Positions 1 through 36,533 of a DNA stretch of 36,533 nucleotides are shown piece after piece. This DNA is from a virus. The notes beneath the pieces are model-generated. The model saw only the letters and a list, made by a program, of their open reading frames with translations. It had not been told where the DNA came from and did not search any database. The position numbers and the translations under genes are program-made. Each line of letters begins with the position of its first letter. Within the stretch, counting starts at the first letter, position 1. The stretch is from UHGV virus genome UHGV-0135234. The stretch is one strand, 5' to 3'.

Positions 1-49
1 ATGTTTGCAGTTTCAAGGCATTTCCTTAAATCTGCTGGCGATGCCCTGT

Positions 50-700
50 TCATGCTGCACGCTCCCGCCCCTGGTTGTCTGTTGGTGACAGCGGAGCATT
101 GCTGAATGCATTTGTTAATCCGGCAATATCCAACGCGTATCCAGGGTGTAGTTGCACTGCCGGGTCTTCGCACTGATTACCCCAAACATCGAAGCCATGA
201 GACGTCTGGCGGGCGAACAGTTCAATGCGAGAAACATCGCCTAACAATTGCACAAGTTTTTCACGAACAATATCTGGTTTTCTTGAATGCTCAAGCCGCG
301 GTGCGGTAAATGACTGAACGATCCCTGCATTAATGCGCGTAGGTAGTTTTCCCTTTACTGCAAACAGGCAATCTTCACTATTGGCGCGAGTCATGTGTCC
401 CATACCCATAACCAGTTTATCTGGTTGTCGACTACCACATTTTATCCACGTGAAGCCCTTCATGGTCATCAGACGGAATCCCCAGGCTTCAACAACTTTT
501 AGTGCTTCGAGTGGTTGTGTTGGCACCCACCACATGGCCAACAGACAGTTTTCATCGGCCAAATCCCACACAGGAAGGCGGCAGATATCCAGCACACTCA
601 TAACCGGATATTTAAAACCGGCACCGCGATTACCATCTGCGGCTTTGTCCCGGTATACCCAGGGTGGATCTGCATAGATTAGTGTGTATTTCTTAGTCAT
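50..700 (-). CDS. DNA N6-adenine methyltransferase (MT-A70/Dam-like, orphan)
   Basis: ORF 50..712; first ATG at 700 preceded by GGGGTGG SD (712 is GTG). DPPW catalytic motif near N-terminus (YADPPWVY). No adjacent restriction endonuclease gene. Confidence 0.8.
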   Translation of the reverse strand: MTKKYTLIYADPPWVYRDKAADGNRGAGFKYPVMSVLDICRLPVWDLADENCLLAMWWVPTQPLEALKVVEAWGFRLMTMKGFTWIKCGSRQPDKLVMGMGHMTRANSEDCLFAVKGKLPTRINAGIVQSFTAPRLEHSRKPDIVREKLVQLLGDVSRIELFARQTSHGFDVWGNQCEDPAVQLHPGYALDIAGLTNAFSNAPLSPTDNQGRERAA

Positions 701-959
701 AAACCACCCCACAACATCCTATGCCGCTATAGTCGCCACGGCGAAGGCCGTTACCTTTTGTGATACATTGGTCCCTGCGAACCGCGATCCTTGCACGCTC
801 AACATCACCAGAAGCAACATCCATACACTGAAGCCAAAGGTGGGCGGCAATGCGGAACTGCCCTTTTTTCTCTCTTTCAATCGCGCGTTTTTCGATCTCT
901 ATCGCCGCAGGAGTAACGGCAACAACCTTTGAAGGGCTGCGCATTGAAACCTTGTTCAT
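693..959 (-). CDS. hypothetical protein
   Basis: ORF 693..992 (GTG at 992, first ATG at 959); no clear SD; fills the gap between AlpA-like gene and methylase in the same operon. Weak. Confidence 0.3.
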   Translation of the reverse strand: MNKVSMRSPSKVVAVTPAAIEIEKRAIEREKKGQFRIAAHLWLQCMDVASGDVERARIAVRRDQCITKGNGLRRGDYSGIGCCGVVYD

Positions 960-1101
960 GTGATATTTTTCAAGTCGGCTTAACTTTCTCACTTAATCCA
1001 ACCCTATCTGAAAATTAATGCCAGCAGATAAAGCCATGCTGAAACAGAGGCCAGGAATAAGTACCATCCTGACCATTTGCTCCAGTGCCTTAGCAGCGCA
1101 C

Positions 1102-1350
1102 TCATGCAGCGTTGCTCACAGGACGATATACACGTTGCTGAACAGGAGGTTTTTTACCCTGGAACTCTGCCGGGCTTGCTGCCTGACGTTCATCAAGCCA
1201 ACGCTCAACTTCATCACGGTTCCATGCGCAGCGTTTATCGGTGATATACCAGCGTTTAGGAAATTCCCCTGCGCGCTCCATACGGTCGATAGTGCTCCAT
1301 GACAGTGGCACCACCGCCAGGAGTTCCTTCTTACCTAATGCACCTTTCAT
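1102..1350 (-). CDS. AlpA-family phage transcriptional regulator (HTH)
   Basis: 82 aa; KKELLAVVPLSWSTIDRMERAGEFPKRWYITDKRCAWNRDEVERWL matches AlpA-type HTH pattern; GAGAGG SD upstream of ATG 1350. Confidence 0.75.
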   Translation of the reverse strand: MKGALGKKELLAVVPLSWSTIDRMERAGEFPKRWYITDKRCAWNRDEVERWLDERQAASPAEFQGKKPPVQQRVYRPVSNAA

Positions 1351-1399
1351 AAATACCTCTCTTGGTTGCAGTGCGGCGCGCGTGGCGCCGCGGTGGTGG

Positions 1400-2341
1400 T
1401 TACATAGATGTTTCGTTTAATTCTTCCCGACGAACGCTGTAAACGTCGGTGGCTTTTGCCAGCAGTTCGTCATCATCTGAAAGTTTTTGTGCAATGTATT
1501 TGTAAGCCTTATCCAGTTCGGAGACAGTGCTGTAATTCATCGCTGCGCTGGTAAAGGCCATCAGCATTTCTTCTGGATCACGGCTATCCGCTTTACGCGT
1601 TTGCTCATCAGGCTTTTTCACTGGTTTAGCGTTGATCAGACTGTTCATTCCCGCAGCAGTGGTCGTTTGCGGAGTAATGTCTCGCTCAACGCGCGGTGCC
1701 GTTTCCTGTAATTCGTCTGGTGTGTAGACGCCCATGATTACGTCAGGACAGTGCAAGCGAGACCAGCGTTTTGTCGCAAGGTATGCGAGTTGTTGTTTCG
1801 GATCACTGGCCCAAAGTGTGGAGTTTCTTACCTGTGCTTGAGACAGCATTAACTCAAGCACTCGAGGTTGATCCTCGCCCTTCATGGTTGCCCATACGCG
1901 AACACCGCAGCCTTCTTCGTCTTTTAGAGTCCAGCCTGGTGCGATATATGGATTGCCGTTTTTGGATGTTTTCTCAACAAACTTACCGATCACGCGTTCC
2001 CACGGCCCGAACCACTCGTAGTTGATGCGATCTTTTGTTGGCGACATCGTTGAGATAACTGCGTTTACTAATTGGGCTTCATAACCTAGCGTGCCGTTCA
2101 CAACATGGGTTTTCTGAGCCACGGCAAACGGGTTCATTCCCCACTGCGCAGCCTGCATTGCCACGGCCATGCAATCAGCTGGTTTCCCGGCGAGGTGCGC
2201 CGGTACCGTTACGCGGCTTTGCGCCATTACCTCGGCGAATTTCATCAGTTGGTTCAAGCCGTCTGGGCTGAAAATAGTTGCAGCAGTTCCAGCGATTGCT
2301 GTGTCTACTGGTGCGTTGATGTTTACGATGTCGTTGCTCAT
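1400..2341 (-). CDS. recT: RecT-family single-strand annealing recombinase
   Basis: ORF 1400..2368; ATG at 2341 overlaps upstream stop in an ATGA junction. Sequence pattern typical of RecT family. Confidence 0.88.
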   Translation of the reverse strand: MSNDIVNINAPVDTAIAGTAATIFSPDGLNQLMKFAEVMAQSRVTVPAHLAGKPADCMAVAMQAAQWGMNPFAVAQKTHVVNGTLGYEAQLVNAVISTMSPTKDRINYEWFGPWERVIGKFVEKTSKNGNPYIAPGWTLKDEEGCGVRVWATMKGEDQPRVLELMLSQAQVRNSTLWASDPKQQLAYLATKRWSRLHCPDVIMGVYTPDELQETAPRVERDITPQTTTAAGMNSLINAKPVKKPDEQTRKADSRDPEEMLMAFTSAAMNYSTVSELDKAYKYIAQKLSDDDELLAKATDVYSVRREELNETSM

Positions 2342-3159
2342 ATGTACATATCCTGTTTGCGTGCCCACTCATGGCGTTTAATGATTTCCACACCGCCCCA
2401 TTCATCATTGATGCGGCATTCGTGATAGGTATTCAGATCCCGGCGGAACAGAGCGTGCCCGGCATCGACATCCTGCGCATCCAGCTCGAACACGCGTACC
2501 GGATAGCGACCACAATCAATGCTTTCGCTCACGGCAAGAAAGAAAAAACCATGCGGCTGACCAGTAACCCTCATTGCGCCTTCGCGGTACATTGCGTCCT
2601 GCACGTGGTAGCGGAATTCCTCGATGTGGCGTGCAAAACGGTCCATATCTGCAACCTTTTTCACGTCGACGATCACGTTGTGCTCGTTCAGCCATTTGTC
2701 TGGACGAATTCGGCACAACTCACCCGTCTCTTCATCGTTCCAGTACATTGATGCTTCGCAGTAACCAGGTGCTTCCAACATCCAGCGTGCCGCCGGATGA
2801 GCCATTGCGCTATCACGCATCAGCTCCAGTTTCCGCCACTGCTCGGCATCAAGTACCGTAATCCCCATATCCGCCACATCACGAAGAAATGCCTCTTCGT
2901 CAGCTTTACCTTGTTTCGTCCGACGATCGAATTTCGGTGAAACAATGAAGCGTTTGTCGAACTCTCCAGGCTCCAGAAGCAGACAGTGCAATGCGGTTCC
3001 CATATCCAGTGCAGACTTTTTCTCTTCGTCTTCTGGTGCTGCCTGAACCCATTTAAGAAGCGCCGGATTCTTGGCAACCATGTCCAGTTGCGACTTACTC
3101 ACGCCGTCACCGGCGTGGTAGTCTTCGTTGCTGATGTCGAAATAAATTCCCGGTTTCAT
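2338..3159 (-). CDS. RecE-like exonuclease (PD-(D/E)XK, exodeoxyribonuclease VIII C-terminal-type domain)
   Basis: 273 aa, immediately upstream of and translationally coupled to recT; resembles the short RecE nuclease-domain proteins of lambdoid and Rac-like prophages. Confidence 0.75.
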   Translation of the reverse strand: MKPGIYFDISNEDYHAGDGVSKSQLDMVAKNPALLKWVQAAPEDEEKKSALDMGTALHCLLLEPGEFDKRFIVSPKFDRRTKQGKADEEAFLRDVADMGITVLDAEQWRKLELMRDSAMAHPAARWMLEAPGYCEASMYWNDEETGELCRIRPDKWLNEHNVIVDVKKVADMDRFARHIEEFRYHVQDAMYREGAMRVTGQPHGFFFLAVSESIDCGRYPVRVFELDAQDVDAGHALFRRDLNTYHECRINDEWGGVEIIKRHEWARKQDMYI

Positions 3160-3455
3160 GCCGCGTCCCTCTGTCCATCAAGCTGATCCGCCAGATCCCA
3201 GCGGGCGATAATTGCCATTGCCTCTCGCCGATAGGCATCCATCAGTTCTTCGAACTCAGGGCTGTCTTTAGCAGCCTCCAGTACTTCCTGACGAACGCCT
3301 TTGCCTGTTACAACGTCGAAAGTTGAGGACAGTTGATGAAGTCGGATGCTCTCAATCAGTTCAACTTGTCGGTCATATAGCTGTTCTGACAGGCGGTAGT
3401 CCTTGTCGAATGCCAGCATGATTTTTTGAAGATTTTTCTGCTGATTAACGTTCAT
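3156..3455 (-). CDS. hypothetical early protein (racC/gam position)
   Basis: ORF 3156..3470; ATG at 3455 has GGGAGG SD; stop overlaps RecE start (ATGA). No recognisable domain. Confidence 0.5.
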   Translation of the reverse strand: MNVNQQKNLQKIMLAFDKDYRLSEQLYDRQVELIESIRLHQLSSTFDVVTGKGVRQEVLEAAKDSPEFEELMDAYRREAMAIIARWDLADQLDGQRDAA

Positions 3456-3457
3456 TA

Positions 3458-3610
3458 TCAGCCCTCCCATATCTCGTTATCGTTGGCCACATCGCGAGCT
3501 TCTTTGCTGACGAAAGCCCACTTGATGCCTTCCTGTAAGGTGCGGAACTTCCAGCTCATGAATCCGCATGCAGTAACGCAGTACCAACCGTTGATGATTT
3601 TCCACTGCAT
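3458..3610 (-). CDS. small Cys-containing protein, first gene of leftward early operon (kil-like position)
   Basis: 50 aa MQWKIINGWYCVTACGFMSWKFRTLQEGIKWAFVSKEARDVANDNEIWEG; below the 60-aa ORF-track cutoff; GAGGT SD 8 nt upstream; operator 3630..3644 directly upstream. Confidence 0.4.
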   Translation of the reverse strand: MQWKIINGWYCVTACGFMSWKFRTLQEGIKWAFVSKEARDVANDNEIWEG

Positions 3611-3629
3611 AACTTGTTACCTCGGTCTG

Positions 3630-3644
3630 TTACCGTTGAGGTAA
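3630..3644. promoter_or_regulatory. operator palindrome TTACC-N5-GGTAA (OL-proximal)
   Basis: ttaccgttgaggtaa; overlaps predicted -10/+1 of leftward promoter. Confidence 0.6.
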
Positions 3645-3672
3645 TGATTATGCGTATTTGGTTTGATGTCAA
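3644..3672 (-). promoter_or_regulatory. putative leftward early promoter (pL-like)
   Basis: Minus strand -35 TTGACA (3667..3672), 17-bp spacer, -10 AATCAT; flanked by two operator palindromes. Confidence 0.4.
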
Positions 3673-3691
3673 TAGATATGAGTTAAAAAAA

Positions 3692-3706
3692 TTACCCGTT
3701 AGGTAA
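3692..3706. promoter_or_regulatory. operator palindrome TTACC-N5-GGTAA (OL-distal)
   Basis: ttacccgttaggtaa, perfect inverted repeat. Confidence 0.6.
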
Positions 3707-3719
3707 TCAAATAAGCAAT

Positions 3720-3742
3720 AAAAAAGCCGCCAGAAGGCGGCT
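3720..3742 (-). terminator. rho-independent terminator downstream of repressor gene
   Basis: Minus strand hairpin gccgcc-ttct-ggcggc followed by TTTTT. Confidence 0.6.
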
Positions 3743-3763
3743 TACTTACTGAAAAATATGATT

Positions 3764-4348
3764 TTATTGTTTATTTTTTTCGTTCTGGTTGATGACAAAT
3801 TCAATGTAACTTTCGATCTTTGCCTTCTCTGTTTCAGGTAACAATGCGTAGCGCGAGCGGTCATAGTTGATAGTCGCGGGGTCGTGCGGGTGAATCAGTA
3901 ATTCATATCCGTGACGCCCAAATGCGGATGCAACATTCTCCAGGGTGGAAATGGAAACGCTGACCTCATTGTTTAACAGGCGGCTGATTGTTACCTGGGC
4001 GACGCCGGATGCGCGGTGAAGTTTTCCCTGCGTTGAAAGGTCGCGGCTTTCGCTCATCCAGCGTTCCAGGTTGTGAGCCGCCAGTTGACCAATGTCGCTT
4101 GGTCCGACAGGCTGAAAACCTTCCTGAGAAAGCGAGCGATCGATATCAAGCCAGTTACGGGGTTTATTGGCGGCAGCTTCAATTTTTCGCGCAACCTGGT
4201 CGCCGATAACCTTCTTGCCAAGAGCCCAGCGGTTTACCAGATTTGCCTGAGTTCCAAGTTTTTCAGCCATCCGCGTCTGAACACCATTGAATTCACGGTC
4301 GATCAAGTCGTTGAGATTTTGCCTGCGGACGTCCTGGATACTTTTCAT
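3764..4348 (-). CDS. phage immunity repressor (CI-like, two HTH domains, no S24 peptidase domain)
   Basis: 194 aa; N-terminal HTH (QTRMAEKLGTQANLVNRWALGKK) and second HTH (RASGVAQVTISRLLNNEVSVSISTLENVA); no LexA-like autocleavage domain; divergent from Cro-like gene with operators between. Confidence 0.75.
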   Translation of the reverse strand: MKSIQDVRRQNLNDLIDREFNGVQTRMAEKLGTQANLVNRWALGKKVIGDQVARKIEAAANKPRNWLDIDRSLSQEGFQPVGPSDIGQLAAHNLERWMSESRDLSTQGKLHRASGVAQVTISRLLNNEVSVSISTLENVASAFGRHGYELLIHPHDPATINYDRSRYALLPETEKAKIESYIEFVINQNEKNKQ

Positions 4349-4403
4349 TTTCTGGAAAATCGCCTCATATCTGAATCAGAAGATGATTCAATTTAAAGCA
4401 ATA

Positions 4404-4418
4404 TTACCCAACAGGTAA
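4404..4418. promoter_or_regulatory. operator palindrome TTACC-N5-GGTAA (OR region)
   Basis: ttacccaacaggtaa in divergent repressor/cro intergenic region. Confidence 0.6.
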
Positions 4419-4451
4419 ATGCACCTCATGGGTAACTATCCTTGATTTTTG

Positions 4452-4466
4452 TTACCTTATAGGTGA
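4452..4466. promoter_or_regulatory. operator palindrome, imperfect (TTACC-N5-GGTGA) (OR region)
   Basis: ttaccttataggtga; lies in spacer of putative pR (-35 TTGATT 4442..4447). Confidence 0.45.
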
Positions 4467-4502
4467 ATATTTATTATCTGAAATAAATATCAGGCAATAG
4501 CT

Positions 4503-4733
4503 ATGAGCGATAACGGACATTTCGATTTCAAAAAGCACTGGCTTGCACTTACTCCGGATGAGCGTGAAGCCTTCGCACAGGAAGCCGGAACGACGAGTCA
4601 CTATATCCAGACTCACTTAACAGGTAAGCGCAAAATGCCAGGTAAGGTATTGATGAATGGGCTTTTTAAAGCCTGTAAATCAAGACAATGGCTGCGCTCA
4701 AAAGCAGAACTGGCATACTTCTTCTACTCATGA
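4503..4733 (+). CDS. Cro-like HTH regulator
   Basis: 76 aa, first rightward gene from immunity region; HTH around EREAFAQEAGTTSHYIQTHL. Confidence 0.6.
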   Translation: MSDNGHFDFKKHWLALTPDEREAFAQEAGTTSHYIQTHLTGKRKMPGKVLMNGLFKACKSRQWLRSKAELAYFFYS

Positions 4734-4755
4734 TATCCAGCCGCAACCCTCTGTA

Positions 4756-4780
4756 GACCGCCATCCGGCGGTCTTTTCAT
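4756..4780 (+). terminator. rho-independent terminator (tR1-like) after cro-like gene
   Basis: gaccgcc-atcc-ggcggtc 7-bp stem followed by TTTTC. Confidence 0.6.
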
Positions 4781-4883
4781 ATCTATTCGCACCTCAAAGG
4801 TAATAAAAAACCAAATCTGGTTGATCTTTTTTTTGTGTCAGCACAAAATGACCGTAATCCCAATACTAATAACAGGGCTTACC

Positions 4884-5084
4884 ATGGAAATCATTACACG
4901 TATTGATGCCGCAAAGCGCGGACTTAAACGCTACTACACCGGAAAACCATGTAAGCACGGACATGACAGTGAACGCTGGGTTTACAACGGACACTGCGTT
5001 GAGTGCACCATGGAATCAAACCGTCGCATCAGGGCAGAGATTAAGCAGATCATGATTAATTCCTCCCCACAACATTCAAGCTGA
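4884..5084 (+). CDS. small zinc-ribbon protein (C-x-H-x-H...C-x2-C)
   Basis: ORF 4821..5084; ATG at 4884 (MEIITRIDAAKRGLKRYYTGKPCKHGHDSERWVYNGHCVEC...); function unknown. Confidence 0.5.
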   Translation: MEIITRIDAAKRGLKRYYTGKPCKHGHDSERWVYNGHCVECTMESNRRIRAEIKQIMINSSPQHSS

Positions 5085-5099
5085 TAGCGGAGATTAATC

Positions 5100-5915
5100 A
5101 TGAGCAGACATGCAACAGATTGGGCCTGGGAGACAGATCCAGGTAGCTCGTCATTAAAGCTCATACTGCTTTCGATGGCTGACAGAGCCGATGAATATAA
5201 CCTCTGCTATCCCAGCATAGAACGCCTCGTTAAAGACACTTGCCTGAATAAAAAAACCGTACAGGCCGGGCTTATATCGCTCATGAAAATGGGGCTTATT
5301 TCAGATACCGGAGAGAGAAAGGGAGCGACGAAAAGAGTGCGGGTTTTCTCTCTTAATATAACCAAAAACGGGAACATTAAAGGCAACCGGGAGGGGGGCA
5401 ATGAACCCGAAAACGGTAATGTTACCGAAAACGGGAATATACCCAAAAACGGGATGTTGAATGATCCCAAAAACGGGATGTTGAATGATCCCAAAAACGG
5501 GATCCAGAACCAGTCATATAACCAGTCATTTAACCAAGAGAGGGAGAGCAGGACAAAAAACGGGGATTCTGTGCATCATGACCCCAGCGCAAACAACGCC
5601 GTGATGAATAACTTTGTTCCTCCTGGTGGGCCAGGGCAATTAGGCAAATTTGTCATGCATGAACAATGGCAGCCATCAGATGACTTTCTTCGGAAAAGCT
5701 CATTGCAGGGGATCTACCTGGACAGTCTGCCAACGGCACAGGAACTTGCAGAGTTCAGAATTTACTGGATGGCTGAGGGTAAGGCATACCATCAGGCACA
5801 GTGGGAGCAGAAGCTGGCAAGGCGGCTGCAGATTAGCAGACAGAAGCAATCAACATTACCTGATAACAACGTTCCGCACTGGAACAGCCCTGAAGCATGG
5901 GAGGATTTCTTGTGA
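5100..5915 (+). CDS. replication initiator, lambda O-like (HTH N-domain, iteron-encoded linker)
   Basis: 271 aa; N-terminal winged-HTH-like region; central (K/E)NG repeats encoded by DNA iterons; directly precedes P-like gene. Confidence 0.7.
   Translation: MSRHATDWAWETDPGSSSLKLILLSMADRADEYNLCYPSIERLVKDTCLNKKTVQAGLISLMKMGLISDTGERKGATKRVRVFSLNITKNGNIKGNREGGNEPENGNVTENGNIPKNGMLNDPKNGMLNDPKNGIQNQSYNQSFNQERESRTKNGDSVHHDPSANNAVMNNFVPPGGPGQLGKFVMHEQWQPSDDFLRKSSLQGIYLDSLPTAQELAEFRIYWMAEGKAYHQAQWEQKLARRLQISRQKQSTLPDNNVPHWNSPEAWEDFL
5361..5565. repeat. origin-like iterons inside O-like gene (about 7 copies, core AAAACGGGA)
   Basis: Core at 5365, 5410 (variant), 5428, 5446, 5470, 5494, 5557; two perfect 24-bp copies cccaaaaacgggatgttgaatgat at 5442..5465 and 5466..5489. 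Confidence 0.65.
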
Positions 5916-6697
5916 ACAACGTTTTTACCGCGATACAAAACCGTGACGGAGAAGCCCTTTCTCGCATGTCAGGTTATGAGCATCAGTACACCAACAATGA
6001 CAACGTGGTGAACATGTCAGCAGAGAGGCTTGTTGATGCCCTTTTCAAACAGCTGAAACAACTGTTTCCGGCGGCAGTGGTAACCAACCTGAAGACGCCA
6101 GAGCAGGAAGTCGCTGCAAAACAGCAGTGGATTGCTGCGTTTGCCGAAGGTGGGATCCGAACCCGTGAACAGGTTTCTGCTGGTATGCGCCACGCCCGCG
6201 CCAGTGAATCTCCGTTCTGGCCGTCTCCAGGGCAATTTATCAAGTGGTGCAAAGACAGCAAGATGGTTCTTGGCGTCACCATTGACGATGTGATGGCGGA
6301 GTTTCACCGGTACAGCAAGGAAAAAAGTTTATATCCTGGTGGTCCCGAAAGATTCCCGTGGCGGCATCCGGTTATGTACTGGGTCGTATGTGATACCCGC
6401 CGTGCAATGTATCAGCGCCAGCTTAGCGAGATTGAGGTTGAGAAACACGCACGCAGGCTGCTCGATGATTGGGCGAAAAAGGTGGCTTCCGGACAGCAGA
6501 TACCCGATCCGGTGATCAGCATACAGGCAAAGCCAGAGCCCATGAGTACACCTCCGGACACAGGGAGAGACGTTTACCATCCACCAGGGCGAAGTTTCGG
6601 GTGCATGCCTAACGCCGCCACCCTTGGGGGAATAACACCGGCGCAGTGGCTGATGGAGGAATACAGGCGGGGAAAGGCGGCAGGATTTATCAAGTAA
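5897..6697 (+). CDS. replication protein P-like (helicase loader)
   Basis: Clear similarity to lambda P core (FPAAVVTNL...QQWIAAFAEGGIRTREQVSAGMRHARASESPFWPSPGQFIKWCKD vs lambda FPASLANRD...RRQWVLAFRENGITTMEQVNAGMRVARRQNRPFLPSPGQFVAWCRE). Alternative GTG start at 5912 with GGGAGG SD. Confidence 0.85.
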   Translation: MGGFLVNNVFTAIQNRDGEALSRMSGYEHQYTNNDNVVNMSAERLVDALFKQLKQLFPAAVVTNLKTPEQEVAAKQQWIAAFAEGGIRTREQVSAGMRHARASESPFWPSPGQFIKWCKDSKMVLGVTIDDVMAEFHRYSKEKSLYPGGPERFPWRHPVMYWVVCDTRRAMYQRQLSEIEVEKHARRLLDDWAKKVASGQQIPDPVISIQAKPEPMSTPPDTGRDVYHPPGRSFGCMPNAATLGGITPAQWLMEEYRRGKAAGFIK

Positions 6698-6702
6698 TAC
6701 CA

Positions 6703-6722
6703 GCGCGATAGCGCATTTTTTT
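6703..6722 (+). terminator. weak terminator-like hairpin after P-like gene
   Basis: gcgc-gata-gcgc followed by ATTTTTTT. Confidence 0.35.
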
Positions 6723-6734
6723 ACGCCTCAATAA

Positions 6735-6749
6735 TTACCTGTTAGGTAA
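6735..6749. promoter_or_regulatory. operator palindrome TTACC-N5-GGTAA
   Basis: ttacctgttaggtaa upstream of internal promoter. Confidence 0.55.
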
Positions 6750-6768
6750 TAAAATATTCTAAACTCTA

Positions 6769-6797
6769 TTGATTTCGTGTCTTATGTGGTTTTTAAT
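6769..6797 (+). promoter_or_regulatory. putative internal promoter for nin-like operon
   Basis: -35 TTGATT (6769..6774), 17-bp spacer, -10 TTTAAT (6792..6797), directly followed by operator. Confidence 0.4.
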
Positions 6798-6811
6798 TAC
6801 CTCAGAGGTAA
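6797..6811. promoter_or_regulatory. operator palindrome TTACC-N5-GGTAA overlapping SD of downstream gene
   Basis: ttacctcagaggtaa; ends 4 nt before ATG 6815. Confidence 0.55.
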
Positions 6812-6814
6812 ATC

Positions 6815-7159
6815 ATGAGAAAACAGATACAGGCTCTTGGTCGACTCAAAACAGGCCAGATGAACAAAACAGAATCTGCGTATTGCCAGCACCTTGAGCA
6901 GCGTAAACGTGCAGGGGAAATAGCCTGGTATCGATTCGAGGGTATCAAGCTGCGGTTAGCTGACAACACGTTCTATACGCCAGATTTCGCTGTGATGCTC
7001 GCCACCGGCGAGATGGAACTGCACGAAGTGAAAGGTTTCTGGACCGACGACGCCAGGGTGAAAACCAAAGTCGCCGCAGATCAGTATCCGTTCCGAATCA
7101 TCGGGGTAACGGTTAAGCCAAAGAAAGCAGGTGGTGGCTGGAAAATCGAAGAGTTCTGA
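6815..7159 (+). CDS. DUF1064-like PD-(D/E)XK nuclease-fold protein
   Basis: 114 aa; FYTPDF...ELHEVKG motif pattern. Confidence 0.6.
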   Translation: MRKQIQALGRLKTGQMNKTESAYCQHLEQRKRAGEIAWYRFEGIKLRLADNTFYTPDFAVMLATGEMELHEVKGFWTDDARVKTKVAADQYPFRIIGVTVKPKKAGGGWKIEEF

Positions 7160-7220
7160 ATCGACGATCTTTTTAGTTATCAATGTAATCAATAAGTTAT
7201 GTGGATAAGCGAGGGTAAAG

Positions 7221-7778
7221 ATGGAAAGTAATATCAAAGGGTTAGTTGCCGCCGGGCATGAGATGGCTTCGGAACTGAAAGCAGAATGTGGTGCCGTTGA
7301 TATGCGCAGTGTGGCAAAGCTGATCAGCGATTTGGCAACGCAACTGGAAGTGCAACTGGTGCGTGCTAATGCGCTGGCCGAAGACCAGCAGAAAGCGATT
7401 GAGTCAATTAAGCAGGCTGATGCAGCTGTTAAGTTGGCACACGAGAAGTTTTCAGCGCTTGCGGCGGAGAATGCGGGGCTAAAGGCGATATGTGATGACC
7501 GTCGCAGATTCATCATGAATGGGGTGCAGATGGGTTATATCAAGGTGCCAGCAGCGGAAACAGATCCAGACCTTGAGACAATTCGCATTGCTATATCACC
7601 ACAAAAGCCCATTCCAGCCACCGATGCTTTCCTGACTGAAATTGAACGCAAAGCAATCCGAAAGTTCATTAACAGCATTGAACACATCCTGCGTGACAAG
7701 CTGTCTCCGTATGACACCGAAGAGATGCTTGAGGCTATTCGTATTTTTCTGGAAGAACAGAGTGGTGAGCAAAAATGA
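7221..7778 (+). CDS. hypothetical phage protein (coiled-coil)
   Basis: 185 aa; GAGGGT SD; stop overlaps next start (ATGA). Confidence 0.6.
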   Translation: MESNIKGLVAAGHEMASELKAECGAVDMRSVAKLISDLATQLEVQLVRANALAEDQQKAIESIKQADAAVKLAHEKFSALAAENAGLKAICDDRRRFIMNGVQMGYIKVPAAETDPDLETIRIAISPQKPIPATDAFLTEIERKAIRKFINSIEHILRDKLSPYDTEEMLEAIRIFLEEQSGEQK

Positions 7779-8890
7779 CGATCACAAAACAACGGGTAGA
7801 AGAAATCATATCCCGCATTGAAATGTATGGGCATGGTGCAGGGTATACCGCCGAAGAGGTTTATGACCTGGCTGTACTGGCGATGAATTTATCAAATATC
7901 GCAAACCTGAAGCGATACGAGCTTGATATGGAAGGTTGCGACTCGTGCGGTCAGGATTGTGGCGCTGACATGACTGAAGATTCTGATGGCGATTATGTCC
8001 TGTTTGATGACGTGGTTAAGTTGTTTGATTTTGATACAACCACTCAGAAGTTAGAAAGCCCAGCAAAGGAGGCAACCAGGGAGCAAGATGATTATCAGGC
8101 ACTGCGTGCTAAGGCAGAAAAAGCAACGTGTGGTGAGTGGTCGCTCGAATATGGAAAGGGCCGATTTGATGGTGATGATGCGCTAATTCATCGTGAAGTT
8201 GCTGGATATATTCCCATTTGCAGAATTGAAGGAGCGCATCCTGAAAGCGGTTTCGATGAAGATTTCCAAACTGAACAGCAGGCCAATGCTGAATTCATCG
8301 CCGCAGCCAATCCGGCTACTGTGCTGGCGCTTCTGGATGAACGGGAAAGAAACCAGCAATACATCAAACGCCGCGACCAGGAGAACGAGGAAATTGCGCT
8401 AACGGTAGGGAAGCTGCGTGTTGAGCTGGAAGCAGCAAATAAGCGCATAGCAGAACTGGAAGCCGAACCTGTAAGCCAAGCTTACAACTTGGCAGAATTA
8501 ATCGAAGGCATGGAAGTTTCCATTGATGTAAGCACTTGTGATGCTGATTTAGGTAATCGCTATTTCGGCACCGTCACTGAGGCGTTAGAACTTGATACGG
8601 CCAAGAATGGTTACATCCTCCTGGTTCAGGACGCAGAGCCAAACTTCGATGTAAATGGCAACTATCCGGTAACTCCGGATGGTTGGATAAGCTGTAGTGA
8701 TCTAATGCCGGAAGACACCAAAATGTTACTGGCATTTAGTCAAGGTGAAATCGTGGCAGCATATTGGAACTGGGTTGTAAATCCAATTGATTACAAAAAA
8801 TATAGAGCTTTCACGTATTTATCAGGAAATATCTTGGATGACGTAACTCACTGGATGCCGCTACCAGAGCCGCCGCAGGAGGCGAAATGA
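7775..8890 (+). CDS. Ead/Ea22-like protein with C-terminal DUF551-like region
   Basis: 371 aa; central block (EWSLEYGKGRFDGDDALIHREVAGYIPICRIEG...ANPATVLALLDERERNQQYIKRRDQENEEIA) typical of Ea22-like proteins; C-terminus ...WMPLPEPP. Confidence 0.65.
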   Translation: MTITKQRVEEIISRIEMYGHGAGYTAEEVYDLAVLAMNLSNIANLKRYELDMEGCDSCGQDCGADMTEDSDGDYVLFDDVVKLFDFDTTTQKLESPAKEATREQDDYQALRAKAEKATCGEWSLEYGKGRFDGDDALIHREVAGYIPICRIEGAHPESGFDEDFQTEQQANAEFIAAANPATVLALLDERERNQQYIKRRDQENEEIALTVGKLRVELEAANKRIAELEAEPVSQAYNLAELIEGMEVSIDVSTCDADLGNRYFGTVTEALELDTAKNGYILLVQDAEPNFDVNGNYPVTPDGWISCSDLMPEDTKMLLAFSQGEIVAAYWNWVVNPIDYKKYRAFTYLSGNILDDVTHWMPLPEPPQEAK

Positions 8891-9081
8891 TGGATGTAAA
8901 AGAGAAGGTTTTGCAGGTGATGCGTTCCCGGGCAGCCCTGCAAGATAAAGCTCTCGGCGGGGAATATCCATTCAGGATGGCAACCTGGAATTTGCGGTTG
9001 GCAATGGAGAAGGAATTTCCTGATGAAGAATGGCGTTCGGCAGATTTGCGCAAAATTCTTATGGAGCTGGCTAAAGACTGA
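8887..9081 (+). CDS. hypothetical phage protein
   Basis: 64 aa; ATGA-coupled to upstream gene; GGAGG SD. Confidence 0.5.
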   Translation: MMDVKEKVLQVMRSRAALQDKALGGEYPFRMATWNLRLAMEKEFPDEEWRSADLRKILMELAKD

Positions 9082-9146
9082 GCAGTATCCAAAGATACCT
9101 ATGCCAGCCGGATTGGTCAGGCGGTATGGAGACTGGAGGTGCGGTA

Positions 9147-9428
9147 ATGGCTAACCTGCAACTTGCAGTCAAAGGTGAATACTTCGATGCCATGATTCGC
9201 GGAGAGAAAACGGAAGAGTATCGCTTGTGTAATGACTACTGGAATAAGCGCCTCGTTAACCGTAAGTATGACCGCCTGATTATCACAAAGGGATATCCGA
9301 AGCGCGACGATTCCAGTCGTAGAATAGACGCCCCGTATGAAGGGTATGAAATCAAGACAATCACACATCCGCACTTCGGCGATAAACCGGTAAATGTGTT
9401 CGCGATAAAGGTAAATATTGATGGCTAA
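9147..9428 (+). CDS. ASCH-domain protein
   Basis: ORF 9126..9428; ATG at 9147 with GGAGGT SD; LAVKGEYFDAMIRGEKTEEYR matches ASCH hallmark. Confidence 0.6.
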   Translation: MANLQLAVKGEYFDAMIRGEKTEEYRLCNDYWNKRLVNRKYDRLIITKGYPKRDDSSRRIDAPYEGYEIKTITHPHFGDKPVNVFAIKVNIDG

Positions 9429-9759
9429 ATCAGCAGCAGAGCGCAAAGCCGCTCAGAGAGCCAGACAAGCTGCATCTGGTGTGCGTAAGCTGGAAATTGT
9501 GCTTGATGCTCAGGAAATTGAAATGCTGGAGCGTAACTGTGCCACGCGTCGCCCCGGGCGTGCGCCTTACGAATTTGGTGAGTATATAGCGTTATTGATC
9601 CGCCAGGATGATGCACGCGTGCACGGGCGTATAAAATCGATCAGCAGAAAACGTTGCGGTAAGTGCGGCGAGAGAGTTCCAGTTAATTCATGCCCGTGTA
9701 ATGGTGACTCGCAATGCTGGGTGACTAAAGGCTGGCATGAAACGAAATTAATAGTGTGA
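9421..9759 (+). CDS. Cys-rich small protein (possible zinc-binding regulator)
   Basis: 112 aa; C-terminal CGKCGERVPVNSCPCNG; last gene before packaging operon. Confidence 0.5.
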   Translation: MAKSAAERKAAQRARQAASGVRKLEIVLDAQEIEMLERNCATRRPGRAPYEFGEYIALLIRQDDARVHGRIKSISRKRCGKCGERVPVNSCPCNGDSQCWVTKGWHETKLIV

Positions 9760-9808
9760 CATGTTACGAGTAGATTATGCATGATGAATTTGATGGGTTT
9801 TGAATACT

Positions 9809-9834
9809 GCCGCCAACTATGGCGGCTTTATTTT
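9809..9834 (+). terminator. rho-independent terminator upstream of terS
   Basis: gccgcc-aactat-ggcggc followed by TTTATTTT. Confidence 0.65.
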
Positions 9835-9845
9835 GCATGGTACTA

Positions 9846-9860
9846 TTACCACAACGGTAA
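9846..9860. promoter_or_regulatory. operator palindrome TTACC-N5-GGTAA upstream of terS
   Basis: ttaccacaacggtaa; preceded by TACTAT -10-like hexamer; direct repeat CTATTACCAC at 9843 and 9861. Confidence 0.55.
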
Positions 9861-9877
9861 CTATTACCACGGTGGTT

Positions 9878-10474
9878 ATGATGCCTGCTGAACCTAAAAC
9901 CTATAAACGCAAATCAACGCAATTTAAGCCGCTCACAGCAATGCAGGAGGCTTATTGCCAGTCATACATCAAAACGCCTGAAAACCAGACTCAGGCAGCG
10001 ATTAACGCAGGATTCTCCCCAAATACAGCGGCAGTTAAAGCCAGTGTCATGATGCGCGATGAACGCATTCAAAAACGGATTGCCGAGTTGATGGAGGAGC
10101 GCAACAAACGAATGCGCGTCAGTGCTGATTACGTTCTCATGCGCCTGGTGGAGATCGACCAGATGGACGTGATCGACATCCTCAACGACGATGGTAGCCT
10201 TAAGCCAATCCGCGAGTGGCCGAAAATCTGGCGCACTACGCTTAGTGGCTTTGATCTGTCATCGACCATCATGAACATGAACGAGGATTCGATAGAGACA
10301 ATCCTCAAAAAAATTAAATGGCCTGACAAGGTGAAGAACCTCGAACTGATTGGTAAGCACGTCGACGTCAACGCATTCAAAGAACGCCTGGATGTTAATG
10401 TGAATGTGACAATTGCTGATCGCATAGCGGCAGCCAGGAAGAGACTGAAAGAACGTCAGGATGGCAATCAGTGA
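9878..10474 (+). CDS. terminase small subunit
   Basis: ORF 9800..10474; ATG at 9878 or 9881 (upstream part contains the terminator); pattern resembles small-terminase family (QEAYCQSYIKTPENQTQAAINAGFSPNTAAVKASVMMRDERIQKRI). Confidence 0.75.
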   Translation: MMPAEPKTYKRKSTQFKPLTAMQEAYCQSYIKTPENQTQAAINAGFSPNTAAVKASVMMRDERIQKRIAELMEERNKRMRVSADYVLMRLVEIDQMDVIDILNDDGSLKPIREWPKIWRTTLSGFDLSSTIMNMNEDSIETILKKIKWPDKVKNLELIGKHVDVNAFKERLDVNVNVTIADRIAAARKRLKERQDGNQ

Positions 10475-11946
10475 CAGATACAGCGTTATCTCCTGAAGAG
10501 CAGTTAATCGAGGATATTGCAGGGTTCACTCACGATCCGCTTGGCTATGCCCTCTATGCGTTCCCGTGGGGGGAAGAGGGTACTGAACTGGCACATGCCA
10601 CCGGTCCACGTCAGTGGCAGGCCGATGCGTTCCGAGAGATACGTGATCACCTGCAGAATCCAGAGACGCGATATCAGCCGCTTATGCTGGCACGCGCTTC
10701 TGGTCACGGTATTGGTAAATCCGCATTCATCTCAATGCTGATCAACTGGGGCATGTCCACTTGCGAGGATTGTAAGGTCGTGGTGACCGCCAACACCGAC
10801 AACCAGCTACGAACGAAGACCTGGCCGGAAATTATCAAGTGGTCGAACCTTGCCATCACGAAAGACTGGTTTACCTGTACCGCTACCGCGATGTACAGCA
10901 ATGATCCTGGGCACGACAAGCGGTGGCGAGCTGACGCAATCCCCTGGTCTGAGCACAACACTGAGGCATTCGCCGGACTACACAACGAGCGCAAACGCAT
11001 CATCGTGGTTTTCGACGAAGCATCCAACATTGCCGATCTGGTGTGGGAGGTAGCAGAGGGTGCGCTGACGGACGAAGACACCGAAATCATCTGGGTGGCG
11101 TTCGGGAACCCGACGCGTAATACCGGGCGTTTCCGCGAATGTTTCCGCAAATATAAACACCGCTGGAAGTGTGCGCAGATTGACAGCCGGACGGTGGAAG
11201 GCACTAACAAACAGCAGTTGCAGAAATGGGTTGATGACTACGGGGAAGACAGCGACTTCGTTAAAATCCGTGTGCGCGGCATATTCCCTGATGCATCTGA
11301 ATTGCAGTTTATCCCTACCGGTCTTACTGATGAGGCAATGAAACGGGTGGTAACCGCTGCGCAGGTGGCGCATGCTCCGGTGATAATCGGTGTTGACCCG
11401 GCATATTCAGGCGTTGATGACGCGGTGATATACCTGCGGCAGGGGCTACACAGTAAGGTGCTGTGGACTGGCAACAAGACTACCGACGATCTGATTATGG
11501 CGAAGCGTATCGCTGACTTTGAAGACCAGTATCAGGCTGACGCGGTGTTCATCGACTTCGGTTACGGAACCGGTTTGAAGTCAATCGGTGATGGCTGGGG
11601 GCGTACATGGCAACTTGTTCCGTTCGGCGGTGCGTCCACTGACCCGCAGATGCTTAACAAGCGTGGGGAGATGTTCAACTCATGTAAGACATGGCTGAGG
11701 CTGGGCGGCATGCTGGATGACCAGGAAACTGCAGACGACCTGTCGGCGGCAGAGTACAAAGTTCGCGTGGACGGTAAAATCGTTATCGAACCGAAGGAGG
11801 ATATCAAGGAGCGGCTTGGGCGTTCGCCGGGTAAAGGCGATGCGCTACTGCTGACGTTTGCGTTCCCTGTGTCGAAGCGTCTGCGAATTCCCGGGCAGCA
11901 GAACCAGCAAGGCAAGGCCATCACAGATTACGATCCCTATGCTTAA
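10471..11946 (+). CDS. terminase large subunit
   Basis: 491 aa; GTG start overlapping terS stop (GTGA); Walker A-like ASGHGIGKS; position and size. Confidence 0.85.
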   Translation: MTDTALSPEEQLIEDIAGFTHDPLGYALYAFPWGEEGTELAHATGPRQWQADAFREIRDHLQNPETRYQPLMLARASGHGIGKSAFISMLINWGMSTCEDCKVVVTANTDNQLRTKTWPEIIKWSNLAITKDWFTCTATAMYSNDPGHDKRWRADAIPWSEHNTEAFAGLHNERKRIIVVFDEASNIADLVWEVAEGALTDEDTEIIWVAFGNPTRNTGRFRECFRKYKHRWKCAQIDSRTVEGTNKQQLQKWVDDYGEDSDFVKIRVRGIFPDASELQFIPTGLTDEAMKRVVTAAQVAHAPVIIGVDPAYSGVDDAVIYLRQGLHSKVLWTGNKTTDDLIMAKRIADFEDQYQADAVFIDFGYGTGLKSIGDGWGRTWQLVPFGGASTDPQMLNKRGEMFNSCKTWLRLGGMLDDQETADDLSAAEYKVRVDGKIVIEPKEDIKERLGRSPGKGDALLLTFAFPVSKRLRIPGQQNQQGKAITDYDPYA

Positions 11947-11997
11947 TCCGCTGGTGGGGATAATGTCGTTGATATCCTCTGGTGAGGATAAAACAAA

Positions 11998-12023
11998 GCC
12001 AGCTCATAGGCTGGCTGTTTGTG
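11998..12023. terminator. bidirectional terminator between convergent terL and Gp49-like gene
   Basis: gccagc-tcatag-gctggc hairpin; T-rich on minus side (TTTGTTTT). Confidence 0.5.
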
Positions 12024-12032
12024 ACATGTCAC
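12021..12032. repeat. 12-bp palindrome GTGACATGTCAC (copy 1)
   Basis: Perfect palindrome abutting terminator and stop of Gp49-like gene; identical copy at 29532..29543; near copy at 9756..9767. Confidence 0.6.
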
Positions 12033-12036
12033 GGTG

Positions 12037-12417
12037 TTATTGCTCGCTTAGCTTCTGCTTCAGCAAGTAACCTTCGAGCATCCAGATTTTGTTTACAGCA
12101 TTCTGCCGGGCAATCTTCCGACCAATTTCTGCATCAAAGTTTTCCGGGCTTGCACAGGCGCTCTCTCCGGTGACGGTGAAGCCATTCTTCAGCACCAGTA
12201 CGCAGAAAGTGAGCAACTTCAATGGTGATAAATCACGATCGCCTTCTTCTGGTTTTTCCCTGCCACAATATTCGTTGCTGGAAATGGCACCATTACGTCC
12301 ATCATAAGCAGTAAAGTAATGCTCGCTTTTAATCACGTCTTCGATGTGCTGCGGAGTGATTCTCGGAGCGGTTTTGCCTTTCTCAACGATTTCTTTTTCG
12401 ATTTGCTGGTCGTTCAT
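12037..12417 (-). CDS. Gp49-like phage protein (unknown function)
   Basis: 126 aa; AAGGTG SD; reverse-oriented inside late region; conserved block LTFCVLVLKNGFTVTGESACASPENFDAEIGRKIA. Confidence 0.55.
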   Translation of the reverse strand: MNDQQIEKEIVEKGKTAPRITPQHIEDVIKSEHYFTAYDGRNGAISSNEYCGREKPEEGDRDLSPLKLLTFCVLVLKNGFTVTGESACASPENFDAEIGRKIARQNAVNKIWMLEGYLLKQKLSEQ

Positions 12418-12615
12418 AATCTCACCTTAAAAAAATGCCCGGCGAACCGGGCGAACTGGAAGCAATGAGTTATGCCTTCCGTGGCTGTACGGGTTTACAG
12501 CATGAAGTCATCGCAATGGCGTCCTGCTGTAAAAAGGGCGGTGATAGTCCTTCAAGGGAAACCATCACCGCCAAGCACCTGGAACTTCTGGCATCACGGT
12601 CCTTAGGCGTGATTC

Positions 12616-12692
12616 TGGCGTGGCATGCAGGATTCGAACCTGCGACCAACCGCTTAGAAGGCGGTTGCTCTGTCCAACTGAGCTAATGCCAC
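12616..12692 (-). tRNA. tRNA-Arg (anticodon UCU)
   Basis: 77 nt GTGGCATTAGCTCAGTTGGACAGAGCAACCGCCTTCTAAGCGGTTGGTCGCAGGTTCGAATCCTGCATGCCACGCCA; 7-bp acceptor stem, D-arm GCTC/GAGC, anticodon loop CTTCTAA, T-loop TTCGAAT, encoded CCA. Confidence 0.9.
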
Positions 12693-13021
12693 AACGCTGA
12701 GAGCACTGGTTTGGCTCGATATCAGGTAGGGTGGAACAGCCCGCTAATATCCAATGCTCTCATCGTTGTACCCTCGTCTCTTCCGAGGCGTCACACCGAA
12801 TCGCCGGGATGGTGAATCCCCGTGCGCGGAATAAAACCGCTCGACTTGCACATTCCGGCTACCTGGTTCGTTTGCCCGAGCAAGGGAGGGTGCCCCTTAA
12901 ACGTATCCAGACCGCTATCGGCGCATGTGCCATACGCCGTACTGCTCAAAATAAAAGCTCACTCCACCTGTTCAATTTAACGACAAGCCAGTCAGGTTAG
13001 TAACCGGAATGAACTCTTTGG

Positions 13022-13036
13022 TTACCTGAAAGGTAA
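13022..13036. promoter_or_regulatory. operator palindrome TTACC-N5-GGTAA upstream of head operon
   Basis: ttacctgaaaggtaa. Confidence 0.55.
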
Positions 13037-13126
13037 TAATTTGTGCGTTAAATGTCAACTATCTACGATAAATAAATCATATGTGGTTAAATTGGTAATA
13101 ATTTAATTGCGTACGGAGTCATTGAT

Positions 13127-13333
13127 ATGTGCATGGGTAGCTCACCATCAGTGCCTGCAACACCAGAAGTTCAGGCAGCACCACAGGAGCAGGATGCCGC
13201 CGTTGTTGATGCCCGCGACGAAGAAACTCGTCGCCGTCGCGCTGCTGCTGGTCGTAGTTCTACGCTGCTTACCGGTTCTCAGGGCGACACATCAACCGCT
13301 AATACCAGCGGTAAAACGCTACTTGGTCAGTAA
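13127..13333 (+). CDS. hypothetical small protein preceding portal
   Basis: 68 aa; same initiation context (cggagtcattga + ATG) as the portal gene. Confidence 0.4.
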   Translation: MCMGSSPSVPATPEVQAAPQEQDAAVVDARDEETRRRRAAAGRSSTLLTGSQGDTSTANTSGKTLLGQ

Positions 13334-13347
13334 CCGGAGTCATTGAA

Positions 13348-15027
13348 ATGGCGGAAACAACTAAAGAGCGATTGAACAAACAGTTCGCACAACTTGAAAG
13401 CGAGCGTCAGTCGTTCGAGCCGCACTGGCGCGAGTTGAGTGATTACATCAACCCGCGTGGTTCCCGCTTTCTGACTTCTGAGGTCAACCGTAACGATCGA
13501 CGCAATACACGTATTATTGATTCGACCGGGACTATGGCGGCGCGCACTCTCGCCAGCGGCATGATGTCAGGCATCACAAGCCCCGCGCGTCCGTGGTTTC
13601 GCCTGGCTACGCCAGATCCTGAAATGATGGATTATGGCCCTGTTAAGTTGTGGCTTGAGGCGGTGCAGAACCGCATGAACGATATGTTCAATAAGTCGAA
13701 TCTCTACCAGTCTCTTCCGCAGTTATACGGAAGCCTCGGCACATACAGCACCGGTGCAATGGCGGTACTGGAGGATGACGAGGACATCATTCGCACAATG
13801 CCATTCCCGATAGGCAGTTACTACCTGGCTAACTCACCTCGTGGCAGTGTGGACACCTGTTTTCGCAAGTTCTCTATGACTGTTCGTCAGCTTGTTCAGG
13901 AGTTCGGGCTAAATAACGTCAGCGAATCTGTAAAAAGCATGTGGGAAAGCGGCACCTACGAGAAGTGGATTGAAGTGATGCATTCGGTTTACCCGAACAT
14001 TGACCGCGATACATCGAAGCTGGATAGCAAGAACAAGCCATTCAAATCGGTTTATTACGAGGTTGGCGGCGATAACGACAAGTTGTTGCGTGAGTCCGGA
14101 TTCGATGAGTTTCCAATTATGGCTCCGCGCTGGGAAGTTAACGGCGAAGATGTTTATGGATCATCGTGCCCGGGTATGCTGGCGCTTGGACCTGTTAAGG
14201 CATTGCAGCTTCTCCAGAAGCGCAAGTCGCAGTTGATTGATAAAGCCACCAATCCGCCGATGGTTGCTCCGACTTCCCTCAAGAATCAGCGCGCCTCCCT
14301 TCTTCCTGGCGACATCACGTATATCGATCAGATTACTGGTCAGGATGGCTTCAGGCCTGCTTATCTGGTTAACCCCAGTACAGCAGATTTGGTGGCAGAC
14401 ATTCAGGACACTCGTCAAATCATTAACAGCGCCTACTTTGTCGATCTGTTCATGATGTTGCAGAACATCAATACCCGCTCGATGCCTGTTGAAGCGGTGA
14501 TCGAAATGAAAGAAGAAAAACTTCTGATGTTGGGGCCGGTTCTGGAGCGTCTGAACGACGAATGTCTTAATCCTCTCATTGACCGCGCTTTCTCGATGAT
14601 GGTGCGTAAAAACATGCTGCCGCCACCGCCTGACGCGATGGAAGGCATGCCCCTGAAGGTCGAATACATTTCCGTCATGGCTCAGGCGCAGAAGTCTATC
14701 GGCCTGTCCAGTCTGGCGTCCACGGTTAACTTCATTGGTCAACTTGCGCAAGCGAAACCAGAAGCTCTCGACAAACTCAACGTTGATCAGGCGATCGATG
14801 CATTCGCTGATATGTCCGGAGTGTCTCCAACCGTCATTGTTCCGCAGGAACAGGTTGAGCAGGCTCGCCAGCAACGGGCACAGCAGCAACAGCAGCAACA
14901 AATGATGGCGATGGGGATGGCGGCGGCACAGGGTGCCAAGACGCTAAGCGAAGCTAAAACTTCGGATCCGAGTGTTTTGTCAGCTATGGCGAATGCAGTT
15001 AGTGGTCAGGGTGGGCAATCACAATGA
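13348..15027 (+). CDS. portal protein (T7 gp8-like head-to-tail connector)
   Basis: 559 aa; C-terminal Gln/Met/Ala-rich tail (QQRAQQQQQQQMMAMGMAAAQG) like the T7 portal C-terminus; position after terminase. Confidence 0.85.
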   Translation: MAETTKERLNKQFAQLESERQSFEPHWRELSDYINPRGSRFLTSEVNRNDRRNTRIIDSTGTMAARTLASGMMSGITSPARPWFRLATPDPEMMDYGPVKLWLEAVQNRMNDMFNKSNLYQSLPQLYGSLGTYSTGAMAVLEDDEDIIRTMPFPIGSYYLANSPRGSVDTCFRKFSMTVRQLVQEFGLNNVSESVKSMWESGTYEKWIEVMHSVYPNIDRDTSKLDSKNKPFKSVYYEVGGDNDKLLRESGFDEFPIMAPRWEVNGEDVYGSSCPGMLALGPVKALQLLQKRKSQLIDKATNPPMVAPTSLKNQRASLLPGDITYIDQITGQDGFRPAYLVNPSTADLVADIQDTRQIINSAYFVDLFMMLQNINTRSMPVEAVIEMKEEKLLMLGPVLERLNDECLNPLIDRAFSMMVRKNMLPPPPDAMEGMPLKVEYISVMAQAQKSIGLSSLASTVNFIGQLAQAKPEALDKLNVDQAIDAFADMSGVSPTVIVPQEQVEQARQQRAQQQQQQQMMAMGMAAAQGAKTLSEAKTSDPSVLSAMANAVSGQGGQSQ

Positions 15028-15320
15028 CAGATTACGAAGACGATAAACTGAAAGAAGAAAACGCCCGTAAGCAACGTGACATGGCGCAGCGTGAAATTGA
15101 TGACATTCGCTTTGTCATGAGCAGTGAACAGGGGCGTCGCGTTGTCTGGTCGGTGCTGGAGAAAGGCCGTGTGTTTTCCGCTATCTCACCGATGGACGCT
15201 ATGGCAATGGCATTTAATGAGGGGCAACGCAATCTGGCGCTGGAACTGTTTCAGCGCGTTATGGCGCATTGCCCTGAACAGTATTTGAAGATGGCCAAAG
15301 AGGCCAGTGAACAGGAGTGA
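15024..15320 (+). CDS. hypothetical head-assembly protein
   Basis: 98 aa; ATGA-coupled between portal and scaffold. Confidence 0.55.
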   Translation: MTDYEDDKLKEENARKQRDMAQREIDDIRFVMSSEQGRRVVWSVLEKGRVFSAISPMDAMAMAFNEGQRNLALELFQRVMAHCPEQYLKMAKEASEQE

Positions 15321-15322
15321 TC

Positions 15323-16018
15323 ATGAATTTATTTGAGCGTTTGCTGTATCGCCGTCTTTGCAATGAGCAACCAGTCGATGGTGGAGCAGCTCCGGCTGCG
15401 TCAGAACCGTCAGCGCCTGCAGGTGATAACCCTGCTCCAGTTGGTGATCCATCACAACAGGAAGGTGATAAGCCACAACCTGTTGCTGATGGCGATAAAC
15501 CTGCTGATGACAAAAAGCCTGAAAACGATAAGCAGGATGAAAAAAAGGACGGCGATAAACCAGAGGGTGCGCCTGAGAAGTACGAGTTTCAGGCAGCCGA
15601 AGGCGTAGAGCTGGATACAGAAGCGTTGAAGGAATTCGAGCCGGTGGCGCGAGAACTTAACCTGACCAACGAGCAAGCGCAAAAGCTGGTTGATGCTTAT
15701 CCGAAGATTCTGGCAGGTGTTCAGCAGCGCCAGGCAGAAGCCTGGCAGAAAACAACCGAGCAGTGGGCTGCGGATGTAAAAGCTGACAAAGAAATCGGTG
15801 GCGACAAGTTGATTTCTAACCTTAGCGCCGCACAGCGTGCGCTTGACCAGTTCGGGACACCTGAACTCAAAGAATATCTGAACACCACCGGGCTGGGTAA
15901 TCACCCTGATCTGGTCAAAACGTTCGTGAAAATTGGAAAGGCGATGTCTGAAGATGGCATGGTCACCGGTGGTAATGAAGGCCAGCGTAGTGCGGCCGAA
16001 GTGCTCTATGGCAAATAA
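15323..16018 (+). CDS. scaffolding protein (putative)
   Basis: ORF 15317..16018 (GTG); ATG at 15323 with AGGAG SD; acidic, low-complexity Pro/Asp/Lys-rich N-region; directly precedes capsid gene. Confidence 0.65.
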   Translation: MNLFERLLYRRLCNEQPVDGGAAPAASEPSAPAGDNPAPVGDPSQQEGDKPQPVADGDKPADDKKPENDKQDEKKDGDKPEGAPEKYEFQAAEGVELDTEALKEFEPVARELNLTNEQAQKLVDAYPKILAGVQQRQAEAWQKTTEQWAADVKADKEIGGDKLISNLSAAQRALDQFGTPELKEYLNTTGLGNHPDLVKTFVKIGKAMSEDGMVTGGNEGQRSAAEVLYGK

Positions 16019-16026
16019 GAGAGGAA

Positions 16027-17019
16027 ATGACAATGGCTGTTAAAGGCTTAACTGCGCTAACGCTGGCTGACTGGGGTAAGCGCGTCGATCCAAACGGGAA
16101 AGTCGATAAGATTATCGAGCTTCTCGGTCAAACTAACCCGATCCTTCAGGATATGCCTTTTGTCGAAGGGAACCTTCCTACCGGACACCGAACCACCATT
16201 CGTTCTGGTTTACCTTCAGCTACCTGGCGTTTGCTGAACTATGGCGTACAGCCAAGCAAATCAACCACAGTGCAGGTAACCGATTACGTTGGCATGCTGG
16301 AAACCTATGCTGAAGTCGATAAGTCACTGGCTGATCTGAACGGCAATACCGCCGAATTCCGCCTGTCTGAAGACCGCGCATTTATTGAAGCGATGAATCA
16401 GCAGATGGCGCAGACGCTGTTTTATGGTGATTCCAGCGTTAACCCTCAGCAGTTTATGGGACTGTCCTCCCGCTATTCCAGCCTGTCTGCGGGTAATGCT
16501 CAGAACATCATTGATGCTGGTGGCACGGGTACAGATAACACCTCAATCTGGTTAGTGGTGTGGGGCGAAAACACCGTGCATGGCATCTTCCCGAAAGGGC
16601 AGAAGGCTGGCATTCAGATGGAAGATAAAGGCCAGGTGACACTGGAAGATGCTAATGGCGGCAAGTACGAAGGCTACCGTACCCATTACAAATGGGACAA
16701 CGGACTTGCTCTGCGTGACTGGCGTTATGTTGTTCGCATTGCAAACATCGATGTCAGCAATCTTTCAGAACCTTCCTCTGCCGCAAATATTGCGAAGTTG
16801 ATGGTTAAAGCACTGCATCGCATTCCAAATCGTGGCATGGGTCGCCCGGTGTTCTACATGAACCGCACTGTAGGCCAGGCTCTTGATCTGCAATCTCTGG
16901 AGAAAACATCTCTGGCGATCAGCGTAAAAGAGACAGAAGGCGAGTGGTGGACTTCATTCCGTGGTGTACCAATCCGTGAAACTGATGCGCTTCTGGAAAC
17001 AGAAGCCCGCGTGGTGTAA
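16027..17019 (+). CDS. major capsid protein
   Basis: 330 aa; strong SD GAGAGG; follows scaffold; followed by stem-loop 17036..17055. Confidence 0.8.
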   Translation: MTMAVKGLTALTLADWGKRVDPNGKVDKIIELLGQTNPILQDMPFVEGNLPTGHRTTIRSGLPSATWRLLNYGVQPSKSTTVQVTDYVGMLETYAEVDKSLADLNGNTAEFRLSEDRAFIEAMNQQMAQTLFYGDSSVNPQQFMGLSSRYSSLSAGNAQNIIDAGGTGTDNTSIWLVVWGENTVHGIFPKGQKAGIQMEDKGQVTLEDANGGKYEGYRTHYKWDNGLALRDWRYVVRIANIDVSNLSEPSSAANIAKLMVKALHRIPNRGMGRPVFYMNRTVGQALDLQSLEKTSLAISVKETEGEWWTSFRGVPIRETDALLETEARVV

Positions 17020-17070
17020 CGCCTGTTATTAACCTGTGGGTCGTAACAGACCCACTAATGGAGAAAGAAG

Positions 17071-17508
17071 ATGATCACCGACAAACTGTTGATGTTCTCC
17101 GAAGCTCAGGCGGTTACGAATACCGCGGCTTCTACTGACGTAATCGATCTCGGTCCAATTGACGGAAAACGTCGTGATATTGGCGTTGGTTACCCGCTTG
17201 AGTTTTGGGTGCTGGTTAACGAAGCCGCCACGGCAAGTGGTGAGGCAACTGTAAACATCCAGTTGCAGACGAGTGAGAATAACAGCTCTTGGACCACTAT
17301 TTATGATAGTGGTGCGTTGGCAAAGGCCACCCTGACAGCAGGTAAGCGAGTTGTTTCTGCAAAGGTGCCAGCCGGTGTTCAGCGATATCTGCGTGTTAAC
17401 TACTCCGTCGCAACTGGCCCACTAACGGCCGGCAAATTCACTGCGGGTATCAGTCTGGATGTTGATGCCAATACGCCGTATCCGATCCGCTCAAAAGTAA
17501 CTGGTTAA
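17071..17508 (+). CDS. putative capsid-associated structural protein
   Basis: 145 aa, Thr/Ala/Val-rich beta-type sequence; GGAGAAAG SD. Confidence 0.55.
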   Translation: MITDKLLMFSEAQAVTNTAASTDVIDLGPIDGKRRDIGVGYPLEFWVLVNEAATASGEATVNIQLQTSENNSSWTTIYDSGALAKATLTAGKRVVSAKVPAGVQRYLRVNYSVATGPLTAGKFTAGISLDVDANTPYPIRSKVTG

Positions 17509-17518
17509 GGTGATATCG

Positions 17519-17854
17519 ATGTCAGGTGAGAAACCAAGATACCGCGTTCTGCGCCTCTCTCATATCCATAACACTCTGTGGCCGGAGGGGGCAGAAATCG
17601 AATACGAAGGTGAGCCTGGTAGCGCACTGGAACCTGTTAACGATGCAGCCAGACAGGCAAAAGCAAAAGTTGCAGGAAAGGTGTCAATGGCAGCAACCAG
17701 CACCAAAATCATCAACGATGTGTCAGATGATGGTGAACTGGATAAGCTCCGTGAAGAGTACGAATTGCTCTTTAACGAGAAGCCACACCATAACGCTAAA
17801 GCCGAAACGCTCCGCGAGAAGATCGCAGATAAGCGTAAAGAACTGGGCGTGTAA
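17519..17854 (+). CDS. hypothetical virion-module protein
   Basis: ORF 17510..17854 (GTG); ATG at 17519 with AAGGTGA SD. Confidence 0.5.
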   Translation: MSGEKPRYRVLRLSHIHNTLWPEGAEIEYEGEPGSALEPVNDAARQAKAKVAGKVSMAATSTKIINDVSDDGELDKLREEYELLFNEKPHHNAKAETLREKIADKRKELGV

Positions 17855-17872
17855 GCCTCGCGAATCAGACAA

Positions 17873-17892
17873 GGGGCTTCGGCCCCTTTATT
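17873..17892 (+). terminator. terminator-like hairpin
   Basis: ggggc-ttcg-gcccc followed by TTTATT. Confidence 0.45.
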
Positions 17893-17904
17893 GCAGGAGT
17901 GTAT

Positions 17905-18228
17905 ATGGAACTCGTAAACCTTAAAACCGGCACTGACAGCTACCAGGATGAGAGCGGAGAAACCAGAACTCGCGATGAATACCCGTGGGGGCTGTGCATC
18001 ACTCTTAATAACGACACATTGAATAAGCTGAAGGCGCAACCTCAGGGCGTCGGAACAGAAGTGATGATAACGGCAAAGGCTGTTATTCGAGGCCTGTCTG
18101 CCAGAGAAACTGACGATGGTGTTAATCGCAGCGCCGATCTGCAGATCACTGATATGGCGATCGCTCCTGTTTCCGGGGATGTAGAAAAATCAGCGGCTGA
18201 AACTCTGTACGGCAATGGGGGGGAGTAA
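17905..18228 (+). CDS. hypothetical virion-module protein
   Basis: ORF 17899..18228; ATG at 17905 with CAGGAG SD. Confidence 0.5.
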   Translation: MELVNLKTGTDSYQDESGETRTRDEYPWGLCITLNNDTLNKLKAQPQGVGTEVMITAKAVIRGLSARETDDGVNRSADLQITDMAIAPVSGDVEKSAAETLYGNGGE

Positions 18229-18833
18229 TGGCCTCTGTAGTAGAGATCTGCAATCGTGCGTTGTCCAATATTGGCAACAGCCGCAGCATTAACAGCCTGA
18301 CGGAAGCCAGCAAGGAAGCGGGGGAATGTTCGCTGCACTTTGAGGCCTGCCGTGATGCTGTTCTTTCTGATTTTGACTGGAACTTTGCTACCAAACGCGT
18401 GGCGCTTGCAGATACGAGCAATCCACCGCCTGACTGGGAATACGCGTACCAGTACCCGTCAGATTGTCTGCGCATTACTGAAATTATGCTTCCTGGTGTA
18501 CGCAATCCAACAGCAGCAATGCGCGTTCAGTACGAAGTTGGTGCAGACACCAACGGAACAGGAAAGTTGATCTACACAGACCAGCCTCAGGCATGGCTCA
18601 AGTATGTCTCTCGCGTTACAGATGTGAACATGTTTGATGCCATTTTTATGGAGGCGTTGGCCTGGCGTCTTGCGGCAGCCATTAACATGGCGCTGACTGG
18701 GAATGCAGACCTCGGTACGTTTGCCCTCAATATGTACAATCGCGTGATTCTTAGTGCTGGCTCGCATAGCCAGAATGAATCACAGGAACCACAGCCACCG
18801 GTTGACGAGTTTACCATTGCGAGGTTGTCCTGA
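18228..18833 (+). CDS. tail tubular protein A-like (T7 gp11-like adaptor)
   Basis: 201 aa (T7 gp11 is 196 aa); N-terminal pattern resembles gp11; precedes a gp12-sized gene. Confidence 0.5.
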   Translation: MASVVEICNRALSNIGNSRSINSLTEASKEAGECSLHFEACRDAVLSDFDWNFATKRVALADTSNPPPDWEYAYQYPSDCLRITEIMLPGVRNPTAAMRVQYEVGADTNGTGKLIYTDQPQAWLKYVSRVTDVNMFDAIFMEALAWRLAAAINMALTGNADLGTFALNMYNRVILSAGSHSQNESQEPQPPVDEFTIARLS

Positions 18834-21304
18834 TGGCTATCAGTTGGATCCAGCCCAGCTTTGCCGGTGGTGAGATTGGACCGTCGTTGTACGGTCGTAT
18901 CGACATGGCGAAGTACCAGGTGGCATTGCGCAAGTGCGATAACTTTATCGTGCGGCAGTATGGCGGCGTTGAGAATCGACCTGGTACGCGTTTTGTCGGT
19001 GCCGCCAAATACCCAAATCGGAAATGCCGCCTGATCCCGTTCCAGTTCTCGACGGTTCAGACCTATGCTCTGGAGTTCGGACACCAGTACATGCGCGTTA
19101 TCAAAGATGGTGCGTTGGTGCTGAACAGCAGCAATGTTATTTATGAAATTGCCACGCCATATACTGAAGCTGATCTGTTCCGAATTAAATTCACGCAAAG
19201 CGCCGACGTGCTTACGCTGGTTCACCCGGCATACCCGCCGAAAGAGTTGCGCCGATATGCTCATGACAACTGGCAACTGGTTGATGTGGTAACGAAGAAC
19301 GGGCCATTTGAAGATATCAATATTGACGAGTCAGTGACGGTTTATGCCAGCGCCAGCACCGGGACAATTACGTTAACGGCAAGCGCCTCTATTTTTGGCG
19401 CGGAGCAGGTAGGCAAATTGTTCTATCTGGAACAGCCTGCAGTGGATTCAGTGCCGGTATGGGAAACCAGTAAGAGTACGTCGATTGGCGATATTCGCCG
19501 TGCAGACAGTAACTACTATCGCGCCGTTACAGCAGGCAAAACAGGTACTTTGCGCCCTTCGCATACAGAAGGCACATCATGGGATGGCTGGGGCGGATCC
19601 GGTGATGATGATACTGGCATTGAGTGGGAATATCTGCACAGTGGTTTTGGCATTGCCCGTATCACTGCTGCAAATGGAACTACTGCAACTGCCGAGGTGA
19701 TTTCCTATATCCCTTCGCAGGTAGTTGGCGAGGATAATGCCAGCTATAAATGGGCTAAATATGCCTGGAACAGTGTTAATGGTTATCCTGGCACTGTTGT
19801 TTATTATCAACAACGTCTTTACTTCGCCGCATCGACTGCGTTCCCTCAGACTATCTGGGCCAGCCGTACCGGGGATTATAAGGATTTTGGCAAAAGCAAT
19901 CCTACGCAGGATGACGACAGAATTATCTACACCTATGCCGGGCGTCAGGTTAATGAGATCCGCCACCTGATTGATGTCGGTTCGCTGGTGGCACTGACTT
20001 CCGGAGGTGAGTACGTCATCACCGGCGACCAGAACAAAGTGTTAACCCCATCATCATTTGCATTCAGCTCTCAGGGATCAAATGGCTCTAGCAATGTCCC
20101 ACCAATTGCCGTGGCGAATATTGCTCTGTTCGTCCAGGAGAAAGGCAGTGTTGTCCGTGATCTGGCCTACTCATTCGATGTTGACGGCTATCAGGGGAAC
20201 GACCTGACCATCCTTGCCAATCATCTTTTTCAGAAGCACAGCATTGTTGACTGGTGCTTCTCTATTGTCCCTTACTCCAGCGCCTTCTGCATTCGTGATG
20301 ACGGTAAATTACTGGTGATGACCTATTTGCGTGATCAGCAGGTTTTTGCATGGGCACCACAATCCAGTACCGGAAAATATGAAAGCACATGCAGTATCAG
20401 CGAAGGAAATGAAGATGCGGTGTATTTCGTCGTTAACCGAACCGTTAACGGGCAAACAGTGAGATACATCGAGCGACTGTCCAGCCGTTTATTTACCAGC
20501 GATGAAGATGCTTTCTTTGTTGATTCTGGCCTTAGCTATGATGGAAGAAATACGTCTGACAGAACGATGACCATCACTGGTGGTTCTGGCGAATGGGATT
20601 ACCGCGCGGAATATACAATCAGTATTTCTGGTGGTGCGTACTTCACCAGTAGTGATGTCGGTGCGCAACTACAGTTCCCTTATACCGGAACTGATCCTGA
20701 TACTGGCGATGAAGTGTCAAAAGAATTACGTTGCGACATTATTTCTGTAACCAGCAACACCGCTGTAGTGGTTCGTGCTAACAGGAACGTCCCGCCATCC
20801 CTCAGGAATGTGGCCACCACGAACTGGCAGATGGCGCGCCGGGCATTTGGCGGCTTGTCTCATCTTGAAGGTCAGACCGTAAACATCCTCTCTGATGCGA
20901 ACGTGGAACCACAGAAAGTAGTTTCCGGAGGTGCCGTCACGCTGGAATCACCGGGGGCTGTAGTGCACATCGGCCTGCCAATAACTGCTGAATTCGAAAC
21001 ACTGGATATCAACATTAACGGACAGGAAACGCTGCTGGACAAAAAACAGGTGATCCCATCCGTTACTCTGGTTGTGAATGCCAGCCGCGGCATCTGGGCG
21101 ACTACGCCCGGCGGTAAATGGTACGAATATCCACAGCGTGAATTCGAGTTCTACGATGATCCTGTTGATGACGCTACCGGAAAAGTAGAAGTGAAACTGG
21201 ACAGTAACTGGGGCAAAAACGGACGTGTAAGAATCCGTCAGCTTGACCCGTTGCCGCTGTCTGTTCTTGCCGTTATTCCTCGTCTTACTGTTGGGGGATT
21301 CTGA
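18833..21304 (+). CDS. tail tube/nozzle protein (T7 gp12-like by size and synteny)
   Basis: 823 aa (T7 gp12 794 aa); ATGA-coupled to upstream gene. Confidence 0.6.
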   Translation: MAISWIQPSFAGGEIGPSLYGRIDMAKYQVALRKCDNFIVRQYGGVENRPGTRFVGAAKYPNRKCRLIPFQFSTVQTYALEFGHQYMRVIKDGALVLNSSNVIYEIATPYTEADLFRIKFTQSADVLTLVHPAYPPKELRRYAHDNWQLVDVVTKNGPFEDINIDESVTVYASASTGTITLTASASIFGAEQVGKLFYLEQPAVDSVPVWETSKSTSIGDIRRADSNYYRAVTAGKTGTLRPSHTEGTSWDGWGGSGDDDTGIEWEYLHSGFGIARITAANGTTATAEVISYIPSQVVGEDNASYKWAKYAWNSVNGYPGTVVYYQQRLYFAASTAFPQTIWASRTGDYKDFGKSNPTQDDDRIIYTYAGRQVNEIRHLIDVGSLVALTSGGEYVITGDQNKVLTPSSFAFSSQGSNGSSNVPPIAVANIALFVQEKGSVVRDLAYSFDVDGYQGNDLTILANHLFQKHSIVDWCFSIVPYSSAFCIRDDGKLLVMTYLRDQQVFAWAPQSSTGKYESTCSISEGNEDAVYFVVNRTVNGQTVRYIERLSSRLFTSDEDAFFVDSGLSYDGRNTSDRTMTITGGSGEWDYRAEYTISISGGAYFTSSDVGAQLQFPYTGTDPDTGDEVSKELRCDIISVTSNTAVVVRANRNVPPSLRNVATTNWQMARRAFGGLSHLEGQTVNILSDANVEPQKVVSGGAVTLESPGAVVHIGLPITAEFETLDININGQETLLDKKQVIPSVTLVVNASRGIWATTPGGKWYEYPQREFEFYDDPVDDATGKVEVKLDSNWGKNGRVRIRQLDPLPLSVLAVIPRLTVGGF

Positions 21305-21768
21305 TGATCGATGTTCAAATTATTCCCGCCACCGAAGAGCATCTTCAGATGATTTTGCCGGATGTTCGTCAGGCTGATATTGACGAACTGTATGCGGTAT
21401 CGCTGATGACTACCGAAGATGCGCTGCGTGTTGGTCTTCGCACTGCGACTATGGCCTGGTCAGGATTTGCGAACGGAGAACTGGTAACCATGTTTGGCGT
21501 ATCTCCGGCGTCAATGATCGGTGGCAATGGTACGCCCTGGCTGGTAGGAACCAGCCGTATTGAAAAATATCAGAAGACATTTCTGCGCCACTGCCGCCCT
21601 GTATTGCAGCAGATGCTGGCAGTTTATCCGCGCCTGGAAAACTACGTCGACGAGCGAAACCATGTTGCCAAAGCATGGCTGCACTGGCTTGGATTCAGGC
21701 TTGAAGAAGCCGCGCCTTATGGTGCTCTTGGTCTTAATTTCCACAGATTTCACATGGAGAGAAAATAA
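21304..21768 (+). CDS. internal virion protein (gp13 position)
   Basis: 154 aa; synteny only. Confidence 0.5.
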   Translation: MIDVQIIPATEEHLQMILPDVRQADIDELYAVSLMTTEDALRVGLRTATMAWSGFANGELVTMFGVSPASMIGGNGTPWLVGTSRIEKYQKTFLRHCRPVLQQMLAVYPRLENYVDERNHVAKAWLHWLGFRLEEAAPYGALGLNFHRFHMERK

Positions 21769-22313
21769 TGTGCGATCCGGTTATTGCTGGTGGCGCAATG
21801 CTCGCCATGAGTGGCATTCAGGCATACACCCAGTACCAACAGGGAAAGTATGCCTCGAAGGTTGCAGAAGCGAACGCAGATATAGCCACAGCTCAGGCAA
21901 ATGATGCAATAAACAGAGGTAACGCTGAAGCTGAGCAACGGCGCAGAGAGACCCGACAGCGGCTTGGTACACAGGCGGCGACAATGGGGGCTACCGGCGC
22001 TGATTTATCTACAGGTAACGCGCTGGATATATTTGGCGACACTGCCCAGTTTGGCGCTCTTGATTCTCTGACGACGGTGAATAACGCGCAACGCGAGGCT
22101 TACGGTTATCAGGTTCAGGCTGCCAACTATAAAGCAGAAGCCAGTTCAGCCCGTAAACAGGGGAATGTGGGAGCAGCAACAACATTGCTCACTGCGCCTC
22201 TGAAGGCATACGGTGCGTACCAGATGTTTGGTGGGACGTGGAGTCCGTTTACTCAAAGCACCCCTGCGCCAATCGGAGCAGCAGCAGGAACCAGATTACC
22301 CGGAGGATTATAA
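21768..22313 (+). CDS. internal virion protein (gp14 position)
   Basis: 181 aa; Ala/Gly/Gln-rich. Confidence 0.55.
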   Translation: MCDPVIAGGAMLAMSGIQAYTQYQQGKYASKVAEANADIATAQANDAINRGNAEAEQRRRETRQRLGTQAATMGATGADLSTGNALDIFGDTAQFGALDSLTTVNNAQREAYGYQVQAANYKAEASSARKQGNVGAATTLLTAPLKAYGAYQMFGGTWSPFTQSTPAPIGAAAGTRLPGGL

Positions 22314-24826
22314 TGCCAGTCGTACCAACAGTATCCGGACGTCAGGTTGAGAGCCGTGGAGTTCAGTCAGCAGGCTTGCAGACGTTTTCTCAGCCAGGTA
22401 TTGGTGATGCTTTTGTTCGGGCAGGGGCAGAGGCAATTGATGTTTTGGGGCAGGCAAAACAGCGTGCCAATATTGCCTTGGCTCAGGAGGCATCTCTTAA
22501 CCTCAGTCAGATAAGCAGTGATTTGCTGAATAATCCTGAAACAGGATTGCTTAACCTGAAAGGGAAAAATGCTATTGGAAAAGGCCATGAGTATACGCAG
22601 CAGTTTGATGCTCAGGTCGAACAATTGGCTATGTCGCTGCCGGATGAACAGGCTCGTAATGCTTTCATGCAGCAGGCGCAGCAGCAGCGCATTCAGTTCA
22701 CTACGCAGGCCGGGCGACACGAGATAGGGCAAATTAATGCCTACGAAGAAGGCCAGTTTCAGGCGACACTGCTGAACAATGGTAAAAATGCCGCAGCATT
22801 GTATGGCGACAACGCCGCATACGTATTGGCTAACAAACAAACTTTCCAGCAAATTGAGGAGTACGGTGTTGCACATGGCTGGAGCAACGAGCAAATCCAG
22901 GCCAAGAAAATCGAGTTTAAAGAGAAGGTTGCTGATGCTGCATTGTCCCAGTGGTCGGCAAACAATGCGACCGCATTCATCCAAAGTAATGGCGAGTTAA
23001 GTGATACTGCTGCTGGAGCTCGCCGTGCTGTAGCAGATAGTGACTCTTCCGAGCGTGCCCGTGGCATACGCAACAATAACCCAGGAAATCTCGAATACAG
23101 CAAAACTAATCCGTGGGTAGGCCAGACCGGTGATGATGGTCGATTTGCTAAATTCGAAACACCTGAACACGGGATTCGTGCATTAGGGCGGAACCTGATG
23201 TCGTATCAGAGGCAGGGTATTGATACCGTCAGCGAGATAATTAATCGCTGGGCACCGCCTGCTGATAAAAATGACACTATGTCGTATATCAAAGCAGTGT
23301 GCGAACAACTTGGCGTTTCTGCTGATGAGCCTCTCGATGCATCTAATCCTGATACCCTGAAGGCGCTTTGTGCAGCCATTATCCATCATGAGAACGGTAG
23401 CCAGCCATACAGTGATCAGCAGTTAACTGCTGGTGTCAGTGCAGCACTTGGTTTATCAACAATTCCAACCAACACCAAACGCTATACCGGTAATGCAGCA
23501 TTCGATGCGGCATCTCCTGAGGCGCAGGCAAGTTTTATGCGACAGGCGGATCAACTGCGTCGGCAGCAGCAGGCTGAATATAAAACGATGATTGACAGCC
23601 AGGTTCGCGATGCGACAGCTGCGTATATGCGTGGCGTTGAATTTCCTAACCCACCTGGTGAGGCTGATTTTATTGCAGCTTATGGAGTAAGAGAAGGAAA
23701 CCTGCGATATACCGAGTTCAGAAATACGCAAATCGCCGGACAGTATATAGGCTCTTTCCGCAACATGCCGACAAGCAGCATTACAGCATATGTTGAGCAA
23801 TTACGCCCGGATACTGGTGAGACAGGGGAGGGTTATGCGGCACGAGCCGCTCTTTATGACAACGTTGTGTCGGCTGCAAGTCAGGTGATAAAGCAGCGAC
23901 AGGCTGATCCTGTACAGTTCTCTCTTGCCGCCGGACAGACAAAGCCTATCGACATGAGCAATAAGGATAACTTTGGACAGAGCGTTGCCTTGCGTGCTGC
24001 TCAGGTCAGTGACCTTGCTAAGTCATATGGCACTCCACTGACGTTCTTTTCCAAAGACGAGGCCAATCAGATCGGTGTTTTCTTTCGTGATGCGCCCGTT
24101 TCCCAACAGGCAGCATATCTCGATACCATCAGGCAGAGCACTGGTGGTGGGCAGGTGTATATGTCAGCACTACAGCAGATCAGTGCCAACGCTCCATCTG
24201 CTGCCGTTGCCGGGATACTGATGGATAAGCCAGGTGGTATTTTGGCAGAAAAAAACTGGTTTAATCCGGATGTTTCCGTGTCTCCTGAAACCGCTGCGCA
24301 GACAATTCTTGCTGGAGCGGCGGCTCGTAAAGGTACTGATGATGCGAAAGGTATTCCGATGCCTAAAGATGCTGATCTTCGCCTTGAGTTTTCTGACATG
24401 GTGAAGGATGCATTTGCTGGTGACGCTCAGGGGGCATCAATGGCATACGAGATCGCAAAGGATTATTACGCTGGTGTGATGGCGAAAAAAGGCGTGGTAT
24501 CAGGCGAAATTGACAATGATGTCTGGAAACAGGCTGTTAACGTAGCTACAGGTGGCGTGCATGACTATAACGGAATGGGGAATGTCCTTTTGCCGTGGGG
24601 AATGTCTGCAGAGCAATTCGATAAGCAGGTTAATCAGGCTTGGAATGAACAAGTTGTCGGCTCCGGGATAAAAACACCGCCTGGTCAGTATGGTTTGCAA
24701 AGTTACGGCGATAGTCAGTACCTGGTGAAACTTGGTACTGGTTATCTGCTGAAAGATGATGGTTCTCCCGTTGTTCTTAATCTGACACAGAAACGTCAGA
24801 GATTCTCCGGAGATATTCCGCAATGA
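22313..24826 (+). CDS. large internal virion/ejection protein
   Basis: ORF 22238..24826; ATG at 22313 with GGAGG SD overlapping upstream stop; 837 aa; conserved block GIRNNNPGNLEY...WVGQ...RFAKF...GIRALGRNLMSYQRQG. Confidence 0.65.
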   Translation: MPVVPTVSGRQVESRGVQSAGLQTFSQPGIGDAFVRAGAEAIDVLGQAKQRANIALAQEASLNLSQISSDLLNNPETGLLNLKGKNAIGKGHEYTQQFDAQVEQLAMSLPDEQARNAFMQQAQQQRIQFTTQAGRHEIGQINAYEEGQFQATLLNNGKNAAALYGDNAAYVLANKQTFQQIEEYGVAHGWSNEQIQAKKIEFKEKVADAALSQWSANNATAFIQSNGELSDTAAGARRAVADSDSSERARGIRNNNPGNLEYSKTNPWVGQTGDDGRFAKFETPEHGIRALGRNLMSYQRQGIDTVSEIINRWAPPADKNDTMSYIKAVCEQLGVSADEPLDASNPDTLKALCAAIIHHENGSQPYSDQQLTAGVSAALGLSTIPTNTKRYTGNAAFDAASPEAQASFMRQADQLRRQQQAEYKTMIDSQVRDATAAYMRGVEFPNPPGEADFIAAYGVREGNLRYTEFRNTQIAGQYIGSFRNMPTSSITAYVEQLRPDTGETGEGYAARAALYDNVVSAASQVIKQRQADPVQFSLAAGQTKPIDMSNKDNFGQSVALRAAQVSDLAKSYGTPLTFFSKDEANQIGVFFRDAPVSQQAAYLDTIRQSTGGGQVYMSALQQISANAPSAAVAGILMDKPGGILAEKNWFNPDVSVSPETAAQTILAGAAARKGTDDAKGIPMPKDADLRLEFSDMVKDAFAGDAQGASMAYEIAKDYYAGVMAKKGVVSGEIDNDVWKQAVNVATGGVHDYNGMGNVLLPWGMSAEQFDKQVNQAWNEQVVGSGIKTPPGQYGLQSYGDSQYLVKLGTGYLLKDDGSPVVLNLTQKRQRFSGDIPQ

Positions 24827-26625
24827 GTTACTTTGGCCTTAATCCAGTAAACCAGAATCAGCAGCTTGACGAAGCAGCATCAAATCCAGCTGGCTTTAAC
24901 AGCGATGTTGGTTTTTTCGACAATGCTGTAGGAGCGGCATTGTCTGGTTTGTACTCCGGGCTGGTGGCAAAGCCAGATCAGTTGCTATGGGCAGGGATGG
25001 ATAAAATCGTATCCCCGATTGCTCAGTTTGTTAACGAAAACACCTCGCTCAATGATACTTCAGTTTCATACATTGCCGAGCAGAGAAAACTAGCAGAGCA
25101 GCAGGTTAAGCGGCTGACGCCTGATGCCGCGACAACTGGAACCGCTGGGCAGGTTCTTTATGGGTTGTTCGATATGGGCGGGCAGGCTGTTGTTGGTACA
25201 ACGCTCGGTGGTCCGGTCGGAGGTGCTGCGGCGGTAACTTCGCTACAGGGTTTTTCTGAGTTTGAACGGCTGACAGCACAGGGTGTTGATTTCAGGACGG
25301 CGCAGGAAGCGGGATTAGTGCAGGGCATTACTGCTGGTGCCGGAACGCTGATCCCTATAAGCCTCGGGTTACGTGCTGGTGGTGCGCTGGCGGAAGGTGT
25401 GGCGGCTCAGCTTGCACGGACGGGTGAAAGTTCAGTGCGACGCGCCGCAGCAACAGCAGTACGTGCAACGCCAGATATTGCCTATGCCGCAGGTACAAAT
25501 ATTGCGTTCGGTATGGCACAGCGTGGGCTTACTGCAAAAACGCTTCGTGATGGTGGCTATAGCGAAATGGCTAATCAGTATGATGTGTTGGATCGACAGG
25601 CAATTGCTATTGATGCTGTTCTTGGAGTGGCGTTTGGTGGTGTCGGCAGATTTATTAACTCTCGCGGCGAGTCTACAAGCGCACCAAATTTTTCACCAGT
25701 TGATGTCGATGCTGCACTGGCGGCGAATGCCGCTCATCATGCTGAAATTGATATTGCTCCCGGTGTGCCGATCAACGTGCTTTCGCGTAATTCGCACATT
25801 CAGGCTCTGCGAAAAGCCATGTCTGATGTTAGCCAGGGGAGACCTGTAGACGTTGCCAGCATTGTTGAGTCTGCATCTTTCAGTGAAATTCCTGGGCGCA
25901 AGAGTCTGCTTTCTCAGGCAGTTAATGAGGCTCTGTCATCTGTAGATGATGGAGTAACGGCGCGCGCTATAGAAAATCGGTTGCTTGAAGAACAGGCCGC
26001 GCAGCTTTTGCCGCGTGGCGATAGACAGGTTTACCAGTCTGAAATCGCTAATAGCCAACGAATTATTGAAAATCTCACTGAACAGCGCGCACAAATTCTT
26101 GCAGAAGAGCCAACCGGTAGCGGTAAAGCTTTGTCTCGTGCTCGATCAGATAAACAGGCCAGACTTCGCGATATTGATCAACGAATCCGGCAGGCACAAG
26201 AACGCCTGGAGTTTTCCCGTAACGCGTTGGCACCGCACGAGCCTGGCGGTCAGTTTTTTGAAGCTCGAGCAGAACTGGCACGACGACAGCAGGCAGAAAG
26301 TGAACTTAATGCTCAGGCTGTTTCATTCTATAAAACAGCAGAGGTCAGGACGCCAGACGAAGTAGCTCCTTTTGAGCCCGGTAAGATATTGCAACAGACA
26401 GAACAAAAAATGATGGCAGATCCGGCAGGAGATATTGATCTGCGTATAGCTGAAGACTCGCTGCTTGAATCTCCGGACATGATAATCACCGTGCTGGATG
26501 ATGATGGTAATCCACAATCGCGCAGTGCGCGTGAAGTACTGGATGAAGCGAACAGGGAAAGTGAGCAGGCAATACAGGATTCCAGCCTGTTTGATGTTGC
26601 TGTGGCGTGTTTCTTGAGAGGTTAA
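24823..26625 (+). CDS. large internal virion/ejection protein
   Basis: 600 aa; Gly/Ala-rich hydrophobic segments; ATGA-coupled. Confidence 0.65.
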   Translation: MSYFGLNPVNQNQQLDEAASNPAGFNSDVGFFDNAVGAALSGLYSGLVAKPDQLLWAGMDKIVSPIAQFVNENTSLNDTSVSYIAEQRKLAEQQVKRLTPDAATTGTAGQVLYGLFDMGGQAVVGTTLGGPVGGAAAVTSLQGFSEFERLTAQGVDFRTAQEAGLVQGITAGAGTLIPISLGLRAGGALAEGVAAQLARTGESSVRRAAATAVRATPDIAYAAGTNIAFGMAQRGLTAKTLRDGGYSEMANQYDVLDRQAIAIDAVLGVAFGGVGRFINSRGESTSAPNFSPVDVDAALAANAAHHAEIDIAPGVPINVLSRNSHIQALRKAMSDVSQGRPVDVASIVESASFSEIPGRKSLLSQAVNEALSSVDDGVTARAIENRLLEEQAAQLLPRGDRQVYQSEIANSQRIIENLTEQRAQILAEEPTGSGKALSRARSDKQARLRDIDQRIRQAQERLEFSRNALAPHEPGGQFFEARAELARRQQAESELNAQAVSFYKTAEVRTPDEVAPFEPGKILQQTEQKMMADPAGDIDLRIAEDSLLESPDMIITVLDDDGNPQSRSAREVLDEANRESEQAIQDSSLFDVAVACFLRG

Positions 26626-26630
26626 ATTAA

Positions 26631-29105
26631 ATGAGACAGGAATGTATACAAGCGGTCCAGCAGGCGGCGCAGCGCACGTTAACGGCGCGAGAAATACAGA
26701 ACATTGAAGACCGCATTTATCGAAATATGCGCTCCATTGCTCGTGATGACCCGATGTCGTGGCGACAACTTTCCGAATCAGAACGGTTGTATCGTGCAGC
26801 ACAATTGGCATCTGAAGAATTACAGCGAGAAGCGGCATTAAAGAAACGTCGTGTGGCCCTCACTATAGCCGCACGTCAGAGATTGGATAAATTTATCAAT
26901 AGCTATCAAGGGGCTGATGGGAAACTTGGCGCTCTTAACCGTACTATTGCTTTTAATGCAGACGGTAAATCGAATTTCCTCTCTGTTGAATCCAGAACAA
27001 AAGCCACCCGTGATTATGCATTGAGTCAATTGCAGGAGGCATTCGAAGCAGTTGATCCTCGCTTTTTTGGTCTGTTTGAAGATGAAGCGGGCGTACGTGA
27101 CCTGGTATATGAAATGCGGGGGCAAAATACTGGCAATGCTAAAGCAAGAAAAGGTGCTAAGGCGTGGAGAGAAGTTACAGAGCTGCTGCGCCGCCGGTTT
27201 AATGATGCTGGTGGGGACATTGGCTATCTCGAAAACTGGGGGATCCCTCAACATCATTCTATGGAAAAGGTTGGGGCGGTATCAAAGGATAAGTGGGTTA
27301 GCGATGTTATAGGTAAGCTGGATCGCAAATATTATACCCGAGCCGATGGACAACTGATGAACGATGCCGAGTTGTCTGAATTTCTTGGAGAGGCTTATAA
27401 CACGATCGCTACTGGTGGGCTGAATAAGCTTACTGATACCGGAATGCGAATTTCCGGCGCACGTGCTAACCGTGGTAATGCATCACGACAGATACATTTC
27501 AAAGATGCAGATTCCTATCTGCAATATCAGCAACTTTATGGCGATCGCTCTCTATGGGAAATCATGGTCGGTCACCTGGAAGGTATCAGTAAAGATATTG
27601 CGCTGGTGGAAACATATGGCCCAAACCCCGATCATGTTTTCCGCTCCCTTCTTGATCAGGTTAAGGCAGAAACGGCAACAGCTAACCCGAGTAAAACCGG
27701 TAGCGTCGAGCGTCTGGCGAACAAAACAGAGAACTTGTACAACTTTATTTCCGGAAAAACACAGCCTGTAGCGAATCCGCACATCGCGCGATGGTCTGAC
27801 AATATCCGCAACTGGCTGGTTGCCAGCAGACTCGGATCCGCGTTGCTGTCATCGTTCTCTGATCTTGGAACCATGTATCTGTCTGCGAAGGTTACCAACC
27901 TTCCAATGAACCAGTTATTTCGCAACCAGCTTGAAGCTATGGACCCAACGAACCGTACAGAACTTGCGCGGGCGCGCCGCGCTGGCCTGGCGATGGAATC
28001 TCTACTTGGCAGCGTTAACCGCTGGGCGATGGATAATATGGGGCCGTCTGTGTCTCGTTGGGCGGCAACGGCGGTAATGCGTGCCAGTGGGCTTACAGCA
28101 TGGTCAGATGCGCACAAGCGCGCCTATGGCGTAACCATGATGGGAAGCCTGGGAGAAGTAGTGTCACGGACACCAGACCTTCGTAGCCTCGATGACTCTG
28201 ATTTTCGTATCCTGAAAAGCAAAGGGATTACTGACACAGACTGGAGCGTATGGAAGCTGGCGCAACAGGAGGACTGGGGGAACGGTAATAATACGATGCT
28301 GACACCGGAAAGCATTATGCGTATCCCTGATTCAGCAGTTAAACATCTTGGTGAGCCTGAACGCGTGAAATTTGAGGCAATGCGTAAACTGCTCGGTGCC
28401 GTAACTGAAGAAGTTGATATGGCTGTTATTACACCGGGCGCACGTGAACAGATGTTCGTAGGGTCTGGTCTTCAGCGTGGAACATGGAAAGGTGAATTAA
28501 CGAGAAGTGTTTTCCTGTTTAAATCGTTCCCTATCTCGGTAGTTATGCGTCACTGGCATAGAGCTATGGGGATGCCGTCTGCTGGTGGGCGTGCGGCATA
28601 TATAGCAACGTTTTTAGCAAGCACAACCATGCTTGGTGCTCTTTCCATGCAGATTACTGATCTTATTAATGGGAGAAATCCAAAAGAAATGACCGGTGAC
28701 AACATGGTTAAATTCTGGATAAATGCATTTTTAAAAGGTGGTGGGGCAGGGTTGTATGGTGATTTTCTTTTCTCTGACCACACCAGGTACGGGAGCGGCG
28801 CACTAGCGTCGATGCTTGGCCCGGTAGCTGGTCTGGTTGATGACGTAGTGAAGATTGCTCAGGGCATACCGTTAAATGCTGTGGAAGGGAAGAATGAGCA
28901 GACTGGTGGTGATCTGGTTAAGCTTGGGAAAGGTTTGATGCCTGGTGCGAATCTCTGGTACTTGAAGGCGGCTCTCGATCACATGATCTTTAATCAGATG
29001 CAGGAGTATTTTTCACCAGGCTATTTGCGTAAAATGGAGCAACGTTCGAAGAAAGAGTTTAACCAGACATACTGGTGGCGACCTCAGGATGTCACTCCGC
29101 AATAA
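26631..29105 (+). CDS. large internal virion/ejection protein
   Basis: 824 aa; last large protein of virion block. Confidence 0.65.
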   Translation: MRQECIQAVQQAAQRTLTAREIQNIEDRIYRNMRSIARDDPMSWRQLSESERLYRAAQLASEELQREAALKKRRVALTIAARQRLDKFINSYQGADGKLGALNRTIAFNADGKSNFLSVESRTKATRDYALSQLQEAFEAVDPRFFGLFEDEAGVRDLVYEMRGQNTGNAKARKGAKAWREVTELLRRRFNDAGGDIGYLENWGIPQHHSMEKVGAVSKDKWVSDVIGKLDRKYYTRADGQLMNDAELSEFLGEAYNTIATGGLNKLTDTGMRISGARANRGNASRQIHFKDADSYLQYQQLYGDRSLWEIMVGHLEGISKDIALVETYGPNPDHVFRSLLDQVKAETATANPSKTGSVERLANKTENLYNFISGKTQPVANPHIARWSDNIRNWLVASRLGSALLSSFSDLGTMYLSAKVTNLPMNQLFRNQLEAMDPTNRTELARARRAGLAMESLLGSVNRWAMDNMGPSVSRWAATAVMRASGLTAWSDAHKRAYGVTMMGSLGEVVSRTPDLRSLDDSDFRILKSKGITDTDWSVWKLAQQEDWGNGNNTMLTPESIMRIPDSAVKHLGEPERVKFEAMRKLLGAVTEEVDMAVITPGAREQMFVGSGLQRGTWKGELTRSVFLFKSFPISVVMRHWHRAMGMPSAGGRAAYIATFLASTTMLGALSMQITDLINGRNPKEMTGDNMVKFWINAFLKGGGAGLYGDFLFSDHTRYGSGALASMLGPVAGLVDDVVKIAQGIPLNAVEGKNEQTGGDLVKLGKGLMPGANLWYLKAALDHMIFNQMQEYFSPGYLRKMEQRSKKEFNQTYWWRPQDVTPQ

Positions 29106-29114
29106 GGAACAACA

Positions 29115-29528
29115 ATGAAGGAATTATTGCTGTTATCGGTATTTTTGATATCCGCTTGCTCGACATCCTATGATGTTTATGACGGTGTTGATAAGGCATA
29201 TTGCGACAAAGTTAAAATGGATTTTTCTCTTGCCAAGACGGCGAAGGATAGTTGTATTGATCACTACGTCAAGACTTATACCAAGCCAGCCTCATCGGCA
29301 TCTGATATTGCTGAAGGTGCTGTGTTTGAGTGTAACAAGGTGATATCCATCGCAGCGAGTTCTTCATACGATGCTGCTGTATGTGCAATGGCTGAAAGAA
29401 ACGGCATGTCAGTGCAAAAAATTAATAGCATGATAAGCAGTAATGACGAAGCCAAAATAAGAACTGATATCAGCTCGGTGAAAAAAGATGCCATGAACAG
29501 AGTTGTAAAATATCAGTCATCTTTATAA
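29115..29528 (+). CDS. lipoprotein (candidate superinfection-exclusion moron)
   Basis: 137 aa; signal peptide MKELLLLSVFLISAC with lipobox ISAC, Ser at +2; AT-rich; followed by palindrome and terminator. Confidence 0.6.
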   Translation: MKELLLLSVFLISACSTSYDVYDGVDKAYCDKVKMDFSLAKTAKDSCIDHYVKTYTKPASSASDIAEGAVFECNKVISIAASSSYDAAVCAMAERNGMSVQKINSMISSNDEAKIRTDISSVKKDAMNRVVKYQSSL

Positions 29529-29531
29529 GTC

Positions 29532-29543
29532 GTGACATGTCAC
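29532..29543. repeat. 12-bp palindrome GTGACATGTCAC (copy 2)
   Basis: Identical to 12021..12032; abuts terminator 29545..29568. Confidence 0.6.
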
Positions 29544-29544
29544 A

Positions 29545-29568
29545 GGCCGCTTTCGCGGCCTTGTTTTT
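29545..29568 (+). terminator. rho-independent terminator
   Basis: ggccgc-tttc-gcggcc followed by TTGTTTTT. Confidence 0.65.
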
Positions 29569-29728
29569 AACGAATGCCACCGCCACCCGGGCGGGAATCC
29601 GCAGAACGCCCACCGCAGCGGGAGCCGTCAGCAGCAGTGTCGCTGTCGTGCTGACAACGACCGGCAAAGGCCTGAGTTGAAGCTACCAGAGACAACAAAA
29701 CGAACAGTGCAGCAAATGCTTTTTTCAT
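29567..29728 (-). CDS. small secreted peptide (Sec signal peptide, 2 Cys, Gly-rich C-terminus)
   Basis: ORF 29567..29800; ATG at 29728 gives 53 aa MKKAFAALFVLLSLVASTQAFA|GRCQHDSDTAADGSRCGGRSADSRPGGGGIR; weak SD. Confidence 0.35.
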   Translation of the reverse strand: MKKAFAALFVLLSLVASTQAFAGRCQHDSDTAADGSRCGGRSADSRPGGGGIR

Positions 29729-29800
29729 TGTGAAATTTCCATCTATAAGCCACCTCAATGTGGCGTCAATGAGTGTAGCACTGACTTTTGTTTCGCCCAC

Positions 29801-29821
29801 AAAAAAGCCCGCAGCGCGGGC
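29801..29821 (-). terminator. rho-independent terminator after cargo gene B
   Basis: Minus strand gcccgc-gct-gcgggc followed by TTTTTT. Confidence 0.6.
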
Positions 29822-30261
29822 TATTCTTCTTCATCATTAAAAAGCGGATTGTTGTTTCCATCTGATGAAAGGAAAGGTATGTGTTCTCTTGAAAATCCAA
29901 CAATGACAATTTCATTATCATTTTTTGCATAATGAATGCATTCATTAGAATGCCTTCCGCCAGGGTTGAAATTTAAGTTAATGGTATAATTCTTAAATGT
30001 GTTTGGATACCATGTTGGCCCACAATGATAATGCCAATAATTCTCTTGCTCATAATTGTCTGAGCCGGGAATTTTATCATGGTTATCATCAACCCACGAG
30101 GGCTTGTTTTTTCCAACAAGCGCCCTTCCATTGGCAACATCCTCTAAAAAACTTTGTATGATTTTTATTTCATCATCAGTAAGGAAAGGTCCGTCTACAG
30201 CGAAAGGGGTGTTGCTTTCCCCATGTAGAAAACTATTAGATATTCTAATGTTAAACTTCAA
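29821..30261 (-). CDS. AT-rich cargo protein of unknown function (gene B)
   Basis: ORF 29821..30402 has no internal Met; CAGGAG SD + 6 nt + TTG at 30261 gives 146 aa (MKFNIRISNSFLHGESNTPFAVDGPFLTDDEIKIIQ...NYWHYHCGPTWYP...FNDEEE); upstream 47 codons of the long ORF use rare codons and overlap gene A. Start uncertain. Confidence 0.4.
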   Translation of the reverse strand: MKFNIRISNSFLHGESNTPFAVDGPFLTDDEIKIIQSFLEDVANGRALVGKNKPSWVDDNHDKIPGSDNYEQENYWHYHCGPTWYPNTFKNYTINLNFNPGGRHSNECIHYAKNDNEIVIVGFSREHIPFLSSDGNNNPLFNDEEE

Positions 30262-30281
30262 GGAAAACTCCTGATGTGCTT

Positions 30282-30449
30282 CTATTTGGAGCGAAATGCC
30301 GCCTTGAAGTCGCTGAAAGATGTTCCTGTCTGGTAAACCATATCCTTGTCGCGCTCTTTGCTTGCGCGGCCAAGCATAACTTTTCCAATGACATCCCAGC
30401 ATTGCTTGGCTTGTTCATTGTGCTGAGTACGATTTTTCAACGCTGTCAT
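30282..30449 (-). CDS. small protein (gene A), first gene of operator-controlled cargo operon
   Basis: 55 aa MTALKNRTQHNEQAKQCWDVIGKVMLGRASKERDKDMVYQTGTSFSDFKAAFRSK; AGGAGG SD 6 nt before ATG; host-like codon usage; not in ORF track (<60 aa). Confidence 0.4.
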   Translation of the reverse strand: MTALKNRTQHNEQAKQCWDVIGKVMLGRASKERDKDMVYQTGTSFSDFKAAFRSK

Positions 30450-30461
30450 ATCGCGCCTCCT

Positions 30462-30476
30462 TTACCTTTAAGGTAA
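30462..30476. promoter_or_regulatory. operator palindrome TTACC-N5-GGTAA between promoter and gene A
   Basis: ttacctttaaggtaa immediately upstream of SD. Confidence 0.55.
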
Positions 30477-30504
30477 TAGTACGCTATTCACCCACAGTCT
30501 GCAA
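30476..30504 (-). promoter_or_regulatory. putative promoter of cargo operon
   Basis: Minus strand -35 TTGCAG (30499..30504), 17 bp, -10 TACTAT (30476..30481), then operator. Confidence 0.45.
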
Positions 30505-30513
30505 TCTGTACAG

Positions 30514-30540
30514 AATTATTTAAAGGCACATCCCTGTGCC
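30514..30540 (-). terminator. terminator-like hairpin after Bro-N gene
   Basis: Minus strand ggcaca-ggga-tgtgcc followed by TTTAAATAATT. Confidence 0.4.
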
Positions 30541-30548
30541 GCCGCCCG

Positions 30549-31235
30549 TCAGAAGAACCCAGCCTTGTCGTTGATGTACTCCGCGTGGGTCTGGATATCA
30601 CGCAGGCATTTGCTCACACCAACAATGTAGCAGAACATGGTGGTCAGCTCCGCCGCCGCGCCCGATACGTCGTGCCCGTCTTCCTGTAACTGGTTCAGCA
30701 GATTCATCAGCAGTGAGTTCTCCGTCAGGCCGAGAACACCAGACGGAGAATGAATCAGGCTGCGGTAGCCGGGCTTCAGTGGGGCACTGTAGGTTTTGTT
30801 CTCTATCTTCATTGCCTGCATCACTGCTGATGCTGTGGCGTTGGCTACCTGGTCGGCAACTATCTTTATGCGTTCTTCCTGCGGGAGCGAGTTTTTAATG
30901 TAACTTCCGGTGCGGCGGATCTGAGGAAGAACCTCACCTGTAACCCATTTACGAAAGCGGTAGGGGATAGTGCCTGGTGTCACTGCGTCGCGGCAGCGGA
31001 GGATCAGTGTGTAGAGGCCTGACTCGTTGATAATATTGGTTTCACCTTGACGGCCTAAGTTAAATTTAGCCCTTTCATCATCATCAAGAGATTTTATTGA
31101 CATAGTGGGGTTTGTCAGTTGAAGAGCTTTAATAACGTCTTTGGCAACAAACCAAGGATTTCCATCAATAACAATGGCTCGAATGGTGGCTTCTGATTCA
31201 AAATGAAAAACAGATGGGGTTACGTTAGCAGTCAT
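30549..31235 (-). CDS. Bro-N domain antirepressor-like protein
   Basis: ORF 30549..31388; ATG at 31235 (MTANVTPSVFHFESEATIRAIVIDGNPWFVAKDVIKALQL... classic Bro-N N-terminus); AAGGTGA SD; upstream extension is a structured leader. Confidence 0.8.
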   Translation of the reverse strand: MTANVTPSVFHFESEATIRAIVIDGNPWFVAKDVIKALQLTNPTMSIKSLDDDERAKFNLGRQGETNIINESGLYTLILRCRDAVTPGTIPYRFRKWVTGEVLPQIRRTGSYIKNSLPQEERIKIVADQVANATASAVMQAMKIENKTYSAPLKPGYRSLIHSPSGVLGLTENSLLMNLLNQLQEDGHDVSGAAAELTTMFCYIVGVSKCLRDIQTHAEYINDKAGFF

Positions 31236-31388
31236 AGTGATCACCTTTGTAGTTAGGTTAATCACCACTACCGACGCCAATCGGTTGGTGGTGAACTGTG
31301 CAGGGTTGGCGTAACCGGCTACAAAGGACCCGGCGCACCTTTCGGTGCCCCCACACAGCCCACCATAGAATAGGTGCGCTTTACACAT

Positions 31389-31408
31389 AAAAAAACCGCT
31401 TATGCGGC
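31389..31408 (-). terminator. intrinsic terminator/attenuator in Bro leader
   Basis: Minus strand gccgc-ataa-gcggu followed by seven U. Confidence 0.45.
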
Positions 31409-31501
31409 ATATGTGCCTCTGTAGTAACCCGGGACGCCAATCCCGGCACTGGATTTTGCCAGTGCCCGATTACTATGGCACAAGAGGAGTGCGATGTAAA
31501 T

Positions 31502-31516
31502 TTACCGAAAAGGTAA
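31502..31516. promoter_or_regulatory. operator palindrome TTACC-N5-GGTAA
   Basis: ttaccgaaaaggtaa directly downstream of putative Bro promoter. Confidence 0.55.
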
Positions 31517-31544
31517 TAATAAACACTCTACTTGGTAATTGCAA
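31516..31544 (-). promoter_or_regulatory. putative promoter for Bro-N gene
   Basis: Minus strand -35 TTGCAA (31539..31544), 17 bp, -10 TATTAT (31516..31521); same architecture as gene A promoter. Confidence 0.4.
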
Positions 31545-31547
31545 ACC

Positions 31548-31805
31548 TTATCTGGTTTGTTTTCGTAATTGTTCGGCACAATAGTCGAGATGTGTTTGCA
31601 GATCCCGCATAGACATCTGTGAGCTGGTGACGTAGTTAATCAGTGCAGTCAGTTCGGCAAGTGGGCCATCGACATTAAATCCATCCTTATCGAGATCCCG
31701 GAGTAATTTCATCAAGTGCGATCCCTCCACCAGTGACCTGACGCCTCCCGGCGTGTGAATCCTTTCGGTAAATCCGTCTTCCAGTGGATAGTGATACTGC
31801 TGCAT
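31548..31805 (-). CDS. small antirepressor-domain protein, paralog of Bro C-terminal domain; LexA-box controlled
   Basis: ORF 31548..31823 (TTG); ATG at 31805 gives 85 aa with GGAG SD; aligns with C-terminus of 30549..31235 protein (IH(S/T)P.GV..L.E.S.LM.LL..L..DG..V.G..AELT...RD.QTH..Y). Confidence 0.55.
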   Translation of the reverse strand: MQQYHYPLEDGFTERIHTPGGVRSLVEGSHLMKLLRDLDKDGFNVDGPLAELTALINYVTSSQMSMRDLQTHLDYCAEQLRKQTR

Positions 31806-31826
31806 CTTATCTTCTCCATGCAATAA

Positions 31827-31842
31827 CTGTATATTTATACAG
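31827..31842. promoter_or_regulatory. LexA box (SOS operator) CTGTATATTTATACAG
   Basis: Perfect CTGT-N8-ACAG with AT-rich spacer; 10 nt upstream of SD of the 85-aa gene. Confidence 0.75.
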
Positions 31843-31881
31843 TATCAAATAATTTGTTTGCTATCCAGCACGTTTTGCAAA

Positions 31882-31896
31882 TTACCCGAAAGGTAA
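31882..31896. promoter_or_regulatory. operator palindrome TTACC-N5-GGTAA
   Basis: ttacccgaaaggtaa between 85-aa gene and divergent tailspike. Confidence 0.55.
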
Positions 31897-32000
31897 TATC
31901 TATTCGTATTTACAGTCTTTCTATCCATATGTGGTTTTTCAGGTAATAGAATAACCAGATATGCGGCGCAACGGGTGCTGCGACTATCTGGAGATTTAAC

Positions 32001-34190
32001 ATGACGGTCTCAACCGAAGTTGACCACAACGAATACACCGGTAACGGCGTTACGACATCATTTCCGTATACCTTCCGTATTTTCAAAAAAACCGACCTGG
32101 TTGTTCAGGTGTCTGACCTGAACGGGAACGTAACAGAATTGGTTCTGGATACCGGTTATAAGGTAACTGGAGCGGGCACTTATAGTGGCGGTGAAGTGGT
32201 TCTCCCGTCGCCGCTTGCTGCTGGCTGGCGAATTACGATAGAGCGTGTGCTTGATGTGGTGCAGGAGACTGATCTTCGCAATCAGGGAAAATTTTTCCCC
32301 GAAGTTCATGAAGATGCATTTGACTACCTGACGATGCTGATCCAGCGATGTTTTGGGTGGTTCAGACGTGCATTGATGAAACCATCTTTGCTTGCAAAAT
32401 ATTACGATGCAAAGCAAAACAAAATTTCTAACCTTGCAGATCCATCATTTGAGCAGGACGCTGTAAATAATCGCTCAATGCGTAATTATGTCGATGCTGC
32501 AATCGCCGGGGTTGTTGGTGGTTTTGGTTGGTTTATACCGTCAGGAAGCGGGGCAAGACAACGAACATTTCAAAGCAAAATGAGGGATATAATTTCTCCT
32601 TGTGATTACGAAGATAATATTTTTATGATTAAGGAGTTGATATCCAAAGGCAAAAATGCCGCTGTTTTTAACTCATATTATACTTTTGTTATTACTGTTG
32701 GCGAATGGGGTGATTTCCCTACACTCAAAGATGCAATCATTGCAGCCCAGTCAATGAGACCTATGTGGGATGGTGGTAATGCTTTCTGCGAAATAAGAAT
32801 TAAGACCGGGCATATTATCAACTATCAAATTGAATTCAGTTCAGGTGTTGATTTGTCTTGGATTAAAATAACATCAGAAGACTCAGTGGTTTTCTCTGAC
32901 ACTCGTTTGTTTACTAAAATCGTTAGAACGTATTACGAATACAAGTATTTATTTTACATTTGCGATGCAGCAAAAAGTCCTGTATTTGCTATTCAGATCG
33001 AAGAAAATAGAGATGATAGCGATGTTTGTGCATTTATTGTAACTCAAAAAGCTGAACTTAATTTCTATCCGTATTCAGGTGCTCGAAAGTTCTACGTTGG
33101 AATTCATGGTAGTTTTGGTGCAAAAATTAGTGCATATCATACCGGATGTGCTCCTGATGAGGAAAGTGTTGCTGCATATATGCCAGAAGGGTATTACGTA
33201 TGTGATTTTTCTTATAGCAGATACTCTTCCCTGCAACTGGTAAATAATGTCAAGGCATCAATGCCTGTAAGCAAGTTTGAACGGTGCACAGAGAGTACGG
33301 TTGCGTCAGTTAATTGTATTTATAATGTTAAAGCAGATTTTCAGGGGTCAAGTGCAAGCTATTGTTATATAGGATGGAATGTAAGAGATGGTTCAAATGT
33401 TAATATACGCGACCATAAAACTATACATTGCTCATATCGTGGATTAACCTGCATTCATACAGCATATGTTGATGCAAGACGACATGACGTTGAAGAAAGT
33501 GATGCAGAAACAAGTGGTAAAGTCCTTGAACCAAATATTGAAAAAGGTTTTTATGGATGTGCACTTGGTGTGCGTATTGATGGTGCGGGTTGCGTTGATG
33601 TTGCTGGTAATGATATGCGCAATTGTGGAACAGCCGTTAATGCAGACACTGGTGCTGTTATTTCAGGAAAGGCTGTAGATATCTCAGGGGCTGAGCTGGG
33701 ATTTGATTGCCATGCAGGAGCATCTGTTAATTTTCCAAGGCTATGGGGTACAGATATAAAAAAATTAATGCACCTCCAAGATGGTGTAAGGTTTAACTCT
33801 AATATTTGTCATGTATTTGGTGCAAATCCCACAAAAGATATTAGATGGATTGATGTAGAGAGATCTGAAGCTTCTTTTATGAATGCAACGCTGGATGCAG
33901 ATTCAGGATTTATTGCCGACTGTGGTAGTAGGATAACCATTGAAGGAAGTAAAGTTAAAAACCAAACAATAAGAAGTTTTTTTGGATCATATGTGGCTAT
34001 AAATAATACTGTTGCTGACAGAACTTATTCAGATATAGCCGATGTTCCGCAGTTGACTATTAGTGGAGGATCTTTTATTTCTGCTACAGGATATTCTAAT
34101 TCTGACTCCAGCCCTCTGAGGTTGAGCACAACACGAAATACACTTGGCGTTGGAGGAGCCATATTTTCAACCAATGGGGAAGTTTCATGA
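32001..34190 (+). CDS. tailspike/tail fiber with T7 gp17-like N-terminal adaptor and AT-rich C-terminal receptor-binding domain
   Basis: 729 aa; N-terminal about 130 aa matches podovirus tail-fibre N-domain pattern; composition becomes AT-rich from about 32450. Confidence 0.8.
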   Translation: MTVSTEVDHNEYTGNGVTTSFPYTFRIFKKTDLVVQVSDLNGNVTELVLDTGYKVTGAGTYSGGEVVLPSPLAAGWRITIERVLDVVQETDLRNQGKFFPEVHEDAFDYLTMLIQRCFGWFRRALMKPSLLAKYYDAKQNKISNLADPSFEQDAVNNRSMRNYVDAAIAGVVGGFGWFIPSGSGARQRTFQSKMRDIISPCDYEDNIFMIKELISKGKNAAVFNSYYTFVITVGEWGDFPTLKDAIIAAQSMRPMWDGGNAFCEIRIKTGHIINYQIEFSSGVDLSWIKITSEDSVVFSDTRLFTKIVRTYYEYKYLFYICDAAKSPVFAIQIEENRDDSDVCAFIVTQKAELNFYPYSGARKFYVGIHGSFGAKISAYHTGCAPDEESVAAYMPEGYYVCDFSYSRYSSLQLVNNVKASMPVSKFERCTESTVASVNCIYNVKADFQGSSASYCYIGWNVRDGSNVNIRDHKTIHCSYRGLTCIHTAYVDARRHDVEESDAETSGKVLEPNIEKGFYGCALGVRIDGAGCVDVAGNDMRNCGTAVNADTGAVISGKAVDISGAELGFDCHAGASVNFPRLWGTDIKKLMHLQDGVRFNSNICHVFGANPTKDIRWIDVERSEASFMNATLDADSGFIADCGSRITIEGSKVKNQTIRSFFGSYVAINNTVADRTYSDIADVPQLTISGGSFISATGYSNSDSSPLRLSTTRNTLGVGGAIFSTNGEVS

Positions 34191-34483
34191 TTAAGAGCAT
34201 TGATGTCACTCCATTTCTTCACTCGCTTTGCGCTTTTGTGGCTCAGGTACTGGTTGGTATTTTTACCGGAAACTGGGCTTACGGTGCGATAGCCGGTTGT
34301 ACGTTCTTCATTGCGCGTGAACACACCCAGGCAGAATATCGCTGGATAGAAAAGTTTGGGAAAGGGAAACGTATCAACATGCCGTGGTGGGGAGGTTTTG
34401 ATCCACGCGTGTGGGATGTGGGAAGTCTGTTGGATTTTGCTGTTCCTGTTGTTTTTTGTTTTTGTGTTTATTTCTCTATTTGA
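34187..34483 (+). CDS. small membrane protein (2 predicted TM segments)
   Basis: 98 aa; ATGA-coupled to tailspike stop; hydrophobic segments near both ends. Confidence 0.45.
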   Translation: MIKSIDVTPFLHSLCAFVAQVLVGIFTGNWAYGAIAGCTFFIAREHTQAEYRWIEKFGKGKRINMPWWGGFDPRVWDVGSLLDFAVPVVFCFCVYFSI

Positions 34484-34685
34484 CTGCTACCGCGCCATTA
34501 AATGGTGCGGTATTCAACCTGCTCTTCACTGTTTGTTTCTTCAGAGTCATGTAAAAGGTGAGCTTTATTCTCGGCATGAAAAACAGGGAATTGACGATGT
34601 TAAAGTAACAAAAAACCATAAATGGTTTATTATGCGTAATGCTTTACTGTTCAGGAGGTTGTTATGCATATAAACGGTGGAAAAC

Positions 34686-35090
34686 ATGTCAGCTCAACTA
34701 ACCAGTGAAACTTTAAATCAGTGGCTTAGCATGAGTTCTCTGGCGGCGGTGATAGCAGGAGTTCCTCCTGAGGTTGCTTTGGGTGCTTTGGCTGGAGCGG
34801 TAATTTTTGTTACCTCTGCAGTAGAGTACCCCATCCGTCGCCGGGTGCTCCTGTCGATGCTCAGCTTTCTTTGCGGCCTTCTCTTTTACAAACCAGCAGC
34901 ATCAATTCTTATCGGCATAGCCAGCCTGATCCCTACCATCACGCAGGACTCTTTTGAAAAAGGGATTGTTTTCTCTGCAGGCGCATTCGTGTCAGCAATT
35001 GTCGCTGTGCGTATTGGTATATGGCTCTATCACCGTTCCGATAATCCACGCGAGTTAATTCCGGGGAGAAAAGACGATGGTAACGCATGA
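34686..35090 (+). CDS. holin-like membrane protein
   Basis: ORF 34677..35090 (GTG); ATG at 34686 with GGTGG SD; 3-4 predicted TM segments. Confidence 0.5.
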   Translation: MSAQLTSETLNQWLSMSSLAAVIAGVPPEVALGALAGAVIFVTSAVEYPIRRRVLLSMLSFLCGLLFYKPAASILIGIASLIPTITQDSFEKGIVFSAGAFVSAIVAVRIGIWLYHRSDNPRELIPGRKDDGNA

Positions 35091-35385
35091 GTTTTTTTTG
35101 CTTATCACCAATGCAGTTATTTGCACTGGCATAGCAATTCGCGTTGTCACATTCCGGCGTAACGGCTCTCAACACCGAAGGTGGGGAGGATGGCTTGCTT
35201 ATTTCCTGATTGTTGCTGCGGCCAGTATTCCTGTTCGTGTCGCCTATGCAATCTGGTTACGTACGCCAATGGCTGTGGATTTATCTGAGGTCATTATCAA
35301 CGCTGTCATGCTAGCTGCGGTTATTAAAACGCGCGGTAACGTCGTTCAAATTTTCAAAGTATCGAGGTCTAAACATGGAGATTAA
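35077..35385 (+). CDS. holin/antiholin-like membrane protein
   Basis: 102 aa, about 3 TM segments; overlaps neighbours; directly precedes endolysin. Confidence 0.5.
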
Positions 35386-36004
35386 ACAATTCCAGCGAGC
35401 TGCTGGTATCAGCGAGGCACTGGCCGCACGCTGGTTCTCGCATATAACTTCTGCGATGAAAGAGTTTGGTATCAGCAAACCAGAAGATCAGGCTATGTTT
35501 ATTGCTCAGGTCGGGCATGAGTCTGGAGGCTTCACCCGGTTGCAGGAGAATTTCAACTACAGCGTCAGCGGACTGGCTAACTTTGTTCGGGCTGGGCGTC
35601 TCACTCAGGGACAGGCCAACGCATTGGGGCGACGTGCAGGCGAACCACCATTGCCACTTGAGCGCCAGAGAGCGATTGCCAATCTGGTGTACAGCAAACG
35701 CATGGGGAACAATGCCCCTGGTGATGGCTGGAACTACCGTGGGCGCGGGCTTATCCAGGTTACCGGTTTGAATAACTATCGTGACTGTGGAAACGGTCTT
35801 AAGGTTGACCTGCTGGAGAGTCCTGAACTGCTGGCGCAGGACGAATACGCGGCTCGTAGCGCGGCGTGGTTCTTTGCCAGCAAAGGATGCATGAAGTATA
35901 CCGGCGATATTGCACGTGTAACTCTGATTATCAATGGTGGCCGGAACGGCATCGACGACCGGCGCGCGCGATACATCAATGCCAGTAAGGTGCTGGCGGT
36001 ATGA
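35375..36004 (+). CDS. endolysin, glycoside hydrolase family 19 (chitinase-like)
   Basis: 209 aa; motifs [28 protein letters not shown] typical of GH19 phage endolysins. Confidence 0.85.
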
Positions 36005-36483
36005 TCTTGGCATTCGTAAAAGCATACCGGAAACAGTTGATTATCATGGCGGTGCTTGCTGTTCTGGTCATATCAGGAGTTGTTGCCTGGAGTGTACACG
36101 GCAGTCGTCAGTACGACGCCGGGTATGCGCAGGCGAAAGAAGACCGCAAAACCGAAGATGAGAGAATTCGTCAGCACTACGAACAGGAGAAAGCGATCAA
36201 TGAACGTGAAGCGCAGCAGAGGATCGACCAGGCGCGCAATGATGCTCTTGATGCTGCCGCTCGCGCTGGCAGGTTGCAGCAACAGCTCGTTGCCATCCGT
36301 GAGCAGCTCAGGCAGTATAACGCCATTGTCGGCGCTGGGACGTCAGCCGCAGACACCGGAGTTTTGCTTGCCGACGTGCTCAGTAAATCTCTCGAGAGAA
36401 ACAGACAACTGGCAGAGTATGCTGACCGGGCAGCCGAAGCCGGAAGAGTCTGTGAAAAACAGTACGACACCCTGACCAGATAG
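36001..36483 (+). CDS. Rz: i-spanin (Rz-like)
   Basis: 160 aa; N-terminal TM ([18 protein letters not shown]), coiled-coil periplasmic domain; ATGA-coupled to endolysin. Confidence 0.75.
36200..36475 (+). CDS. Rz1: o-spanin (Rz1-like) embedded in +1 frame of Rz
   Basis: Start ATG 36200 gives lipoprotein signal [26 protein letters not shown] (lipobox LAGC); Pro/Ser-rich mature part; start uncertain (alt ATG 36239). Confidence 0.55.
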   Translation: MNVKRSRGSTRRAMMLLMLPLALAGCSNSSLPSVSSSGSITPLSALGRQPQTPEFCLPTCSVNLSRETDNWQSMLTGQPKPEESVKNSTTP

Positions 36484-36533
36484 CATGGCATTTTTCATGG
36501 TACTGATTTCCGGTGACGGTATATAAAACGGTA

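Follow-up and report, generated by a model that had tools for sequence, protein, structure and literature searches.

Mosaic structure of the tailspike in an epsilon15/phiV10-type prophage of Escherichia coli

The tailspike gene and its prophage

The window analysed here is the whole 36,533-nucleotide stretch of UHGV virus genome UHGV-0135234, an epsilon15/phiV10-type prophage (genus Uetakevirus) from Escherichia coli. A 24.5 kb part of it is 96–97.5% identical, over most of its length, to the phages HEMP4, phiv142-3 and phiV10, and the chromosome of E. coli MS 198-1 matches the tailspike region with 100% DNA identity. The ORF list places the tailspike gene at 32001..34190 on the plus strand, where an intact reading frame with an ATG start encodes 729 amino acids. 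The full-length protein matches phrog_5662 (‘tail fiber protein’) in PHROGs and is 99.5% identical to a protein of phage HEMP4.

The gene occupies the Uetakevirus tailspike position, with the antirepressor region on one side and the lysis cassette on the other, as judged by synteny with neighbours assigned from Pfam and PHROGs. It is the first gene of a rightward block that runs tailspike, small ORF, holins, endolysin and spanin, the downstream genes being a 98-amino acid ORF, two holin-like genes, a GH19-type endolysin and a DUF2514 Rz-like protein (lysis genes identified by Pfam). Between 31300 and 35200 promoter-like sites did not exceed shuffled expectation and terminator-like sites were only slightly above it, and neither search gave a convincing site.

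The N-terminal anchor

Residues 1–179 (32001..32536, plus strand) form a particle-binding anchor that belongs to the Uetakevirus backbone, as defined by DNA identity to phiv142-3 and ZX5. In 60-nucleotide windows this identity is 87–100% up to nucleotide 540 of the gene and at most 55% beyond it. At the protein level residues 1–165 are 65–70% identical to the tailspikes of epsilon15 (gp20) and phiV10 (gp25), and residues 1–203 are 91–93% identical to those of ZX5, EC.W1-9 and phiv142-3. More than 20 PHROG families match residues 1–166/203 only, and in ZX5, phiv142-3, phiV10, epsilon15 and others this anchor is joined to C-termini of unrelated sequence. When the full protein was searched against the PDB sequences the anchor alone was matched, residues 1–202 aligning with domain 1 of the Klebsiella phage depolymerases Dpo31/Dpo36 (PDB 28lx/8ck1, E 2e-31), and there was no match for the C-terminal module. 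We read this segment, residues 1 to about 180–200, as the genus-specific part by which the spike is fastened to the tail.

A sequence-only reading of the gene had recognised a podovirus tail-fibre N-domain pattern in the first 130 or so residues. The match is real, as the identity to epsilon15 and phiV10 confirms, but its extent was underestimated: homology puts the end of the anchor at about residue 180–200, and residue 130 or so is instead the boundary in base composition. For comparison, the anchor of the phiV10 receptor-binding protein has been given as its first 205 amino acids (PMC10408124). The likeness to PF03906 (Phage_T7_tail) reaches 11.1 bits (E 0.33, residues 135–161 aligned), below the gathering threshold of 25.2 bits, and we therefore refer to an epsilon15-type anchor and not to a member of PF03906; the likeness is a resemblance in role.

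The C-terminal receptor-binding module

From residue ~204 onwards the protein is predicted to consist of two parts. The first, residues ~204–283 (32610..32849, plus strand), is modelled as an alpha/beta cap in a lineage-specific version, with 40–56% amino acid identity to the proteins of phages JEP4 and 92CQ and no more than 53% to the nearest of 23 homologue clusters. The cap is AT-rich (GC3 ~0.3), and in the model it is made up of helices and short strands ahead of the regular beta-helix. The second, residues ~284–729 (32850..34187, plus strand), is the beta-helix body, of which a P22-like and a 130-kb phage hold recently exchanged copies.

Neither Pfam (even at E≤1) nor NCBIfam gave a match for the protein, PF13229 and PF12708 included; with nothing significant in either database a catalytic family cannot be assigned. 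The P22 head-binding domain PF09008, which is present in JEP4-type carriers of the module, was absent from the tailspike by Pfam. With residues 171–729 as query, a search of 5.8 billion proteins returned 24 clusters only. A profile search of 1.84 billion representatives gave 12 close clusters (E<1e-220) and, around them, more distant beta-helix proteins, of which three exceed the threshold for PF13229 (Beta_helix); the profile included anchor columns and many matches were to the anchor only, so that only matches covering the module were relied upon.

An AlphaFold2 monomer model, built from a 24-sequence alignment with a pLDDT of 93.3 and a pTM of 0.89, shows a long beta-helix that extends from a short alpha/beta cap. 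The top PDB match of this model in Foldseek is the Andhra receptor-binding protein gp15 (8egr_A, E 9e-14). The C-terminal domain is accordingly modelled with a right-handed parallel, pectin-lyase-like beta-helix fold. Of the candidate domains raised by the sequence-only reading, the structure model bears out a pectate-lyase-like beta-helix, although Pfam detects none, and an SGNH hydrolase domain was absent from the tailspike by Pfam. Two homologues of the module (P0015 and P0017) do carry an extra SGNH domain.

Exchange of the module between phages

Among 5426 complete E. coli genomes the module is found in 16, behind a Uetakevirus anchor in 11 and behind a P22 head-binding domain in five. 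The most frequent sequence variant of the gene is present on 262 contigs. The named phages that carry it are HEMP4, which is of the same Uetakevirus type; JEP4, a P22-like Lederbergvirus (QOC67869); the 130-kb phage 92CQ (XVC02409), where it lies among baseplate and tail-fibre genes; and the SP6/K1-5-like Vectrevirus VEc3, whose second tail fibre contains a version with 47% identity. Diverged copies stand behind at least six kinds of N-terminus: those attached to module homologues include PF09008 (P22 head-binding), PF18668 (TSP1/gp66-N), PF12571 (tail-collar) and PF03906 (T7-type), as well as stretches of about 18 amino acids in VEc3 and 69 amino acids in 92CQ. The module belongs to a small family, lacking a Pfam model, that by these comparisons circulates among unrelated phages.

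The closest relationships are at the DNA level. Positions 32818–34446 are 97.9% identical to JEP4, and 32818–34203 are 97.5% identical to 92CQ, both of them genomes that are otherwise unrelated to the window, and the encoded beta-helix body is 99–100% identical to that of JEP4/92CQ from residue ~301. Near-identical DNA in otherwise unrelated genomes demonstrates recent horizontal exchange. The suggestion that the C-terminal region is a horizontally swapped module thus holds, since neither half of the protein is conserved together with the other: the anchor is followed by unrelated C-termini, and the module is preceded by unrelated N-termini.

The boundaries of the exchanged segments can be located on both sides. 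On the left, identity to phiv142-3/ZX5 is lost sharply at 32536/32537 (codon 179/180), where the backbone ends and the module begins with a linker of residues 180–203, IPSGSGARQRTFQSKMRDIISPCDY (32537..32609, plus strand). This short conserved linker, which follows the anchor with the pattern R-T-x-Q-x-K ... S/T-P-x-D-F/Y, ends in RQRTFQSKMRDIISPCDY; its first half resembles the linker of phiv142-3/ZX5 and its second half the JEP4-type module. Residues R188, K193, D202 and Y/F203 are each retained by at least 92% of 24 homologues of the module, irrespective of the N-terminus they carry. In phiv142-3 and ZX5 a comparable motif, RTFQDKMRDxIS.xDFGA, stands ahead of receptor-binding domains that are unrelated to the module. 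A second left junction lies near 32850, inside the invariant block DLSWIKITSEDSVV, after which identity to JEP4/92CQ is ~98–100%.

On the right, the tailspike stop codon overlaps by 4 nucleotides with the 98-amino acid ORF (34187..34483, plus strand), a small membrane protein of phrog_1443 (E 3e-55) for which Pfam and NCBIfam gave no match. Lambdoid, P22-like and epsilon15-like prophages carry homologues of the ORF immediately 3′ of a tail-fibre or tailspike gene. Alignment with JEP4 and phiv142-3 places the right crossover inside this ORF, at 34263–34426: the window follows JEP4 to ~34262, the three sequences are near-identical from 34263 to 34426, and the window follows phiv142-3 from ~34427.

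The simplest reading of these alignments would be two nested homologous-recombination events on conserved arms. The left arm would be the linker or the conserved block DLSWIKITSEDSVV, and the right arm the conserved small ORF immediately 3′ of the tailspike. The cap region, unique today, would stem from an older acquisition, and a recent replacement of the beta-helix body, from ~32850 to ~34262–34426, would have brought in an allele ~98% identical to those of JEP4/92CQ. Taken together, the gene very probably encodes the single tailspike of an epsilon15/phiV10-like temperate podophage of E. coli, a three-part chimera in which the module was exchanged by recombination in two nested events.

Receptor and possible enzymatic activity

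Tailspike receptor-binding domains decide which strains are open to a phage or to an engineered tailocin, and the cap and long beta-helix of residues ~204–729 would be the part of the protein that binds a host surface polysaccharide. O-antigen loci were typed in seven of the 16 carrier genomes. MS 198-1 is O11 and is the sole carrier among the 60 listed of 66 O11 genomes; FORC_082, a P22-type carrier, is O5 and is the sole carrier among all 35 O5 genomes; and 118UI, ECO_1_S, ECO_2_R, EECO1006 and MSB1_7C are O15. This serogroup is over-represented, accounting for at least 5 of the 16 carriers against 100 of the 5426 genomes, and the five O15 carriers, all with the same variant of the sequence, may represent a single clone. 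As the typed carriers do not belong to a single serogroup, an ‘O11 spike’ was discarded as an explanation.

JEP4 lysed 32 of 67 (48%) diverse resistant isolates, including 74% of those in phylogroup A, in a spectrum that was scored without receptor work (PMC8425383). Neither this breadth of lysis nor the presence of at least three O serogroups among the lysogens accords with a spike strictly specific for the O-antigen of one serogroup, and the data fit either an O-antigen recognised with relaxed specificity or a glycan common to several serogroups. It is possible, though doubtful, that the receptor is not a serogroup-specific O-antigen at all but a glycan common to many E. coli strains, for which a capsule type, the LPS core, enterobacterial common antigen and colanic acid are candidates. 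The spread of the lysogens over O11, O5 and O15 and the wide lysis by JEP4, whose beta-helix is ~99% identical, speak for such a glycan, as do other Uetakevirus receptor-binding proteins (phiv142-3), which have been reported from several serogroups, with the K antigen put forward to explain this (PMC10408124). The excess of O15 could on the other hand mean O15 specificity; the five genomes are probably clonal, and O-antigen loci can be exchanged after lysogeny.

The favoured reading, in which the spike binds a surface polysaccharide, leads to the question of whether it also cleaves it, as we consider probable for the beta-helix. Conservation among the 24 homologues peaks at residues 260–560, where polar residues are concentrated, and is lowest at residues 590–729. 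Invariant positions within the conserved region include D284, D294, E335, R337, R362, K363 and D402, followed by R462, D463, R470, H486, R493, D538 and R540. This pattern suggests a putative conserved catalytic or binding centre and a variable distal end. A rather unlikely alternative is that the beta-helix is a pure adhesin, which binds without cleaving in the manner of beta-helical autotransporters; beta-helix adhesins, including Vag8 and pertactin, do score well against the model, and this was counted against our best explanation. Set against it are some 20 polar residues (D, E, R, K, H) that are invariant in the central helix among homologues down to 37% identity, a feature more typical of an active site, and the established knowledge that most phage beta-helix spikes so far characterised are enzymes. 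We infer that the spike forms a trimer, binds and cleaves a glycan and controls host range, so that the terms ‘depolymerase’ and ‘sets host range’ used in the sequence-only reading are kept here in a presumptive sense.

A more speculative proposal, which we judge unlikely as a whole, would join recognition by the module of a surface glycan independent of any single O serogroup, and hence an unusually broad host range, to a wider role for the phrog_1443 ORF. The latter would be a portable partner of receptor-binding cassettes that serves as the downstream recombination arm and perhaps also acts by itself, for example in exclusion or in modifying the envelope.

Base composition

The GC content is 0.49 for the window and 0.40 for the tailspike gene. 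Codons 1–130 have a GC of 0.485 and a GC3 of 0.50, while codons 186–729 have a GC of 0.377 and a GC3 of 0.24, with GC1 at 0.45 and GC2 at 0.44; because GC1 and GC2 barely change, the shift lies at synonymous sites and is not an amino acid effect. A two-segment likelihood scan on GC3 placed the maximum-likelihood change point after codon 126, with values of 0.508 before and 0.247 after, and none of 2000 permutations matched its likelihood ratio (p≤0.0005). The GC minimum for 1632-nucleotide stretches across the whole window is 0.376, starting at 32561, compared with a lowest value of 0.429 for stretches outside the gene (mean 0.497, sd 0.021). The GC3 of the tailspike, 0.29, is the lowest among the ORFs of at least 150 amino acids in the window, the other late genes having values of 0.41–0.64. 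The claims that most of the gene is more AT-rich than the late genes around it, and that a GC plot would not be uniform across it, are therefore both supported. The nearby moron region at 29000–30500 is also AT-rich (GC 0.39–0.44).

What does not follow is that the AT-richness is the signature of the swap, as had been proposed. Anchor codons 127–180 already have a GC3 of 0.30, as they do in phiv142-3, ZX5 and phiV10, and the receptor-binding domains of these three phages, unrelated to the module, have a GC3 of 0.22–0.38. The VEc3 copy, at 47% identity, has a GC3 of 0.29. Composition was also rejected as a marker of the junction, both because ~55 codons separate the change point near codon 126 from the DNA break downstream, at codon 179/180, and because relatives with other receptor-binding domains share this change point. 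With unrelated domains also AT-rich and the drop beginning upstream of the junction, composition alone neither dates nor orients the transfer. AT-richness is a property of the pool of receptor-binding domains, since unrelated Uetakevirus domains share it; it is an old trait of the module family and of these other domains and not a mark of the present swap.

The composition of the module is the same as that of the 92CQ locus (GC 0.373, gene GC3 0.19–0.38). In JEP4 the tailspike module (GC 0.37, GC3 0.21) is richer in AT than the surrounding 13.6-kb locus, with a GC of 0.435, in a genome of 47.05% GC overall (PMC8425383). The match to 92CQ suggests that the module has long been resident in AT-rich virulent phages, where it would have spent most of its history, and any direction of transfer is likewise presumptive. 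A very unlikely alternative is that the composition arose where the receptor-binding domains reside, through selection or mutation bias and not through foreign origin. The AT-richness of unrelated domains, the early drop in the anchors of phiv142-3, ZX5 and phiV10 and the composition of the VEc3 copy speak for it. Against it, the effect lies at synonymous sites, and transfer is evident directly from the 97.5–97.9% identical module DNA between unrelated flanks, which refutes bias as the sole explanation while allowing bias and transfer both to hold.

Comparison with known systems

The tailspikes phiV10 gp25 and epsilon15 gp20 have the same genome position and the same plan of an anchor plus a variable domain, but their C-terminal domains are unrelated in sequence to the present one past residue ~165, and phiV10 has an O-acetyltransferase gene in the slot held here by the 98-amino acid ORF. 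The reverse relationship is seen with JEP4 and 92CQ, which share the beta-helix body at ~98% DNA identity. JEP4 also shares the downstream small ORF but has an unrelated N-terminus, the P22 head-binding domain, whereas 92CQ has an unrelated N-terminus of 69 amino acids and a different downstream gene. A module family without a Pfam model has moved recently among three very different phages; for one of them, JEP4, lysis of roughly half the antimicrobial-resistant E. coli in a test panel has been reported (PMC8425383). The linker, the DLSWIKITSEDSVV block and the small downstream ORF offer practical cut points for domain swapping.

The closest structural relative, gp15 of the Staphylococcus phage Andhra (PDB 8egr), shows 17% identity, with no match at the sequence level, and differs in its Gram-positive host and in having a coiled-coil stem in place of the epsilon15-type anchor. 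It has been described as a trimeric beta-helix related to polysaccharide-degrading enzymes, in a paper that does not demonstrate activity (PMC9710869).

The combination of a conserved anchor with horizontal transfer of receptor-binding domains has been reported among Uetake-, Lederberg-, Kutter-, Kayfuna- and other genera (Virol J 2023;20:174, PMC10408124), and the modular O-antigen tailspikes catalogued there follow the same anchor-plus-exchanged-domain plan as the tailspike described here. The JEP4/VEc3 receptor-binding subtype is absent from the text and the available supplements of that study. With the architecture published and the subtype missing from the catalogue, the tailspike of this prophage is a new, uncharacterised member of a known plan, and its biology is that of textbook tailspike modularity, a well-known route to a change of host.

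Accessory genes around the tailspike

The tailspike swap is not the only exchange of this kind within the prophage. A 137-aa ORF on the plus strand (29115–29528; phrog_8691), the product of which carries a lipoprotein-type signal (…LISAC…), occupies a slot at 29110–29530 in which HEMP4, a phage of the same Uetakevirus type, and the relative phiv142-3 have unrelated DNA of nearly equal length. The flanks of this slot are 98–100% identical between the window and these two phages, and the slot is a second cassette replacement beside that of the tailspike. The moron region also contains a 193-aa ORF on the minus strand (29821–30402; phrog_5954), situated between the injection-protein gene and the antirepressor. 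It is AT-rich, with a GC content of 0.387 and a GC3 of 0.33, and a Pfam search of its product gave no match.

On the 3′ side of the tailspike is a 98-aa ORF (34187–34483, plus strand; phrog_1443, named “Ybl63” in UniProt), with a 4-nt overlap at the stop codon of the tailspike. The swap has its right-hand crossover within this ORF, the product of which has hydrophobic stretches at both ends. A query comprising the tailspike together with this ORF found matches in 1964 of 5426 complete E. coli genomes, in the majority of which the match was limited to an approximately 86% copy of the ORF. In all contexts examined, the gene immediately 5′ of the ORF or its homologue encodes a tail fibre or a tailspike, these contexts being the lambdoid Qin in REL606, ATCC 25922, the P22-like JEP4 and NRG 857C, and the epsilon15-like phiv142-3. 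Two successive holin-like genes follow on the plus strand (34677–35385), one matching PF16931 (Phage_holin_8) and one PF05449 (Phage_holin_3_7), and after these come genes for a GH19-type endolysin and a DUF2514 Rz-like protein.

Insertion sequences at the O-antigen loci of lysogens

All three lysogens in which the O-antigen locus was read have an insertion sequence at its galF end: IS4 within galF in MS 198-1 (L010 6778–9109), IS1 between galF and rfbB in FORC_082 (L014 42762–43459) and two copies of ISAs1 between galF and wzx in 118UI (L015 25955–28188).

Base composition of Uetakevirus tailspikes

The tailspikes of the relatives phiv142-3 (locus L003, 6000–8127), phiV10 (L004, 8000–10625) and ZX5 (L005, 2541–5658) have receptor-binding domains that are unrelated in sequence. 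GC3 falls alike in all three, from 0.45–0.53 in the anchor to 0.22–0.38 in the receptor-binding domain. The drop begins within anchor codons 127–180 in phiv142-3, ZX5 and the window, and comes later in phiV10, in which these codons are still at a GC3 of 0.41. As the drop is common to domains that share no sequence relationship, AT-richness seems to be general to the receptor-binding domains of Uetakevirus.
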